A stretch of DNA of 64,000 bases from Nitrospirota bacterium (GTDB lineage: Bacteria > Nitrospirota > UBA9217), in the NCBI GenBank assembly GCA_963796285.1, contig CAWCKW010000012.1, positions 1,216,001 to 1,280,000 of the forward strand, read 5' to 3'. The stretch's first letter is position 1. Each line of letters starts with the position of its first letter. Positions 1 to 64,000 of the stretch are shown in pieces. The notes below the pieces were generated by a model, which ran no database searches, was not told the origin of the DNA, and worked only from the letters and a program-made list of their open reading frames with translations. A program made the translations under genes and the position numbers.

Positions 1-297
1 CTGGGCCTCGACGAGCATGAGGATCACGTCCACCTCATTGTAGGTCTGGAGCGCGGTCTTGACCATGACCTCGTTCATCTTGTGCATGGGTTTGTGGATG
101 CCCGGCGTGTCCAGGAATACGAACTGCGCGCCCGGCTGGTTCACGATGCCGAGGATGCGGTTCCGGGTGGTCTGCGGCTTGCTTGAGACGATGGCGATCT
201 TCTCGCCGAGCAGGACGTTCAGGAGCGTGGATTTCCCTACGTTCGGCCTGCCGATGATGGAGATGAAGCCTGATTTGAACTTTTCGTTGTCTGTCAT
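1..297 (-). CDS. era: GTPase Era (N-terminal part, runs off the window)
   Basis: Manual translation [50 protein letters not shown]...[10 protein letters not shown] gives the G1/G2/G3 motifs of Era. Not in the ORF track. Confidence 0.95.
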
Positions 298-484
298 GGT
301 AGGTAGAATACTCGAAATCAGCGGCCTGCGCAATAGAAAAGCCCGAAACTGGGTCCGCCACGACGTCCTAAGACGCAAAGGACTTCTTCTTACTGTCTTA
401 TCTGGTGTCTTCGTCCCTTTGTCGCAAGGATGATCAAATTCCATTTGACAACTCACTCCGATTATCTGTATTATCACTCTACCT

Positions 485-1481
485 ATGACTACCGAAAAGA
501 CCGACATCAATGCCCTCCGCGATAAGATCCTGAAGCTCAAAAAAGACCTGAACGCCATCATCCTCGCGCACAATTACCAGCGTCCGGAGGTGCAGGACAT
601 CGCCGACATCACCGGAGATTCGCTCGAGCTTTCGCGCGCTGCGGCGAAAACAGACTACGACGTTATCGTGTTCTGCGGCGTGCACTTCATGGCCGAAAGC
701 GCCTCGATCCTCTCCCCTGACAAGACCGTGCTGCTCCCCGAGATCGGCGCGGGATGTCCCATGGCCGACATGGTCACGGTCAAGGGACCGCGCAAGACGC
801 GGCGGGATTTCTACACCGACAAGCTCGGCATCGCCTTCGAGTTCGCCGACGATTTCACGCTTCTGGACATGAAGAAGAAATACCCCGGCGTGCCGGTTGT
901 GGCGTACGTGAACACCTCGGCCGCGGTCAAGGCGGAGAGCGACATCTGCTGCACCTCATCGAACGTCGTGAAGGTCGTTGAATCGTTGAAGGAAGATACC
1001 ATCATCTGCATCCCGGACCGGAACCTCTCCGCCTATGCCGCCAAAAGGACAAAGAAGAAGATCATTTCCTGGGACGGGTTCTGCAACGTCCATCAAGGCC
1101 ACCTCGATATCGAGGACGTGAAAAAGGCCAGGGCCGACCACCCCGATGCAGTCCTCGTTGTCCACCCCGAATGCCCTCCCGAGGTGCAGGACATGGCGGA
1201 CCAGATCACGAGCACCTCGGGCATGCTCCGCTTTTGCAGGGAATCGAACCAGAAGGAATTCATCATCGGCACAGAGGAAGGCCTGCTCCACCGCCTGAGA
1301 AAAGAGAACCCGGGCAAGCACTTCTATGTCGCTGAACAATGAGATGGTCTGCCCCAACATGAAGCGGACAAAGCTCGAAAGCGTGCTCACGGCCATGGAA
1401 AAGATGCAGTATGTCATCAAGGTTCCCGAGGACATCCGCGTCCCGGCAAAGCGGGCGCTGGACAGGATGCTCGCCCTGTAA
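485..1481 (+). CDS. nadA: Quinolinate synthase A (frameshift near 1330)
   Basis: Motifs [42 protein letters not shown] and HPEC. The C-terminus ([12 protein letters not shown]...ALDRMLAL*) continues in another frame to TAA at 1479-1481. Confidence 0.95.
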
Positions 1482-1557
1482 GGGCAAGCGCCAAATATCA
1501 AATAAAATTTTCAAATAATATCCAAATTCCAAGTTCGAATAATGAAAAAGTCCTGTC

Positions 1558-1776
1558 TCACACGAAGCCACGAAGTCACAAAGAGAAAAACCCTTCTTAA
1601 TTAGAGCTTGTATTTTAATAGCCGCTTCACTTAAGATCGTCATTCCTGCGAAGGCAGGAATCCAGTCTTTTCAGCAAACTCTGGATGCCGGATCAAGTCC
1701 GGCATGACGAAAAAGAACATTTAAATACAGACTCAAATTAACGGGATTTACTTCGTGTCTTTGTGGCTTCGTGTGA
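1558..1776. repeat. Inverted repeat pair (cacgaag-type) enclosing the MITE
   Basis: tcacacgaagccacgaagtcacaaag (1558-1583) pairs with cttcgtgtctttgtggcttcgtgtga (1751-1776). Confidence 0.75.
1602..1736. mobile_element. MITE-like element, copy 1 (TAGAG-type terminal inverted repeats around a palindromic core)
   Basis: Ends tagagcttgtattttaat and atttaaatacagactcaa. Core gtcattcctgcgaaggcaggaatccag...ctggatgccggatcaagtccggcatgac. A near-identical copy lies at 49961-50095. Confidence 0.75.
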
Positions 1777-1881
1777 AAAATTTAGACTTTTTATAAAATC
1801 ATCAATATTCGTCTGTTTGATATTTCAGTGCTTGGGATTTGAGCTTTCGACTTCGATGCCCGACATAAGTCTGATAATACT

Positions 1882-2984
1882 ATGAACATAGCCATCCTCA
1901 TACTCCTTGCAGCAGTCGTCCTGGTCCTCCTCTGGCTCGTGCTCCAGTCCCGGAAGAAGACCGTTGACCCCGCCATGACCCTCATGCAGCAGGAAGTGCA
2001 GTCGCTCCGCGGCCAGTTGACCGATTCCATGCTCAAGAGCCAGGAGTCGATGAACCAGCAGCTCAGCCAGGTCACGCTCCAGGTGAACGCTCAGCTGAAC
2101 CAGGTCACCCAGCAGCTCCAGAAATCCACGGGAGATCTGAACAGCAGGCTGGACAACGCCGCACGCGTGGTGCAGGAAGTGAGCAAGGGACTCGGCGGCC
2201 TGAGCGAGGCGACCAAGAAGGTGTTCGACGTCGGCAAGGACATCGCGAGCCTGCAGGAGATCCTGCGCTCGCCCAAACTGCGCGGCGGCCTGGGCGAGCT
2301 TTTTCTCGGCGACCTCCTGGCCCAGATCTTTCCGCCGGCCCATTACACGCTCCAGCACCGGTTCAAGAGCGGAGAGGCTGTGGACGCCGTCATTAAGGAT
2401 CGGACCGAACCTCGTGCCGGTGGACGCAAAATTCCCGCTCGAGAATTTCAAACGCGTTGTCGAGACCGCGACAGAGGACGAACGCAGGATCGCCAAGAAG
2501 AAGTTCATCGCCGACGTCAAAAAGCATATCGACGCGATCGCCGGCAAGTACATTCTTGCCCGATGAAGGGACCTTCGACTTCGCGCTCATGTATATCCCT
2601 GCGGAAAATGTGTACTATGAGCTCATCATCAGGGACGAGGCCGTTGATACCGATAAGGGGCTTTTGAACTACTCCTTTTCCAAACGGGTCATCCCGGTCT
2701 CACCGAACAGCTTCTACGCCTACCTCCAGACCATCCTCCTGGGCCTCAAAGGCCTGCACATCGAGGAGCAGGCGCAGGAGATCCTTCGCAGCCTGGCAAG
2801 GCTTTCGGGTGACTTCAGAAAATTTCAGGAGGAATTCGAACTGGTGGGAAAGCATCTGACAAACACGAAGATGCGATATGACGAATCGGACAAACGGCTT
2901 GCGAAATTCGGAGACAAGCTCCAGTCGCTGACCGGGACTGAAGGGGGTCATGTATTCGAGGAAACGAGGAAGCTGCCGCTATAG
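1882..2984 (+). CDS. rmuC: DNA recombination protein RmuC (frameshifted)
   Basis: N-terminal TM anchor, coiled coil, PKLRGGLGE, VPVDAKFP (alternative frame), TFDFALMYIPAENVY and VIPVSPNSF, pieced across ORFs 1882..2667 and 2457..2984. Confidence 0.9.
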
Positions 2985-3020
2985 TTGAAAACCGCCGGGT
3001 ACTTTCAAATTTCTAAGGCT

Positions 3021-3356
3021 TCAATGGTGCCCCTGTTCCGATTCTGAATGCCCCCCTGAAATAACATAGACGGCATTGATCGTGCCCGGATTTTCGGCGC
3101 GACACATCTGCTCACCCTCAAGATGGATCGCCTGTCCCTGCTTGAGCATTCCCGTATAATGACCGGACAACTGAAGGTCGCCCGCGATCGCAAGGACGAT
3201 CTCTTCATGCCCCTTGCCGGGCTTCAACTCCCTTCCCTTCTCCCCGGGTTTCAATACTCCGTAGATCAGATAACAGGCATGGCTGCCGGTTTCTCGCGCA
3301 CCGAGGACATACTCGCCTGAGCCTTCCACCTTGGTGACCACATCGAATGACTTCAC
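3021..3356 (-). CDS. Small hypothetical protein, possible cupin-like beta fold
   Basis: 111-aa ORF with GAGGAG RBS; motifs HACYLIYG and GHEEIVLAIAGDL. Confidence 0.65.
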   Translation of the reverse strand: MKSFDVVTKVEGSGEYVLGARETGSHACYLIYGVLKPGEKGRELKPGKGHEEIVLAIAGDLQLSGHYTGMLKQGQAIHLEGEQMCRAENPGTINAVYVISGGHSESEQGHH

Positions 3357-3430
3357 TTTCCCTCCTCAGTTAGAAAAGGATAAAATTCTAATCGAAATGA
3401 ACAGGATTCAGACGAAAGCTTAAACCTGTC

Positions 3431-3572
3431 TCTCGCAAAGACGCAAAGGCCGCAAAGAAAAGCAAAAACAAAATGGATTATTATTTAAATTCAAGATGTA
3501 CATGCATTTCTTTGCGCGCCTTTGCGTCTTTGCGAGAAAATGCTTTGCTTTGTTCCGGCTTGTCCGGGTTAG
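3431..3572. repeat. cgcaaag-type inverted repeat with a conserved tail
   Basis: tctcgcaaagacgcaaaggccgcaaag pairs with ctttgcgcgcctttgcgtctttgcgaga, followed by ttccggcttgtccgggttag. Confidence 0.7.
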
Positions 3573-3593
3573 ATAATACGCTTCCATCGTCCA

Positions 3594-5410
3594 CTACATC
3601 TCCACCCGCGTGACCACACCGTGGAGCTTGTTGTACGGGAGCTTGTAGAACTGAACGATGTTCGGGGTAAGCCGCTTGATGATCGAGAAGATCTGCCAGA
3701 TGATGTTGCTCGGCAGGATGTCCTCTACCCCGTAGAAGATGGTCTTCTCGTTGATCCCCGCCTCGCGCAGGATCTCCTCCACATCCGGCACCTCCATGTA
3801 GCCCGTCTGGATCTCGAAGGACCTGAGCCCGGGCGCCAGTTCTTCTTTAAAGAACCCCGTGGTGCCGAAGGGGTCCTCGCGTTTGACGATGGAGATGATG
3901 ATATTGTCCTCGTAAATGATGTTGTTCTTGAATATGGTATGGACCATGTAAGGAGGGACCTCTTTCGCGTCCCGCGCGAAAAAGAGCGCCGTCCCTTTGA
4001 TCTTGCTCATGTTCTGATAGATCTGGTTGTAGCTCGGCAGGAAGACGTCGATCGGCAGCGGCTGAAGCGCGATGTAGAGCTTCCGCTGCCCCCTTCGGTA
4101 GAGGAGAATGATCAGGAACGGGATCATCGCGATGATGATGGACCAGTATCCGCCATGAGGGATCTTATAGGTGTTGGACAGGAGGAACGTCAGGCAGACA
4201 AAGGTCACGACCAGCGAGAGCGCCGACCTGCCGAACTTCCTCTTGAGATAGAAGATCCAGGTCATGAAGATGCCGGTAAGGGTCATGGTGCCGGTCACCG
4301 CGAGGCCATACGCCGCGGCAAGATTGCTCGACTCCTGGAACTCGACCATGATGAAGATGACGGCGAACAGCAGGAACCAGTTGACGAACCCGATATAGAT
4401 CTGGGAATGCCGCTCCTCGGAGGTATATTCCACCTTGAACATGGGCATGATGCGCGTGGTGATGCCCTGGTACACGATCGAGAACATGCCGCTGATCATG
4501 GCCTGCGAGGCGATGACCGTGGCGATGATCGAGAGGAGCAGGAACGGGATGTACAGGAACTGCGCCTGGTGATAGACCATCTCGAACAGCACGTTCTTGG
4601 CCTCGGGATGCTGGATAAGGAACGCGCCCTGTCCGAGATAGTTGAGCACGAGGGCAAAGAACACGAAGTACCAGGCCCGCACGATCGGTTCGCGGCCCAG
4701 GTGCCCCATGTCGGCGTAGAGCGCCTCGCCGCCAGTAGCGCACAGGATGACCTCGGAAAGACAAAGAATCCGGTCGATGCCGTTTTCGTATCAAAAACCG
4801 GAAGGCATAGTACGGGTTCACTGCCTTGACCACGTACGGGACCTGGACGATCGAGGCCACGCCGGAGAGCGTCAAGACGGCGAACCAGACGACCATGAGC
4901 GGACCGAAGGCCCCGGCGACCCGCTCGGTACCCTTCTTCTGGATCGAGAAGAGCAGGATGGCGATCGCGCCGGCGATCACGACAAGGGACGTCTGGTTCA
5001 TTCCCTCAAACCCCCTGATCAGGAGCATACCTTCCACGGCGCTCAGGATACTGATGGCCGGCGTGATGACTCCGTCGCCGATGATGAGCGAGATGCCGAT
5101 GAAGGAGAGCATGGTGACGACCGTGGCTTGTCTGCTCGATTTGAGGAGCGGGACCAGGAGTTCGCGGAGCACGATGGTGCCGCCTTCGCCGCGTTTGCCG
5201 AGGCTCATGGCCAGCCAGGCGTACTCCACGGTAACGAGGATGATGAGCGTCCAGACGATGAGCGAGAGCACGCCGACGACGTTGTCACTCTGTCGGCTTG
5301 GTCAGCAGGAAGATGACGGTGAGCGTATAGATCGGGCTCGTGCCGATATCGCCGAACACAAGACCGAGTGACTTTATGATTCCTTTGGCTGGGGATGTTT
5401 TGTCGGGCAT
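3594..5410 (-). CDS. kup: KUP/HAK/KT potassium transporter (frameshifts near 5290 and 4750-4800)
   Basis: Manual N-terminus MPDKTSPAKGIIKSLGLVFGDIGTSPIYT; motifs GEGG, GDGVITPAISILSAVEG, MGHLGR, ATVIASQAMISG and AAYGLAVTGTM. Confidence 0.92.
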
Positions 5411-5555
5411 AAGTAAGATGAGGTTACATGAACAGGCGGCATTGCAGGGTTACTGCTGATAAAATCATAGTATAGTTTAAATAAAAAAGCAAGGTGAATA
5501 AATATTTGCAACCGGCTCGTTCACTGCCTTCAGCGTCCTGACTTCCGGCTTAATG

Positions 5556-5870
5556 CTATGCCAGTTCAAAAACCGTAACCATGGCTATGAACGAGAGCAG
5601 GAACAAACCAACGAGAAAAAAAATGTCCGCTATCTTTTCATACATTACCCCCCGCTTAGACGAACGCATGGAGGCATACGACAATACGCTTGCAATGAGA
5701 AAGATCAGGATCGCTATCCCATCAGCTTTGTCGACGACCTCCACGACCTTGCCGCCCTTCCAGATCTTTTTGAGGTTCAGGATCAAGAAGCACAATCCAA
5801 GCAGATTTGCTGCCGTCGGCAAAATATGAGCCGATATGTTCTTTTTATCGTTGGTTGTCGCAGCCATCAT
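5556..5870 (-). CDS. Small 3-TM membrane protein
   Basis: 104-aa hydrophobic ORF (HILPTAANLLGLCF) with an RBS, directly upstream of kup. Confidence 0.7.
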   Translation of the reverse strand: MMAATTNDKKNISAHILPTAANLLGLCFLILNLKKIWKGGKVVEVVDKADGIAILIFLIASVLSYASMRSSKRGVMYEKIADIFFLVGLFLLSFIAMVTVFELA

Positions 5871-5905
5871 TCATCCTCTCCGGCGAGCTTTCTCATCCCG
5901 GACGC

Positions 5906-8458
5906 TTAAGCCTGATAAATTCCGTCCAAAAAATTCCTTGCATAGCGCTTTACCGCATGGTCATCCTGGAGCACGGCATCCAGCTGACGGGTATAGGAGA
6001 TCAGCCTGCCAAGCTGATCGAGGATGGTTACCGCCTCCTCCCTGTCGATGTTCGCGAGCCGGGCAACGATCAGATCGCCTTTTGTCTTGATGTTGAAACC
6101 GTACTCGCCGAGGATCTCAGCGATGAGCTGCAGCCTCCTCGAACGCTTGGTCATGTCGGTGGCGCCGCCGGTGAACCGGAAATAAATGTGGTTGTTTCTT
6201 GTGTTCTCGCTGCAAAAGCAGTCCAGGACGATGAAATGATAGCCGAACTTCAGGCTGATGTTCGCATATTCCCGGGAAATGACGGCCATGTTCGATTCCA
6301 CGCGGCCGCCGCTGTCGGACATGATATCGGGCATACGCAGCATACTCGACATAAAATCATTGACGTTCAACGGGACTGCGTCGGAGCGCCAGATGCCGGG
6401 GCGGGTCATTCCCGTGATCAGCGCCCGAAGCGGCAGCGAAGCGATTTGCTCGGCGGTGACATGGCCGCTGGGCGAGGAATTGTCCAAGCCTCCGCCGATA
6501 TCGATGACCATGATGCCGGCGGGGATCGACAGATCCAGGTTGACGGCACCGGCCTTCACGCCGGACTGCGCGGTCTCGATAAGCTCGGCGACCGATTTCT
6601 CATGGATGAAGCGCAGAATATCATGCATGGTCTTGCATGCCTGCGGCGTAAACTCATCCCGCAGAGGATCGACCAGGTTCAGCGGCGCGATGTAGCGCAG
6701 GAGATACCTTTTTTTGCGGAACTCCAGGAGTTCTTCCATCCTTGCGGAATCGTTTCGCGCGTGCTCCACGATCTGCCTGACCAGTCCCCTCGGTAGATGG
6801 TCGCCCCTTCGTTCTCCACCTGGATGGTGATCTCCTGGCCGTGGGCAAGCAAATGCGTTGCATTGCCCGCGTTCACGACCGTTGGGATCCTGAACTCCCT
6901 GCACAAGCGCGGCCATATGGCTCGTCGGCGTTCCCGTGTCGGTGACGATCGCGGACACGTCGGTCATCACGCGGACGAAGTGGGAGGAATCGTGCCGCGC
7001 AACGAGGATAGCGCCCTTGGGGATGGAATCAAGTTCATTGATGTTCTTCAGGATGAAGACCCGGCCCGCTGCCACGCCGTTCTGCACGGCAAGCCCGCTG
7101 TTCTTCGCGAGGACCTTCGCGTCAGGCGCGCCCGGGCCCGCGGCACGAGTGCGGGTGTCATCGCCTGACAGTCTGAGCGGCCGCGACTGGAGGATGAACG
7201 CCCTCCCCTGGCTGTCGAAGGCCCACTCGATGTCCTGGGGCCTGCGAAAGTGCTTTTCGATCAGCAGCGCCAGCCGGACGAGCTCAGCGACCTGCCCTGG
7301 ATCAAGGCTCGATCGTGTTCGTTTTTCCTCCGGCGTCGCGACCGCCGTCACACCGCCTTGTTTCATCCCGATGACCATCGAGCCCTTCGTGCCGATCCTC
7401 GTCTCGACGATCTCCCGGTTGCCGGTCTTATTCACCCTGTAAAAATCAGCATCGGTCTGGCCTTCCACAACGGAAGTGCCAAGCCCCCACGTAGCATTGA
7501 TGATAAGCGTGTCACGGTTTCCCTGTTGATCGATCGAATACAGGACGCCGCTCGTATCGGCATCCACCATCACCACGCAGCCCACGGCCATTTTCATGTC
7601 ACTGAGGTCGTACCCCAGTCTTTTCTGATACATCGACGACTTTTCAGAGAATAGACTGGCGAGCACCTTCCGGTACGCCTTTTCAACTGCAGCGGTTTCG
7701 AGTGGCACATTCAGAACGGTTTCGAACTGTCCTGCGAACGAGAAGTCTCCATCCTCCTCCCCTGCACTGCTCCGCACAGCGAAGGAACACTTCCCTTTGC
7801 ACCGCGAACTGATCTTGTTGACGGCCTTGTCGATGGCGCGGTGAAGGTCGGGCGGCATCTCTCCATGCAGAATAAGCTCATGCACTTCATGCAGGGACGC
7901 CGACGGGACCGTGGCATTGTTCTGCGGTAGCCGTATCTTTTCAAAGATCCGGTTATGGCCCATGAAGGCGTCGAAGGCCCGGGTCGTTACCGCAAAGGCA
8001 TCGGGCACGTTCAGCTTCAGCGCGTTTTTGATCTCCGCGAGGTTGGAGTTCTTACCGCCGATGTCCCGCACCATATCGCCGGTAACGTGCTCATAGAAAA
8101 CGACGAGATCCTTTGCCGGGATAACGGTTTCATCGATGACATGCCTGATCCCTTCGTCGATTTCCCGGGACTTCTCTCGGAGCTGTGGATACCGGCCGTG
8201 CGTTAGCAGGTCAAAATCGCGGAGGGAGTCGTCTACGGCGGCGTGAAGGTCGGCATAGGATCGTTTGACGTACTGAATGTCGAACAGATAGTCCCCGCCA
8301 AGGGTATCACCCATGTCCGTAATGATCTCGAGCGCCCTGTTGTTATCGTCGAGGACCTCGCGGAACCGGGAAAAAAGCAGCTCGAACGAATCCCGGTTGC
8401 GGCGAACGCGCCAGAGGGTCCGGTACAGAGAGTTCAGTTTTCCGGCAAAGTTTGTCAT
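5906..8458 (-). CDS. PEP synthase/pyruvate,water dikinase-like protein (ATP-grasp plus phospho-His domain, non-canonical C-terminus; compensating frameshifts ~6790-6905)
   Basis: IGGKNSNL, AVRSSAGEEDGDFSFAGQFETVLN, WGLGTSVVEG, PQDIEWA and LQSRPL; His motif TGTPTSHMAAL followed by CREFRIPTVV in an alternative frame. Confidence 0.85.
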   Translation of the reverse strand: MTNFAGKLNSLYRTLWRVRRNRDSFELLFSRFREVLDDNNRALEIITDMGDTLGGDYLFDIQYVKRSYADLHAAVDDSLRDFDLLTHGRYPQLREKSREIDEGIRHVIDETVIPAKDLVVFYEHVTGDMVRDIGGKNSNLAEIKNALKLNVPDAFAVTTRAFDAFMGHNRIFEKIRLPQNNATVPSASLHEVHELILHGEMPPDLHRAIDKAVNKISSRCKGKCSFAVRSSAGEEDGDFSFAGQFETVLNVPLETAAVEKAYRKVLASLFSEKSSMYQKRLGYDLSDMKMAVGCVVMVDADTSGVLYSIDQQGNRDTLIINATWGLGTSVVEGQTDADFYRVNKTGNREIVETRIGTKGSMVIGMKQGGVTAVATPEEKRTRSSLDPGQVAELVRLALLIEKHFRRPQDIEWAFDSQGRAFILQSRPLRLSGDDTRTRAAGPGAPDAKVLAKNSGLAVQNGVAAGRVFILKNINELDSIPKGAILVARHDSSHFVRVMTDVSAIVTDTGTPTSHMAALVQGVQDPNGRERGQCNAFACPRPGDHHPGGERRGDHLPRGLVRQIVEHARNDSARMEELLEFRKKRYLLRYIAPLNLVDPLRDEFTPQACKTMHDILRFIHEKSVAELIETAQSGVKAGAVNLDLSIPAGIMVIDIGGGLDNSSPSGHVTAEQIASLPLRALITGMTRPGIWRSDAVPLNVNDFMSSMLRMPDIMSDSGGRVESNMAVISREYANISLKFGYHFIVLDCFCSENTRNNHIYFRFTGGATDMTKRSRRLQLIAEILGEYGFNIKTKGDLIVARLANIDREEAVTILDQLGRLISYTRQLDAVLQDDHAVKRYARNFLDGIYQA

Positions 8459-8463
8459 GACCT

Positions 8464-8835
8464 TTAGGGCTGCTTTTCCAGCGCCCGTTTGATGGAAGCC
8501 TTCAATTCCTTTATCTTTACGGGTTTCGGGAAAAAGTCATGCACGTCCCTTCGGAGCGCCTCAATGGCCGCATCGAGGTTGGCGAAGGCCGTGATCATGA
8601 TGACCTGTGTCGCGGGATACAGGTCTTTCACGGTCTTCAGCACCTCCATCCCGTCGATCCCTTTCATTTTGTAGTCCGTTACGACAACGTCAAATTTTTC
8701 TTCCTTCAACCGCTTCAGCGCCGGCTCGGCGTTCAGAAAGGTTTCAACAATATAGCCTTCCTGCTCGAGGGACAGTTTTGACATGTCGCCCACGATCTTT
8801 TCATCGTCAATGACCATGATCTTGTGACTATTCAT
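8464..8835 (-). CDS. Single-domain response regulator
   Basis: REC motifs VIDDE, VTDYKM, MITAF and PKP. Confidence 0.92.
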   Translation of the reverse strand: MNSHKIMVIDDEKIVGDMSKLSLEQEGYIVETFLNAEPALKRLKEEKFDVVVTDYKMKGIDGMEVLKTVKDLYPATQVIMITAFANLDAAIEALRRDVHDFFPKPVKIKELKASIKRALEKQP

Positions 8836-10240
8836 TGTTCTTCTCCTCTTTATTGTACTGGGGCAGCTCTATGGTAAAGGTCGTTCCTACACCGGCCATG
8901 CTGTCCACCCTGATCTCTCCATGATGATTCTTGATGATCCCGTAACTGACCGAGAGCCCGAGTCCGGTCCCCCCCTCCCCCTTGGTGCTGAAAAAGGGAT
9001 CGAAAATATGGGGAAGAAACTCGGGCGCAATGCCCTTGCCCGTATCCGCAACGCCGATCTCGACGGAATTTCCCTTCTTTCCCGGCCGTGATGAAAGAAC
9101 GAGCCTGCCGCCGGAGGTCATGGCCTGGACCGCATTCGTGATCAGGTTCACCAGCACCTGCTGGATCTGGTGCTCATCCACGAATACATGCGGCAGGCTG
9201 TCGGCGAGGTGGATCGATGTCTCGATATTCGACACATCGATCATGTTCTGCACCAGGGTGAGCGTCTTCTGCACCACCACGTTGATGTCCGCCTCGTTCG
9301 GGTTCGCGTCCTTGGGTTTTGAAAAATCGAGCAGGTTCTTGACGATCTTCCGTATCCGCTCCGTCTCAGCATCGACCTTATTCATGAACTCGATCCGGTC
9401 ATGTTCGCCGAGTTGTGGGTAGAGTTCCGCGTAGGTCTGTGCGATCATCGATATATTGTTGAGCGGATTGGTGAGTTCATGTGCCACGCCGGCCGTCAGG
9501 ATGCCGAGGGAGGCAAGTTTCTTTGACTGGATCAGTTCTTCCTCGCGGTGGCCGAGCTCCTCTGACATGGAATTGATCGCCGTGATAACCGCACCGAGCT
9601 CATCATTGGACCGAAATCCCGCTATCTTGTTGAAGTTCCCTTCGGATATCGATTTTGCCAGCTTCTCGATCTCTCGCAGAGACCTGAGGATCTTTTGAGA
9701 AATAAAATGCCCGATAACGAGCGCGGAAAGCAGAATTACCCAGAAGGAGAAGATCAGGATGCGCTTCGAATTCAGGATAATATCGTTCACGCGGGTGCGT
9801 TCGAGGTGTGTGATGGAATCAGAATACTCCTTCAATTTCTTTCCTGCCGCGCGAATCCTCGTTTCCAGGTCAGGGTCCTGAGGATCCTTCGTGCTCGCCA
9901 CCTGGATGACGGCCGAGTAGATCTTGAGATGGGATACCAGTTTCCTGAGATCTTCCTCCCCGATCGCCCGGATAATGTCATCGCTCTCGGCCTCGATCGT
10001 TGTCATCGTCAATGCTATCTTTTCCCGGATATCCTTGAGTGCCATCCTGTCGTGGTACAGGAAAAAGTTCTTTTCCGAAAGCCGCATCTCGAGAAAGGAC
10101 GCGTTCAGGTCGTCGGCGATCTCGACGAACTTGAGTTTGGTAAGCACGAGGCTCATGTTCTGAAAGGCGAAAAAGCCGATCAGGATGATGAAGGCGCCGT
10201 TGATGGTGTTCGAGAGAATGAGTTTACGTTCAATTTTCAT
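8828..10240 (-). CDS. Sensor histidine kinase (2 TM, HAMP, HisKA, HATPase)
   Basis: H-box AGVAHELTNPL; NLITNA, DTGKGI, FDPFFSTK and GTGLGL. Confidence 0.93.
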   Translation of the reverse strand: MKIERKLILSNTINGAFIILIGFFAFQNMSLVLTKLKFVEIADDLNASFLEMRLSEKNFFLYHDRMALKDIREKIALTMTTIEAESDDIIRAIGEEDLRKLVSHLKIYSAVIQVASTKDPQDPDLETRIRAAGKKLKEYSDSITHLERTRVNDIILNSKRILIFSFWVILLSALVIGHFISQKILRSLREIEKLAKSISEGNFNKIAGFRSNDELGAVITAINSMSEELGHREEELIQSKKLASLGILTAGVAHELTNPLNNISMIAQTYAELYPQLGEHDRIEFMNKVDAETERIRKIVKNLLDFSKPKDANPNEADINVVVQKTLTLVQNMIDVSNIETSIHLADSLPHVFVDEHQIQQVLVNLITNAVQAMTSGGRLVLSSRPGKKGNSVEIGVADTGKGIAPEFLPHIFDPFFSTKGEGGTGLGLSVSYGIIKNHHGEIRVDSMAGVGTTFTIELPQYNKEEKNNE

Positions 10241-10263
10241 TTCAATTATTATACTCTATAATA

Positions 10264-11058
10264 TCATTCCATTTCCAGCGAAAACCTGTCGGCCGCAGCT
10301 TCGTTCCCAAAACCCTTTTTTCCAGACATCCCGCGTTCGCTGTTTTCCATCAATGGAGAAAGTAATGAAGATGCTTGAGCAGGTAAATTTATTCTTATCG
10401 TTGTGGAGGGTGTAACCAGCCGGTTTCCCCAATGACTCTTAACCTCTGCGTCGTAAAAGGGTTGGATCACTTCCGTTCCGGTCCGATTAATCAACCTTAT
10501 AAATTCATCGGCAAGAATGGGCGATATTGCATATTGTCTATTTTCAGCTATACGAATGAATAGTAAGTTTTTGGGTTCCTTAAAAGTATCCACAAAACTA
10601 TAAAACCTGACAGCTCCAAATCTTTCCAAGGTACACGTGCCGAGCTGTGCCACAGGATAAACTATTTGCGGTGCTTCTCTGAAATAAGAAAATAAATTTT
10701 TCTTTTGTGGCACAAGCGTTTCATTCGCCAGGCTTGTCATCTCTTTAATGTCGGAAAATTTAATTTCATCGTGCAACATAAACGAGCGTATCGTTAAGCT
10801 ATCCGCTGTGATATCGTAGCAAAGCTTCTTGAAAAAAATAATCAGGTACAAATGATAAAAGATCATGAGCGAAAGAACAAGGCTACATGACAAGGTCACC
10901 GTTTTCTTGATAAAGGACATGCTGTCCAGCTGTAGAGTAAACAGTAAAATAGACAAAATGAAAAAAATAAATAAAACCGCAGTCCTCCAGACAAATAACT
11001 CAACCCCTGGCCGGTTGTTTGCAATATCGTCTTGATAAGGCTTAATGTGTGAGCTCAT
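10264..11058 (-). CDS. Hypothetical membrane protein, possible bacterial PH-like domain
   Basis: AT-rich ORF with two TM helices followed by a beta-rich region (YDITADSLTIRS...IKFSDIKE). Start chosen at MSSHIK. Confidence 0.55.
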   Translation of the reverse strand: MSSHIKPYQDDIANNRPGVELFVWRTAVLFIFFILSILLFTLQLDSMSFIKKTVTLSCSLVLSLMIFYHLYLIIFFKKLCYDITADSLTIRSFMLHDEIKFSDIKEMTSLANETLVPQKKNLFSYFREAPQIVYPVAQLGTCTLERFGAVRFYSFVDTFKEPKNLLFIRIAENRQYAISPILADEFIRLINRTGTEVIQPFYDAEVKSHWGNRLVTPSTTIRINLPAQASSLLSPLMENSERGMSGKKGFGNEAAADRFSLEME

Positions 11059-11062
11059 AGAC

Positions 11063-11362
11063 TTAAGACCCCCACAAAAAAAGCCCAAAAAGAATGAATG
11101 ACCACACTACGCACCAGAAAAAAACATCGGACATAATCACATACCTTCTGGCGGTTTTAATTGCATCTGTGCCGTAGAGCGGTTGTCTGAGGGAATCCAG
11201 GAGTGAGCCGCCCCGATTCGGGCCGGAGAAGACGTCAGGCGGAGGCCATTGTTTTGCTTCCATCACTTTTCTTGCCATCTCGATTGCCATTAATTTGGAG
11301 CTAAATGCGTACGTCACAAGAATCAGATAAAAGATCAACCAAGTAGTTATTTCGGATTTCAT
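11063..11362 (-). CDS. Small hypothetical membrane protein
   Basis: 99-aa ORF with hydrophobic ends and a GGGAG RBS. Confidence 0.55.
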   Translation of the reverse strand: MKSEITTWLIFYLILVTYAFSSKLMAIEMARKVMEAKQWPPPDVFSGPNRGGSLLDSLRQPLYGTDAIKTARRYVIMSDVFFWCVVWSFILFGLFLWGS

Positions 11363-11839
11363 GAAATCACTCCCATTGAGGAAACAAGCGCCCCCCGCAA
11401 TTTCCGAAAAACCGGTAATATTTGGGTGAAAACATTATACTTCACGCGCGAATGTACAGAAGTGCAATGAGAAATCTCACCCGCCAAGTACGAAGTTTCG
11501 GATTTGGAGGGATAAAAATTGTATAGCTTTCACGTAAACGAGTATATTTTACGAGCTACAGACGTGTCAAGGTAAAGTTATTAACGTCGTGAGGCGAGCA
11601 TCTTTGAATAGTCCTCGTCATCGCCCTGTGTGATAATTCGCTGACGCACATTCTTTTCTTCGCAAGCTCGCGCCTTCGCCTGTTCCCGGCGAAAAAATCG
11701 GCGTGTTATCGTCTCCATCAAGCAGATACTGCATAGATTACATTGCAGTGCAAGATATTTCTTGCTGCAAAAAAACGGTCCGCCTCTGCATCAAAATAAT
11801 ATTTTCATAGATAACAGTCGTTTAGCAACAATAACAATA

Positions 11840-11855
11840 TGGCATGGCTATTGCT
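11840..11855 (+). promoter_or_regulatory. sigma54 (-24/-12) promoter
   Basis: TGGCATGGCTATTGCT matches TGGCAC-N5-TTGCW, about 50 bp upstream of the MFS start. Confidence 0.8.
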
Positions 11856-11906
11856 ATAGGCATAGTCTAGACAGGATATACAAATCTTAAATATTCAGGT
11901 GCACCA

Positions 11907-13634
11907 ATGAAACCTAAAGTAGAAGCAATACGCAAAAGCATTCAGGAACGTCCCGGCTGGAGGTGGTTTCTGCTTTTCACCGTCCTGCTGGGCGCCACCA
12001 TGTCGGCCCTCGATGTCAGCATCGTCAACGTGGCTATGCCGACGCTGAAGAACACGTTCGGGGTTTCGATGGCCGTCATAGAATGGGTGGCAATGGCGTA
12101 TATGCTTACGCTGATCATTTTTCTTCCGCTGTTCGGAAGACTCGCCGATATATTCGGCAGGTCAAAGCTCTATACTATCGGCTTTGTGGTTTTCTCCGCA
12201 GGTTCGTTGTTTTGCGGCATGTCGCCCACGGCGGGATTCATGATCGCAGCCCGCATTATCCAGGCTGTCGGGGCCGGGCTTCTGCAGGCCAACTCCGTTG
12301 CCCTTATTACGCAGGCATTTCCGGCAAACGAACGGGGTAAAGCTATCGGCATCCAGGCAGCTGTCCAGGCGATAGCGATGTCAGCAGGTCCTTTTATCGG
12401 AGGCATCCTCATAGCCACGATAGGCTGGCAGGCGATCTTCTATGTGAATATCCCCATCGGGATAGTAGGGACGGTTGCCGCCCTGTTCATTCTTCCGCGC
12501 GACCGGAGAGTCGATAAGAAGGAGAACGTTGATTACCTTGGGGCAACGCTATTTGCCTCAGGGCTGGCATGTATCGTGCTGGCCTTCAACGGGGGAGTAA
12601 AGCTCGAGTCAGGCTCTTTCACGACCATCGTATTATTCATTCATGCCTGCATTCTGCTCGGCCTTTTCATCCTCACGGAATTGCGGGTTGAAAATCCTCT
12701 GATCGACCTCAAACTGTTCCGGAACCGCACGTTCCTCATCGGCAACCTGACCGGTATGCTGTCCTATTTTGTCCTGTTCGCGATCATGTTCCTGATGCCC
12801 TTTTATCTTGAAAAAGCGCTGGGCTACAGTGTCGCTCTCACCGGCTCCCTGCTGACCCCCCTTCTCCTTGCGATGGCGGTAGTGGCCCCGTTCTCAGGCC
12901 ACATCTCGGATAAATACGGTCCGAGGATAATCACAACTTCCGGGATGCTTCTTTCCGCCCTGGCATGTTTCTCGATAATGTTGATGGGAGTGTCCGTGCA
13001 CCTGCCCTTGCTGGCCGCAGTTTTGATACTCCTCGGGGTCGGCATGGGGATGTTTATTACGCCGAACAACAGCGCAGTCATAGGATCAGCCCCTCAGGAG
13101 AAACTGGGGATGGCCGGAGGAGTCCTGAACATGATGCGGTCCCTCGGGCTTATCTTCGGGGTGAACATTTCAGGACTGATATTTACTACCCTGGAGCGCA
13201 GGTACCTGTCCGACAACGGGTATCCGAATATTCAACACATATTCGGCAACACCGGCATTCCTGTGCCTGTTAAAGCCGACGCATTTATGCACGGGTTCAT
13301 GATGGTAATTATGGTCCTTATGGCAGTTACTATTTTATCGGCGCTCCTTTCGTCTGTCAGGAAAGTCAAAACAGTCGCCATTATAGATCATGAAGCAGCT
13401 GAAACGGCGCTTGTTTCATCAGGGTTCTTTAACGGCTTCAGCAGGGAAAGAAGGGGAATGTCTTTATTTATAATGCTCCTTCTCTTTGCAGGCGTCACAG
13501 GAGCTTTCGCCTCTTCCCGGTTAACGAGTGAGACCTTTGCCGCTTCGAAGACTGTGCAGAGCTTGCCTCTGACTACGGGCAATAGCTCAGACGGGCAAGG
13601 ACAAAAAGCCGGCATGCGCGAGCTGGGCCTTTGA
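11907..13634 (+). CDS. MFS transporter, DHA2 (EmrB/QacA-like, 14 TM) with a C-terminal extension
   Basis: Motifs LDVSIVNVAMP, GRLADIFGRSK, WQAIFYVNIPIG and PLIDLKLF. Confidence 0.9.
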   Translation: MKPKVEAIRKSIQERPGWRWFLLFTVLLGATMSALDVSIVNVAMPTLKNTFGVSMAVIEWVAMAYMLTLIIFLPLFGRLADIFGRSKLYTIGFVVFSAGSLFCGMSPTAGFMIAARIIQAVGAGLLQANSVALITQAFPANERGKAIGIQAAVQAIAMSAGPFIGGILIATIGWQAIFYVNIPIGIVGTVAALFILPRDRRVDKKENVDYLGATLFASGLACIVLAFNGGVKLESGSFTTIVLFIHACILLGLFILTELRVENPLIDLKLFRNRTFLIGNLTGMLSYFVLFAIMFLMPFYLEKALGYSVALTGSLLTPLLLAMAVVAPFSGHISDKYGPRIITTSGMLLSALACFSIMLMGVSVHLPLLAAVLILLGVGMGMFITPNNSAVIGSAPQEKLGMAGGVLNMMRSLGLIFGVNISGLIFTTLERRYLSDNGYPNIQHIFGNTGIPVPVKADAFMHGFMMVIMVLMAVTILSALLSSVRKVKTVAIIDHEAAETALVSSGFFNGFSRERRGMSLFIMLLLFAGVTGAFASSRLTSETFAASKTVQSLPLTTGNSSDGQGQKAGMRELGL

Positions 13635-13899
13635 TCTTTTCACCAATGTCAATTAAGGAAATAGGATTCAAGTCTCTAAAATTACATACAACAGGAGGTT
13701 ATCTGATAATGAGCAGTTCATAGTTACCTTATCCGTTATTTTCTTTGCATCCGTTTCTTTTCGGGATAGACACAAATCGCTTCGTTACTCCGTTATGCAT
13801 CAGGCGCAACGGTTCAGTTCCGGGTGCGAGCGCTTCAAATCGGCTTTGCCGAGTACTATTTGAATCACAAATTAAAAATTATTCCATGGAGGTGGAGTT

Positions 13900-14670
13900 A
13901 TGGCAGCAAGCTGGCTGTTTTTACTGACCTGTAGCTTAAGCGGTGCTTTTTTATCGAGTCTTTTGGGAATAGGGGGCGCCATATTCATTATCCCTATTAT
14001 CCTGTTTTTTCAAAAGAGCGTAGGTTTGAATCTTGAAATGCATCAAATAAGCTCTCTTACCACTCTTTTCGTCTTTGTCGCGGGCGTCGTCGGTTTTTGG
14101 GCCCATGGCAGGCACTATAAGATAGAAAAAAAGCTTGTCCTCATAACCGGCAGTTGCGCGTCCATCGGGGCGCTCGCAGGAGGGATGGTGCAATTCTATC
14201 TGCCGCATAATGTGATTTTAATAACCTTCGTCGCTCTGTTGTTCCTTATCGGCGGTTTGATGATTTGGCCCATCAAGAATGAGAATACAGAGATGCCCGA
14301 TTATTCATTGATGAAAGCGGCTTTGGGTTGTGTGACTGGAGGGTTTTTGGCGGGCATGGTGGGCATAGGGGGAGGCACGATACTTGTTCCCTTTATGATC
14401 GTTTTTCTTCGTATTCCCACCAGGCCGGCCATCTCGACCGGTCTGGCCCTGGTGATGCTCGCAGGCCTTTTTGGCTTGATCGGCCGGCTGGGACATGCTT
14501 CCTCCGTACCCTGGACTTTAGGCATCCCCCTGGTGCTCGGCATTCTGCCGGGCAGTCTGCTGGGGACCTATACCAACAAGCGGATGCCTACGGCCGTTTT
14601 ACGCAAGAGTTTTGCCGTAATGATTCTGATGCTGGCTGTCCAGCAAGTCGTAAGTATTTTCACGGCATAA
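13900..14670 (+). CDS. Sulfite exporter TauE/SafE (TSUP) family protein
   Basis: Duplicated LLGIGGAIFIIP / MVGIGGGTILVP motifs; about 8 TM. Confidence 0.88.
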   Translation: MAASWLFLLTCSLSGAFLSSLLGIGGAIFIIPIILFFQKSVGLNLEMHQISSLTTLFVFVAGVVGFWAHGRHYKIEKKLVLITGSCASIGALAGGMVQFYLPHNVILITFVALLFLIGGLMIWPIKNENTEMPDYSLMKAALGCVTGGFLAGMVGIGGGTILVPFMIVFLRIPTRPAISTGLALVMLAGLFGLIGRLGHASSVPWTLGIPLVLGILPGSLLGTYTNKRMPTAVLRKSFAVMILMLAVQQVVSIFTA

Positions 14671-14715
14671 GTTCATTAGTATTGTTTTATAATCTCTCAG
14701 GAGCTATTTGAATAA

Positions 14716-16329
14716 ATGTTAACGAACAGAAGGACTGTGACAAGACCTAACAGGATAAAAAAATTATTGGAGCATTGGCATGATTTCCGCCTGAAGCTTA
14801 TTCTTGAAGGTATTTTAACCGGGGCTCTTGCCGGCTTGGTCGTAGTTTGTTTCAGACTTATGCTGGGTTGGACGGGTGCGGAACTGCCTAAGCTGTTTTC
14901 CTTTCTGAAGTCAAGCGCCTTCGGCTGGACCGCGTTATGGTTTGCTTGCCTTATTGTTAGCGGCATGATTTTGGCCTGGCTGATCAAGATGGTCCCCATG
15001 TCCACCGGCAGCGGCATCCCCCAGGTAAAGGGCATTCTGGCGGGATTTTGGGGATTTGATTGGCTTAAAGTAATCGGGGCAAAGTTCGTCGGCGGTCTCT
15101 TGGGAATTGGGGCCGGCCTTTCCCTGGGCCGGGAAGGTCCTTCGGTGCAATTGGGGGCGGCCGCGGGTCAGGGGATCAGCCGGATTTTGAGACGCAGCAG
15201 CATGGAGGAAAAGTATTTACTTACCAGCGGGGCCAGCGCCGGGCTGTCGGCAGCCTTTAACGCCCCCCTGGCCGGGGTGATGTTTGCCCTGGAGGAACTG
15301 CATAAAAACTTTTCCCCGGTGGTGCTGGCCTCTGCCGTGGCCGCCTCGGTTACAGCGGATTTTGTCAGCCGCGTTGTTTTCGGGCAAAGCGCGGTATTTG
15401 ACTTTCACAATATTCCCGTGATGCCCTTTCATTATTACGTGTATGTTGTGGTCCTGGGTCTTATCGTCGGTGCTTTTGGGGTAGTGTTCAACTCGAGCCT
15501 GGTTAAATTTCAGATTTTTTACGAAAAACTGCCCTTGCTGCCGCAAAAATTAAAGCCGGCCATTCCTTTGGTAGTGGCCGGATTCCTGGGATTTGTCCTG
15601 CCCCAGGTGCTGGGCGGAGGCGACGGGTTGATTAATTCGTTGCCGCAAATGCATTACGCTCTCACCATGCTGCTGGTCATCCTTGTAGGTAAATTTTTAT
15701 TTACCATGTTAAGCTACGGCACCGGCGTCCCGGGCGGCATTTTTATGCCGCTTTTAGCAATCGGCGCTTTAAGCGGCAATGTGTACGGCGCACTTGTGGC
15801 CCGATATCTTCATGTCGACCCCATGTATGTCAGCAACTTCATCATCCTGGCCATGGCCGCATACTTCAGCGCCATTGTCAAGGCGCCCATTACCGGCAGC
15901 ATCTTGATCATGGAAATGACCGGCAACATGGAGCAGCTTTTACCGTTAATTACCGTCTGCATGTCCGCCTATATTGCCAGTGATGTGTTCAACGGCAAGC
16001 CTGTTTATGATGTTTTGATGAACCGGATGTTGGCGAAACGAAGACCGGCCCACAAGCCAAGCCCTCAGGAACATGATGAGGAAAAGCATATTTTAGAAAA
16101 AGTGGTCAGCCTGGGGGCGCCGGTTTGTAACAGAAAAATATGCGATATTGATTGGCCTGAGAACAGTCTTTTGGTGGGTATCAGGCGCGGGGACTCGGAG
16201 TTGATCCCGGCCCAGGACACCATTATTTATCCCGGGGATTACTTGATTGTGCTGTCCGGGACAGCGGTGTTTTCCCATGTGCACTCCACTATTGAGGAAC
16301 TGACCGGTGGAGAGAAAGTCTGTGCATAA
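14716..16329 (+). CDS. ClC H+/Cl- antiporter with C-terminal TrkA-C (RCK_C) domain
   Basis: Motifs GSGIP, GREGP, FNAPLAG and GGIFMP; C-terminal LLVGIRRGDSELIP...GDYLIV. Confidence 0.92.
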   Translation: MLTNRRTVTRPNRIKKLLEHWHDFRLKLILEGILTGALAGLVVVCFRLMLGWTGAELPKLFSFLKSSAFGWTALWFACLIVSGMILAWLIKMVPMSTGSGIPQVKGILAGFWGFDWLKVIGAKFVGGLLGIGAGLSLGREGPSVQLGAAAGQGISRILRRSSMEEKYLLTSGASAGLSAAFNAPLAGVMFALEELHKNFSPVVLASAVAASVTADFVSRVVFGQSAVFDFHNIPVMPFHYYVYVVVLGLIVGAFGVVFNSSLVKFQIFYEKLPLLPQKLKPAIPLVVAGFLGFVLPQVLGGGDGLINSLPQMHYALTMLLVILVGKFLFTMLSYGTGVPGGIFMPLLAIGALSGNVYGALVARYLHVDPMYVSNFIILAMAAYFSAIVKAPITGSILIMEMTGNMEQLLPLITVCMSAYIASDVFNGKPVYDVLMNRMLAKRRPAHKPSPQEHDEEKHILEKVVSLGAPVCNRKICDIDWPENSLLVGIRRGDSELIPAQDTIIYPGDYLIVLSGTAVFSHVHSTIEELTGGEKVCA

Positions 16330-16347
16330 ATTGATGAACACCCTATC

Positions 16348-16390
16348 CTTCCAACCCCATCCTTAAGCGGTGGGGTTGGAAGTGCGTTTT
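16348..16390 (+). terminator. Stem-loop between the ClC and CBS genes
   Basis: cttccaacccca / tggggttggaag form a 12-bp stem with a short T tail. Confidence 0.5.
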
Positions 16391-16451
16391 AAATAACAAT
16401 GTGCGGACATGCACTAAATAATAATTATAGAACGTAACCCGAAAGGCAAAG

Positions 16452-16976
16452 ATGCCTGAAACAAGTGTACGTGACATCATGATAGCTATTGACAGCTATA
16501 GCACGGTGAATGACGACGCGGACCTGGAGGAAGCGGTAAAAGTACTGCATAAATCTTTTTACCGGGACGACAAAGGGCTTATTTACGGGCACAGGTCCGT
16601 TTTGGTGATCAACAAGGCCGGGGAATTAACAGGCATACTTACCATCCAGAGCATATTGAAGGCTATAGACAGGGAATTGCCGGGCCTGGGCCTGCCCTTT
16701 GACGGCCTCCTTAGTGAGCTTACCCTAAGGCACGGGATGCTGGCTCATATACCGGTGCGGGAGGTCATGAGTCCGTTTGTGAAGACGGCAGTGAAAGACG
16801 ACGAAACCGCCGGCCAGGCCATCCACAAACTAGTGAAAAGCGAGGTCAATATTTTACCGGTGACCAGCGGGGGTAAAGTTGTTGGTATATTAAGGGCCAT
16901 TGACTTTTTGCAAAGTGTCGGCGATATATTGAGCGAAAAACAAAGAGTAATTCTTAGTTTTTTAACAGTGTCATAA
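16452..16976 (+). CDS. CBS-domain pair protein
   Basis: VRDIM...VLVINKAGELTGILT and VREVM...LPVTSGGKVVGILRAID. Confidence 0.88.
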   Translation: MPETSVRDIMIAIDSYSTVNDDADLEEAVKVLHKSFYRDDKGLIYGHRSVLVINKAGELTGILTIQSILKAIDRELPGLGLPFDGLLSELTLRHGMLAHIPVREVMSPFVKTAVKDDETAGQAIHKLVKSEVNILPVTSGGKVVGILRAIDFLQSVGDILSEKQRVILSFLTVS

Positions 16977-17248
16977 TAATATTTGCAGATTCCTCGCTTT
17001 ATCCGTCATGTCCGAGGTAACATTGTCCGCAACCGTGCCTCGCCCTCCTCTCTGATTGCTTTTAGCCTTCAGATTACAGCCAAAAAAAAGACGAAGTCAA
17101 CTTATAACTACATTTATGTCTCGGATCCACCTCTGAAAGATGGTTGCTGTGACGGCCTTCTTTGGGTTATAATAAAAAAGTTCGTCGGATTTAGTGTGTT
17201 CCGTATAGAACGGTTTTCGAGAACTCTTCAGCAGACACCGGGAGCAAC

Positions 17249-18859
17249 ATGGGCGGTATAATAAAACAGGGCGGACCATCGCTTACAGCAAAGTTTATGT
17301 TTGGATTGGGCATTATACTTCTGTGCGTCATTGCCATTCTTTCCTGGCTCACCTATGATTATCTGAAAACAATGTTCATCAATGAAGCCTATGAGAAAAC
17401 AGATATCGTGCTCGGTCATATTGATGCCACTATGGAGTATGCCCGGGATGAGCTCCGTCCCCAGATATTCCATGCCCTGCCCGGAGATGTCTTCATCAAG
17501 CAGGTCATGTCCAGCACCTTTATGAACATAGGGATCATGAAGAGGTTCAAACAGAGGTTTCCCCGCTACATTTACAAAAGGGTCTCCGTTGATCCCATGA
17601 ATCCCGCGAATAAAGCCGATGCCTTTGAAGAGAGCTATATCAGACAGTTCCAGAATGACCCGGCTTCGAAGAAAGAGTGGAAGGGCCTGGTTTCCAGGAA
17701 CGGCGAGGATTACTTTCTCCATCTTAAAGCTGTTGTCGCGGAAGAAGAGTGCCTGCTCTGTCACGGAGATCCCGCTTTATCGCCGGAGTCCATTACCCGG
17801 CATTACGGAACGGTGCATGCCCGTCACTGGAAAGTAGGCAACGTAGTGGGCCTGGAGTCGATCGCCGCGCCGGTGAGCGGCACCTTGCGCGAGTTGCGGA
17901 ATACCACTTTTTTCTTTTTCCTCATCCGAGTCACGGTCATCGGTCTGTTTTTTGTTATTATGACTTATTTTCATTACCGTATGGCGGTTAAGCCCCTGAG
18001 ACGGGTGAGCTCTTTCTTCAAGGATGTTGTGAACCGGCACCGGGGCCTTGACCTTCATTTAGACGCGCAGGACTACGGTGAAGTTTCAGACCTTGCTGAA
18101 TCCTTTAACAGGATGATGGTGCATTTGAAAAAATCGGAGGACGAAAAGGAGAAGATGGAGGAACGGGTGCTGCAGGCGGACAAACTCGCTTCCATAGGCC
18201 GGCTTGGCGCAGGTGTGGCCCACGAGATAAACAATCCGCTCAGCCTGATCCTGGGTTATACGAATATGCTGCGCAAGGAATGCCCGGATACGGGGCAGGC
18301 AAGGAAAGACCTCGATATTGTCTACAACAACGCGCAGTTGTGCAAGAAGATCGTCGAAGATCTTCTCTATTTTTCTCGCCAGACCAAGACCGACCTCATC
18401 CCTACCGACATCAATGCCGCTGTCGAATCGGTGTTGGTACCGATGGAGGAAACAATGAACTGCGGAGGGATCACCGTTATCCGCGATTATGATCCCGCGC
18501 TGCCTCATCTGCCGGCTGACGAGGATAAGCTAAAACGAATTTTCACGAACCTTCTGCTGAACGCCTTTCAGGCCATGCAGCCCGGAGGGCGCCTTACTGT
18601 CAGTACTTCGTATGACAAAGAGAGAAACGGCGTGAGGATTGTTTTTTCAGACACGGGCAGCGGCATTCCGGAGGAGATCAGGGACAAAATATTCGAACCT
18701 TTCTTTACTACAAAGCAGCCAGGAGAGGGAACAGGACTGGGCCTTGCGGTAAGCTACGGGATAGTGAAGGAGCACAAGGGGGAGCTTTCGGTCACAAGCG
18801 AGGAGGGGAAGGGCTCGTCCTTTACGCTTTGGTTCCCTCTTGCCGGAGACAAAGCATGA
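17249..18859 (+). CDS. Sensor histidine kinase with a periplasmic c-type heme (DUF3365/Tll0287-like) domain
   Basis: [12 protein letters not shown] and CLLCH heme motif between two TMs; HAMP; [11 protein letters not shown]; HATPase boxes. Confidence 0.9.
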
Positions 18860-20262
18860 AACAGAAGATTCTTATTGTTGACGACAACCCGGATATGACC
18901 CGATTGCTTGAGCGGTTGATCGGAAACGCCCTGCCTGTGGCGACCCTTGCCGCGGGCAGCGCTAAGGCAGCCCTGCAGATTCTCAAGGAAGATGAAGTGC
19001 ACTGCCTTCTCGTCGACATGAAGATGCCGGGCATGGACGGCATGGAGCTCATGCGGCACATCAAGGAAAAAGACACCTCGCTCCCGGTGATAATAATGAC
19101 GGCCTACGGCGCCATCGAAACAGCCGTGGCGGCCATGAAAGACGGGGCCTATGACTTCATAACCAAGCCGTTCGAGGAGGAGCGGCTACTGCATACGGTG
19201 CGGAGGGCGTTGGAACATCAGCACCTTCTCCGAAGGAACCTGGACCTCGAAAGAAGGATCAGGGAAAAAGAGAAGGAGACGTTCTTTGTCGGAGAGTCGC
19301 CCCGGATGAAGGAACTCGTCGATACAATCAGGCTGGTTGCCGGGACGGACGTGACCGTGCTCATCACGGGCGAAACCGGGACCGGCAAGGAACTTGCGGC
19401 CCGCATGATCCACAATCTCAGCAACCGGACCGGCAAACCTTTTGTGGCGGTCAACTGTCCGGCGATCCCTGAAAACATCCTGGAAAGCGAGCTTTTCGGT
19501 TATCGCAAAGGCGCTTTTACCGGCGCCACTTCTGACCGGGAAGGGCTTTTTCAGGCGGCCCAGGGCGGGACCTTGCTCTTGGACGAGATAGGCGATATCT
19601 CCTCCTCTCTGCAGGCAAAACTCCTGAGGGTGCTGCAGGAAAGAGAACTGAAGCCGCTTGGCGATACCACAACCCGGAGGGTGGATGTAAGGGTCATAGC
19701 CGCCACAAACAGGGACCTGGAGGGCAACGTTGCCGCGGGCCTTTTCAGGTCTGACCTTTACTATCGGCTTAATGTCGTTTCGGTCAATACACCGCCGCTC
19801 AGGGACATACCGGAAGATATACCCCTCATCGCCTACCACTTTCTATCCCTGTTTTGCGACGAGCTTGGATTAGACCAGAAGAGGTTGACGGAAGAAGCGA
19901 TACAGTTGCTTGTTTCCCGCCAGTGGAAAGGCAATGCACGGGAACTTCAGAACGAGATAAAACGGGCGGTGATCTTCTCAAAAAGCGACCTGCTTGCACC
20001 GGCGGACTTCGGAAACAGCGCGGAACTGTGCACCTCACTGAACAGCGCCATTGAAACCGAAAACCTCGATTATCGGGAAGCAAAGCAAAAGGTACTCGCT
20101 GCATTTAATATTGAATATATATCAAACCTGCTGCGCCGCACGGAGGGAAATGTTTCCTTAGCCGCCCAGTCTGCCGGCGTAGAGCGCCAATCTCTCCAGC
20201 ACCTTATGAGGAAGTATGGTATTGCTTCAGCCCTGTTCAGAAAAGATGAAGAAAATAAATAA
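18856..20262 (+). CDS. sigma54-dependent response regulator (NtrC family)
   Basis: REC domain, GETGTGKE, ESELFG, GAFTGA, LDEIGD and a C-terminal HTH. Confidence 0.95.
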   Translation: MKQKILIVDDNPDMTRLLERLIGNALPVATLAAGSAKAALQILKEDEVHCLLVDMKMPGMDGMELMRHIKEKDTSLPVIIMTAYGAIETAVAAMKDGAYDFITKPFEEERLLHTVRRALEHQHLLRRNLDLERRIREKEKETFFVGESPRMKELVDTIRLVAGTDVTVLITGETGTGKELAARMIHNLSNRTGKPFVAVNCPAIPENILESELFGYRKGAFTGATSDREGLFQAAQGGTLLLDEIGDISSSLQAKLLRVLQERELKPLGDTTTRRVDVRVIAATNRDLEGNVAAGLFRSDLYYRLNVVSVNTPPLRDIPEDIPLIAYHFLSLFCDELGLDQKRLTEEAIQLLVSRQWKGNARELQNEIKRAVIFSKSDLLAPADFGNSAELCTSLNSAIETENLDYREAKQKVLAAFNIEYISNLLRRTEGNVSLAAQSAGVERQSLQHLMRKYGIASALFRKDEENK

Positions 20263-20338
20263 CAACAGCCATGAGCCGATCTCGGCTGCTCAGAACTGTA
20301 AATAGTTTACGTCATAGACCTTTTTTACAACTTGCCTT

Positions 20339-20422
20339 CCACGGATTTTCACGGAACAATCAAAAGACTCTTCTTTACTCTCTTAACAAATTCCCCATTA
20401 TCGCTTCCGTGATATTCCGTGG
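20339..20422. repeat. cacgga-type inverted repeat
   Basis: ccacggattttcacggaa pairs with ttccgtgatattccgtgg, between convergent genes. Confidence 0.6.
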
Positions 20423-20474
20423 CCTATTCTGTGGTAAAGGCGCAAATTTTTTCTCTATTCAAAATTGTGTTACC

Positions 20475-21726
20475 TTACTCGGGATAGGCAATCCCTCTCG
20501 GGATTTCAGCCTGTTCCTTCCGCACGGGCCAATACCACAGCGTTCCGTCGATCACCAGGAGAAATCCGGCCGCAATAAGCCAAAGATTGAACGACGTCAG
20601 GAGGCCGAAACCGAAATAGCTTATAATGCCGATTCCTATGCTCAGGAACGAAATACCAGTGCGGATAAAGGCCAGCCCGGTCCGGGCACGGGCGTAAATG
20701 GTGCGGTAACACGCGGCGATCGTCCGCTGGGCCGCCAGGACGTTTCGTTCGCGGGCGAACACGGTCCGCACTTTGCTCGAGGGCGACGGGTACAGATAGG
20801 TACTGTAGTCCGAAAGAAAATCTCCCATTCGGGCAAGCATCGTCCCTTGGGTTTCCCTCTTGATTCCCGTGTTTTCCAGAAAATGATAATTCTCAAGGAA
20901 TTGGATAGTTGTTGCGGTAACCTCCACCAGCGTCTGGTGGCCCGGAGGCGCCATTCGGGATTTTCGAACATTCAAATATTGTGGGAAGTCCATAAAAGAA
21001 AATGACAATCCCGACTGCCAGCACCGAGAAATACAAAAAGGGGGAACTGCTCGCGTTTTTCGTCTGGAGCAGGGTATTGGAGAGCGCAATCGTGCCCAAG
21101 CCCCATCTCAGGAAAGCAAGACCGGTACGGGCACCCGCGAGGTCGGTCCGGTAGCAGGCGAGCCTCGTCCTCCAGTGGGCCATGGTATTGCGCCAGTACG
21201 CAAGTCCCGTCCGTTCCGTGCCTATCAATAAACCCGGCTTGGCATGAAGATAGTCCTGAATAAACCACTGTATATCGAAATCAAGGGTGACCCGGTACTC
21301 ATATCGTTCGGCCTTGACGTATTTTTTTATATCTTCCTTCATGGTGGGACTATCGGGGTGTCTCGCCGCGATGACCACCGTGCCGGTGTCTTCTTTGATG
21401 ACAGGCATCCACTGGTTCGTTGAAAGCGCATCAGCGCTGAGACCGGTCAGAAGCTCGGGCGGTATGGGTAGACGTTCATCATATTCAATGAATGGGCATT
21501 GATAATAGGCGGCAAGCGCCTCAAGCAACCGGTATTTGGGCACACCATATTCCGCAAGCAGAATTTTTTCGAGGTCGATCCCCCGCGCCCGAGCGACGAA
21601 CGTCGCCCCGTCAAGCGTTTGTTGGTCTAAAATCCCGCGCTCAACGAGAAAGGAGAACTCCGGGCCTTTTCGCACGCCGGCATTGGTCAGATCATTATTA
21701 TTCATGTTTAAAAGTTCACGACTCAT
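20475..21726 (-). CDS. GspE/PilB N-terminal-like domain plus 2x DUF202 membrane repeats (frameshift near 20975)
   Basis: LAAYYQCPFIEYD...WMPVIKED..VVIAARHP; repeats RTRLACYRTDLAGARTGLAFLRWG and RTIAACYRTIYARARTGLAFIRTG. Joins ORFs 20893..21768 and 20475..21089. Confidence 0.75.
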
Positions 21727-23362
21727 CTTGACTAAAAACGACCGTTCCCCATTTGTTCGTCGGTACACCGTAATCGGGAAGGGTTATCTCCATATCACCG
21801 TAGCAATAGGGAAATTGCGCTCTCATTTTTTCAGTCGGAACGATCCAATAGTACCCATCGGCGATCAACGCAAGACCGACGAAGATCATCACCGCATTAA
21901 AGAGCGTCCAGCCGACCGATGCCGTGCCGAAGTACACCATGAGGCCCGCACCGACAGAGGTAATGCTCATGCCCGTCCGGACAAATGCCAGACCTGTTCG
22001 TGTCACAGCCATAACCGAGCGCAGCCTGGCCATCACGCATCGCCGGTCCGCGAGAACGGTCCGTTCAAGAGCAAGCCCGGTGGTGGCCCATATGCCCGGC
22101 AAGTGAGATGCGCGGACCGGAGGACCGGCCTTGTCCTGTTGGGGACCGGTACGATTGTGCCGGAGCGGAAAAACCTTGTCCCATATGCTTTCCTTATTGA
22201 CAGCGTCAATCACAGACTTAAGGCTTTCTATGCCGGACCGTCTGCCGCCGAAATACCAGTAGAATCCTTCCGCAGACATCAATAGCCCAGCGACGATGAG
22301 CGATATATCGAGAATCGTCCACTTGCCGGCGTGAAACTGCCGGAGCAATCCGACGCCTAGGCCGATGAAAGCAATTCCCGTCCGCGTAAAGGCAAGCCCC
22401 GTCCGGGCACGCGCCAGCTTCGTCCTGTGGCCCGCCAGAGAGGTCCGTTCCTCTGCCATGTCCGTCCTGTCGGAGGCGAGAAACCTTCGTCTCATGACCG
22501 GAGAAAGATACTCCCACCCTGCCCGAAGCGCTTCTGCGCCCTTGACTACACCGCTGCGGTTGAAAACGGGATGCCCTTCTGCGGACATCGACTCCTCCAG
22601 CACGCATGCGCCCCAGGAAGGCTCAGTGCAAATGGAATCGATCGGTTTTTTTGCTATCCTTCGCGCCGGGAAATACCATTTGAGTCCGTCATAGGACATG
22701 ATAATGCCGACGATAAGGAGCGGCGCCTCGAAGACGGTAAAAAGTCCTATACCGAACACTCTCAGGAACAAAAGGGCAATAACGATGAAGGACACGCCGG
22801 TCCTGATAAAGGCAAGACCGGTCCTTCCCTTGGCGAATAACGTCCTATAATGAGCATAGGTTGATCGCCGGTATGCGAAATAGGTCCTCACACGCGCAAG
22901 GGGCGTTCTTCCTCCTGAGAAGGAAAACGAGGGGTTTACATCGAAATTGTGCTCGATGATGCGGATGAGATCAGCGGGAAGGGCAACGATAAAATCAATA
23001 TGGCCAACTCCGAGGGTCTTTTTTATATCGTCGATTACCCGTGGATCGTCGGGGCGGCACGCAATCACTTCGGCCCGGTCCTCTCTGATCGATCGCGGAA
23101 ACCAGAGATGCTTTTTCAGCTTCTCCATGTCCAAACGGATGATCAGGAGATAGGCAGTTATAACGCTTTCATCATATTCTACGAAGGGCAGCCCGTAGTA
23201 TTCGGACAGGCAGAAAAGGAGCTCGTGCTTGGGAACCCCGTTCTCTATCAGCTTCTCTTCAAGCAGGGAACCCGATGTTGCGGATTCACGAATGAGCCGA
23301 TCCAGCTCATCGCCGGAGAGAATGCCTCTTTTTATCAGCCTTTCAAATTTTTTGCGTTCCAT
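21716..23362 (-). CDS. GspE/PilB N-terminal-like domain plus 3x DUF202 membrane repeats
   Basis: LSEYYGLPFVEYD...WFPRSIREDRAEVIACRPDD; three RTGLAF(I/T/V)RTG repeats, each followed by two TM helices. Confidence 0.8.
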   Translation of the reverse strand: MERKKFERLIKRGILSGDELDRLIRESATSGSLLEEKLIENGVPKHELLFCLSEYYGLPFVEYDESVITAYLLIIRLDMEKLKKHLWFPRSIREDRAEVIACRPDDPRVIDDIKKTLGVGHIDFIVALPADLIRIIEHNFDVNPSFSFSGGRTPLARVRTYFAYRRSTYAHYRTLFAKGRTGLAFIRTGVSFIVIALLFLRVFGIGLFTVFEAPLLIVGIIMSYDGLKWYFPARRIAKKPIDSICTEPSWGACVLEESMSAEGHPVFNRSGVVKGAEALRAGWEYLSPVMRRRFLASDRTDMAEERTSLAGHRTKLARARTGLAFTRTGIAFIGLGVGLLRQFHAGKWTILDISLIVAGLLMSAEGFYWYFGGRRSGIESLKSVIDAVNKESIWDKVFPLRHNRTGPQQDKAGPPVRASHLPGIWATTGLALERTVLADRRCVMARLRSVMAVTRTGLAFVRTGMSITSVGAGLMVYFGTASVGWTLFNAVMIFVGLALIADGYYWIVPTEKMRAQFPYCYGDMEITLPDYGVPTNKWGTVVFSQDES

Positions 23363-23603
23363 AGGGTTATCATACCATGCGGAGGGAAACAGCCTGACGG
23401 GAACAGCATTTACATGACCGGGTTCAAGAGCAAAAAGTGATGGAGGCGTTTTACGCCTCCATCACAAGCACAACACGGGGATATATGACAAAACGTCTCA
23501 TTCATCTTCCGGCAATTTATGCTTCGAGTTTTTCCTCGTGATGGACCTTCATCCTTTTGATCCACTGTTCCCTTCCCTGCGTTTCTCCAAATATCCGTGC
23601 GGA

Positions 23604-23786
23604 TCAAACTTTTGCTTTTTCTTTTCGGTCCTGCTCAATATTGCCGGGTTTGTCTTGCAAGCCCTCTTTAAATCCCCGGATCGCTTTTCCAAGACCTTCC
23701 CCGAGCGCGGGAAGCCTGTTGGGCCCGAAGATCACAAGGGCAATGATCAGAATGACCACCATTTCGGGAAATCCAAGTCCACCCAT
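23604..23786 (-). CDS. tatA: Twin-arginine translocase TatA/E subunit
   Basis: MGGLGFPEMVVILIIALVIFGPNRLPALGEGLGKAIRGFK. Confidence 0.9.
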   Translation of the reverse strand: MGGLGFPEMVVILIIALVIFGPNRLPALGEGLGKAIRGFKEGLQDKPGNIEQDRKEKAKV

Positions 23787-23860
23787 CTTTTTCTCCTTTT
23801 CATACGGAAATAAACGACGTGGTGGATTTTACACTAATCCGCTCCGCGCTTCAAGCGTTT

Positions 23861-24283
23861 TTATACATTCACTACGTACACGGGACAGGGCGCCAGGTTA
23901 ATGACCTTTTCGACAATATGGTCCCCGAACAGCCTGCTCAAGATGCCCTTTTTCTTTTTCGACCCCATGATGATGAGGTCGCACCGTTCCTCTTCCGCTA
24001 CCTCAACGATCCTCTGCGAGACATCACCCTGTTCCAGTCTCGTCTTGATCAGCGCGCCTTCGGCCTTCGCCATTTCGCCAATCTCTGAAACAGCCTTTGC
24101 CCCGCCGTCATCCAGGACATCATTGAGGTTCTTGATCCCGGTCAGGTCGAGATCGCCGTCGAACGGACGGAGGACCTTCACGACCGTGATCCAGGTCTTT
24201 TCATCCTTGGCCAGTTTGATCCCCTGTTCGAGAACTTCTTTGTGCCCATTCAAGGCAATAAGGATTTTTCTATACCCTTTCAT
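23861..24283 (-). CDS. Universal stress protein (single domain)
   Basis: YRKILIAL...DLIIMGS...APCPVYVV. True start taken as MKGYRK; the ORF-track extension is repeat-derived. Confidence 0.88.
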   Translation of the reverse strand: MKGYRKILIALNGHKEVLEQGIKLAKDEKTWITVVKVLRPFDGDLDLTGIKNLNDVLDDGGAKAVSEIGEMAKAEGALIKTRLEQGDVSQRIVEVAEEERCDLIIMGSKKKKGILSRLFGDHIVEKVINLAPCPVYVVNV

Positions 24284-24303
24284 GTCGCTACGCTCCATTG
24301 ATA

Positions 24304-24399
24304 ATTGAAAATTGGAAATTATAAATTTGAGATTGAAAATTGAGAGATGCATTTGAGATAATTTTACATTTTCCAATTTCCATTCTTCAATTTCCAATT
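24304..24399. repeat. Degenerate heptamer-period inverted repeat
   Basis: attgaaaattggaaatt...attgaaaattg versus ttttccaatttccattcttcaatttccaatt. Confidence 0.6.
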
Positions 24400-24422
24400 C
24401 GACAGCTCCTCTGTCGCACGCA

Positions 24423-25289
24423 CTACCTTACTATCAGTATCGGACGGGCGGCGCTGGCTATGATCCGCTCTGCCGTGCTGCCCATGATCGCCTTGTTCAT
24501 GCCGCGCCAGCCGTGGGTCCCCATGATGATCAGATCGTTCTTGAACTTGTCGGCGATCTCCACGATCTTCTCGCTCGCGTGGCCTTCCTGGACCACTGCC
24601 TTGATCTGCACTCCCTGTTCAGCGGCCAACTTCTTCGCGGCATCGGCGATCTTTTCGGCCTCCTGGAACAGGCTCTTGGTGATGGACTCGGTCTTGTAAA
24701 AGTCCACCATCTCCTCGTAGCGCGGGATCACGTAGAGGACGGTTATCTCGCCTCCATCGAGCTTTGACAGTTCGCAGGCGCGCATCAGCGCTTTTTTACT
24801 GGAGTCTGACCCGTCAAACGGGACCAGAAGGGAGCTGTATGTTCCCGTGCATCTGGTGCACTCCTTGTTCACCACCAGCACATCGCAGGGCGAGTTCAGG
24901 ATGACCTGCGAAGTCACACTGCCCATGAGCAGCCGCTTGAGCCCTTTTCTGCCGTAGGTGCCCAGGGCGATCAGGTCTGCCTTGTTGGTTTCAGCCGTTT
25001 CAACGATGACCTCGGGCGGCTCGCCCTCGCAGATCATCGACTCAACACTGCCGTTCAGTCCGAACTCATCATGAGATCTTCTTTTTTGCATCAAGGCAGA
25101 CGGCATGTGCCGAACTCGAACCGCTTTTCCATCTGCGATGGCAGGATGGCGAACTCTTCCTGGTCGAAATATACCGCATGGATCAGGAAGAGTCTTCCCC
25201 CCGTGCACTTTCACCCATCGGGAAGCCTCTTTCAGCGCGGCCTTGCTCGATAGCGACTCGTCATAGCCTACAACAATGGAGTTATACAT
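24423..25289 (-). CDS. Tandem universal stress protein (compensating frameshifts)
   Basis: DLIALGTYGRKGLKRLLMGSVT and DLIIMGTHGWRG...GSTAERII. Confidence 0.9.
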   Translation of the reverse strand: MYNSIVVGYDESLSSKAALKEASRWVKVHGGKTLPDPCGIFRPGRVRHPAIADGKAVRVRHMPSALMQKRRSHDEFGLNGSVESMICEGEPPEVIVETAETNKADLIALGTYGRKGLKRLLMGSVTSQVILNSPCDVLVVNKECTRCTGTYSSLLVPFDGSDSSKKALMRACELSKLDGGEITVLYVIPRYEEMVDFYKTESITKSLFQEAEKIADAAKKLAAEQGVQIKAVVQEGHASEKIVEIADKFKNDLIIMGTHGWRGMNKAIMGSTAERIIASAARPILIVR

Positions 25290-26096
25290 CAGTGAGAGCC
25301 TCCGCCTTTTTTGAACACCATGCTTACGCCGAAACCCGCGCCAAGCGCGACCCCGATGGAGAGAAAACCGTAGATCGCCGGGCTGTTCTTTGCCATGGTT
25401 GCCAGGGTCTTGACCATGCCGACCTGCTCAACGTTGACCTTTGACTGGGCCTGTTCCACGACCTTATTGTCCTTCACGGCATAGACCGAGACAAGGTAAT
25501 CTCCCGGCTGGGCCTGGTAGGGCCAATCGGTGAGGATGATAGTATTCCTGTTGTCCTTCGGCGTTCATGGTCGTCTCGATCTTCCCGGATGACGTCGTGT
25601 ATACTTTGGACGATTCCTTGTACTTGACGAACTCATCGAACCATTTCGCCTTCTCTTCCTCGTTCGCGACCGGGGTTATCTCCACATGTTTCGCAAGCGC
25701 GGGATAGCCGATCACATACTTCTCCATCTCTTCACGGCTCAGGATGTCTTCCACCTTCTTCGTGCTGAAGACCTCGTAGAAGTTGGGGGTCTGCTCGAAC
25801 TTCAGCTGGCCCACATTCATCCAGAGCACTCCCCCGACCTTGCCCTTCTGCTTCAATACCTGGTGCCCTTCGGGCGACGTTATCTTGATGATCAGGTCCG
25901 CGCCGGGATCCGATATGCCCCGCACGCTCACGGTGCTGCCGTGATAAAAAAAGTCGATGGTGATATGGTCGTGATTCGCCTTGGCAGTGAGCATCGCAAA
26001 AGCGTTATTGGAAATTGCAAATTGGAAAATGCAAATTGCAAAGGTGAAAGCGAGAAAAATATTGAACTTTGAACTTTGAACTTTGAACTTTTTCAT
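25289..26096 (-). CDS. TIGR02186-like exported/membrane partner of TSUP exporters (frameshift near 25540)
   Basis: Signal peptide, then ITIDFFYHGSTVSVRG, KGKVGGVLWMN and PNFYEV; C-terminal TM PAIYGFLSIGVALGAG. Confidence 0.75.
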
Positions 26097-26098
26097 TA

Positions 26099-27026
26099 TT
26101 AATGTCCTCCGACCTGGCTGAGAAGTAATGACGGGGTCAACGTGACCTCGAAAACGATCTTGACGGTCACGACGAGCACGATCACCGCGAGAAGGATCTT
26201 GAGCTGCTCGGCCTTGAGCTTCCTGCCGAACACGGCGCCGATCTGCGCCCCAACGGTCGAACCCAGGAGCAGGAGCACGGCGAGCAGGAAGTCCACGCTG
26301 TGATTGGTGTATGCCTGGAGGAACGTGACCTCGATGCAGGTGAACAGGATCTGGAACAGGCTCGTTCCGACCACCACGTGCATCGGCATCCTGAGCATGT
26401 ACACCATGATCGGCACCATCAGGAACCCGCCGCCCACGCCCATGATGGCGGCAAGAATGCCGACAAACCCGCCAAGTACGATCGGGACGAACACGGAATG
26501 GGTGATGCCCGACTTCTCGAAGCGGGTCTGGAGCGGCAGGGACTTCAGGAACCTGCCCATTGCCGACTCCTTTTCTTCCTTCGCTTCTTCTCCCGGCCGC
26601 ATTCTTTTTCTTCCTCATGCTCTGGAGGCTCTCGATGAACATGTAGACGCCGACGATGCCGAGCATGAGGATATAGGTAATCTTGATCACGAAATCGGCA
26701 TTGCCCATGGCATGGAGCAGCTTGATTGCCTGGACGCCGACGATGCCGCCGATAAATCCGCCGACAAGGAGATACAGTCCCATCTTGAAGTCCACGTTGC
26801 CGACCTTCCAGTGGGCATAGGTGCCGGACGTGGATGCCGCCACGATCTGGTTGGAATCAGTTGCCGCGGCAACCGTCGACGGGATGCCGAACATGATGAG
26901 AAGCGGCGTCAAAAGAAATCCGCCGCCTACGCCGAAGAGACCGGAAAGCAGTCCCACGGCCAGCCCGAGCCCCACGGGGATCAGGATGTTGATGCTGGTC
27001 AATGCTACAGGTAGATACAGGTACAT
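26099..27026 (-). CDS. Sulfite exporter TauE/SafE family protein (frameshift near 26595)
   Basis: MYLYLPVA...SGLFGVGGGFLLTPLL and AAIMGVGGGFLMVP...VVGTSLFQ. Confidence 0.9.
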
Positions 27027-27124
27027 TACTGGCACTCCTTTTCATTTATTATTTTTTACGCAACGTTCACGGAGGTTTAAAGCTTGACTCATTAACCTTT
27101 AACTTTTATTGTTTGAATGTTTTT

Positions 27125-27622
27125 TTAAGCAACTGCACAGGCCTGCCTGGTCATTGTCACGATCGGACGCGATGCAGTGCGTACAAGCCGGTTCAGGTCC
27201 TTGGAAGTAACATTACCCGCTTCGGTGATCGCGGGACTCAACACGACTTTATCGATGCCGGTATGCTCCTTGAGGAATTTTCGAATGCCTGATATCGCAT
27301 CCAAGCCCATGGAATGGACCTGCACCTGAATGCCTTCCTGGAAACATTTTTTCACAACAGTGTTGAGCTCCTTTTCGAAGACCTCCTGCCTGCCCTGAGA
27401 GCCCTCGGTCATGATCTGTTGCGCCGTGTCGTGCTCGCCTGCTTCGGCAAAACTGACTGCCGTCATGAGGTTTTCGAACTTGGCCATCAGGCGGCTCTGC
27501 TTATGGACGAACAGGAGCGTGATGTCCTCATACATAGCCTTTGCAAGCTCGATGGCGTACGAAACCCCTTCTTCCAGATTTTCATCCCTATAGGTGACGA
27601 ACAACAATTGTCTCTTTCCCAT
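27125..27622 (-). CDS. Hypothetical USP-like protein with an internal FAEAGE motif
   Basis: GVSYAIELAKAM...ITLLFV, AVSFAEAGEHDTAQQIM and a C-terminal RPIVTM; GGAGG RBS. Confidence 0.75.
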   Translation of the reverse strand: MGKRQLLFVTYRDENLEEGVSYAIELAKAMYEDITLLFVHKQSRLMAKFENLMTAVSFAEAGEHDTAQQIMTEGSQGRQEVFEKELNTVVKKCFQEGIQVQVHSMGLDAISGIRKFLKEHTGIDKVVLSPAITEAGNVTSKDLNRLVRTASRPIVTMTRQACAVA

Positions 27623-27665
27623 TCTAAAACCCTCCTTCGTATGTGCACTGTGTTGCTTACTATAA

Positions 27666-27681
27666 TGCAACCACAGTGCCA
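27666..27681 (-). promoter_or_regulatory. sigma54 promoter
   Basis: Minus strand TGGCACTGTGGTTGCA is a perfect -24/-12 match, about 45 bp upstream of the ATG at 27622. Confidence 0.88.
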
Positions 27682-28042
27682 TTACGGATGTTATTGTTTT
27701 GTTAGAGTTTTGTTGATTTTAACGAAAATCTATGCGTTTCAGATATGAACGGTGGCGAACAGTATGCTACGAACCAGGGTTGGAAATTAGGAGAGGAGCG
27801 ATGATATAGAGTTTTGTTTTCAGGCCTTAAATCAAGGAAGTCTATTTTTTTAGAGAAAATTTATATGAAGTGGATGTATGCGGAGATGTGTTTAAATATG
27901 GAACGCGTCAGGGATGCTAGCAGACTATTGAAGAATTAAGAGTTGGGGTGGGGGGCTTCACAGCACCTCTCTCTGATGACTGTTTAAACGGGCAGCGCGT
28001 GCTCCCGGCAGTCCTCCTGTTGATGCGCATTAACCTTGGTTG

Positions 28043-29617
28043 TTAGAGAGATGACAGAACAGCCTCCACCGCCCTTATCGCATCGGCAGCGGAACTCGTT
28101 ATCCCACCTGTATAGCCGGAACCTTCACCTATGGGATAAAGGTTCTTGATGTTCACTGATTCAAATTTTTTGCTGCGCGTGATCCTGAGAGGAGCCGACG
28201 TTCTTGTTTCAGCACCCATCAATATGGCATGAGGGGAAACAAATGACGGATACGTCTTTTCCCAGGTCGTAAAGGCCGCCACGAGCGCATCGTTGACAAA
28301 CGCGGGAAACATCTCATGCAGATCCGCCGCAACTGTTCCCGTGGCACACGAATTTTTATTTAAACTGCCCGAGACCTTCCTGCTCAAAAAATCCTGCAAA
28401 TTCTGAGCAGGGACCTCCCATTTCCCTCCTCCTGCATGAAATGCCTTTCGCTCGATATCCTTTTGGAACTCGACCCCGGCCAGGGGATGGGCTGAGCAAT
28501 AATCACCGGTTTGGCAGGTTACCACGATGGCCGCATTAGAAAATTTCGACGACCTGCTGGAGTAGCTCATGCCGTTTACGACCAGCATGCCGTGTTCGGA
28601 GGAAGCGTTCATCACCTCGCCGCCCGGACACATGCAGAAGGTATACACGCCCCTTCGTATTTTTCGATCAGTGTAGTTCAGAGAATACGTGGCAGCTCCG
28701 ATGCCGGAGAAGTCCCTATATTTTGCGCCATATCGCATGAGATTGATGATCTCCACCGGGTGCTCCACTCTCACCCCGACGGAGATCGGCTTTTGCTCAA
28801 GGATAATGCCTTTTTTATAGAGCATCTCAAAGGTATCGCGCGCGGAATGTCCCACGGCAAGATAGATGCTTGAGCACTGATATTCCTTTTCTCCGTTTAC
28901 GACGACGCCGACGACCGCATTGTCCGACAGAAGCATGTCCGTCATTTTTGAGCTGTAATGTATCTCGCCACCCTGTTCGAGGACATAGTTCCTTATATTG
29001 CGGACGATCTTGCACAGCACGTCCGTTCCCAGATGGGGCTTGCTGACATACCCTATTTCTTCAGGCGCGCCGAATTTAATGAACGTATCCAGCACCTTGT
29101 TGATATATTCCGTGTTCATTTTCCGGGAAAACAGCTTCCCGTCGGAATATGAACCCGCGCCGCCTTCGCCGAACTGGATATTCGATTCCGGGTCAAGCAC
29201 CTTTTCTTTCACGAATTTTTGAACATCAATGGTCCGCTCTTCCAGCTTTTTACCCCGTTCGAATATGATCGGTTTGAGCCCATAGGCAATAAGCTCAAGA
29301 GCGGCGAACATGCCGGCAGGACCGAAACCTATGACGACCGGCCTCTCTGCGCTGTTTTTTGATTCTCTTGCTTTGGCTATTTTCTCGGTGTATACAGGAA
29401 GGTTTTCTTTGTTTTCAAAGCTGTCGGAGGTATTGACCACGAGCGATATTTCGTAGGTGAACTGCTCTTGATTGCCGGCATCAAGCGATTTGCTCAGCAT
29501 TTTGATGATGTGGATGGCTGTTTCAGGAACGTTCAATTTTTGCGCAGCTGCCTTTAGATAGCCATCCCTCCCGTCTTTTTCAACGGGTATGCGCAAATTG
29601 TTCAGTATTAAATTCAA
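28043..29617 (-). CDS. Uncharacterised FAD-dependent oxidoreductase (COG2509-like)
   Basis: VIGFGPAGMFAA, QFGEGGAGSYSDGKL, PHLGTD, YTFCMCPGG and GEGSGYTGGITSSA. Confidence 0.88.
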   Translation of the reverse strand: MNLILNNLRIPVEKDGRDGYLKAAAQKLNVPETAIHIIKMLSKSLDAGNQEQFTYEISLVVNTSDSFENKENLPVYTEKIAKARESKNSAERPVVIGFGPAGMFAALELIAYGLKPIIFERGKKLEERTIDVQKFVKEKVLDPESNIQFGEGGAGSYSDGKLFSRKMNTEYINKVLDTFIKFGAPEEIGYVSKPHLGTDVLCKIVRNIRNYVLEQGGEIHYSSKMTDMLLSDNAVVGVVVNGEKEYQCSSIYLAVGHSARDTFEMLYKKGIILEQKPISVGVRVEHPVEIINLMRYGAKYRDFSGIGAATYSLNYTDRKIRRGVYTFCMCPGGEVMNASSEHGMLVVNGMSYSSRSSKFSNAAIVVTCQTGDYCSAHPLAGVEFQKDIERKAFHAGGGKWEVPAQNLQDFLSRKVSGSLNKNSCATGTVAADLHEMFPAFVNDALVAAFTTWEKTYPSFVSPHAILMGAETRTSAPLRITRSKKFESVNIKNLYPIGEGSGYTGGITSSAADAIRAVEAVLSSL

Positions 29618-29670
29618 GAATCCCCGTTTCCTTCATCATTCCCAGAGCCTTGACAACGCTCCGATGCGGA

Positions 29671-31002
29671 CTATTCTGATTTCAAAATCCTCCACAAGCT
29701 TGTCCGCGAGATTCCCAGGACCTCCGCGGCTTTTGACTTGTTGTCACCATACATTTCGAGTATCTTCTCTGCATAATCTTTATTGAGTTCCTCGATAGTC
29801 CTGACCTTGTCCGGCTCGATCGTTTCTATCTGGAACATCTTGATGTTCTGGGGCAGGCTGGCCGGCGTTATCACGTCACCCTTCTCGAGGATGATCGCCC
29901 TTTCCACGATGTTCTCCAGTTCCCGCACATTGCCCGGGTAACTGTAATGCATGAGTACTTCGAGCGCATCTTTCGTGAAACCCGTGATCTTCTTGCGGGA
30001 ACTGAGGACATGCTTTTCCAGGAAATAGGAGCAGAGCGGCAGGATGTCGTCCCGGCGGTCACGGAGCGGAGAGATGGAGATCTCCATGATGTTCAGCCGG
30101 TAGTACAGGTCCTCCCGGAAGCGTCCCTCGGCAATGATGGACCGTACGTTCTGATTGGTGGCCGCGATGAAACGAACGTCGACCTTGACCGGCTTGATTC
30201 CGCCCACGCGGTAGAACTCCCCTTCTTCAATCACCTTGAGCAGCTTGGCCTGGAGACCAGAGGCCATTTCGGCTATCTCGTCCAGAAACAGCGTGCCCGT
30301 GTCGGCAATCTCGACGAGCCCCTGCTTGGTCTTGACCGCACCGGTAAAGGCACCCTTTTCGTGGCCGAAGAGCTCGCTCGCAAGCAGTTCCTCGGTCAGC
30401 GTAGCGCAATTGATGGAAAGAAACGGCATGCCCTGCCGCCGGCTCGTGAAATGGATGATCTTTGCCAGGAGGCTCTTACCCACACCCGTTTCACCGGTCA
30501 AGAGCACGTTGCAGTCCGAGTCTTTCATCCCCTCGATCGTGCCGAGGATGTTGCTCATGCTTGCGCTCCTGGCGATGATCGAGACCTTTTTGTCCATGCC
30601 CGCATAGGCCTTCAGTGCGATATTCTCCTTCTTCAGGATCTTCTGATCGCGGATTTTATTAACCTTCAGGACCAGTTCGTCCAGGTCGAAAGGCTTGGTA
30701 ACATACTCGATGGCGCCCTTTTTCATAGCCTCGATCGCAGAACCGATGCTGCCGAAGCCCGTGATGATGATCACCTCGACCTCGATCTGTTTCACTTTGA
30801 TCTTTTCGAGCAGTTCAATGCCCGTGAGCCCCGGCATCTTAATGTCCGCGATCAAGAGGTCAAAGGAATCCGACTCGATCTTCGCGAGGGCATCGAGCCC
30901 GTTCAGTGTACTCGTGACCAAGTAACCTTCAGCCTTGAGCGTGTTCACGAGGTGCTTTACGGTAATCTCTTCGTCTTCCGCGATAAGTATTTTGAATGCC
31001 AT
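29671..31002 (-). CDS. sigma54-dependent response regulator
   Basis: REC domain, GETGVGKS, SELFGHEKGAFTGA and HTH. Confidence 0.95.
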   Translation of the reverse strand: MAFKILIAEDEEITVKHLVNTLKAEGYLVTSTLNGLDALAKIESDSFDLLIADIKMPGLTGIELLEKIKVKQIEVEVIIITGFGSIGSAIEAMKKGAIEYVTKPFDLDELVLKVNKIRDQKILKKENIALKAYAGMDKKVSIIARSASMSNILGTIEGMKDSDCNVLLTGETGVGKSLLAKIIHFTSRRQGMPFLSINCATLTEELLASELFGHEKGAFTGAVKTKQGLVEIADTGTLFLDEIAEMASGLQAKLLKVIEEGEFYRVGGIKPVKVDVRFIAATNQNVRSIIAEGRFREDLYYRLNIMEISISPLRDRRDDILPLCSYFLEKHVLSSRKKITGFTKDALEVLMHYSYPGNVRELENIVERAIILEKGDVITPASLPQNIKMFQIETIEPDKVRTIEELNKDYAEKILEMYGDNKSKAAEVLGISRTSLWRILKSE

Positions 31003-31245
31003 GGCGCTCCTTTTGCCTCTCTTGTCGTAATGAAGTAATGCAATATTTTACCACAGAGCACTCAGAGAATACATTTAACTTCTAAATCGAATTTAACCAG
31101 GCGCAGAGAACGCAGAGGAGAATATTGATAAATCATTAGCGAATTTCTCGGCGTCTCTGTTTATGGCCGCGCCTTCGTAGCCTGCTGTTGCCATATCGCG
31201 GCCACAGGCAAGAGCAGGCTATGTCTGCGCGGCAGCTTATGACTT

Positions 31246-32817
31246 TTACAAAGCCCTGGGCATGGTGATCGTAAAGACCGTACCCTTCCCTTCATCGCTG
31301 GTCACGCTGATATCTCCATAGTGCTTCCTGACGATGTTGAATACGATGGCCAGCCCCAGTCCTGTGCCCTTGTCCTTTGTGGTGAAAAAGGGCTCGAAGA
31401 CCTTTTCCTGAGACGCCTTCGGCATGCCCTTGCCACTGTCGGAAACAGTAATGGTAATGGCCTCGCCAACGGTCCTGATCCTCACCGCCAGCGTTCCTCC
31501 ATCCGGCATAGCCTCCACTGCATTGGTGAAAAGATTGATGAAGACCTGTTCCATCAACTCCGGGTCCGCCATCAGGATGGAGTCGAGTGGTCCGGCATCC
31601 AGCGCAAAGTGTGCCTGGGACGTATCCGCGGTCAGTTTTTTGTAGACATGGTCGATCAATTCGGCCAGATTAATCCTCTGCAGGCGGGGCTCACGTCCCC
31701 GGGCGAACTCCAGGAGATCTCCCACGATCCGTTTCACCCTGACTGTCTGGCCCAGGATGTCCGATACCGCTTCATGCAGGACCGGAGAACCGCTTTCACC
31801 GGCCTGCTTCGCAAGCACTTGGGCCGAGAGATGAATGTTGTTCAGGGGGTTGTTCAACTCGTGGGCAACCCCGGCGGCGAGCGTTCCGATGGCGGCCAGC
31901 TTTTTGGTTTGGATCAGCTCCTTGTTCTTGCGTTCCAGCTCCGCTTCCCGCAAGGAAAGTTCGTCCTCCATCGTATTGAACTTTTCGATCAGCACTCCCA
32001 CCTCGTCAGCGGCATTGCCGCGTGAAGGGGACACAGATAGATGCGGGTAGGAGCCCTTGCCCGTTCTCTCTACGACATTGATCAGCAGCATGAGTCTCTT
32101 CACAACGTTCGTACTGATGAAGAACAGCATGCCGATGCCGACAATGAAAAAGATCGGGAAAAAGATAAGAATGGCGACCTGCGATACCCGTATCACCGTC
32201 TCGGCCTTTTCCCGGGCGATCTTGTCGAGGTCCTTGGAGATGACCAGGATCTCTTCCCCGGTTTTCCTGAGTGTCAGGATGTCCGCATCGAGCGCCCGGA
32301 GGCCGGTGAGCAGAACATGACCGCGCGGCAGAAGGAACACCTTTTCAAGAAATTCAGCAGACTGGACAGGCCGTTCGAGGAACGTGGCCTCCACAAGTGA
32401 AAAATATTTTTTTTCGTTCTTCCCGTATGACGTTTTAGCCCTCTCAAAGACATCGGTCAAACGCTTAGCCTCGACCTCGATAGCTGCAAAACTCCGTTCA
32501 TATTCATGGATCCGGTCCCGCAGAGAAAGCTGGTCCGACCGATCGATCCCGGGGTTCTTCGCCAGGGTGTCGTTGAGCTCGGCAAGATAGGCATGGACCG
32601 CCGCCAGCTCTTCATCCATCTTCTGCGGACTGTAGAGGAAGAAATTCTTCTCGTGACGCCGGAGCTGGAGCGACTTGCGGCTGATCGTATCCGTGATCTC
32701 GAGATAGCGGATCTCTTTTTTGATCTCGACAAAGCTGAAATATTCGAACGCGGCAAGGACGGCGATGATGAAGGCGCTGATAAAAAAGCTGAGGACTATT
32801 TTTTTCTTAAGCGACAT
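31246..32817 (-). CDS. Sensor histidine kinase
   Basis: Two TMs, LRRHEKNFFLY sensor motif, [11 protein letters not shown] and HATPase boxes. Confidence 0.93.
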   Translation of the reverse strand: MSLKKKIVLSFFISAFIIAVLAAFEYFSFVEIKKEIRYLEITDTISRKSLQLRRHEKNFFLYSPQKMDEELAAVHAYLAELNDTLAKNPGIDRSDQLSLRDRIHEYERSFAAIEVEAKRLTDVFERAKTSYGKNEKKYFSLVEATFLERPVQSAEFLEKVFLLPRGHVLLTGLRALDADILTLRKTGEEILVISKDLDKIAREKAETVIRVSQVAILIFFPIFFIVGIGMLFFISTNVVKRLMLLINVVERTGKGSYPHLSVSPSRGNAADEVGVLIEKFNTMEDELSLREAELERKNKELIQTKKLAAIGTLAAGVAHELNNPLNNIHLSAQVLAKQAGESGSPVLHEAVSDILGQTVRVKRIVGDLLEFARGREPRLQRINLAELIDHVYKKLTADTSQAHFALDAGPLDSILMADPELMEQVFINLFTNAVEAMPDGGTLAVRIRTVGEAITITVSDSGKGMPKASQEKVFEPFFTTKDKGTGLGLAIVFNIVRKHYGDISVTSDEGKGTVFTITMPRAL

Positions 32818-32856
32818 GATTTACAGTATCACACTTGATCGGTCTCTTGCAAACAG

Positions 32857-32891
32857 AAAAAAGGCTGAAGGGACCTTCTCCTTCAGCCTTT
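32857..32891 (-). terminator. Rho-independent terminator of the TSUP/USP operon
   Basis: aaggctgaagg / ccttcagcctt stem with a U-tract on the minus strand, just after the USP stop. Confidence 0.8.
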
Positions 32892-32908
32892 CGTGCCATA
32901 CGGGATAA

Positions 32909-33763
32909 TTACGATTTTACCACTAGCACGGGACAGGGTGCATGTCCGATGACCTTCTCCGCCACGCTCCCCATGAGAAGCCTGCGGAGACCGGTCCTGC
33001 CATGGGACCCGATGACGATCATGTCGGCATTCTGTTCCTTCGCAAGCTTGGTGATGGCCTCGAAGGCTTCGGATTCGCCAACAAAGGTCTCGGCCTTCAC
33101 CCCTTCGGCGTCGGCTTGTTTTTTCACATCAGCGACAAAGCCCTTTGCCTTTTTGACCAGATCGTCAACCGCCTGAGGCGCTTCCGCATAAAACTCGGAA
33201 GGGACGTCCACGACCGAGACGATCTTCAATTCCCCGCCGTAGGACTTCGCAAACGAGATCGCCCGGTCAGCCGCAAAAGCGCTGTACTTGGAGCCGTCCG
33301 TCGCGAGCACGATCTTTTTCCATCCGATGACCGTGCTGCTGGGCACGACAAGGACATCCCGCTGGGTATAGCCGATGACGCGTGCCGTCACCGGCCCGAT
33401 CAGGGAGCGCTCGATGCGGCGCTTCCCCCGCCGGCCCATGACGATGACGTCGCAGTTCTCGGCATCGGCAAGGTCCACGATCCGTTCGTGGATCTCGCCC
33501 TCTTCACAGACCGTCTTGACGAGCATCCGCTCGGTCTTTGCTATCGTTTCCACCTCCGCGAGCGCATCTTCGCAGGGTTTCCTGAGTGCGGCCCTGATGT
33601 CCTTGACGCCGACGAGCTCGATCTCGCCTTCGTAGGGCGGGACCACGGACGTGACCGTTATCCAGCACTTCTCCTCATTGGCCAGCTTGAACGCCTGGTG
33701 AAGAGCATTCCTGCTGGATTCCGAACTGTCGACAGCGACAAGGATCTTTCTATACTTCCCCAT
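32909..33763 (-). CDS. Tandem universal stress protein
   Basis: YRKILVAVDSS, DVIVMGRRG and IVIGSHGRTGLRRLLMGSVAEKVIGHAPCPVLVV. Confidence 0.93.
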   Translation of the reverse strand: MGKYRKILVAVDSSESSRNALHQAFKLANEEKCWITVTSVVPPYEGEIELVGVKDIRAALRKPCEDALAEVETIAKTERMLVKTVCEEGEIHERIVDLADAENCDVIVMGRRGKRRIERSLIGPVTARVIGYTQRDVLVVPSSTVIGWKKIVLATDGSKYSAFAADRAISFAKSYGGELKIVSVVDVPSEFYAEAPQAVDDLVKKAKGFVADVKKQADAEGVKAETFVGESEAFEAITKLAKEQNADMIVIGSHGRTGLRRLLMGSVAEKVIGHAPCPVLVVKS

Positions 33764-34829
33764 GCTCCAGCGCCCCCGAGGCATGCTGCAGTCTCTCGGC
33801 CTGGCGACCCTTCCACATGGCGCGCAGAACGATGAAGGCGCCGAGCATCAATGCGAATATCATTATAGCAAAGCTGGTGTTTTTGAGCAAACTCACCGTG
33901 CCGTCGCCAAGTTTATCGATGAGCCCGAGCTGTGCCAGGTACACCGGGACCATGAGGCCGCGGCTGAAGAGCACGATCACCATGATCAGACCCATCACGA
34001 CCTTGATCATGAACGGTTTCACATAGGTAGTACCGATGGCGCCAAGCTGAATGCCGAAGAGCGAGCCGGCAAGGATGATCATGGCGAGCCGGATATCGAC
34101 CAGCCCGTGCATGGCATATTTGAGCGAACCGCCGAGACCCATGACAAAGGCGATCACGAGCTCAGTGGCCGAGGCCATGAGGCTGGGGGCGCCGAGGACA
34201 TAGATCATTGCGGGAACGCCGATGAAACCGCCGACCGCTATCGTTGCCGCCAGCATGCCCGTGGCTAAACCGAGCGGGATGGTAAAGAGGACTGAAACGC
34301 GGGCATTGATACTCTTGAAATAGACCATGGTGCCGGGGATATTGATGGACTGGACCCAGAGCGCCAGTTTTCCTGCTTTTTCTTTCGTGTCCATGTTCCC
34401 GGACTTGTAGGTCTTCCAGGCATCCCGGAGCACGAACCCGCCGACCGTCGCGAGGATCACGACAAAGGCCACGCTCACATAGAGGTTCGATCCCGCATCG
34501 CCGAACGATGCCTTGATCTTTTCCTGGATATGGGCTCCGTAGAGAACGCCGGCCTCCGCGGAAATACCGAGTACGATGCCGAGCTTTACGTCAACCTGGC
34601 CGTACTTGAAGCGCTTGATAGAGCCGACGAGGGCCTTGGGAAACTTATGGCACATGTTGCTCGCCACCGCCACGAGTCCCGGAACGCCCAGGCTCATCAT
34701 GCCGGGCGTGAGCACAAAAGCACCACCTGAACCGATGAATCCGCTTACGAGACCGCCGACAAATCCCACCCCGAACAGATAGAGGATGGTGATCGCGTCA
34801 AGATTAATGAAATTCGTCATACTTTCCAT
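33750..34829 (-). CDS. Sulfite exporter TauE/SafE family protein
   Basis: GFVGGLVSGFIGSGGAFVLTP, AVASNMCHKFPKA and AATIAVGGFIGVP. Confidence 0.9.
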   Translation of the reverse strand: MESMTNFINLDAITILYLFGVGFVGGLVSGFIGSGGAFVLTPGMMSLGVPGLVAVASNMCHKFPKALVGSIKRFKYGQVDVKLGIVLGISAEAGVLYGAHIQEKIKASFGDAGSNLYVSVAFVVILATVGGFVLRDAWKTYKSGNMDTKEKAGKLALWVQSINIPGTMVYFKSINARVSVLFTIPLGLATGMLAATIAVGGFIGVPAMIYVLGAPSLMASATELVIAFVMGLGGSLKYAMHGLVDIRLAMIILAGSLFGIQLGAIGTTYVKPFMIKVVMGLIMVIVLFSRGLMVPVYLAQLGLIDKLGDGTVSLLKNTSFAIMIFALMLGAFIVLRAMWKGRQAERLQHASGALEHGEV

Positions 34830-34830
34830 G

Positions 34831-35082
34831 TTATTTTATCTCCTTCTTTTTTCTGGCGGCCTCGACTCCCAGAATGGTCCAGAAATGACCGGTAAACGTG
34901 CCATGAAAGTATGAAAAAACGAACGCGGTGATGATCGGCAACAGCGCGTACAATCCGCCCTTGGCGAACGTACTGTTGATCAGGTCCTGCTTCAGCAGGA
35001 GGGTCGTGTAGAGCGCTATGGATATGAGACCCATAACGATCATTGCGCCCACCGGCTTCTTCTTTGTGTTGCTTTGTGCCAT
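34831..35082 (-). CDS. Small 2-TM protein, probable TSUP partner
   Basis: 83 aa, motif FSYFHGTFTGHFW, AAGGAGG RBS, abuts the TauE gene. Confidence 0.8.
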   Translation of the reverse strand: MAQSNTKKKPVGAMIVMGLISIALYTTLLLKQDLINSTFAKGGLYALLPIITAFVFSYFHGTFTGHFWTILGVEAARKKKEIK

Positions 35083-35169
35083 GATGATACCTCCTTGAGT
35101 TTATTTATAATCTATGGCTCTCTTCACAGAGAGTACACTTTAAGTGATTTTGATCCCGACTCCTGTGCC

Positions 35170-35674
35170 TCATGCCCGTGCCCCGTCCATGACCACGACG
35201 AGCGGGCATTTCAGCTTCTGCCAGAGTTCCGAAAGCGTCTTGTCCTTCTTGTTGCAGTCCGCGTCCAGGCTGTGCGGGGACTCAATGACCGCGAAGAGGA
35301 TGTCCTTTTCGCTGTTCGTATAATCGATGATCTGCTGCTTGAGACACCCGGTCCGCGGGATTATGCGATAGAGAATTCCTTCCGCTTTGAGCTCTGATTC
35401 AAAGTGTACAAGCAGGGGGTCGACCGGGTGCGCGTTCCCGGCCCGGCGCAGTGACATACAGAATATCGAGGTGCGCGTCGATCCTCTGGGCGGTGTTCGA
35501 TGCATATTTCAGCGTCTTGGCATCGATCCGGCCCTCCTTGAGCGCAAGCAGGACTTTTCGCCCTTCCTTCATAAGCGACGAGGCCGTCACCGCCTCGCCT
35601 GCTTCAGCGAACGTGGCTGCAGCCAGTGCGTCTTCGACGTTCTTCATCATCTTTTTTAACTTTGTCGCTTCCAT
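35170..35674 (-). CDS. Hypothetical USP-like protein with an N-terminal FAEAGE motif (frameshift near 35445)
   Basis: AAATFAEAGEAVTA...LKYASNTAQRIDAHLDILYV, continuing to LWQKLKCPLVVV. Confidence 0.75.
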
Positions 35675-35706
35675 AGTAACCCTCGTGGGATCAGCATTCC
35701 TGGTTC

Positions 35707-35877
35707 TTAGTCAGCGCGCAGTTCTTTTCTCGCGGCCGGTCTCTTGTAGTCATAGGTAGACGGGCGGTCGCTCTTCCTGTCTTCTTTCATGATCTGGCGT
35801 GCAGTCTCAAACTCTCCTGCTTCCGCGAATGTCGCGGCCACCATTGCTGTTTCGAATTTATTGAGTAAGGTTTTCAT
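35707..35877 (-). CDS. 56-aa FAEAGE-motif peptide (not in the ORF track)
   Basis: Manual translation MKTLLNKFETAMVAATFAEAGEFETARQIMKEDRKSDRPSTYDYKRPAARKELRAD*; strong AAGGAGG RBS; first gene after a sigma54 promoter. Confidence 0.85.
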   Translation of the reverse strand: MKTLLNKFETAMVAATFAEAGEFETARQIMKEDRKSDRPSTYDYKRPAARKELRAD

Positions 35878-35924
35878 GGATATTTCCTCCTTGCAGTTTA
35901 TTTTGTTCCTCTGCTATTCTCTAT

Positions 35925-35940
35925 TTCAACTCCTGTGCCA
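35925..35940 (-). promoter_or_regulatory. sigma54 promoter (variant -12)
   Basis: Minus strand TGGCACAGGAGTTGAA, about 48 bp upstream of the ATG at 35877. Confidence 0.7.
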
Positions 35941-36144
35941 AAGCACAAAAGCAAGATAACATGCTGATAGCATATGATTATTTACAAGGAGGGCAAAATC
36001 GGTACCCATACACAACTGTTTTATAATGCAATACTCTTTTACGAAATAGACGCTACCTGTTGATTTTTATGATTAATTTTGGCTGTTGCATCAAAACGGG
36101 AAACGTTGTAAAATGCAACCATATCGAGATTTCAGGGGAGTCTA

Positions 36145-38153
36145 ATGAAGTTCTTTAAAAAATCGGAAGACAGCTATCAGGAACTCATCATTGAAGAACT
36201 TCGTCAGAAGATCTCGGCAGGCCGCCATGCCGAACCCTGTCCAGAAGATCGCTGAGCAGGAACTCGATCTGCTGACCAGGATCAGCGCTGCCTCAGCCGA
36301 GTACACGATCGGCGTCACCTACATCGACTACCTCGTTTCCCTGCCCTGGAACAAAAAGACCGAGGACAACCTCGATATTGTCCGCGCCGAGCGCATCTTG
36401 AACGAGAACCACTACGGTCTGAACAAGATCAAAGAACGGATCATGGAGCACCTCGCCATCAAGGTGCTCATCATGAACAGGAAGGCGCGGATAATGGTCG
36501 TCGATGATGAGGAGATCGCTCGAAAAAACCTGGCGCATATCCTGACGAAAGAAAATTACGATGTGGTCGCAGTCGCCGACGGCGAAACCGCGCTCCGGGA
36601 GCTGGAGTCCTCGGAATTTGACGTGGTGCTGACCGACCTGCGCATGGGCAAGATGGACGGCATGGACCTGCTGGACCGTATCAGGATAAAACACATTGAC
36701 ACGAAGGTCGTGATGGTGACGGGCTTTGCCACGGTCCCATCGGCCATCGAGGCCATGCGGAAGGGCGCTTTCCACTACCTGGCCAAGCCCTATCAAACTT
36801 GATGAGGTACGCGAAACCGTGAAACGGGCATTGGAACAGCGGGCGCTCAAACCCAGCACCAAGGGCTCCGTACTCTGTTTCGCCGGCCCCCCGGGAACCG
36901 GCAAGACCTCGCTCGGGAAGTCCATCGCCCGGGCTCTTGGCAGAAAATTCACGAGGATCGCCCTCGGCGGCCTCAAGGATGAGGCCGACATCCGCGGACA
37001 CCGGCGCACCTACGTGGGCGCCAAGCCCGGCAGGGTGATCGAAGAGCTCCGCAGGGTGGAATCCGCCAATCCCGTCATCATGCTCGACGAACTCGACAAG
37101 ATCGGACATGACTTCAAGGGAGACCCCGCATCTGCCCTGCTTGAAGTGCTCGACCCGGAGCAGAACCGCGCCTTCACGGACCATTATCTGGACGTCCCCT
37201 TCGACCTTTCGAGCGTCATGTTCATTCTGACCGCGAACGTGCTCGACACCATTCCCGCCCCGCTGCGCGACCGCATGGAGGTCATCGAGTTCAGGGGCTA
37301 CACGCGGGAAGAAAAGGTCCGCATCGCATCGCAGTTCCTCTGCACCAAACAGACACGCGAAAAAGGCCTCTCCCTAAACCAGGTGGTCTTCACTGATGAG
37401 GCCGTGGACAAGATCATCCAGGAATACACACGCGAGGCCGGCATCCGGAACCTCGAGCGAAGGATCGCCACGATCTGCCGCAAGATCGCCCGGGAATCGC
37501 TCCAGAACGCGGGCAGCGCGGAGATCGTGACCATAACCCCCGCGTCCGTGGAGCACTACCTGGGGCGGAAAAAGTTCCACTTTGATGTGATCGAGGAGCA
37601 GGACCGGATCGGCGTGGCCACCGGCCTCGTGCGCACGGAATCCGGCGGCGAGATCATCTTCGTCGAGGCGGCAAAAATGAAAGGCAAAAAAGAACTCATC
37701 ATCACCGGCTCGCTCGGCGACGTGATGCGCGAATCCGCCCAGGCAGCGCTGAGTTACATCAGGAGCAATGCCGACGCCTTCGGCATCCCTGATGACTTTT
37801 TCGAGCACCACGATATCCACATCCACGTACCGTCGGGGGCGATCCAGAAGGACGGGCCCTCTGCCGGCGTCACCATCCTGGCCGCGCTCCTGTCGCTGTT
37901 GACCAAACGGCCGGCACGCAGGGACGTGGCCATGACCGGCGAGATAACGCTGACCGGCCGGATACTGCCCGTCGGCGGCATTCAGGACAAGGTCCTCGCG
38001 GCCAGGCGGGCAATGGTCAAACTCGTGCTCGTGCCCGCACGGAACCGGGCCGACGTGGAAGAACTGTCCGATGACCTGCGAAAGGACGTCGACATCCGCC
38101 TTGTCGACACCGTGGCCGACGTGGTTGACGCGGTGCTGACCGGCCATCAATGA
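36145..38153 (+). CDS. Lon (La) protease lacking the N-domain, with an inserted receiver domain (frameshifts near 36220 and 36792)
   Basis: [28 protein letters not shown] (VVDDEE/LTDLRM/MVTG/AKP), [36 protein letters not shown] and GGIQDK. Confidence 0.9.
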
Positions 38154-39679
38154 TGAACTACACCCCGAGCATCAGACAGAAGATCACCCTCGGCTACTTC
38201 GCCATCGTGGCCATGATCATCGGTTTGTCCGTGTTCACCTTTCTGGAACTGCGGTACATCGAGAAGAAGATCATGTTCGGCGAGGCCATCTCGGAATTTT
38301 TCGACACCACGCTCGAGGTCCGGCGCTTCGAGAAGAACTTCTTCCTGTACGAAAAGCAGCCCGATTACGATGAGAACGTCCAGTACGTGTCCCGGGCGCA
38401 GGACATCATCGACAACAACATCAAGGGGTTCACCGCCATCGCGTCGTCGGACCAGATATCGTCCCTCCAGGTCAGCCTGAAAGAGTACAAAGACCTCATG
38501 GAGCAGTACGCGAAGACCGGCGGCGGGCAACCTGCCCGAAAGACCATGCTGGCCGCGAAGATCCGCGTCACCGGGAAAGACATCATCACCATTTCCGAGG
38601 AAATCTCGAAGACTGAGCGAAAGAGCCTTCAGCAGATCCTGAGCAGCTCCCGGAACATCCTCCTCATATCGATCATGCTCCTCTCACTGGCCGCGATCGC
38701 GATCGGCCAGATCCTGTCGCGCATGGTGGTAAAACCGCTCAAGTCCCTTGAAGAGAGCATGGGAGTGATCGCCGAAGGGGAATTCGAGCCGATCGCGATC
38801 GACTCCAAGGACCGGGAGATCGTCTCGCTCACGAGGGCCTTCAACAAGATGCTGAAGCAGCTGGAGCTGCACGAGAGGCACCTGATCCAGTCCGAGAAGC
38901 TCGCTTCCCTCGGCACCCTCCTGTCCGGCGTGGCGCATGAATTGAACAATCCCCTGTCGAACATCTCGTCGTCGAACCAGATCCTGATGGAGGAATTCAG
39001 GGAAGCCCTTGAAGCGCGGTCTCCCCGGCCCTGGCCCCTGGATCCCGACTTCACCAAGGAACTGATGGCGCAGATCAACGAGCAAACGGACCGGGCGAGA
39101 AATATTGTCCGTTCCCTGCTCGACTTTTCCCGTAACCGGGACTTCAAGAAGGAATCGGTATCGCTCAAGAACCTGTTTGAGGAAACAATCCAGTTCGTAA
39201 AGGGACAGGTGCCGGCGAAGGCGGGGATCTCGCTCGCCGTACCCGATGACCTGGTCATAGTTGCGGACAAACAGCGGCTCCAGCAGGCATTCCTGAACCT
39301 GATCAAGAACGCCCTCGACGCGATCGCGCCGAATGAAGGAACGATCACCATCAAGGCGGAGAAGCGCCGGGCCATGGACGATCTCGAAGACGAGATGATC
39401 GGCATCCACAACTACCTAAAATACCGGGGCAAGTGCACGCTGGACCAGGACACCGTAGACATCGAGATCCATGACAGCGGCTCCGGCATTCCGCTTGAAT
39501 TCATCCAGAAGATCTTCGACCCCTTTTTCACGACCAAGGACGTGGGCAAAGGATCAGGCCTCGGCCTCTACATCGTGCACGAGATCATCGAGGAGCACGA
39601 CGGCTGCATCGCCGTTGACAGCGAACCCGGCAGGGGCACAACGTTCCTGATACGGCTTCCGCTCGTAGACAAGGCATAA
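38150..39679 (+). CDS. Sensor histidine kinase (HAMP)
   Basis: [28 protein letters not shown] and FDPFFTTK; overlaps the lon stop. Confidence 0.93.
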
Positions 39680-39688
39680 TTTTTATCA

Positions 39689-39732
39689 CCTCCCCTCCTC
39701 CCTCTCATGCGGGAGAGAGCCGGGGTGAGGGG
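39689..39732. repeat. Short REP-like palindrome (CCCTCTC...GGGAGAG...GGGGTGAGGG type)
   Basis: cctcccctcctccctctcatgcgggagagagccggggtgagggg lies between the kinase and regulator genes. Confidence 0.5.
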
Positions 39733-39751
39733 TATCCAAGGAGCAACAAAC

Positions 39752-41113
39752 ATGCAAGGTGTGGCAAAACTACTCATCATCGACGACGAGCGGATCGCGC
39801 TCAGGAACCTCGAGCACATCATGAAGAAGGAAGGCTACGAAGTGACCGGCACGCAGAACGGGCCGAACGCGCTCAAGCTGATCGAGGAGCAGCACTTTGA
39901 CGTGGTGCTCACGGACCTGCGCATGGAAAAGGTCGACGGCATGCAGATCCTGAAAAAGACACGGGAGCTCTACCCGGACACGGAAGTGATCATGATCACC
40001 GGCTACGCAACGCTTGACTCCGCCGTCGATGCCATGAAGCACGGCGCGTTCTATTATATCGCCAAACCCTTCAAGCTCGAGGAAGTCCGCAAGGTCGTCC
40101 AGGAGGCCGTGCACAAGGTCCGGCTCAAGACCGAGAACCGTCATCTCCGGGAACAGCTTGAGACCTACCAGGGCAAGGTCAAGATCATCACCCAGGACCC
40201 GACCATGCAGAAACTGCTCGAAACCGCGCGCCAGATCGCGCCCACGGACTGCAACGTGCTGATCTCGGGCGAGAGCGGCACGGGCAAGGAGCTCTTCGCC
40301 CGCTTCATCCACCTGAACAGCAAGCGCGCCGAGGGGCCGTTCTTCGCCATCAACTGCGGCGCGTTCACCGAGGAGCTCCTCTCGAACGAGCTCTTCGGCC
40401 ACGAAAAAGGCGCGTTCACCGGCGCAAACGCCATGAAGAAGGGGCTCATCGAGATGGCTTCCGGCGGGACCCTGTTCATGGATGAGGTCACCGAGATGCC
40501 GTCGTCCATGCAGGTCAAGCTCCTCCGGGTGATCCAGGAGCGGGAGGTGCTGCGCGTCGGCGGGACCGAGTCGATCAACGTAGACGTGCGGTTCGTGGCA
40601 GCGACGAACCGGGACATCCATGATTCCATGAAGACCGGCTCATTCCGGCAGGACCTTTACTTCAGGCTGAACGTGGTCTCGCTCCGCATCCCGCCGCTGG
40701 CGGAGCGCAAGGACGACATCCCCCTGCTCTGCTACTATTTTTTAAAGAAATATAACCTGCTTATGAAAAAAGTGGTGACCGAGATCGCGGAGGACGTGAT
40801 CGCCCTGCTTCTGAACTACGACTTTCCGGGAAATGTGCGGGAGCTCGAGAACATCATCGAACGCGGCGTGGCGCTCACGAATGGCAGCGTTATTGAGACC
40901 GGCCATCTTCCTGAAGACCTGCGGGAGCTCAGTATCAAGACCTTCCGGAAAAAAGAAGGAAAGATCCCCTCGCTCGAGGAGCAGGAAGAGGCCTACATCA
41001 AATGGGTGCTCGGCGAAGTCGGCGGCAACAAGACGCTCGCCGCGCAAATCCTCGGCATCGACCGGGTCTCGCTCTGGCGGAAGCTCAAGAAGTACGGGCT
41101 GGAGAGCGACTAG
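39752..41113 (+). CDS. sigma54-dependent response regulator
   Basis: REC domain, GESGTGKE, ELFGHEKGAFTGA and HTH; start MQGVAK follows a GGAG RBS. Confidence 0.95.
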   Translation: MQGVAKLLIIDDERIALRNLEHIMKKEGYEVTGTQNGPNALKLIEEQHFDVVLTDLRMEKVDGMQILKKTRELYPDTEVIMITGYATLDSAVDAMKHGAFYYIAKPFKLEEVRKVVQEAVHKVRLKTENRHLREQLETYQGKVKIITQDPTMQKLLETARQIAPTDCNVLISGESGTGKELFARFIHLNSKRAEGPFFAINCGAFTEELLSNELFGHEKGAFTGANAMKKGLIEMASGGTLFMDEVTEMPSSMQVKLLRVIQEREVLRVGGTESINVDVRFVAATNRDIHDSMKTGSFRQDLYFRLNVVSLRIPPLAERKDDIPLLCYYFLKKYNLLMKKVVTEIAEDVIALLLNYDFPGNVRELENIIERGVALTNGSVIETGHLPEDLRELSIKTFRKKEGKIPSLEEQEEAYIKWVLGEVGGNKTLAAQILGIDRVSLWRKLKKYGLESD

Positions 41114-41293
41114 ACATTTCTGCCGCGGGAATCAATCTGTCCGTTACTGTCATCTGCGGCGTGACTTGCGGTAAGCTTTTAGGGTAAGGTTTTTTGTCAC
41201 GACATTATGAAGTAATTTCTTCCTTGCGTTCTTGCTGTCTATGCGGTAACACATCATCTCGCCACAGGAGTGGAGCTTGCGGTGCCAGTAAAT

Positions 41294-42910
41294 ATGGACA
41301 ATTCGGGGATAAGTGCCGAGCACTTGAGGATCATCTACGAGAATTCACCCCTCGGCATCGAATTTTACGACGCCGAAGGGAGCCTCATCAACGCGAATCG
41401 GGCTTGTCTGGAAATGTTCGGTGTCACGGACATTTCAGCGATAATTAAATTCAACCTGTTTGACGATCCGAACTTGAGCGAACAGCACAAGAACGAGCTC
41501 CGCGAGGGCGGAACGATCAAACAGGAGATCTCCTTCGATTTTGCGAAGGTCAGGGAGCACAACCTCTATCCCACCTCAAAACAGGGGACGGTCTATCTTG
41601 ACCTGGTCATCACGCCGCTCCTCTCGCCCGACGCGAAGTCGAACATCGGTTACACCGTCACTGTCCGTGACATCACCCTCCGGCGGAACGCGGAAGCAAT
41701 GCTGCTGGAGCAAAAGAATTTTTCAGAACAGGTGATCGATAAGTCCGCGGTCGCTGTATTCGTCCTTGCCCACGACCATACGGTCGTTCTCTGGAACAGG
41801 GCGTGCGAAGAACTCACCGGGGTCCGCGCCGCGGAGATGATCGGCACGAGCAATCACTGGAGGCCGTTCTATGAACAGCAGCGGCCGACGCTGGCGGACA
41901 TCATTCTCGAGAACGAGCACGAGACGGTCTCCCTGCTCTACGCAAAGAGTGGCAGGTCCACCCTTATTCCGGACGGCATCCGCGGCGAAGGCTGGTACGC
42001 AAACATGAATGGAAAAAACCGGTACATCGTTTTTGACGCGGCCCCCCTCTATGACACCAAGAGCTGTTTGATCGGAGCGATCGAGACCCTGCACGACATG
42101 ACGGATTTTCGTCGGACCGAAGAGGACCTGGAGCGGAGGACGCTGGAACTCGTGAGATCGAACGCGGAGCTGGAGCACTTCGCCCATATCGCCTCGCATG
42201 ACCTGAAAGAGCCGCTCTTCACCATCGCCGGGTTTGCCGAGGTGCTCCAGGACAAGTATGAGGACCGGCTCGATGACAAGGGCAGGTCGTATCTCTCCCG
42301 CATCGTCGAGGGAACCCTTCGCATGGAGCGCCTGATCAATGACCTTTTGGCATATGCCCGCGTGACCTCGCAGGCCAGCCCCTTCGAGCCGGTCGCGTGC
42401 GCAGCCGTATTGGAGGAGGTCCTTTCCAATCTCAAGGCGGCGATCGACGAGAGTAACGCCACGATTACGGCTGATGACCTCCCGACCGTGATGGGCGACA
42501 AGACCCAGCTGGTGCAATTGTTCCAGAACCTGATCGGTAATGCGATCAAGTACCGGCGGGACGCGTCCCCGGTGATCCGCATCTCTGCCGCACCAATCCA
42601 GGAACCGCAGGAGGGCAAGGCTGACAATGCCAGAGAACAACCGCTTGCCCGCGATGCTCATAGACGTGATGGACGAGGATGGATTTTTTCCGTCTCGGAC
42701 AACGGCATCGGCATCGAGCCGCGCTATTTCAAAGAGATTTTCAAGATATTTCAGCGCATCCCCTTGCAGGAGAAAACCTATTCGGGAACCGGCATCGGCC
42801 TCGCGATCTGTGAAAAAATCGTGGAACGGCACGGCGGCCGCATCTGGGTCGAGTCCGAGCCGGGCAAGGGCACCACGTTTTACTGGAACCTGTTTACCCA
42901 CCATGAGTGA
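41294..42910 (+). CDS. Cytoplasmic PAS-PAS histidine kinase
   Basis: Two PAS domains, ASHDLKEPL, QNLIGNAIKY and GTGIGLA. Confidence 0.9.
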   Translation: MDNSGISAEHLRIIYENSPLGIEFYDAEGSLINANRACLEMFGVTDISAIIKFNLFDDPNLSEQHKNELREGGTIKQEISFDFAKVREHNLYPTSKQGTVYLDLVITPLLSPDAKSNIGYTVTVRDITLRRNAEAMLLEQKNFSEQVIDKSAVAVFVLAHDHTVVLWNRACEELTGVRAAEMIGTSNHWRPFYEQQRPTLADIILENEHETVSLLYAKSGRSTLIPDGIRGEGWYANMNGKNRYIVFDAAPLYDTKSCLIGAIETLHDMTDFRRTEEDLERRTLELVRSNAELEHFAHIASHDLKEPLFTIAGFAEVLQDKYEDRLDDKGRSYLSRIVEGTLRMERLINDLLAYARVTSQASPFEPVACAAVLEEVLSNLKAAIDESNATITADDLPTVMGDKTQLVQLFQNLIGNAIKYRRDASPVIRISAAPIQEPQEGKADNAREQPLARDAHRRDGRGWIFSVSDNGIGIEPRYFKEIFKIFQRIPLQEKTYSGTGIGLAICEKIVERHGGRIWVESEPGKGTTFYWNLFTHHE

Positions 42911-43808
42911 ACGCTTTAACCAAGGCTGTGAATACCGCGAACGACTCGGTCCCGATGCTCATTCCCGGACCTTGCTTGCTTATCTGAGCCATCGCTATCG
43001 TCACTCTTCCCCAACGGAGTGGGAAGCACGCATTGCATCCGGTCATGTGCTTATCGATGGACTGCCTGCGCATGCGGAAAGCGTACTGCGCGCGGGATGC
43101 CAAGTTGTCTGGCAGCGGCCGCCATGGATCGAACCTGATGCGCCGAAGTCATTTTCCGTTCTCTATGAAGACGATGACCTGATCGCGGTGAACAAACCAG
43201 CAGGGTTGCCCACGCTTCCCGGCGCTAATTTTCTCCAGTCAACGCTCCTGCATCTCGTACAGTCCTATGCGCCTGATGCCGCTCCTCTCCATCGATTGGG
43301 TCGATGGACGTCAGGCATAGTATTGTGTGCCCGGAACCATGCTGCCCGGACAGAATTGATGAGGCAGTGGTCGGCAAATGAGGTCGGCAAAGTCTACCGC
43401 GCGCTTGCAAACGGAAATCCCGATTGGGACGAGCAAACAATCTCCGCGCCCATAGGACCTGTGCCGCACACCTTGCTCGGGTCGATCCACGCCGCGACTC
43501 AAAAAGGCAAGTCCGCCTTGACTTACGTCACCGTCATCGAACGCCGCGTAGATTCCTTCCTGTGTAATGTGCGTATCGCGACAGGCCGTCCTCACCAGAT
43601 CCGGATCCACCTGGCAGCTTCAGGCCACCCTCTGGTTGGCGATCCTCTGTATAGTGCGGGCGGTCTGCCCTTGCCGGATACGCGTGCTTTACCTGGCGAC
43701 CCGGGCTACCACCTTCACGCAGCAGAACTGAGCTTTCGTCATCCCGTCACCAGGCGCGAGGTCGTCATCGACTGCGAACCGCCGTCGCTATTACGACGCT
43801 CAGGATAA
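42903..43808 (+). CDS. RluA-family pseudouridine synthase
   Basis: VLYEDDDLIAVNKPAGLP, HRLGRWTSG, TGRPHQIRIH and GHPLVGDPLY. The catalytic HRLD motif appears as HRLG. Confidence 0.88.
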   Translation: MSERFNQGCEYRERLGPDAHSRTLLAYLSHRYRHSSPTEWEARIASGHVLIDGLPAHAESVLRAGCQVVWQRPPWIEPDAPKSFSVLYEDDDLIAVNKPAGLPTLPGANFLQSTLLHLVQSYAPDAAPLHRLGRWTSGIVLCARNHAARTELMRQWSANEVGKVYRALANGNPDWDEQTISAPIGPVPHTLLGSIHAATQKGKSALTYVTVIERRVDSFLCNVRIATGRPHQIRIHLAASGHPLVGDPLYSAGGLPLPDTRALPGDPGYHLHAAELSFRHPVTRREVVIDCEPPSLLRRSG

Positions 43809-43876
43809 CAACCGCTCGAGAGGACGGGGCCGGCCTGAGAGTCACACAGCTCATCCAATTCACGATCGATCAGCCA

Positions 43877-46127
43877 TCACGTCCGGTTCTTCATGAAAGC
43901 CTGCTGCAGTGCGTTGATATCCGCCTGCGGTTTTTGCTGCTGCTTCTTCTGCTGCGGTTGCCGCTTTGCTTGTTCCTGCTTCGGCCTGTCCGGATTCTTT
44001 TTTAATGACAGCGATATCCGTTTTCTCTTCACGTCCACGTCAAGCACCGTGGTCATCACCTTCTGATTCACCTTCACGGCCTCGTTCGCATCTTTTATGA
44101 AACGGTCCGAAAGCTGGCTCAGGTGCGCAAGGCCGTCCTGGTGGACACCAATATCGATAAAGGCCCCGAACGCGGTGATATTCGTCACCACGCCGGGCAA
44201 TTTCATCCCCGGCACCACGTCCTCGATCTTCTCCACACCCTCGGTAAAACTGAAGGCCTCGAATTGCTCACGCGGGTCCCTGCCGGGCTTGGCAAGCTCG
44301 GCCATGATGTCCTTCAGCGTGGGCAGGCCGACCGTATCGGTCGCATAGGTATTGAGATCGATCTTTTTGCGCAGTTCCTCGCTCCGCATCAGGTCCTGGA
44401 TGGAGCAGTTCAGGTCCCGCGCCATGGCGTCCACGATTGGATAGGTCTCAGGATGCACCCCGCTCGCATCGAGAGGATTGCTGCCGTCGCGAATGCGCAG
44501 AAATCCCGCTGCCAGCTCAAAGGTCTTCGGCCCAAGCTTCGGGACTTTCTTCAACTCGGTCCTCGACTGAAACGGGCCGTTTGCATCCCGGTATTCCACG
44601 ACATTCCCGGCCAACTGCGGTCCCAGCCCGGAAACGTAAGTCAGCAGCTGCTTGCTCGCGGTATTCACCTCGACTCCCACGCCATTCACGCACATGATGA
44701 CCACATCATCAAGACTCCGCTTGAGGGCCGTCTGGTCTACATCGTGCTGGTACTGGCCGACGCCGATGGATTTGGGATCGATCTTTACCAGCTCTGCCAG
44801 GGGATCCATCAGCCTGCGGCCGATCGATACCGAACCGCGCACCGTAAGGTCCTGATCAGGGAACTCTTCCCGCGCGACCTCGGACGCTGAATAGATGGAG
44901 GCGCCGCTCTCATTCACCATCACGATCTGGACCGAAGCCGGAAGGCCGAGCTGCCTGACGAACGCCTCGGTCTCGCGGCCAGCGGTACCGTTGCCGATGG
45001 CGATCGCTTCCACGTCATATTGTTTGCAGAGATCAATGACCTTTTTCCCCGCCTCTCCCGTGTTCTTTTCGGAAAAATGGGGATAGATGACATCGGTCTG
45101 CAGCAGCTTGCCCTGCCGGTCGATGCAGACCACCTTGCACCCGGTGCGGAACCCGGGATCAATTGCCAGGATGTTCTTTTGGCCCAGGGGCGGTGAAAGC
45201 AGGACCTGCCGCAGGTTCTCTGCAAAAACACGGATGGCCTCTGCATCGGCCCGTTCCTTGGTCGTGACCCTCATTTCCGTTTCCATGGACAGGGAGAGAA
45301 GCCGTTTGTAGGAATCATGGACCGCTGTCTTCACTTGCTGCGAGGCCGGGCCCTCACCTTTCACAAACAGCGATTCGAGCAGCGCGATCGCCTCTTCCTC
45401 AGGCGGAGTGGCGCGCAGGACCAGGAACCCCTCCTTCTCCCCCCGCCTCATGGCCAGGATGCGGTGGGACGGAGCAGCGGCGATCGGCTCCTGCCAGTCG
45501 AAGTAGTCCTTGTATTTGACCCCCTCTTCCTCTTTTCCGGTCAGCACCTTGGTCCTGAACTGGCCCTTGGAGGCGTACAACTCACGCATCTTCTGCCGGG
45601 CGTTCTGGTCCTCGTTAACCCATTCCGCAATGATGTCGCGCGCACCGGAGAGGGCGTCGTCCGCGGTCTCAACGCCCTTTTCTTTGTCCACGAATCCAAC
45701 AGCCTCGGCAGTGGGATCAACGGATGCCTCCTGCGAGAACAGCCGGAGTGCCAACGGTTCAAGCCCTTTCTCCCGGGCGATCATCGCTCTCGTGCGGCGC
45801 TTGGGGCGGTAGGGCAGATAGATGTCTTCAAGCACGGTCAGGGTTTCCGCTGCCAGGACCTTGGCCTTCAGTTCGTCCGTGAGCTTTCCCGTTTCTTCAA
45901 GCGATTTCAGGATCGCCTCGCGCCGTTTGTCCAGTTCCCGAAGCTGCGCCAACCGGTCTCGAACAGCGGCAACCGCGACCTCGTCAAGAGAGCCGGTGAC
46001 CTCTTTCCGGTACCGGGAGATGAACGGTACGGTAGCGCCTTCATCGAGGAGCGCGGCGCATGCGATCACCTGCTTTTCTGGTATGGATAGTTCTTGCGGC
46101 GATCGTGCTGATATGTCCTGATGTCAT
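43877..46127 (-). CDS. tex: Tex family RNA-binding transcriptional accessory protein (frameshift near the start)
   Basis: GATVPFISRYRKEVTG, LEDIYLPYRPKRRT, IDPGFRTGCK, DPKSIGVGQYQHD and a C-terminal S1 domain. Confidence 0.93.
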
Positions 46128-46387
46128 GGGGGTCCTTTTCTCTGAAGGGATAAGACGGGGATAGTAACAAAAACAAGGTTGGATGTAAAGACATGCTTCA
46201 ATAAAGAAAGATACTGACAGCCTTCGACTGATCTGACTGGTGAGGTCTGAAGCATAATGGGAATTTGATGGTCGTTAGCTGGTTCCTGATGATGCTCTTC
46301 GCGCCTCATCAATTACCCGGTCATATTAGAATGATTTCCCCGGCAAAACACTGCGTCCCGTCCGGACCGGACGGATCAGACAGGCTT

Positions 46388-47168
46388 TCAGGACCGACAG
46401 GCCGCGACCGGCAGATTGATGGGATCAACGAGCATGTCCGGGGCCGGTTTCCGGTAGTAAGGGCATTGCTCTTCCCGGCACCCGTGCGGGTGGCGGACGC
46501 TGTCGGTGCAGACGATCGAGGTTTTCGCCATTGGCAGCACGATGCCGAACCGTTCCGCGAAGATCGTGACCGCAGTGGAAAGCGCCGCTCGCACATAGGC
46601 CTTGCAGCAGCTCGGCCCGGTAAGTTCGGCGATGGCCTGCGAGACCCTGATCACGGCGTCCATGGTAATTTTTTGTTCCGCATCGGACCCGCACCGCGCC
46701 CCGAGAAAGAGGGAGAAGCACGCGCCGATGGCCGGTGCAATGCCGCACACGCCCGTGAGCCCGCAGTAACCGCTCACGGCCTGCTTCGCGGTCCTGTCGA
46801 ACACCTCGCGGATGTCCGCGTCCGTGATCTTGCCTTTGCCGTAGGGCGAGTTCTTGAGCGCCGCCATGAGCGCTCCCGCGGCGATATACGCATGCTCGCA
46901 TCCGAGCATGGGAAGGTCAGGACGGCCCATCATAAGCTCTGCTATCGCTATAGGGTCTTCGGACGTGGTCGTGAGGGCCAGATCCATGATGATGCCCTTT
47001 AAATCGCCCGCGTGGCATTCCTCGCAGATGAAGTGCCCCTGGGGACAGGTGATGCTCCCCTGTCACGTTCTTTCCGCAGTAGATGCAGGTAAGGTTTTCC
47101 GCGTGGTGCAGATAATCGAGGACAGAACCGCAGACCATGCAGTTTTCGGTGTTCTTCTTTTCGTTCAT
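46388..47168 (-). CDS. Cys-rich DUF5714-like protein (frameshift near 47060)
   Basis: CMVCG, CIYCG and CPQGHFICEECH, then CEHAYIAAG, GYCGLTGVCG and GPSCCK. Confidence 0.75.
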
Positions 47169-47326
47169 GGTTTATTTATACCACAGATGCCGGCTGATTT
47201 CTATAATTACGGTTTCTGTCCTTTGGCTTGACTTTTTCGATGCTTTTACGCTATGCTGAAATTAACGTTATCGGCAATAGTATGTTCCAGCGCAGATATT
47301 TCAAGGATCTCGTCAGGAGTTCTTAA

Positions 47327-48114
47327 GTGAATAAAGCCGTTCTGCTGCTTCTCACCCTGCTTGTTGATGCCCATCCCCTCCCTTGGCCACGAAACCACGG
47401 CCACGAAAGCCGATATCGCGCTCGAGGAAAAACTGGGACAGTACATCCCCGCTGATGCCGTGTTCAGTTGACGAGAACAATAAGCGTCTATCTCTCAACG
47501 AGGCGCTCACCAAACCGGTGATCATCGCCCCGGTCTATCTGGGCTGCACGCATGAATGCCCCCTGCTCCTGTCCGGCCTGGCCCAGGCGCTCGGCAAGCT
47601 CGATATGATCACGCCGGGCAAGGACTTCACCGTGATCACGCTCAGCTTCGACGACAAGGACACACCGCAGATCGCGCACGACAAGAAGAGGAACTATATC
47701 AAAGCTGTCGGGAAGCCCTTCCCTGAGGACGCGTGGATGTTCCTGACCGGCGATGCGATCAACATCAGGAAGTTCACCGATTCCATCGGTTTCAAGTTCC
47801 AGCGGGACGGAGAGCACGATTTCTCCCACCCGGTGACGCTCGTCGTGGTCTCGCCGCAGGGAAAGATCGTCCGGTACCTCGACGGCGTAAGTTTCCTGCC
47901 CTTCGACATCACCATGGCAGTGAACGAGGCGGCGAAAGGCACGGTCGGCTCCACCGGCCGCAGAGTGCTGATGTACTGCTTCAGCTACGATCCGTTGAAG
48001 AAATCGTACGTGTTCAATATTTTAAAGGTCGTCGGGACCGTCATGGTCATTTTTGCGGCATCGTTCTTTGCGTATCTCATGATCATCGACAAAGAAAAAA
48101 AGCGACATGAACTG
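47327..48114 (+). CDS. SCO family copper chaperone (frameshifted; exact end uncertain)
   Basis: CTHEC (CxxxC), SFD, FSHP and YCFSYDP; first gene of the cox operon. Confidence 0.85.
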
Positions 48115-48116
48115 AC

Positions 48117-48354
48117 GGTAGCCGCAGGCTTCAGCCTGCGTGCCATGTCACATGCAGAAGGATTTTTTTGATCATATCATTAGAAAAGACGAGACCTTGG
48201 CAAATCAAGTACGGTACATACTCGATCAACCCTGTCGCGAAAAGGGATAGTAGCCTCTTGCGGGATTACTCCTATAAAGGTTCCATCGGCTGTACATTAG
48301 AAGATGTATTAAACAGCATTGTGTAAATAACGCAGGCTGAAGCCTGCGGCTACC
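48117..48354 (+). mobile_element. REPtron remnant: inverted GTAG-REP pair flanking a truncated RAYT transposase fragment
   Basis: Perfect 25-bp inverted repeats ggtagccgcaggcttcagcctgcgt / acgcaggctgaagcctgcggctacc. The interior translates as QKDFFDHIIRKDETLANQVRYILD-NPV. Confidence 0.8.
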
Positions 48355-48365
48355 AGGAACACCTT

Positions 48366-49963
48366 ATGGAAAATAACTTCTACACCACACTCCGGGAAAA
48401 TACCCCGGCATCTTCGGCTGGATCTTCTCGACCGACCACAAGCGCATCGGCCTGCTGTATCTCATGTCGATGCTTCTCCTTCTTCCTGGTAGGCATGGGC
48501 CTCGGCCTCACCATGCGGCTCGAGCTCATCGCTCCGGGCACGCACTTCATCACGCGCCCAGACGTACAACGCCCTGTTCACGGTCCACGGCGTGATCATG
48601 ATCTTCCTCTTCATCATCCCCGGCATCCCGGCCACGCTCGGTAACTTCATCCTGCCGCTCCAGATCGGCGCCCGGGACGTGGCCTTCCCGCGGCTCAACC
48701 TGATGTCGTGGTGGCTCTATATCATCCGGCGCCGTCGTGGTGCTCACCTCGCTGTTCACCGGCGGCGGGCCGCCGGACACGGGCTGGACCTTCTACGTGC
48801 CCTACAGCATCCGCACGGGCACGAACGTGTCGCTCGCGGTCTTCGGCGTGTTCCTCCTCGGCGTTCTCGTCAACGCTCACGGGGCTGAATTTCCTCACCA
48901 CGATCCACCGCCTCCGCGCGCCCGGCATGACGTGGTTCCGCATGCCGCTGTTCACCTGGTCGCTCTACGCCACGGCCTGGGTCCAGCTCCTGGCCACGCC
49001 GATCATCGCCATCACGCTGCTGCTGATCATCGTCGAGCGCTTCTTCGGCGTGGGCTTCTTCGACCCGGCAAAAGGCGGCGACCCGATCCTGTTCGAGCAC
49101 CTCTTCTGGATCTACTCGCACCCGGCGGTCTACATCATGATCCTGCCGGCCATGGGCGCGGTCACCGACATCATCCCCGTCTTCTCCCGCAGGACCATCT
49201 TCGGGTACAAGGCCATCGCCTTCTCGAGCCTCGCCATCGCGCTTCGTCGGCTACCTCGTCTGGGGCCACCACATGTTCACCAGCGGCATGAGCGACACGG
49301 CGCGCATGGTCTTCTCGCTCCTCACTTTCCTCGTGGCCATCCCGAGCGGCATCAAGGTCTTCAACTGGGTCGCGAGCATGTACAAGGGGTCGATCCAGCT
49401 TGACTCGCCCATGCTCTTCGTGCATCGGCTTCATCTTCCTCTTCTCCATCGGCGGCCTGACCGGGCTCGTGCAGGGGGCACTTGCCACGAACATCCACGT
49501 CCACGGCACCTACTTCATCGTGGCCCACTTTCACTACGTCATGTTCGGCGGCACGGGCTTCGCGTTCTTCGCCGGCGCTCCATTACTGGTATCCCAAGAT
49601 GTTCGGCAGGATGTATGAACGAGCAGCTCGCAAGGATCGACTGGGTATTCCTGTTCATCGGCTTCAACATCCTCTACTTCCCCATGTTCGTCCTGGGCTG
49701 GCAGGGCATGCCGAGGCGGTATTACGATTACCTTCCGAAATACCATACGGGCCAATCTGATCTCGACCATCGGGTCCTGGATCCTGGCGATCGGGATACT
49801 TCTGATGTTCTTCAACTTCATCCGGTCGTTGCGAAAAGGCGAGAAGGCCCCGGCAAATCCCTGGGGCGGGGCGACGCTCGAGTGGCAGACAAGCTCCCCG
49901 CCGCCCACGGAGAACTTCGAGAAGGTCCCCGAGGTCACCAAGGGGCCGTATACGTATAGATAG
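48366..49963 (+). CDS. ctaD: Cytochrome c oxidase subunit I, type A2 (multiple frameshifts)
   Basis: [61 protein letters not shown] and GMPRRY. Confidence 0.93.
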
Positions 49964-50095
49964 AGTCTGTATTTTAATTGCCGATTCATGTAAGATCGTC
50001 ATTCCTGCGAAGGCAGGAATCCAGTCTTTTCACTAAACTCTGGATGCCGGATCAAGTCCGGCATGACGAAAATGGACACTTAAATGCAGACTCTA
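49961..50095. mobile_element. MITE-like element, copy 2
   Basis: tagagtctgtattttaat ... ttaaatgcagactcta with the same core as 1602-1736. Its first TAG is the ctaD stop. Confidence 0.75.
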
Positions 50096-50178
50096 ATGAT
50101 CAGATTTTCTTCGTGCCTTTGTGGCTCAGTGTGGCCCTCTTCTTGGCCATCGCGTGAACAAATGACTTCAAGGTTTTT

Positions 50179-50796
50179 ATGAACGAACTTGCACATACAG
50201 CCTCCAAACACACCGACTACACCGGCTCCAAGCTCGGCATGTGGTTCTTCCTGTTCACCGAGATCCTGCTCTTCGGCGGACTGTTCCTGGTCTACTCCGT
50301 GTATCGCGCCGTGCATCAAGAGGCGTTCCATACAGCGGCAAAGGAGCTCAGCACGATGCTCGGGGCGATCAACACCGTGGTCCTGCTGACGAGCAGCCTG
50401 ACCATGGCCCTTGCCATTGCCGCGCTCAGGCAGGGGAAGAGAAACACCTCGATCATCTACCAATCGATCACCATCCTGTTCGGCATTGCCTTTCTCGTGA
50501 ACAAGTACTTCGAGTGGAGCGGCCACATCCACCAGGGGATCTATCCGAACTCGCCGGAACTGCTCTCGCGGGACCATGGCGAGATCTTGTTCTACGGTTT
50601 GTACTATGTCATGACCGGGCTGCACGGTCTGCACGTGCTCGCCGGCGTGCTGCTGATCGGGACCATGCTGTCGTTGACGCTCAAAGGGAGCATTACGGGT
50701 GACAAGTTCAACAAGCTCGAGAACACCGGTCTCTACTGGCATCTGGTGGATATCATCTGGATCTATCTGTTCCCGCTTTTCTATCTTATAACCTGA
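50179..50796 (+). CDS. ctaE: Cytochrome c oxidase subunit III
   Basis: GMWFFLFTEILLFGGLF, NTVVLLTSS, TGLHGLHV and YWHLVDIIW. Confidence 0.95.
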   Translation: MNELAHTASKHTDYTGSKLGMWFFLFTEILLFGGLFLVYSVYRAVHQEAFHTAAKELSTMLGAINTVVLLTSSLTMALAIAALRQGKRNTSIIYQSITILFGIAFLVNKYFEWSGHIHQGIYPNSPELLSRDHGEILFYGLYYVMTGLHGLHVLAGVLLIGTMLSLTLKGSITGDKFNKLENTGLYWHLVDIIWIYLFPLFYLIT

Positions 50797-50811
50797 GGTG
50801 CAGCGACTTTT

Positions 50812-51090
50812 ATGAATAGACGAACGACACATAAGATCATCGTGGTCTCATGGCTCGCTCTGTTTATTTTCCTGGGGTACGGGGTCTGGAGCTTTCAGGG
50901 AGGTGAGCTGATGATCCTGGCATTTTTTGTCATAAGCATCATTGCCTACATACTGTATGCCTTCCTGGCCCGGTGTCCGGCTTGCAGAATGCCGCTTTTG
51001 CTCCGGCCTCTCAATATATTCGGGATGGAACTGTATGTCTGGTCGCTCCTGACACCTGAACGATGCAGACATTGTGAAACGATCATATAA
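50812..51090 (+). CDS. Small membrane protein with CxxC...CxxC
   Basis: Two TMs, then RCPACR and RCRHCE; GAGG RBS; sits inside the cox operon. Confidence 0.7.
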   Translation: MNRRTTHKIIVVSWLALFIFLGYGVWSFQGGELMILAFFVISIIAYILYAFLARCPACRMPLLLRPLNIFGMELYVWSLLTPERCRHCETII

Positions 51091-51392
51091 TGAAAGGCCC
51101 TGACCATATGGATGATCAAGAGAAACTTCCCGGGAGCACCGGGACCTACGTCATCATCTGGATCACGCTCCTCGCGCTCACGGCTACCACGATCACTGTC
51201 GCGGGAATGCACCTCGGAAGGTTCAGCACCCTTACCGCGCTCGTCATCGCGTCGATCAAGGCAAGCCTCGTACTGTGGTTCTTCATGCACCTCAAGTACG
51301 AGAAGCGATTGTTCAAGTACTTGCTCCTGGTCCCGATCGTGACGCTCACGGTCACGATCGGTCTCACATTCCTCGATATCTGGTACAGGTGA
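51090..51392 (+). CDS. ctaF: Cytochrome c oxidase subunit IV
   Basis: YVIIWITLLALT and IASIKASLVLWFFMHLKYE. Confidence 0.92.
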   Translation: MKGPDHMDDQEKLPGSTGTYVIIWITLLALTATTITVAGMHLGRFSTLTALVIASIKASLVLWFFMHLKYEKRLFKYLLLVPIVTLTVTIGLTFLDIWYR

Positions 51393-51394
51393 AC

Positions 51395-52315
51395 ATGGTA
51401 AACGGCTGGCAAAACCTCTCGGGCTCTGTTGACAACGTCTTCTATTTCATCATGAGCATCGGCATCGCGCTGCTCCTGGGCGTCACAGGTGTGATGCTCA
51501 CCTTCGTATACCGATACAGCAGGAAGCGGAACCCCAATCCCGAGGACATCAAGGACAATCTCCCTCTCGAGGTCATCTGGACCGTCATCCCCACCCTTCT
51601 CGTGCTCGCCATGTTCTGGATGGGATGGAAAGGGTTCCAGTACATGCGCACGGTCCCGTCCGATGCCATGCTCGTGAAGGTCACCGCGAGCATGTGGTCC
51701 TGGTCGTTCCAATACGAGAATGGCAAACAGAGCGGCACCTTGAATCTGCCCCTCGGCAAGCCCGTCAAGCTCTCCATCACCTCCACGGACGTGCTCCACA
51801 GCCTATCCATCCCGGCGTTCCGCGTCAAAGAGGACGCGGTGCCCGGCAGGGAGACTTATCTCTGGTTTTTGCCCGACGAAGCCGGGACCTATGATCTGTT
51901 CTGCACTGAATACTGCGGCGCGGGACATTCGTCCATGATAACGAAGGTTGAGATCATGCCGGTGAAGAAGTTCGAATCGTGGTATACCGAGAAAACAGAA
52001 ACAGAAGGCGGGCCAAAGAAACATCCTGACGGTGCAATGTTGGTGAAGGAAAAAGGCTGCGTTGCGTGCCATTCCCTGGACGGGACCGCGAAGGTGGGAC
52101 CGACGTTAAAAGGGGTCTTTGGCAGAAAAGAAATTGTCGTGACCGCCGGCAAGGAACATGAGCTCGTTGTGAACGAAGACTATATCAAGCACTCCCTGCT
52201 GGAACCCCAGGCGGATGTTGTAAAAGGTTTTCCACCGATCATGCCGTCGCAGAAGGGGCTGCTGAAGGACGATGAGATCGACGCGATCATTGAGTATTTA
52301 GAGAATTTGAAATAA
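51395..52315 (+). CDS. ctaC: Cytochrome c oxidase subunit II with fused cytochrome c
   Basis: LEVIWTVIP, DVLHS, CuA motif CTEYCGAGHSSM and heme motif CVACH. Confidence 0.95.
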   Translation: MVNGWQNLSGSVDNVFYFIMSIGIALLLGVTGVMLTFVYRYSRKRNPNPEDIKDNLPLEVIWTVIPTLLVLAMFWMGWKGFQYMRTVPSDAMLVKVTASMWSWSFQYENGKQSGTLNLPLGKPVKLSITSTDVLHSLSIPAFRVKEDAVPGRETYLWFLPDEAGTYDLFCTEYCGAGHSSMITKVEIMPVKKFESWYTEKTETEGGPKKHPDGAMLVKEKGCVACHSLDGTAKVGPTLKGVFGRKEIVVTAGKEHELVVNEDYIKHSLLEPQADVVKGFPPIMPSQKGLLKDDEIDAIIEYLENLK

Positions 52316-52403
52316 AAACGCGGCACGCTGCCTGCATCCTTTCCATCAAGTGAGGGAATAATCTCCTTGCCCCTCGCTGGAAAGGCCTCGGGACGACACT
52401 TTC

Positions 52404-52540
52404 GCCACAGAGGCCACCGAGAACACAGAGACAGGATTTTGGCATGTCCTCATAACAACATTCTACGTTACATTTTACCTCTGTGATCTCTGAGTCCTCT
52501 GTGGCAAAAAAAGGTTGAGGTTCCGTCTTGTCCTGGTTAG
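52404..52540. repeat. cacagag-type inverted repeat with a conserved tail
   Basis: gccacagaggccaccgagaacacagag pairs with ctctgtgatctctgagtcctctgtggc, followed by ttccgtcttgtcctggttag. Confidence 0.7.
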
Positions 52541-52551
52541 GATCATCATCT

Positions 52552-53419
52552 ATGTCATCCTTGAAATCATATCTCACACTCTTCCGGGCCACGATTTCCA
52601 TTTTCGCTGCCGCTTCCGCGGCAACGGGGTATTTCCTTGCCCCTCATCGCCAGATCACCGGTGTCTTCCCTGTCGCTGGTGCGGTCTTTCTCCTTGCCTG
52701 CGGCGCGTCAGCCTTGAACCAGTACCAGGAGCGGTACATCGACGCGAGGATGGAGCGCACCCGCACACGGCCCCTCCCGTCCGGAAGCATCACAGCGTCT
52801 CACGCGTTGTCGCTGTCGTGCGCGCTGGTCCTCGCGGGGCTGGCCTTGCTTGCCTATGCGTGCGGCACGAAGGCGGCGCTCCTGGGGCTCTTCGCGCTCC
52901 TCTGGTATAACGGAATCTATACGCATCTGAAAAAGAGGACGGCGTTCGCGGCTGTTCCCGGTGCGGTCGTGGGCATGGTCCCTCCGGCCATCGGCTGGGT
53001 GTCAGCGGGCGGAGCCCTGCTCGACCCCCGGCTCGCGGCGATATGCTTTCTCTTTTTCCTGTGGCAGGTCCCGCATTTCTGGCTCCTGCTCCTGATCCAC
53101 GGGGAAGAATATGAACAGGCCGGCCTTCCGTCACTTACCGGGGTGATGAGCAAAGCCGCAGATCGCAAGGGTGACCTTTATCTGGATCGTTGCCGCGGCG
53201 ATCGCGAGCTTCGCACTTCCCTTCTATGGAATTCTGCAATCACCGGGGTTTTATTTTTTGCTGATTCCTTGCGCGGGTTGGCTTATCTGGAACGGAAGGG
53301 TACTAGTACTAATGGAGAACGGACCGGAGATATCTCTTTCTCCCGCCCTTTTCAAGAAGATAAATATTTACCTGTTGTTCATCATGTCACTGCTGTCTCT
53401 GGAAAACATTCTTTCATAG
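52552..53419 (+). CDS. ctaB: Protoheme IX farnesyltransferase (heme O synthase; frameshift near 53160)
   Basis: ALNQYQERYIDARMERTRTRPLPSG, YTHLKKRT and WQVPHFW. Confidence 0.9.
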
Positions 53420-53422
53420 CCC

Positions 53423-53824
53423 ATGACCGAGAAACGCACGATCATCGCGGAACAACTCAAACAGCTCCTGATCGGGTCTTCGCCAATGATCGAGGAATAT
53501 ACTGCTGCGATCTGCCCCGGCTGTACGGATGTTTGCTGCAGGCAGAAGCACGGCACATTCCGGGAAAACGACATCCGGTACCTGCGAGCGCTCGGCATCG
53601 ACGTGCCGCCGCGCGATCGGGAAAGGCCGCCCGACGGACCCTGTGAATTGATGGGACCGCAAGGCTGCGGTCAACCGCGCTGGCTGCGTCCGTTCAAATG
53701 CACCTGGTATTTCTGCGGACCCCTTCTCAAGGCACTGAGTGAAAGCCCTCCGCGAAAGGCACGGCGAATGTCGGCCATGCTGCAGGAGATGGCGGACCTG
53801 TATGGTGAACTGGCGAAAGAATAA
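53423..53824 (+). CDS. Cys-cluster hypothetical protein (CxxCxxxCC, YkgJ-like)
   Basis: CPGCTDVCC, CELMGPQGC and RPFKCTWYFC. Confidence 0.7.
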   Translation: MTEKRTIIAEQLKQLLIGSSPMIEEYTAAICPGCTDVCCRQKHGTFRENDIRYLRALGIDVPPRDRERPPDGPCELMGPQGCGQPRWLRPFKCTWYFCGPLLKALSESPPRKARRMSAMLQEMADLYGELAKE

Positions 53825-53989
53825 CTGTAGGCGGGGTGCGGATGACTATCTCCTGTCAATGTGGGGCATGCCTTGGATCCGTTTGAACTTTCGCATTTCT
53901 TCGTCAACGCTCTAACCCCCTCAATGTTCTCTTGACATCACTCAGAAATTATCCTATGTTCATGGCAGAGTTTTATCCGGAGGACTTGA

Positions 53990-54466
53990 TTGATGAGACA
54001 GTTCCTGTTCTGCTTCGTAGTTGCTCTCGGCCTTATCGCCGGCTCTGCACGTGCCGGTGAGGTTCGGGAGATCGAACTGAAAGACGGCAGCATCATCACC
54101 GGTGAGGTCGTTTCCCTGAACAATGGAATTTACACCATCAAATCCGGCACGCTCGGGTCCTTGAAGGTTGAAGAATCCAAGGTGAATGTCATCCGGCCGA
54201 AATCACCTCCTCGAGGCCCCGGCGCTGCACAGAACAACACCGGCAGCGAGGCAACATCTCTCCAGCACAATTTGATGAGCGATCAGGAGATCATGGGGAT
54301 GATCCTGTCCCTGCAGAACGACCCTGATTTTAAGAAGCTCCTGGAGGACCCGGAAGCCATGAAAGCGGTCAGTGAGGGCAACATCGCGGCGCTCACGGCC
54401 AATCCAAAGTTCATGAAACTGCTGGGCAATCCCACGGTGCAGGAGATCCAGAAAAAGGTCAAGTAA
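53990..54466 (+). CDS. Exported hypothetical protein
   Basis: Signal peptide (ARA), IELKDGSIITGEV, and a helical DP/NP-rich C-terminus. Confidence 0.7.
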   Translation: MMRQFLFCFVVALGLIAGSARAGEVREIELKDGSIITGEVVSLNNGIYTIKSGTLGSLKVEESKVNVIRPKSPPRGPGAAQNNTGSEATSLQHNLMSDQEIMGMILSLQNDPDFKKLLEDPEAMKAVSEGNIAALTANPKFMKLLGNPTVQEIQKKVK

Positions 54467-54649
54467 CGTCGCGGTCAAACCTCCGGGGCATTTACCCGGT
54501 CATCCTTCCGCCTTCAGTGCCTATCACCCCAAAATGTCATCCTGACCTAATTATCGCACCCATTCGTAGGGCGTAAAATTTACAATAACATGATTGACAT
54601 CCCCCGGTATTACAGGTAGTATCGTCGGAAAATCCTGAAGGGAAACGCT

Positions 54650-55678
54650 ATGACCATAACCTATAAAGATGCGGGCGTTGATATCGATGCCGGCGACCTC
54701 TTCGTCGAGAAGATAAAACCATTTGTAAAATCCACGTTCAGGCCCGAGGTCATGACGCACATCGGCGGGTTCGGCGGGCTCTTTGCCCTCAAAAAGTATA
54801 AGGCGCCGGTCCTCGTATCTGGCACCGATGGCGTGGGCACCAAGCTCAAGATCGCCTTCCTCACGAACCGGCACGATACGGTGGGGATCGACCTCGTTGC
54901 CATGTGCGTGAACGATATCATCGTACAGGGCGCTGAACCGCTCTTCTTCCTCGACTACTTTGCCACGGGCAGGCTCAAGCCGCAGGAACATGCCGACATC
55001 GTTAAGGGCATCGCGGAAGGCTGCAAACAGTCCGGCTGCGCGCTCATCGGCGGCGAGACCGCGGAAATGCCGTCATTCTACGCCGAGAACGAGTACGACC
55101 TCGCGGGTTTCGCGGTGGGTGTCGTGGAAAAGAAAAAGATCATCAACGGATCAAAGATCAAGCCGGGCAACACGCTCATCGGCCTCGCCTCTTCGGGGCT
55201 CCACAGCAACGGCTTTTCACTCGTGCGCAAGGCGCTGCTCGAAAAGGCCGGCTACGGCATGGACGACACCCTGTCCGAACTGGGCAACAGGCCCTTGGGC
55301 GAGGTGCTGCTCACGCCCACGAGGATCTACGCCAGATCAGTGATGGCGCTGATGAAGGACTTCGACATCCTGGGCATGGCGCACATCACCGGCGGCGGCA
55401 TCACCGAAAACATACCGCGCATGCTCCCGAAAGGAATGCAGGCCCTCATCCGGAAAGGGACCTGGGACATTCATCCCATATTCCCCCTTGTCAAAAAGAA
55501 GGCGGGCGTGAACGACGACGAGATGTACCGCGACTTCAACATGGGCATCGGCATGGTCCTCGCCGTGCCGGCCAAACAGGCGGACGCAATGATCAAGAAA
55601 GCGAACAAACTCGGCGAGAAGGCGTATCTCATCGGAGAGATCGTAAAGGGCAAGTCTATAGTGAAATACTCGGAATAA
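54650..55678 (+). CDS. purM: Phosphoribosylformylglycinamidine cyclo-ligase
   Basis: [39 protein letters not shown] and HITGGG. Confidence 0.97.
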
Positions 55679-55800
55679 TAAATTTCAAGGCTCAACATTC
55701 AAATCAAACGACAATTACAAAGGGTCAATTTGACATTGGTTCTTTGAACTTTGCAATTATTTCTCCGTCTCCGCGTCTCAGTGGCAAAAAAGGAAACACC

Positions 55801-56451
55801 ATGAAGAAAGTAAAAATCGCCGTCCTTGTCTCCGGCCGAGGCTCAAACCTCCAGGCCATCATCGACAACATTGAAAAAGGCCTGCTCCCTGCCGAGATCG
55901 CGGTGGTGATCAGCGACCAGCCCGATGCCTATTCCCTCGAGCGCGCACGAAAACACAACATCCCGGCGGTCCCACTCAGCGCCAAGGGCTATCAAGGGAA
56001 ACGGGAAGAATACGATGCCTTGCTGGTCAAGGAACTGCAGAAACACCACGTTGAACTCGTGTGCCTCGCCGGCTTCATGCGCATCATCACACCAACCCTG
56101 ATCAAGGCATTCCCCAACAGGATTTTGAACATTCACCCTGCGCTCCTGCCGGCCTTCCCCGGTCTCCATGTGCAGAAGGCGGCGCTCGAGCACGGCGTGA
56201 AGTTCTCCGGCTGCACCGTGCACTTTGTTGACGAAGGCATGGACACCGGCCCGATCATCATCCAGGCCGTGGTGCCTGTCCTGGACAACGATACCGAAGA
56301 CAGCCTGTCGGAACGCATCCTCACGCAGGAGCATAAGATCTATTCCCGAGCCATCCAGCTCTATGCCGAGGGCAGGCTCAAGATCGAAGGCAGGCGGGTC
56401 ATGGTCGTGAACGGAAAAACCGCAACCGATGAGTTCCTGATAAGCCCGTAG
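55801..56451 (+). CDS. purN: Phosphoribosylglycinamide formyltransferase
   Basis: VSGRGSNLQA, LAGFMRI, NIHPALLP and DTGPII. Confidence 0.97.
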   Translation: MKKVKIAVLVSGRGSNLQAIIDNIEKGLLPAEIAVVISDQPDAYSLERARKHNIPAVPLSAKGYQGKREEYDALLVKELQKHHVELVCLAGFMRIITPTLIKAFPNRILNIHPALLPAFPGLHVQKAALEHGVKFSGCTVHFVDEGMDTGPIIIQAVVPVLDNDTEDSLSERILTQEHKIYSRAIQLYAEGRLKIEGRRVMVVNGKTATDEFLISP

Positions 56452-56494
56452 TAACGCTTCAACCGGTAGCCACATCGATCGTGAAATCAGAAAT

Positions 56495-56530
56495 AAAAAT
56501 AGCCTTGCATATTGCAAGGCTATTTTTTTT
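56495..56530. terminator. Bidirectional Rho-independent terminator
   Basis: aaaaatagccttgca-tat-tgcaaggctatttttttt. Confidence 0.88.
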
Positions 56531-56691
56531 ACTGGCTGATTGTTCTTTGTATCCTCATTGGCACAAAGCAGCCGTCGGGGACATTGTTGCAGAGGATCCT
56601 TATTCTTTCAATAATCCGCAATTTGAAGGTAAAGCAAGAAACGACTTCCTGATATACTGGTTTCTAACGATGAATACAGCGCCTTGGCCAA

Positions 56692-58498
56692 CTACTTCAC
56701 CTGGTCCAGCACACTCCGTACCTGTTTCAAAAGCATGTTCGGTGTAACAGGCTTAAAGACCACCGGCATCTTGCCCTCAAGCAACACCTTCTGTCGGACC
56801 AGGTCAGGGGCGTAACCGCTCTGGAATAGGATCTTGATATCGGGCTGGATCGCCCTGATCTCGTCATAAGCCTCTTTACCGGATTTAGTTGGCATGATAA
56901 TATCGAACAGCAGCAACTTGATCCTGTCCTTGTTCTCCTTATACTTATTTATCGCATCCTGACCATCGACCGCGGCGATCACCGTGTAACCGAACTCTTC
57001 AAGGATTGCCTTGGTCATAGTTCTGACGGTTTCGTCATCTTCAGCGAGCAAAATAGTTTCCGTGCCTCTCCGCGGACTCTCTTCCACCAGTTTCTTCTCC
57101 TCTTCCACACCTGCCGAGATGAGCGGCAGATAGATATTGAAGCTGGTGCCTTGGCCCGGCTCGCTATAGACATTAATGAAACCCTCGTGCTGTTTGACAA
57201 TGCCGTATGCGATCGCAAGCCCCAGTCCGGTGCCCTTTCCTACCTCCTTGGTTGTGTAGAAAGGCTCGAAGATATGCTCCCGCGTGGCCGCATCCATGCC
57301 CTTGCCGGTATCTGATATGGTGATCAATCCATAGATGCCAGGCTTGCCGTAACCGTGGATGGTGATGAACGCTTCATCCATCCGCACCTGCTCCGTGGCA
57401 ATGGTGAAGATACCTCCCGTTGACATTGCGTCACGAGCGTTCGTTGCCAGGTTCATCAGGAGCTGCTCAAGCTGATGGGCATCGCCTAAAATCGGCAATG
57501 CTTTCTCAAAGAGCGATGTTCTGCATTCAACATCCTCTCCAATGACCCGCTTCAGGAATTTATCCACCGTCCGGATGATCTCATTCAGGTCCACGGGTTT
57601 TCGGTCGCTGATTTGTTTTCTGCTGAACAGCAGGAGGCTTTTCGTCAAATGCGCGGCCCGGTTACCTGCCTCGAGCATGTGCTCGATGTTCACGCGCTGG
57701 GGATCGTCCTTTGCCATTTTCATGAGAACAATATGCCCATAGCCGACAATAGCGGCCAGGATGTTGTTGAAATCATGGGCAATGCCGCCGGCAAGGGTGC
57801 CGATCGACTCCATCTTCTGCGCTTGGCGAAGCTGGTCTTCGAGTTTCTGCTGTTCGGTGATGTCGCGGAAGATACCGCGAGGCACTGCTTTCCGCCCAAC
57901 ATCACACGGGGCGGCATTGATGTCCGCATAAAAGACCGACCCATCCTTTCTTAACATCGGAACCTCAGGCGCAAGCGAGATCTCTCCGCGCAGCTGTTTT
58001 TTAAAGCTCTCCCGGATGGCGGGCAGGGCCTCTTTCGGGTGGATATCATCAACACTCAGGCCAACGAGCTCATCGCATGCATAACCCGAGCATGCTGCAC
58101 ATGGCCTTATTTGCATTAATAAGCTTCTGGGTCTCCGCGTCGGCGATCATGATCCCGTCGGTCGCCTGTTCGAATATGGAGCGGAATTTGACTTCGCTTT
58201 CCAGCAGCGCCGCCTCTGCCTTCTCACGCTCGGAAATTTCTCGTTGAAGCTGTTCATTGTATTTTTCTAATTCAATTTTTTTTCTCATAAAATAAAAAAT
58301 AACAGGTGCAACTATCAGAGGGACAAATAACGCATCTATAAAACCGGCCAGCAAAAGTTGCGCCAAATTAGTCTTAATATAGAGCACGTACTGAAGAGTG
58401 TTCAAAAAAGCCGTAAACAATTCAGACGCAACAACAGTAATCCAGATAAAATGCCATGGATTAAAGGTCTTCTTCGTTCCAGGATGGTTATTGCGCAC
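56692..58498 (-). CDS. Hybrid sensor kinase (2 TM, PAS, HisKA, HATPase, REC; frameshifted)
   Basis: QAQKMESIGTLAGGIAHDFNNIL, NLATNARDAM and TILLAEDDE. The TM/PAS N-terminus lies in ORF 58070..58498. Confidence 0.88.
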
Positions 58499-59051
58499 GG
58501 TTGGCCTCTTGTAACGTGAGAACTATTGAAGGGACATTACAGCTGAATTCATTCTATTCGTCCATGACGAGACTGAATTTGATAAACTGACAAACAATGG
58601 ACCTGGGGAGATGTCGATCCTGCCGGGATACAAGTAGTCACATAATCATTTTATCATACATTATAGCTATAAAGACCATTTTATCAAATAAAGCGGCCCT
58701 TATTATAAGGTCTGGCGCCCGGATAGGATAAAGCGGATAAATGGGAAGAGGTTTGGTGGGGGTCGATTCTCGATACAATATGACATACTATCAAATCCGA
58801 GACCCTGGTTCTTATGAATTATCTGTCTCTGGGTTCATCATTGTCATGTCGAGGCTCTTCGTCTACTATTTATCAAAAGGCCGCGAGTGGCGGCTCCATC
58901 AAGTTGAAAGGAGAACGAACATGGCGTACGTGATCGTGCATTTCTTTCCGGCGCAATTTGGAGTAACACAGCGTGGGAAACAACGTTCCTCATCTATCCT
59001 TCTTTCCTCTGCAATCGTCCCTTTCCCGTCAGACTGGCCTGGCCCGCTCTA

Positions 59052-60519
59052 TCAATACGCCCAATAGGGTCCCGTACCGAGGCTCGAAGTTTTCTTCTCA
59101 ATTCCCACGCAAACAGTTCGTCCAAGGAAAAACGGAAGCCCCCAATCGAAAAAGAGTGACTGCGACGGCCCTGTCACCGATCCACCGAGTTCGGAAAATA
59201 CCCTGTTGCCCGAATTAAAAAGGTTCACGGCGTTGCCTATCTCAAATGCAACCGTATTGCTCGGTAAACCTGTAAATCCTTTAGTGGTTGCGGTGAGGCT
59301 CGTTGTGGACGACGGACAGTACCAGCCCGTAAAGGGACCTGTGCATGCCGTAAGAACCGTTGATGGAGCAGGAAAGTATAGTGCATTCGAACCGCTGTCT
59401 ATGAAACTGTGGGTATAGGTGGATCCGTTGAACACCGTGGTGAATTCTCCGAGTGGAGCTGGCGGCATACGTCGTGACTCCGGAAGGCGAATTGTTCGAC
59501 TGGGTGCCGATCCCGAGCACAAGGCTGCCGTTGACCGAGGGCGTCCCTCCTAAAGAAATGCTCGGAAGCTCCAGGATCACACCATTATTGTCAACAGGGA
59601 GCAGGGCTACCGGATTCTGGACTTGATTGGACAGAGGGGCTGTTGTGCTGGTACAGGTCGTTGCACTGCAAACATAATATATCCCGACGTTTGCGTTCGT
59701 TGTGCATGTCGAACCGCAGTCCTGGGCAAAGAGGCTGACGCCCAGAATTCCGTTGAATTTTTTAGTCAGGTCTGTGTCCGGGATTCCGCAAGAGCTGGGA
59801 ACAGTACCGAAGGTTGAATCAATGACCTGAATCGGGAGCTGGACTGCCGGTTCGTTCCCCAGAATGACATCCGCGGTCTGAACCGGACCCCAATCAGACG
59901 AGCCATCGAGGTATTGAATGCATTCCGCGAGCGAGCCTGAACCGCTTGGCACCGGATTCAAAGTGACTGTCGTCAGGAGGGACTTGAATATCCGCAGGCC
60001 GGAGCTTCCGGTATCCAGCAGAATATCGTTGACGATCTGGCAGGTCGAGGTGCCGGGAGAACAGACCGTGACACTCACGCAGGGTTTATTCTGGTACGAG
60101 CCGGCCGAGCAGTTCGAGCCGTTCACGGTGAGGGTAAGCACGTTGTTCCCGGAAGGTGCGCTGTTCACCGTCAGGAGCGTGGAGCCGGACGCCCCTCCCC
60201 ATGTGGCTGTGATCGTCGTTGTCCCCGGGGCGAGCGAAGTCACCAAACCGTTGGAACCTGCCGCATTGCTGATCGTCGCTACGGATTGAGATGAGGAACT
60301 CCAAGACGCCTGCGCCGTCAGATCCTGAATCGTGTTGTCCGAGAAGGTCCCCGTGGCGGTTAACTGTATCGTCGATCCCGCGAAAATGCTCGGATTTGCC
60401 GGCGTCACCGCAATAGAGAGTAGCGTTACGGTGGGGGTACTGGAACTGGAACTTCCGCCACTGCATCCGGTCACGAGTGCAAGGACCAGAACAGATAAAA
60501 GCAGTTTATTTGATTTCAT
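59052..60519 (-). CDS. DUF3443 lipoprotein with an Ig-like (Big_2) domain; pepsin-like (frameshift near 59455)
   Basis: Lipobox VTGC; Big_2 SIAVTPANPSI...QLTATGTFSD; motifs ILLDTGSSGLR, FIDSGSN and FDWGLPFFLGR. Confidence 0.85.
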
Positions 60520-60976
60520 CGATGCTCACTCCTTGTGGGACCAGGCTCGGTGCATAGGCGCGGCCCTGCAGGTTCCGCATATGTCCCCATTTTTCCACGA
60601 TCACCCGGTCCGTTTTCACCTGGAAGTGCCTGCGACCAGGTTGGCGCGAAGCCTGACCCATGGCCTTCTGATATTCATCGGCATAAGGCCCCAAAAGTTG
60701 TGTCAGATCGGGATAGGCCAACCCGTTCCATGCGATGCCGAAGACGATGCCGGCAGACGAAACGTACTCGCGGACTGCGATCGCATCGGATACGATCTCA
60801 TGTACTGAATAGGCCGGGGAGACCGTGGTTGCGCTGCGCACGGTCGACAGGACTTTTCGGTCCGATTCGATCGAATCAACAGACCCGCCGAGGGCGGCCT
60901 GGGCCCGCTCTGCGGTTCCAAGGACGGCCGCAGAAAAGCAAACGCTGAGAAACAGGACAGAGAGTGTTTTTTTCAT
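60506..60976 (-). CDS. DUF2844 exported protein
   Basis: AQAALGG, VREYVSSAGIVFGIAWNG..PDLTQLLG and GHMRNLQGRAY. Confidence 0.88.
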   Translation of the reverse strand: MKKTLSVLFLSVCFSAAVLGTAERAQAALGGSVDSIESDRKVLSTVRSATTVSPAYSVHEIVSDAIAVREYVSSAGIVFGIAWNGLAYPDLTQLLGPYADEYQKAMGQASRQPGRRHFQVKTDRVIVEKWGHMRNLQGRAYAPSLVPQGVSIDEIK

Positions 60977-62030
60977 GGTTGGGGTGTCCTCCTTCGGCTG
61001 GTGAAGCCGCTCGCTGCTGTACCATGGAACGGTTATCATGGATTTTCCTGATTATCCCTCTACGGCGAGGCGGTGTTCGTCTCGACGGAAGCTTAAATAA
61101 AAATACAACTTCCGTATGTAGAGATTCAAGGAGAATCTCACTACGTAGCGAATGGCAACTACAATGACTCTTAAAAGTGACGTTGCGTCACACGTTGCAT
61201 TTTAAATTGCGCGATAATTAATAACGAGATCAGATAAGGTGGTCAAGAACCGGGAGCGTGATGAAATGTCCGGGAAAAACCGTTTTCGTTCTGAGAAGGG
61301 CCTCCCAAGAAAAGAATACTATAAAGATATTTACATGGCAAGGTCTTTTTGATAATTTAGTTTGGATCGAAATAATATTGTGAGGCACATCGAGTTGTGA
61401 AATGTGGAATGGACGTACTGCTTGAAAGAAGGTAAAATTGGCGAGAAGACGATCGAACCCTCGGCACCGCGCATTGCGAATCTAAAAAGGCATTTTGGTG
61501 AAGACATTTCTTTGTTCAGATTTCCATTTTTGCTTTGAGAATCAAACAAGTAGAGGCGTTGCTGTGATTACATCTATTATGCCTGTTATGACTTTTTGAA
61601 TATTTTTAGCACACATTTAGCACATTGTCCCCCGCTCTCGCTGCGGGGCTCATACTACAATAATCAGAATCCATGTTTACAATAATGGTAATCGCCCTTC
61701 TCACGAGCTCTTAGATCGTGGTGCGACCGCTGCTTTGCTTGAACGTGAGTATAAAGAATAATAGCATGCTTCCTGAAGTCGTTGCAGTTACATCTCTTTG
61801 AAATATTTCATGTTACGTTCTGGATTTGCTGGAATACCCCATCGTTACCCTTTCGTAAGCGTTGACATCAGACTGTCTCAGCGTTATCATACAGTCGCAT
61901 CAAATTATCAGGACGGGTTCTGCGCCGCGAGGAGCTACATTTTCAATTCTTATTGAGACCGGAGATAGTGTTTCATCGCGTTTCGGAGTGCGGACGCATG
62001 ATAGATAATAGCTATCTAAAGGAGAATCAC

Positions 62031-64000
62031 TTGAGTACTTCAAGACACAGACCTTTCAGCTTCTTAGCAGTCATGATGCTTATTCTGGTCCTTTCGCTCA
62101 TGCTGGTAAGCTGCGGCAGTATAACTTCAAGCCCAAATTCGTATTCTGTAACCTATTATGGCAACGGCAATACCGGCGGTAACGTCCCGATTGACTCAAA
62201 CAAATATGTGAACGGGCAGACTGTCACAGTGCTCGGCAATACAGACAACCTCGTAAAAATCGGCTATGCCTTCATGGGCTGGAACACGCTAGCGGACGGA
62301 TCCGGCGCAACCTATACGCAGGCGCAGACCTTCACGATGGTTGCGGCAAATGTTACCCTGTATGCGATCTGGACCACAAACCCCACGTATACCGTAACCT
62401 ATGACGGCAACGGCAACACCGGCGGCAGTGTTCCGGTTGACACTACCAATTACGTGCTAGGGCAAATTGTCACGGTGCTCGGGAATACAGGAAACCTCGT
62501 AAGGACCGGCTATTTCTTCGTGGGTTGGAGCACGCAAGCGGACGGATCCGGTGCAACCTATTCGCAGGCGCAGACCTTCGCGATGGGTACGGCAAATGTT
62601 ACCCTGTACGCGAAGTGGACCGCAAACCCCGTACTATACCGTGACCTATAACGGTAACGGCAAAACCGGCGGCAGCGTTCCGGTTGACTCAACCAATTAC
62701 GAGCAAGGGCAGACCGTTACGGTGCTCGGCAACCCAGGCAAACTCGTACGGACCAGCTATTCCTTCGTGGGCTGGAACATGCAGTCTAACGGGTCCGGCA
62801 CGACCTATACGCAGGCGCAGACCTTCACGATGGGTGCGGCAAATATTACCCTGTACGCTATGTGGACCGAAAACCCCACGTATACCGTAACCTATAACGG
62901 CAACGGCAATACCAGCGGTATCGTCCCGGTTGACTCAACCAACTACGAGCAGGGGCAGGATGTTTCGGTGCTCGGCAATACAGGCAACCTTGTAAAGACC
63001 AACTATTCCTTCGGAGGCTGGAACACGCAGGCTAACGGGTCCGGCACGATCTATACGCAGTCGCAAACCTTCACGATGGGTGCGGCAAATGTTACCCTGT
63101 ACGCTATGTGGACCGCAAACCCCACGTATACCGTAACCTATAACGGCAACGGCAGTACCGGCGGCATCGTCCCGGTTGACTCAACCAACTACCAGCAGTT
63201 GCAGACCGTTACGGTGCTCGGCAATACAGGCAATCTCGTAAAGACCGGCAATTCCTTCGCAGGCTGGAACACGCAGGCTGACGGATCCGGCGCAACCTAT
63301 CCGCCGGCGCAAACCTTCATTATGGGTGCGGCAAATGTTACCCTGTACGCGAAGTGGAGCGTGCTGCCCAACCACACCGTAACCTACTCGGCAACAGCAG
63401 TATGGCGGCAGCCGGCCCGATGAGTAACCAGATCGCCAATAGGGTGGACAGTTACGGTGCTCGAAAGACAAGCCTCCTTTAAGGCCTGGGCTATCACCTT
63501 CGCGGCTGGAACACGCAGGCTAACGGCAGCCGGCACGACCTATACGCCGATGTAGCAACCACCCCATTATGGGTGCGGCAAACGTCACCCTGTACGCAAA
63601 GTGGACCGCGCTGCCCAACCACACCGTAACCTATTCAACAGCAGTACCGGCGGCAGCGGCTCGATGAGTCCAACCAGATCGCCAATAGGCTGCCGACGGT
63701 GCTGACGGCCAAGGCACCTTCACACGACCGGGCTATCACCTTCAGCGGCTGGAACACGCAGCTGCTGGCGGCGGCACGAGCTATACGCAATCGCAGACAA
63801 TCTACCCCTTCGCGGCAGACGTCACGCTGTACGCTCAGTGGAGCGCGCTGCCCAACCACACCGTGACCTTCAACAGCAATGGCGGCACAGGCTCGATGAG
63901 TAACCAGATCGCCAATGTCCCGACGGCGCTGACAGCCAACACCTTCACGCGCACGGGCTACACCTTCAGCGGCTGGAACACCGCGGCTGCTGGCGGCGGC
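62031..64000 (+). CDS. Large lipoprotein with tandem InlB B-repeat (Listeria-Bacteroides repeat) domains; frameshifted, runs off the window
   Basis: AAGGAG RBS plus TTG start, lipobox LVSC, and repeated YTVTYxGNGxTGG...GWNTQADGSG..Y...NVTLYAxW. Confidence 0.85.
62142..63372 (+). repeat. Five tandem 246-bp coding repeats
   Basis: Units start at 62142, 62388, 62635, 62881 and 63127. One unit is 247 bp, matching the frameshift. Confidence 0.9.

Follow-up and report, generated by a model that had tools for sequence, protein, structure and literature searches.

Two adjacent genes, A and B, have been identified on the minus strand of the window, which is the whole stretch of 64,000 nucleotides analysed here and comes from an uncultured Nitrospirota bacterium. 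Their products probably form a five-part cationic conduit, since they jointly supply five arginine-striped membrane hairpins, as in the yeast polyphosphate channel. The specific proposal, which is put forward with even confidence, is that one A and one B together close a ten-helix membrane ring in which five DUF202 hairpins follow each other as A1-A2-A3-B1-B2. Such a ring would be pseudo-pentameric, with two chains taking the place of the five subunits of the VTC ring, and is predicted to conduct anions.

With the pair, a concrete architecture that can be tested becomes available for the DUF202/YidH family, for which no bacterial function is known. If true, a five-unit ring made of two chains would be a novel construction principle for a VTC-type ring, and since the arrangement of the units would be set by the two chains, individual positions of the pore would become accessible to mutagenesis. 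A tube with about thirty invariant arginines along its wall would be a rare architecture and its cargo, if the proposal holds, new biology in sulfur-cycling Nitrospirota. A published description of the A/B pair was not found; the main text of PMC5013675 mentions no DUF or transmembrane fusions, and the supplementary domain-architecture tables of that paper might have such.

The Genes A and B

The following features define the gene pair:
21716..23362, minus strand: gene A, MshEN-like domain, three DUF202 hairpins and a conserved C-terminal tail (ORF, Pfam, homologues)
20475..21726, minus strand: gene B, 416 amino acids when intact, MshEN-like domain and two DUF202 hairpins, in two frames in the assembly (ORFs, tblastn, intact P0122)
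20983, no strand: one extra base that breaks the frame of B, a probable assembly error (gap in orthologue alignment, metagenome contigs)

Gene A is an intact open reading frame coding for 548 amino acids. The profile check proposed in the preliminary description was performed on A and placed both expected families above their Pfam cut-offs: MshEN (PF05157) with 41.5 bits (cut-off 23.1) and DUF202 (PF02656) with 61.3 bits (cut-off 23.4), the latter in three stretches, with residues 313-371 as the best one. For gene A, 950 homologues were identified at E <= 0.001, and both families were present in 118 of the 120 matches listed. A search of NCBIfam revealed no family for A or B. The AF2 model of A has a mean pLDDT of 76.8.

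The two genes had been described as overlapping, and the overlap stood: the ATG start of B at 21726 lies within the end of gene A, giving an overlap of 11 nt. B as a single open frame did not stand, owing to the extra base at 20983. The gene is divided in the assembly into the ORFs 20893-21768 and 20475-21089, and tblastn along its length follows frame -2 and then frame -3. The extra base is the sole gap in a DNA alignment of 1252 columns with an 87%-identical orthologue. It is absent from all covering short-read contigs of the metagenome runs X1, X3 and X5, the three runs on which this check rests, run X2 having no cover at the position. P0122, an intact B of 416 amino acids, is accompanied on its contig by an A that is 99% identical. 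The extra base is thus probably an assembly error, and B is probably intact in nature, because the base is missing in the contigs of three runs and an intact gene is present on the 99%-identical contig.

The B fragments matched DUF202 with 14 and 21.3 bits, the latter for hairpin 2, both under the Pfam cut-off; a precomputed PF02656 match is present in most intact B homologues. MshEN was identified in B with 39.5 bits (cut-off 23.1), at residues 90-176 of the 291-aa ORF. For P0122, the AF2 model has a pLDDT of 71.0.

The Arginine Ladder and the Hairpin Design

Five hairpins were located in the two proteins:
22652..22909, minus strand: A hairpin 1, residues 152-237, with Arg 152, 159, 166, 173, 180 and 187, then two membrane helices (Arg run, model helices, invariant columns)
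22235..22489, minus strand: A hairpin 2, residues 292-376, with Arg 292, 299, 306, 313, 320 and 327 (Arg run, model, invariant columns, Pfam)
21815..22084, minus strand: A hairpin 3, residues 427-516, with Thr 427 and then Arg 434, 441, 448, 455 and 462 (Arg run, model)
20961..21213, minus strand: B hairpin 1, residues 172-255, with Arg 172, 179, 186, 193, 200 and 207 (Arg run, model)
20505..20768, minus strand: B hairpin 2, residues 320-407, with Arg 320, 327, 334, 341, 348 and 355 (Arg run, model, Pfam DUF202)

Each hairpin is opened by six RTxLAxx heptads. The arginine at every seventh residue, as noted before, was recovered in A in the runs 152-187, 292-327 and 434-462, and in B in the runs 172-207 and 320-355. 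In 46 A and 49 B homologues, position a of the heptad is an invariant arginine at 29 of the 30 sites; position e is alanine or another small residue, being serine or glycine in the last heptad, and position b is mostly threonine. Column entropy is minimal at a, b and e. In the heptad that follows the ladder, both a and e are small residues, and the junction RTGLAF-x-RTG is invariant in all five hairpins. Two membrane helices per DUF202 unit were identified by hydropathy and in the models of A and P0122, with helices at 153-203 and 209-237 in the AF2 model of A hairpin 1.

With both a (Arg) and e (Ala) facing the axis, the ring would contain six arginine layers, followed by a ring of small residues in the middle of the membrane. 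The five inner helices would leave the membrane and continue for about four heptads as a five-helix barrel in the cytoplasm, and the cationic tube would bind and conduct an anionic cargo, which is probably not polyphosphate made by PPK. The five helices together carry 40 Lys and Arg against 8 Asp and Glu. Thirty buried arginines with few acidic partners would repel each other unless anions are bound, which could equally mean a static, anion-filled core.

In a less probable alternative, the five-hairpin ring forms and is not a conduit, its arginine core keeping anions (phosphate, sulfate or chloride, for example) fixed in a structural or sensing role. The glycine, serine and alanine residues at a and e in the middle of the membrane can also mean tight helix packing and not a pore. 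However, TM1 of A1 and of A2 has a further arginine at its far end (R201 and R341, respectively), which suggests a path through the membrane, and translocation through the homologous VTC ring is proven according to the accessible part of PMC9911596.

Pairing and Complex Model of A and B

In the proposed ring, A and B would be translationally coupled partners that assemble one-to-one. The repeat count was determined in 78 related loci, of which 72 have 3+2 and two have 3+3+2 repeats, the remaining four being ended by the contig or locus end. The suggested total of five repeats is therefore kept. An A-type match was identified directly upstream of the B-type match in all 13 searched genomes with a B-type match, in line with the expected co-occurrence of the two genes. 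A fused form with five repeats was absent among longer proteins of 960-2740 amino acids, which is weak evidence against the proposed ring.

An interface between A and B had also been predicted, and was obtained by modelling. The A-B complex model reached ipSAE values of 0.76, 0.72 and 0.73 in three runs, compared to 0.00 for the best of three controls. Of 157 solved complexes, 116 attain the mark of the tool, as do 2 of 215 mismatched pairs; this calibration is only rough for A and B, since unpaired alignments were used. At least 83% of the contacts are common to the runs, and the partner pLDDT is at least 61. In the model, A hairpin 1 contacts B hairpin 2 and A hairpin 3 contacts B hairpin 1; the contacts extend along the entire helix 152-202 of A against 319-369 of B, and along all of 430-476 of A against 169-219 of B. 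The faces involved are consistent, with g, a, d and e against a, b, e and f, and the orientation of the ladder arginines is taken from this contact pattern of the model. Judged from the contact lists only, and with one interface a heptad off, this pattern is compatible with a closed five-unit ring A1-A2-A3-B1-B2. The exception is the A3-B1 interface, where Arg 455 of A is placed beside Arg 193 of B and not beside the sequence-equivalent Arg 200. In the model, this register shift may be either a modelling slip in a repetitive sequence or a real stagger.

The model may owe its passing score to a resemblance to the VTC ring, whose structure is solved, and not to binding by this copy. For the membrane part, Foldseek against the PDB gave no VTC match and only ABC exporters with TM-scores of at most 0.15. 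A wide VIA-align search of the same part gave designed helical-repeat toroids with Z up to 13 and no VTC chain among the matches; toroid matches are noted as common for helical repeats with this method.

It is unlikely that A and B form separate oligomers or combine in another ratio than 1:1, so that the sum of five would be an accident of how the genes evolved. In favour of this, two loci contain 3+3+2 repeats and so tolerate a further A-type gene, single-hairpin relatives with long stalks must self-assemble, and the register is inconsistent at one model interface. Against this stand the strict pairing, the fixed counts in every complete locus, the overlap of the genes and an interface score far above the controls. 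The pseudo-pentameric reading is therefore upheld, as a model only, because of the fixed 3+2 pairing and co-occurrence, the A-B model with its ring-fitting contacts, and the relation to Vtc1 described below.

The N-Terminal Domains

Both proteins begin with a domain of the same type:
22940..23362, minus strand: A residues 1-141, MshEN/GSPII-type fold without the c-di-GMP motif (VIA-align, Foldseek, motif test)
21244..21654, minus strand: B residues 25-161, MshEN-like domain (Pfam, model secondary structure)

The N-terminal domain of A was aligned by VIA-align to MshE-N (5htl_B) with Z 14.5 and an rmsd of 3.1 Å over 137 residues and to XpsE-N with Z 14.2, and by Foldseek to the GSPII-B domain of PilF with E about 1e-4. 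A profile of whole A matched only the N-domains of PilF and PilB among the PDB sequences. A and B share with MshE, PilF, XpsE and PilB the MshEN/GSPII fold (Z 11.3-14.5, about 137 residues) and the match to PF05157, but differ from them in lacking the secretion ATPase domain and the c-di-GMP motif, and in that the domain is joined to a membrane domain. That a GspE/PilB-type N-domain occurs here without its ATPase, as was originally proposed, is borne out by the MshEN matches and by the Pfam scan of A and both B fragments, which contained no ATPase family.

According to the accessible part of PMC5013675, the c-di-GMP motif of MshEN consists of two 24-residue stretches of the type RLGxx(L/V/I)(L/V/I)xxG.... 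None of the 46 A and 49 B homologues contained the strict motif, the relaxed motif or a match to a regular expression for the RLG core, and K-K-F and L-L-E occupy the RLG positions of A when its sequence is read against the motif. The doubt on c-di-GMP binding voiced earlier was thus justified. Working c-di-GMP receptors that open the channel are hardly to be expected here: the MshEN fold is complete and reaches its Z of 14.5 with a c-di-GMP-bound MshE-N, but the absence of even the relaxed motif and the replaced RLG sites argue against this role. In the proposed ring, the two domains would be placed at the cytoplasmic mouth as docking or gating modules.

The Genomic Neighbourhood

Further features were identified on both sides of the pair:
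23604..23786, minus strand: tatA-like ORF of 60 amino acids, directly upstream of A (sequence, translation)
23437..23465, minus strand: terminator-like hairpin of 13 pairs followed by a T run, between the tatA-like gene and A
23861..27681, minus strand: upstream operon with sigma-54 consensus (27666-27681), an uncharacterised 165-aa gene, TauE, Alph_Pro_TM, a tandem USP and a single USP (Pfam, tblastn)
5906..10240, minus strand: HAMP histidine kinase (8828-10240), receiver (8467-8835) and PEP-synthase-like dikinase (5906-8458) (Pfam)

Pilus and T2SS genes had been reported as absent nearby, and Pfam scans of 17 and 32 ORFs confirmed that no such family occurs among the scanned window ORFs of at least 110 amino acids. 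The tatA-like ORF is present upstream of A in 23 of the 78 loci (tblastn), and its equivalent in locus L027 matches Pfam TatA_B_E. In a sigma-70 scan of 20300-24000, the stretch from the terminator-like hairpin to A was without a convincing promoter. Three RNA runs contained only 0.06-0.08 of the sampled words. The gene order of the upstream operon is repeated in relatives. Its sigma-54 site at 27666-27681 is a perfect match to TGGCAC-N5-TTGCA; the sigma-54 scan gave 28 matches compared to 29 expected by chance, none of them just upstream of A.

The surroundings had been called rich in anion exporters, which was upheld for TauE, located upstream in 45 of the 78 loci. It was not upheld for the CLC and MFS genes, which adjoin B in the window as part of a block interrupting the usual operon. 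In relatives, the kinase-receiver-dikinase module is located directly 3' of B, from where it is displaced in the window; downstream of B, the kinase was identified in 55, the receiver in 43 and the dikinase in 38 of the 78 loci. Fusion proteins also exist, P0280 combining the hairpin with a receiver, and P0349 the hairpin with a receiver and a dikinase. The link of the pair to this module, with its sensor kinase, receiver and unusual dikinase, suggests regulated transport and not a housekeeping channel, and the A-B system would act together with these co-encoded proteins. The same facts, namely that these are the most constant neighbours and that the hairpin is fused to a receiver domain in relatives, also favour the less probable ring with fixed anions, which would signal anion or membrane status to the kinase-receiver-dikinase module.

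Comparison to the VTC Complex and the Nature of the Cargo

For the conduit preferred here, the closest solved relative is found in yeast. A single-hairpin profile against the PDB gave Vtc1 as its only top match, with a marginal E of 0.017-0.027, and the arginine of the Vtc1 ERT motif aligns with the next-to-last arginine of the hairpin family. On the level of sequence, the DUF202 units of A and B are homologous to TM1, which lines the pore, and TM2 of Vtc1. The link between DUF202 and Vtc drawn in the preliminary description is thus supported both by the Pfam match and by Vtc1 as the sole solved relative of the hairpin. As described in the accessible part of PMC9911596, the VTC channel is formed by five TM1 helices bearing K24 and R31.

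The yeast VTC ring (three Vtc1, Vtc3 and Vtc4; PDB 7ytj, 8i6v and 9umg) and the proposed A-B ring share the DUF202 unit, the number of five units and a spacing of seven between the basic residues of the inner helix. However, A and B are two chains with 3+2 tandem units, whereas VTC consists of five separate subunits, which have three membrane helices each, compared to two per A/B unit. Each A/B helix has six arginines in a ladder predicted to extend about four heptads into the cytoplasm, in contrast to two basic residues in VTC, and A and B have neither an SPX nor a catalytic tunnel domain, only MshEN and DUF202 being identified by Pfam.

It is quite unlikely that the A-B ring is a VTC-like polyphosphate channel. 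The homology to the VTC pore helix, the five units, a basic ladder longer than that of VTC, and the unassigned C-terminal domain of about 290 amino acids in the co-encoded dikinase are in favour of it. However, PPK1 (PF02503) was identified in only 1 and PPK2 (PF03976) in only 3 of 41 related genomes, neither was found in the 25 searched genomes of the same family, whether these carry the pair or not, and a search of five pair-carrying genomes yielded no VTC catalytic domain (PF09359); genome G000 is 96% complete. Polyphosphate as the cargo was therefore not borne out. An anti-correlation between PPK and the pair was sought among the family genomes and not found, because PPK1 and PPK2 are missing across the family sample regardless of the pair.

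In a very improbable variant, the A-B ring would serve a PPK-independent polymer system as its membrane conduit. The dikinase with its unassigned domain would synthesise or load an anionic polymer rich in phosphate, perhaps polyphosphate formed by a new route, and would thread it through the 29-arginine tube under control of the adjacent kinase and receiver. If true, this would be a bacterial analogue of the coupled synthesis and translocation by VTC.

Bacterial Members of the DUF202/YidH Family

With bacterial DUF202/YidH proteins (PF02656), A and B share the Pfam match and a motif of the ERTxLAWxRT type entering the first membrane helix, but they differ in their tandem repeats, the N-terminal MshEN-like domain and the extra arginine heptads. 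YidH has no established function; in the accessible part of PMC10299036, it is a screening candidate for D-alanine export only, and export was not measured.

Single-hairpin DUF202 proteins with very long RTxLAxx stalks, such as P0283, P0288 and P0313, have the heptad, the two-helix hairpin and the RTGLAF junction in common with A and B. In contrast to these, they contain one hairpin per chain and lack the MshEN domain, and their stalks have up to about 20 or more heptads. A Cytidylate_kin2 (PF13189) protein is a frequent neighbour, identified in 9 of the 28 single-hairpin loci with scanned flanks.

The A and B genes in the window

The A protein carries an MshEN-like domain followed by three DUF202 hairpins (A1-A3), and its downstream partner B carries two (B1-B2); each unit is an arginine-heptad helix that runs into a two-helix membrane hairpin. 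In the window, B is divided between two reading frames.

21716-23362, minus strand: A, uninterrupted ORF of 548 aa
20893-21768, minus strand: first B ORF, in a different frame from the second B ORF, which it overlaps
20475-21089, minus strand: second B ORF, in a different frame from the first

Both domain families named in the preliminary description were matched by Pfam profiles in A, with 41.5 bits for MshEN (cut-off 23.1) and 61.3 bits in three stretches for DUF202 (cut-off 23.4). The first B ORF was matched by MshEN with 39.5 bits, and DUF202 stayed below its cut-off in both B fragments (14 bits in the first, 21.3 in the second). B starts with the ATG at 21726, giving an 11-nt overlap with the end of A. 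Outside the window, the same genome contains one further single-unit DUF202 gene (G000:C12:466926-467168, minus strand; 77.6 bits, 145-aa open frame).

When B was aligned at the DNA level to an 87%-identical orthologue, the sole gap was one extra A in the window. Logan contigs from four metagenome runs (X1, X2, X3 and X5) were aligned to 20400-27100, and all contigs of X1, X3 and X5 that cover base 20983 omit it, X2 being without cover there. Further single bases were omitted in contigs of related metagenome runs at 24367, 25074, 25104, 25192, 25539/25540 and 26590/26592, places that coincide with frame changes in TauE and Alph_Pro_TM and with a garbled tandem USP stretch identified by tblastn. 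Elsewhere in the window, COX1, NadA and RmuC gave partial Pfam profile matches only, and the assembly looks indel-prone. A contig carrying a 99%-identical A also encodes an uninterrupted 416-aa B (database protein P0122). A very recent mutation in B is conceivable; however, because the contigs omit the base, an intact B exists and other apparent indels occur in the window, the frame break is probably an assembly error.

Conservation of the pair and of the repeat count

A and B are a real, conserved pair, for which no paper was found in literature searches. Database searches with 8000 scored candidates each identified 950 homologues of A and 1329 of B at E <= 0.001, with almost constant lengths, and B is a single open frame of 400-455 aa in 12 fetched loci. 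Scanning species-representative genomes yielded 193 matching stretches; 78 loci were retained and their hairpins counted with a hairpin HMM. The co-occurrence of the two genes and the total of five repeats, on which the preliminary description depended, were both borne out: a strong B-type match (E <= 1e-82) was present in 13 of 41 related genomes, in all 13 with an A-type match directly upstream on the same strand, and 72 of the 78 loci were 3+2, the genomes counted being kin, so that neither count represents independent trials. Four loci were incomplete (3+1, 3, 2 and 2), three by a contig or fetched-locus end and one (L074) possibly by the scoring cut-off. The other two, L086 and L089, contain two tandem three-hairpin A-type genes ahead of B (3+3+2). 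Going by record titles, the genomes are Nitrospirota-type MAGs; the exceptions are one binned under Betaproteobacteria and a few under Desulfocapsaceae.

Clustering of the membrane part at 50% identity gave only 187 representatives at E <= 0.001. Apart from fragments and single-hairpin proteins, these have either three hairpins (491-569 aa) or two (397-411 aa). Chains with four or five hairpins were absent, and a search of longer proteins revealed no fused A-B form, which is weak evidence. Some single-hairpin DUF202 relatives from metagenome loci (L108-L187) have about 15-25 RTxLAxx heptads. A Cytidylate_kin2 (PF13189) gene adjoins such long-stalk proteins in 9 of 28 loci with scanned flanks, and transporters beside them include CLC (2 loci), TauE (1) and PF03601 (2).

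The arginine-heptad helices and the predicted ring

According to structure models (pLDDT 76.8 for A, 71.0 for B), each of the five units has a first helix of 49 to 57 residues, made up of RTxLAxx heptads, and then a second helix; hydropathy indicates two membrane helices per unit. Of the 30 heptad 'a' positions (six heptads in five units), 29 hold an Arg that does not vary among 46 A and 49 B homologues. A small residue, Ala or another, occupies 'e' (Ser or Gly in the last heptad), Thr predominates at 'b', and 'd' is hydrophobic; the columns with the lowest entropy are a, b and e. One heptad further on, within the membrane, Gly, Ser, Ala or Val stand at 'a' and 'e'. Together the five helices contain 40 Lys+Arg versus 8 Asp+Glu.

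For the complex, A 145-548 and B 160-416 (P0122) were folded with a separate alignment for each. The models scored 0.76, 0.72 and 0.73, and none of the three controls scored above 0.00; the tool's mark, calibrated on alignments of another kind than those used here, admits 116 of 157 solved complexes and 2 of 215 mismatched pairs. Contact agreement between runs was at least 83% and partner pLDDT at least 61. The first helix of A (152-202) contacts the second unit of B (319-369), and the third helix of A (430-476) contacts the first unit of B (169-219). The contact faces are g,a,d,e on one partner and a,b,e,f on the other. This pattern is as expected for a closed ring A1-A2-A3-B1-B2, in which Arg and Ala would face the axis, since 'a' and 'e' belong to both faces. 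The earlier proposal of a five-helix arginine ring is thus favoured by the contacts and by a score of 0.73 against 0.00; against it, the model shifts the A3-B1 interface by one heptad relative to the positions equivalent in sequence. The favourable score may also stem from resemblance to the VTC ring, whose structure is solved. On these models, A+B are best read as a pseudo-pentameric DUF202 ring of two chains, with arginines lining its long axis, the probable role being anion binding or conduction.

Comparison to the VTC complex and possible cargo

When a single-hairpin profile was compared to all PDB sequences, the only top matches were to Vtc1 (four distinct sequences, E 0.017-0.027). The profile aligns across TM1 and TM2 of Vtc1, and the family's next-to-last Arg aligns with the Vtc1 ERT arginine. 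According to passages of PMC9911596, VTC is a 3:1:1 pentamer with three membrane helices per subunit, its channel is formed by the five TM1 helices, and the channel wall includes Vtc1 K24 and R31 and the equivalent Vtc3/Vtc4 residues. The gene architecture SPX-VTC-DUF202 is named in an excerpt of PMC12388464. Whereas VTC subunits have three membrane helices, the A/B units have two, so that tandem copies can keep all arginine helices on the cytoplasmic side.

A polyphosphate cargo, as the VTC comparison had implied, was not upheld. PPK1 was identified in one of 41 related genomes and PPK2 in three; searches of the 25 same-family genomes, with or without the pair, yielded neither, and the VTC catalytic domain was found in none of five searched genomes carrying the pair (completeness of G000, 96%). 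This makes ordinary polyphosphate, as produced by PPK, an unlikely cargo of the predicted ring.

The N-terminal domains

Residues 1-140 of A resemble MshE-N (Z 14.5; 137 residues aligned at rmsd 3.1 A) and XpsE-N (Z 14.2), and Foldseek matched the domain to PilF GSPII-B (E about 1e-4). No homologue among 46 of A and 49 of B contains the MshEN c-di-GMP motif printed in an excerpt of PMC5013675, whether in its strict or its relaxed form. Canonical c-di-GMP binding, already doubted before, is thus unlikely judging from the motif.

Genomic neighbourhood

5906-10240, minus strand: kinase-receiver-dikinase module (Pfam)
23437-23465, minus strand: strong terminator-like hairpin of 13 pairs, after the tatA-like ORF and just before A
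23604-23786, minus strand: tatA-like ORF, 60 aa, between the USP gene and A
27666-27681, minus strand: perfect sigma-54 consensus TGGCAC-N5-TTGCA, about 45 nt upstream of the first TauE/USP operon gene

In relatives, the gene order is a 165-aa gene, TauE, Alph_Pro_TM, tandem USP, USP, A and B, followed by a HAMP kinase, a receiver and an 850-890-aa PEP-synthase-like dikinase, or else by an MFS transporter. Among the 78 loci, many of them incomplete, tblastn identified the kinase in 55, Alph_Pro_TM in 48, each USP in 47, TauE in 45, the receiver in 43, the dikinase in 38, the tatA-like ORF upstream of A in 23 and MFS in 18. In the window, a plus-strand block (MFS, TauE, CLC, CBS, kinase, sigma-54 regulator) parts the module from B. 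The hairpin is tied to this module by two fusions, P0280 (hairpin-receiver) and P0349 (hairpin, receiver and dikinase). The match of the dikinase (window 5906-8458, minus strand; related locus L025:10525-13191) to PEP synthase is limited to the ATP-grasp and His-swivel domains, and nothing in Pfam, NCBIfam or PDB sequences matched its C-terminal ~290 residues.

Just beyond the sigma-54 consensus, at 29671-32817, are genes for a sigma-54 activator and a kinase. AT-rich period-14 repeats (ATTGGAAATTGCAA-like) occur in two intergenic gaps, 24297-24399 and 25993-26052; X1 and X2 contigs skip 141 nt at 24284-24424, and in the bin 26000-26223 summed depth is very high (about 2050 in X1, 490 in X2 and 1840 in X3) and loose ends are numerous. 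In combination, these observations suggest a small, widespread repeat element.

Follow-up and report, generated by a model that had tools for sequence, protein, structure and literature searches.

A Lon-type protease with a built-in receiver domain in a conserved histidine kinase and sigma-54 activator module of Nitrospirota

The locus described here lies in a Nitrospirota bacterium (GCA_963796285.1 CAWCKW010000012.1:1216001-1280000). The whole stretch of 64,000 nucleotides that was analyzed is referred to as the window, and positions are counted from its first letter. A Lon-type protease gene that also encodes a receiver (REC) is followed by genes for a histidine kinase (HK) and a sigma-54 enhancer-binding protein (EBP), and a string of five genes runs away from it on the opposite strand. 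The features are as follows.

32909-35877, minus strand: divergent string of five genes
32909-33784, minus strand: tandem Usp protein (Usp, 2.8e-64)
33750-34829, minus strand: TauE-family anion exporter (TauE, 6.1e-34)
34831-35082, minus strand: 83-aa membrane protein
35170-35674, minus strand: Usp-like gene, 167 aa, weak Usp match, frameshifted near 35440
35707-35877, minus strand: 56-aa FAEAGE-motif peptide
35926-35940, minus strand: predicted sigma-54-type promoter, TGGCAC-N5-TTGA, one mismatch, facing the divergent string
36026-36119, no strand assigned: three conserved TGCAA(T/C)/GTTGCA boxes (36026-36032, 36084-36090 and a palindrome at 36105-36119)
36145-38153, plus strand: REC-Lon gene, about 668 aa once read through, broken in the assembly by two single-base insertions
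36145-36480, plus strand: N-terminal helical region, five helices, residues 1-111, corresponding to Thermus thermophilus Lon residues ~243-348, with no LonA N-domain ahead of it
36218-36220, plus strand: first extra base, whose removal gives ISAAAMP or ISEAAMP, matching relatives
36488-36836, plus strand: inserted receiver, residues ~115-230, with acidic pair, phospho-acceptor Asp in TDL, Thr, switch Tyr and Lys-Pro
36793-36794, plus strand: second extra base, whose removal gives AKPYKLDEV, matching relatives
36870-37511, plus strand: AAA+ core and Lon lid, with Walker A GPPGTGKT, Walker B DE, sensor-1 Asn and Arg finger
37533-38138, plus strand: Lon_C S16 protease domain, dyad Ser and Lys invariant
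38150-39679, plus strand: membrane sensor histidine kinase (HAMP, HisKA, HATPase_c), two hydrophobic segments by eye
39707-41113, plus strand: sigma-54 enhancer-binding response regulator (Response_reg, Sigma54_activat, HTH_8)

In the window, REC-Lon is spread over three plus-strand frames (36145-36255, 36149-36802 and 36720-38153 in the ORF listing). The second frame carries the Pfam match to Response_reg (1.8e-28), and the third carries AAA, Lon_lid and Lon_C (1.4e-82). The first-pass annotation had attributed this to two single-base frameshifts in one gene, and the window sequence does contain one extra base at each site; its reading of the second junction, AKPIKLDEV, was wrong and is corrected to AKPYKLDEV. 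Both extra bases are absent from all homologs aligned and from contigs of all four public metagenome runs, which come from four studies. At the first break, one letter is missing at 36218 in runs X2 and X5 and at 36220 in X1 and X4; at the second, it is missing at 36793 in X1 and one X5 contig and at 36794 in X2, X4 and X5. These near-identical contigs show no other listed indel over 36100-38200, and in alignments to relatives coding conservation runs on across each break.

A third frameshift is located in the adjoining Usp-like gene. Three frameshifts inside 3 kb (two in lon, one in this neighbor) would fit a true pseudogene in the source organism and a decaying regulon, but we consider this very unlikely, given the contigs that read through both sites and the unbroken coding conservation. 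Essential genes elsewhere in the assembly are also split, i.e., two class-I aminoacyl-tRNA synthetase genes fall into 3 and 2 frames, and relatives with few contigs have split kinase genes as well (L037, L039 and L043). Because the runs lack the extra bases, and because the neighboring gene and the two synthetase genes are broken alike, both frameshifts in REC-Lon are most likely assembly errors and the gene is probably a single open one in nature. The intact orthologs, each in one open frame, agree with this joining of the frames. Frameshifts of this assembly should not be taken as biology.

An intact ortholog from the same genus (L036, 668 aa) shows the domain order directly: Response_reg at 116-225, AAA at 243-383, Lon_lid at 405-454 and Lon_C at 463-664. 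The substrate-binding domain of LonA, which is MEROPS S16 subfamily A (LON_substr_bdg, PF02190), had no Pfam match either in the window pieces or in this ortholog, and the protein begins at a position equivalent to T. thermophilus Lon residue ~243, in agreement with the earlier claim that the LonA N-domain is missing. The AAA+ module and lid (PF00004, PF22667) and the Ser-Lys protease domain (PF05362) are present, and the TIGR00763 score is 754.6 bits (cut-off 608). Walker A and B (GPPGTGKT, D314/E315), N364, R376, S572 and K615 are invariant in 37 family sequences. The genome also encodes two full-size LonA genes. By these sequence features, REC-Lon is an accessory LonA-type ATP-dependent protease with predicted ATPase and protease functions, and it belongs to the family of DVU3303 of Desulfovibrio vulgaris (see below).

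Alignment to solved LonA structures falls into two blocks, residues 16-111 and 234-666, which correspond to 10-105 and 102-532 of Bacillus subtilis Lon (3M6A) and to 243-348 and 354-775 of T. thermophilus Lon (7P6U). The receiver is therefore inserted, and some 235 residues at the LonA N-terminus are gone. The insertion is clean, lying between strand beta1 and the helix that precedes it, ahead of the Pfam AAA core. It had been placed inside the AAA+ module, a description that depends on the domain borders chosen; those usual for E. coli Lon would presumably put it inside the A domain. An AF2 model has a pLDDT of 83 overall and 86-92 in the receiver, with short linkers at 112-114 and 231-241.

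Like LonA proteins of E. coli, B. subtilis (3M6A), M. taiwanensis (4YPL) and T. thermophilus (7P6U), REC-Lon has the AAA+ module, lid and S16 protease domain, with 35-41% identity over aligned columns and a target-normalised TM-score of up to 0.86. It differs from them by the missing ~235 N-terminal residues, i.e., the substrate-binding domain and long helix, and by the 120-residue receiver before beta1. No solved structure with a receiver inserted in Lon was found, the query-normalised TM-score being at most 0.71. The membrane anchor of LonB and the coiled-coil insertion of LonC indicate that the Lon ATPase module tolerates inserts (PMC3391209, PMC9569914). The insert of REC-Lon is of another kind and at another place. 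LonC is without ATPase activity; REC-Lon has retained a LonA-type sequence with every ATPase motif.

The receiver was described at first pass as complete, with acidic pair, phospho-acceptor Asp, Thr and Lys-Pro, and its homologs bear this out. All 37 sequences have D120, D121, D164, K214 and P215, at least 90% of them have T192, and 34 of 35 Lon receivers have the aromatic switch Tyr (K-3). This pattern, which spans Nitrospirota and Desulfobacterota members, supports a canonical and conserved receiver. Pseudo-receivers exist in other families, and the domain could in principle be one, never phosphorylated and acting only as a structural spacer; we came across no specific support for this, and the (near-)invariance of every one of these residues across the two phyla makes it extremely improbable.

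The architecture is real and widespread. A search for it recovered an intact family: among the 120 matches listed (411-699 aa), PF00072 and PF00004 occur in 120/120 and PF05362 in 117/120. Another search, at E<=1e-60, yielded 651 clusters, among them sulfate reducers in culture (Pseudodesulfovibrio, Maridesulfovibrio and Solidesulfovibrio), and members from Desulfovibrionaceae were found at three of the loci studied (L066, L067 and L072). In a sample of the phylum, 33 of 201 genomes had a match, the window's own genome included. The matching frame in the latter is only 217 aa; in the 32 others the protein lies in one open frame (31 genomes, 462-809 aa) or is truncated at a contig end (one genome).

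The kinase and activator genes are persistently associated with lon. The kinase ATG and the lon stop codon overlap by 4 nt, and the activator likely starts at 39752, which would give the 453 aa seen in orthologs. Conservation of the lon-HK-RR neighborhood, proposed earlier as a check, was examined in two sets of loci; the HK and EBP genes lie near the protease in 18/20 and 15/17 of them, even though order and strand vary. In most of the 14 loci labelled Desulfobacterota or Pseudomonadota, the HK-EBP pair is upstream or on the other strand. At 2 of the 20 loci (L049 and L053) the protease has no cognate pair alongside, which counts against the reading that we prefer below. A PAS kinase gene further downstream (41270-42910) was not counted in the module, because L036 has no counterpart within 3 kb of its activator.

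A system of this kind has been described before. According to Rajeev et al. 2011 (PMC3333781), D. vulgaris DVU3303-DVU3305 form a 'three-component system' of a Lon-type protease RR, an HK and a sigma-54 RR; the same text already puts forward activation of the protease by phosphorylation and names orthologs in Thermodesulfovibrio, a genus of the window's phylum. Both that paper and Kazakov et al. 2015 (PMC4641369) report that the activator targets the operon in which it is encoded and a divergent one. In both D. vulgaris and the window, REC-Lon stands beside the HK and sigma-54 RR, and a divergent sigma-54 target operon encodes membrane proteins, Usp-type proteins and an anion transporter. The window locus differs in being a Nitrospirota copy, in its lon-HK-EBP operon order and in the overlapping lon and HK codons. 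Judged by the papers' descriptions and by gene content, it is the DVU3303-DVU3305 system.

The first-pass annotation knew of no characterised Lon regulated in this way. This stands for biochemistry, as no measurement of phosphotransfer, ATPase activity or proteolysis was found for any family member in the searchable literature. It does not stand for the domain architecture, for the synteny of lon, HK and sigma54 RR or for phospho-activation as an idea, all of which were in print in 2011 and are not new. A survey of protease architectures (PMC2605481) does not mention receivers. The window brings no new kind of system; its contributions are an operon-ordered copy from Nitrospirota, promoter and operator-like elements that are conserved, and sequence evidence for a kinase-facing surface that the two receivers appear to have in common.

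The likeness of the two receivers, reported earlier to include helix 1, was confirmed against the paralogs of the same genome. The Lon and activator receivers are 52% identical (119 bits), the next best paralog being at 41.6% (98 bits), and they are reciprocal best matches among 49 and 59 REC matches. Residues that determine kinase specificity are located in receiver helix 1, according to Capra 2010 (PMC2991266). On one face of this helix the two receivers agree at 7/7 positions and 47 other RECs at no more than 3/7, a result that is partly circular because the positions, guided by Spo0F contacts, were picked after the alignment had been seen. When all 15 positions of helix 1 are counted, the activator receiver scores 9 and the best other REC 8. 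The helix-1 face consensus is the same across 35 Lon/activator pairs, with N16 in 35/35 of both sets.

Evidence from covariation is less telling. Co-varying columns between the two receivers are mostly buried V/I/L positions that track lineage, and the kinase DHp helix pattern is matched in 24/35 kinases and not in 11 (L058, L061 and L064-L072). The receiver covariation and conserved DHp helix fit a shared kinase, but there is too little variation on either side for them to be discriminating. The REC tree, made by a quick method, is poorly resolved; a joint Lon/activator cluster has an SH-aLRT of 90 and takes in 2 of 25 other RECs. Taken with the reciprocal matches, the helix-1 data support the view that the Lon receiver is suited to the kinase that also serves the activator receiver.

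The predicted sigma-54 promoter facing the divergent string is conserved as TGGCAC-N5-TTG(A/T), with a GTGCCAA block kept in 12 of the 13 intergenic regions that were aligned, and the string itself is kept in 18/20 loci. The TGCAA(T/C)/GTTGCA boxes sit ~90-180 bp upstream of this promoter and are candidate binding sites for the activator. No sigma-54 promoter match was found upstream of lon on the plus strand, and a simple scan of the operon borders found neither a sigma-70-like promoter nor a terminator.

Our preferred reading, to which we give a probability of about 0.6, is that an N-domain-less LonA-type protease with an NtrC-type receiver works within a conserved HK/sigma-54 module, one kinase acting on both receivers and thereby switching both the protease and the divergent operon. 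The co-encoded kinase would phosphorylate the two receivers in a branched pathway. The phosphorylated activator would turn on the divergent operon, with its FAEAGE-motif small proteins, Usp proteins and TauE-family exporter, and phosphorylation of the Lon receiver would, by way of the canonical Thr/Tyr switch, change ATPase or ring activity and lead to the degradation of a dedicated group of proteins while the signal is present. Phosphotransfer, the direction of its effect on proteolysis and the existence of such substrates are what we infer here.

Two receivers matched to one kinase would also permit competition for phosphate, and Lon degrades two-component regulators in other bacteria (10.1101/2024.02.05.579008, PMC7078487). 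The Lon receiver might thus be a phosphate sink, or the protease a negative feedback that degrades the activator or kinase; either would oppose the pathway. A mere sink would not need the full conserved set of ATPase and protease catalytic residues, and an antagonist should give the opposite of what Trotter et al. 2023 (PMC10102598) report for D. vulgaris, where the three genes have co-fitness >0.9 and a mutant lacking the protease resembles kinase or activator mutants in its fitness pattern. Polarity of insertions in the first gene on the kinase and activator could account for its co-fitness, and could likewise mask an antagonist. On balance, we hold opposition to the pathway to be distinctly unlikely.

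The receiver may instead stand in for the lost N-domain as a docking platform, with phosphorylation altering substrate or adaptor binding in cis, as in RssB and CpdR, and not ATPase activity or ring assembly. The absence of the substrate-binding N-domain and the location of the receiver at the junction of the N-terminal region and the ATPase are in keeping with this, and REC-only ClpXP adaptors are an established precedent. Arg14, present in 35/35 Lon receivers where 24/35 activator receivers have Leu, suggests a Lon-specific contact. There is no known partner, however, and docking and gating are not mutually exclusive. We regard docking as a less probable mode, though one to be taken seriously.

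Known systems offer parallels to the kinase-switched protease that we favor. In RssB-ClpXP and CpdR-ClpXP, AAA+ proteolysis is likewise governed by a two-component receiver; these receivers are separate adaptors acting in trans, whereas that of REC-Lon is in the same polypeptide. In Caulobacter, one phosphorelay feeds both the transcription factor CtrA and the proteolysis regulator CpdR, which is the same branched logic. Sigma-54 activators such as NtrC1, DctD and NtrC also have an NtrC-family receiver directly ahead of an AAA+ domain, and the receiver controls ring assembly in proteins of this type. The best solved-structure matches of the REC-Lon receiver are RssB-like 3EQ2, NtrC1 (1ZY2/1NY5) and DctD (1QKK). 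In REC-Lon, however, the AAA+ domain is a Lon unfoldase with a protease rather than a sigma-54 remodeller, and the REC-to-AAA+ linker has ~11 residues in place of a long coiled-coil helix. If phosphorylation of the built-in receiver does switch Lon, it would be the first case of a two-component kinase acting directly, in cis, on an AAA+ protease, and substrate choice by a Lon lacking the N-domain would also be explained.

With respect to substrates, a highly speculative idea, which we do not expect to hold, is that the FAEAGE helix is a portable recognition tag bound by the phosphorylated Lon receiver. In such a signal-gated protease, the kinase would induce tagged proteins via the activator and set their lifetime via the protease, and the phospho-switch would be on the protease and not on the substrate. 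This helix, of ~25 residues, occurs in the 56-aa peptide, in the Usp-like protein and, elsewhere, in a stand-alone receiver.

The gene for a Lon protease that carries a receiver domain and lacks the N-domain (REC-Lon, window 36145-38153, plus strand) is followed by genes for a histidine kinase and a sigma-54 response regulator, referred to below as the kinase and the activator. The ORF listing and Pfam confirmed the coordinates and domain order that the first-pass annotation had given for the locus.

36145-36255, 36149-36802 and 36720-38153 (+): REC-Lon coding region, in three frames (ORF listing)
38150-39679 (+): HAMP-HisKA-HATPase_c kinase (Pfam, ORF listing)
39707-41113 (+): REC-Sigma54_activat-HTH_8 activator (Pfam, ORF listing)
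41270-42910 (+): PAS-PAS-HisKA-HATPase cytoplasmic kinase, 3' of the activator

In Pfam searches, the second REC-Lon frame contained the receiver domain (1.8e-28), and the third contained AAA, Lon_lid and Lon_C (the latter at 1.4e-82). The kinase ATG overlaps the lon stop in a 4-nt overlap. No counterpart of the PAS kinase was detected in the 3 kb that follow the activator in L036, the locus of an intact same-genus ortholog of REC-Lon. Two full-size LonA frames (808 and 843 aa) occur elsewhere in the window's genome (G000), and REC-Lon is therefore an accessory Lon.

The breaks in REC-Lon may reflect either assembly errors or pseudogenization. When the first 260 residues were used as a query, the 120 proteins listed were 72-93% identical to it, the majority being 638-699 aa long. 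Among these listed matches, PF00072 and PF00004 were found in 120 and PF05362 in 117, the three remaining proteins being fragments of 411-475 aa. Aligned relatives start with MKFFKK and have a single frame across both break points. REC-Lon was detected in 33 of 201 genomes sampled in the phylum, G000 included; other genomes gave 32 matches, 31 of them in one open frame (462-809 aa) and one cut by a contig end, and a short frame (217 aa) was seen in G000 only. Window 36100-38200 was also compared with public contigs of four metagenome runs, each belonging to a different study. Contigs of all four runs had one letter fewer than the window at each break (36218 or 36220; 36793 or 36794), and no further indels were listed for them in this interval. 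Removal of the extra letters yielded ISAAAMP/ISEAAMP and AKPYKLDEV, matching the relatives. Additional genes of the assembly are broken: a 167-aa Usp-like gene (minus strand) changes frame near 35440, at residue 78, a class-I aminoacyl-tRNA synthetase gene is divided into three overlapping frames, and a gene with a MetRS-like product start into two (the split synthetase genes are at C13:562279-565069 and C12:1774179-1775413). Because the relatives are intact, the extra bases are missing from all four runs and the assembly has more broken genes, we consider the breaks to be assembly errors rather than pseudogenization, with a probability of about 0.9, and REC-Lon to be a single gene once the two single-base frameshifts are joined, as had been proposed. 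For any broken gene of G000, an error should be the first assumption. Three few-contig relatives, L037, L039 and L043 (genomes G131, G173 and G042), have the cognate kinase gene divided between two ORFs, which suggests the same kind of indel error in other few-contig assemblies.

The L036 ortholog (668 aa, 91% identical) was compared with solved structures and matched LonA in two pieces. Its residues 16-111 and 234-666 aligned with residues 10-105 and 102-532 of Bacillus subtilis LonA (3M6A), and the corresponding pieces of the Thermus thermophilus structure (7P6U) are 243-348 and 354-775. It follows from this two-piece match that the receiver (about 112-233) is a clean insertion and that the first ~235 LonA residues are absent. 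The LON substrate-binding domain (PF02190) had no Pfam match in the ortholog, and the reported absence of the LonA N-domain thus holds. An AlphaFold2 model based on a 37-sequence alignment (mean pLDDT 83.1) has five helices at the N-terminus, of which the last spans 93-111, a (beta-alpha)5 receiver at 115-230 and an 11-residue linker preceding AAA+ beta1 at 242-246. In Foldseek comparisons of this model with LonA chains, TM-scores were at most 0.86 (target-normalized) and 0.71 (query-normalized), and none of the solved structures contained the receiver insert. The protein scores over the cut-off of the NCBIfam lon model, and public records therefore name the family "endopeptidase La" or "S16 family serine protease".

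The receiver is complete, including the phospho-Asp: D120, D121, D164, K214 and P215 are invariant in 37 sequences, T192 is found in 90% or more of them, and the aromatic switch Tyr occurs in 34 of 35 receivers. Also invariant in the 37 sequences are Walker A and B, N364, R376, S572 and K615.

The resemblance of the Lon receiver to that of the activator, helix 1 included, was likewise upheld. The two are reciprocal best matches in G000 (49 and 59 matches), with 52% identity and 119 bits; the next best match has 41.6% and 98 bits. Co-evolving specificity residues of regulators are located in helix 1, according to the available text of Capra et al. 2010 (PMC2991266). On the helix-1 face (positions 10, 12, 13, 16, 19, 20 and 23, counted from the K of KARIMVVDD), the activator receiver is identical to the Lon receiver at 7/7 positions and the 47 other G000 receivers at no more than 3/7, these positions having been chosen after the alignment was seen, guided by Spo0F contacts. 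Over the whole helix (15 positions), the activator scores 9 and the best other receiver 8. The face consensus is likewise found in 35 receiver pairs of other loci. Weaker evidence comes from a quick tree, in which all 34 Lon and 34 activator receivers formed one cluster (SH-aLRT 90) that also took in 2 of the 25 remaining receivers of G000, and the two sets were not separated within it. Co-varying receiver columns (4, 48, 53, 97 and 100) are mostly buried and track lineage.

The architecture, the conserved switch and catalytic residues, the gene linkage and the likeness of the two receivers are observed features. The mechanism considered most likely, with moderate confidence, is that the kinase would phosphorylate both receivers, that the activator would drive the divergent operon, and that the receiver in Lon would gate ATPase or ring activity. 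As an observation the first-pass annotation stands, and its interpretation along these lines is reasonable; its novelty does not stand, as the gating hypothesis was already published (Rajeev et al. 2011, PMC3333781). The available text of that paper describes three Desulfovibrio vulgaris genes (DVU3303-DVU3305), with DVU3303 as a Lon-type protease response regulator, DVU3304 as the kinase and DVU3305 as a sigma-54 regulator. The targets of DVU3305 are its own operon and, upstream, DVU3302-3298, whose products are membrane, hypothetical and Usp-type proteins; the paper also notes that the genes are associated in Thermodesulfovibrio, Thioalkalivibrio and Dechloromonas. The regulon is listed in Kazakov et al. 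2015 (PMC4641369). In the available text of Trotter et al. 2023 (PMC10102598), pairwise co-fitness of the three genes is >0.9, and DVU3299 is called an anion transporter. Gene content of the window agrees with this system point for point, as judged from the papers' descriptions, and the window REC-Lon is a further member of a known family. No study of the biochemistry or structure of a receiver-containing Lon protease came up in literature searches, in agreement with the earlier statement that no Lon regulated in this way has been characterized. Lon might alternatively act as a pure phosphate sink or degrade the activator; the D. vulgaris fitness phenotype of the same sign argues against such roles, but could itself be explained by polarity of first-gene insertions, and we regard them as quite improbable. 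A less likely alternative is that the receiver in Lon serves as a docking platform, rather than as a gate.

An alignment of 13 intergenic regions revealed the following common elements.

35940-35926 (-): sigma-54-type element TTGGCAC-N5-TTG(A/T), with its GTGCCAA block conserved in 12 of the 13 regions
36026-36032: TGCAA(T/C)/GTTGCA box
36084-36090: TGCAA(T/C)/GTTGCA box
36105-36119: TGCAA(T/C)/GTTGCA box, palindrome

The boxes are 90-180 bp upstream of the minus-strand element, a usual position for enhancer sites, and overlap the lon leader; from sequence, they are putative enhancer sites. The sole exact TGGCAC-N5-TTGC match in the window, at 27667-27681 (-), may be a sigma-54 promoter that serves a gene on the minus strand, upstream of the locus.

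Several proteins share a motif of ~25 residues, KFE..M.A.(T/S)FAE(A/E)GE.ETAR, which is covered by no Pfam or NCBIfam model. Its carriers are as follows.

35707-35877 (-): 56-aa peptide
35170-35674 (-): N-terminus of the 167-aa Usp-like protein
L049:2575-3024: stand-alone receiver protein of a related locus, at its C-terminus
L059:7233-7622: two small ORFs in another related locus

Protease, kinase and activator occurred together in 18 of 20 Nitrospirota loci (all except L049 and L053). In those 18, the module is adjoined by a string encoding the 56-aa peptide, the Usp-like protein, an 83-aa membrane protein and a TauE exporter, and 17 of the strings also include a tandem Usp protein; the divergent arrangement of the window is seen in 17 loci, and in L048 the string is downstream on the same strand. 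A scan of named genomes identified 17 receiver-containing loci (L056 and L042 are the same contig), the other 63 being ordinary Lon genes without the insert. The hosts were Thermodesulfovibrionales, Desulfobacter vibrioformis, Syntrophobacter, Syntrophobacteraceae, Desulfomonilaceae, Desulfococcaceae, Desulfonema, Desulfobulbales, Desulfocapsaceae, Desulfovibrionaceae, Desulfocurvus, Desulfovibrio sp. 7SRBS1 and Pseudomonadota-labelled MAGs. Kinase and activator were within 8 kb in 15 of the 17 loci, often upstream or on the opposite strand, and TauE was present in 12. The linkage, whose conservation had been raised as a question, is thus conserved in both sets, with order and strand varying in the named genomes, and its persistence through rearrangement argues for a functional module.

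At the end of the divergent string are a paralogous HisKA/HATPase kinase (31246-32817) and a sigma-54 response regulator (29671-31002), both on the minus strand and ~30% and ~46% identical, respectively, to the lon-linked pair. Four further loci (L036, L037, L043 and L044) have this pair as well, and L045 has part of it; in L053, REC-Lon adjoins a pair of the paralogous type instead of the cognate one. The receiver of the paralogous regulator shares 2/7 helix-1 face positions with the Lon receiver.
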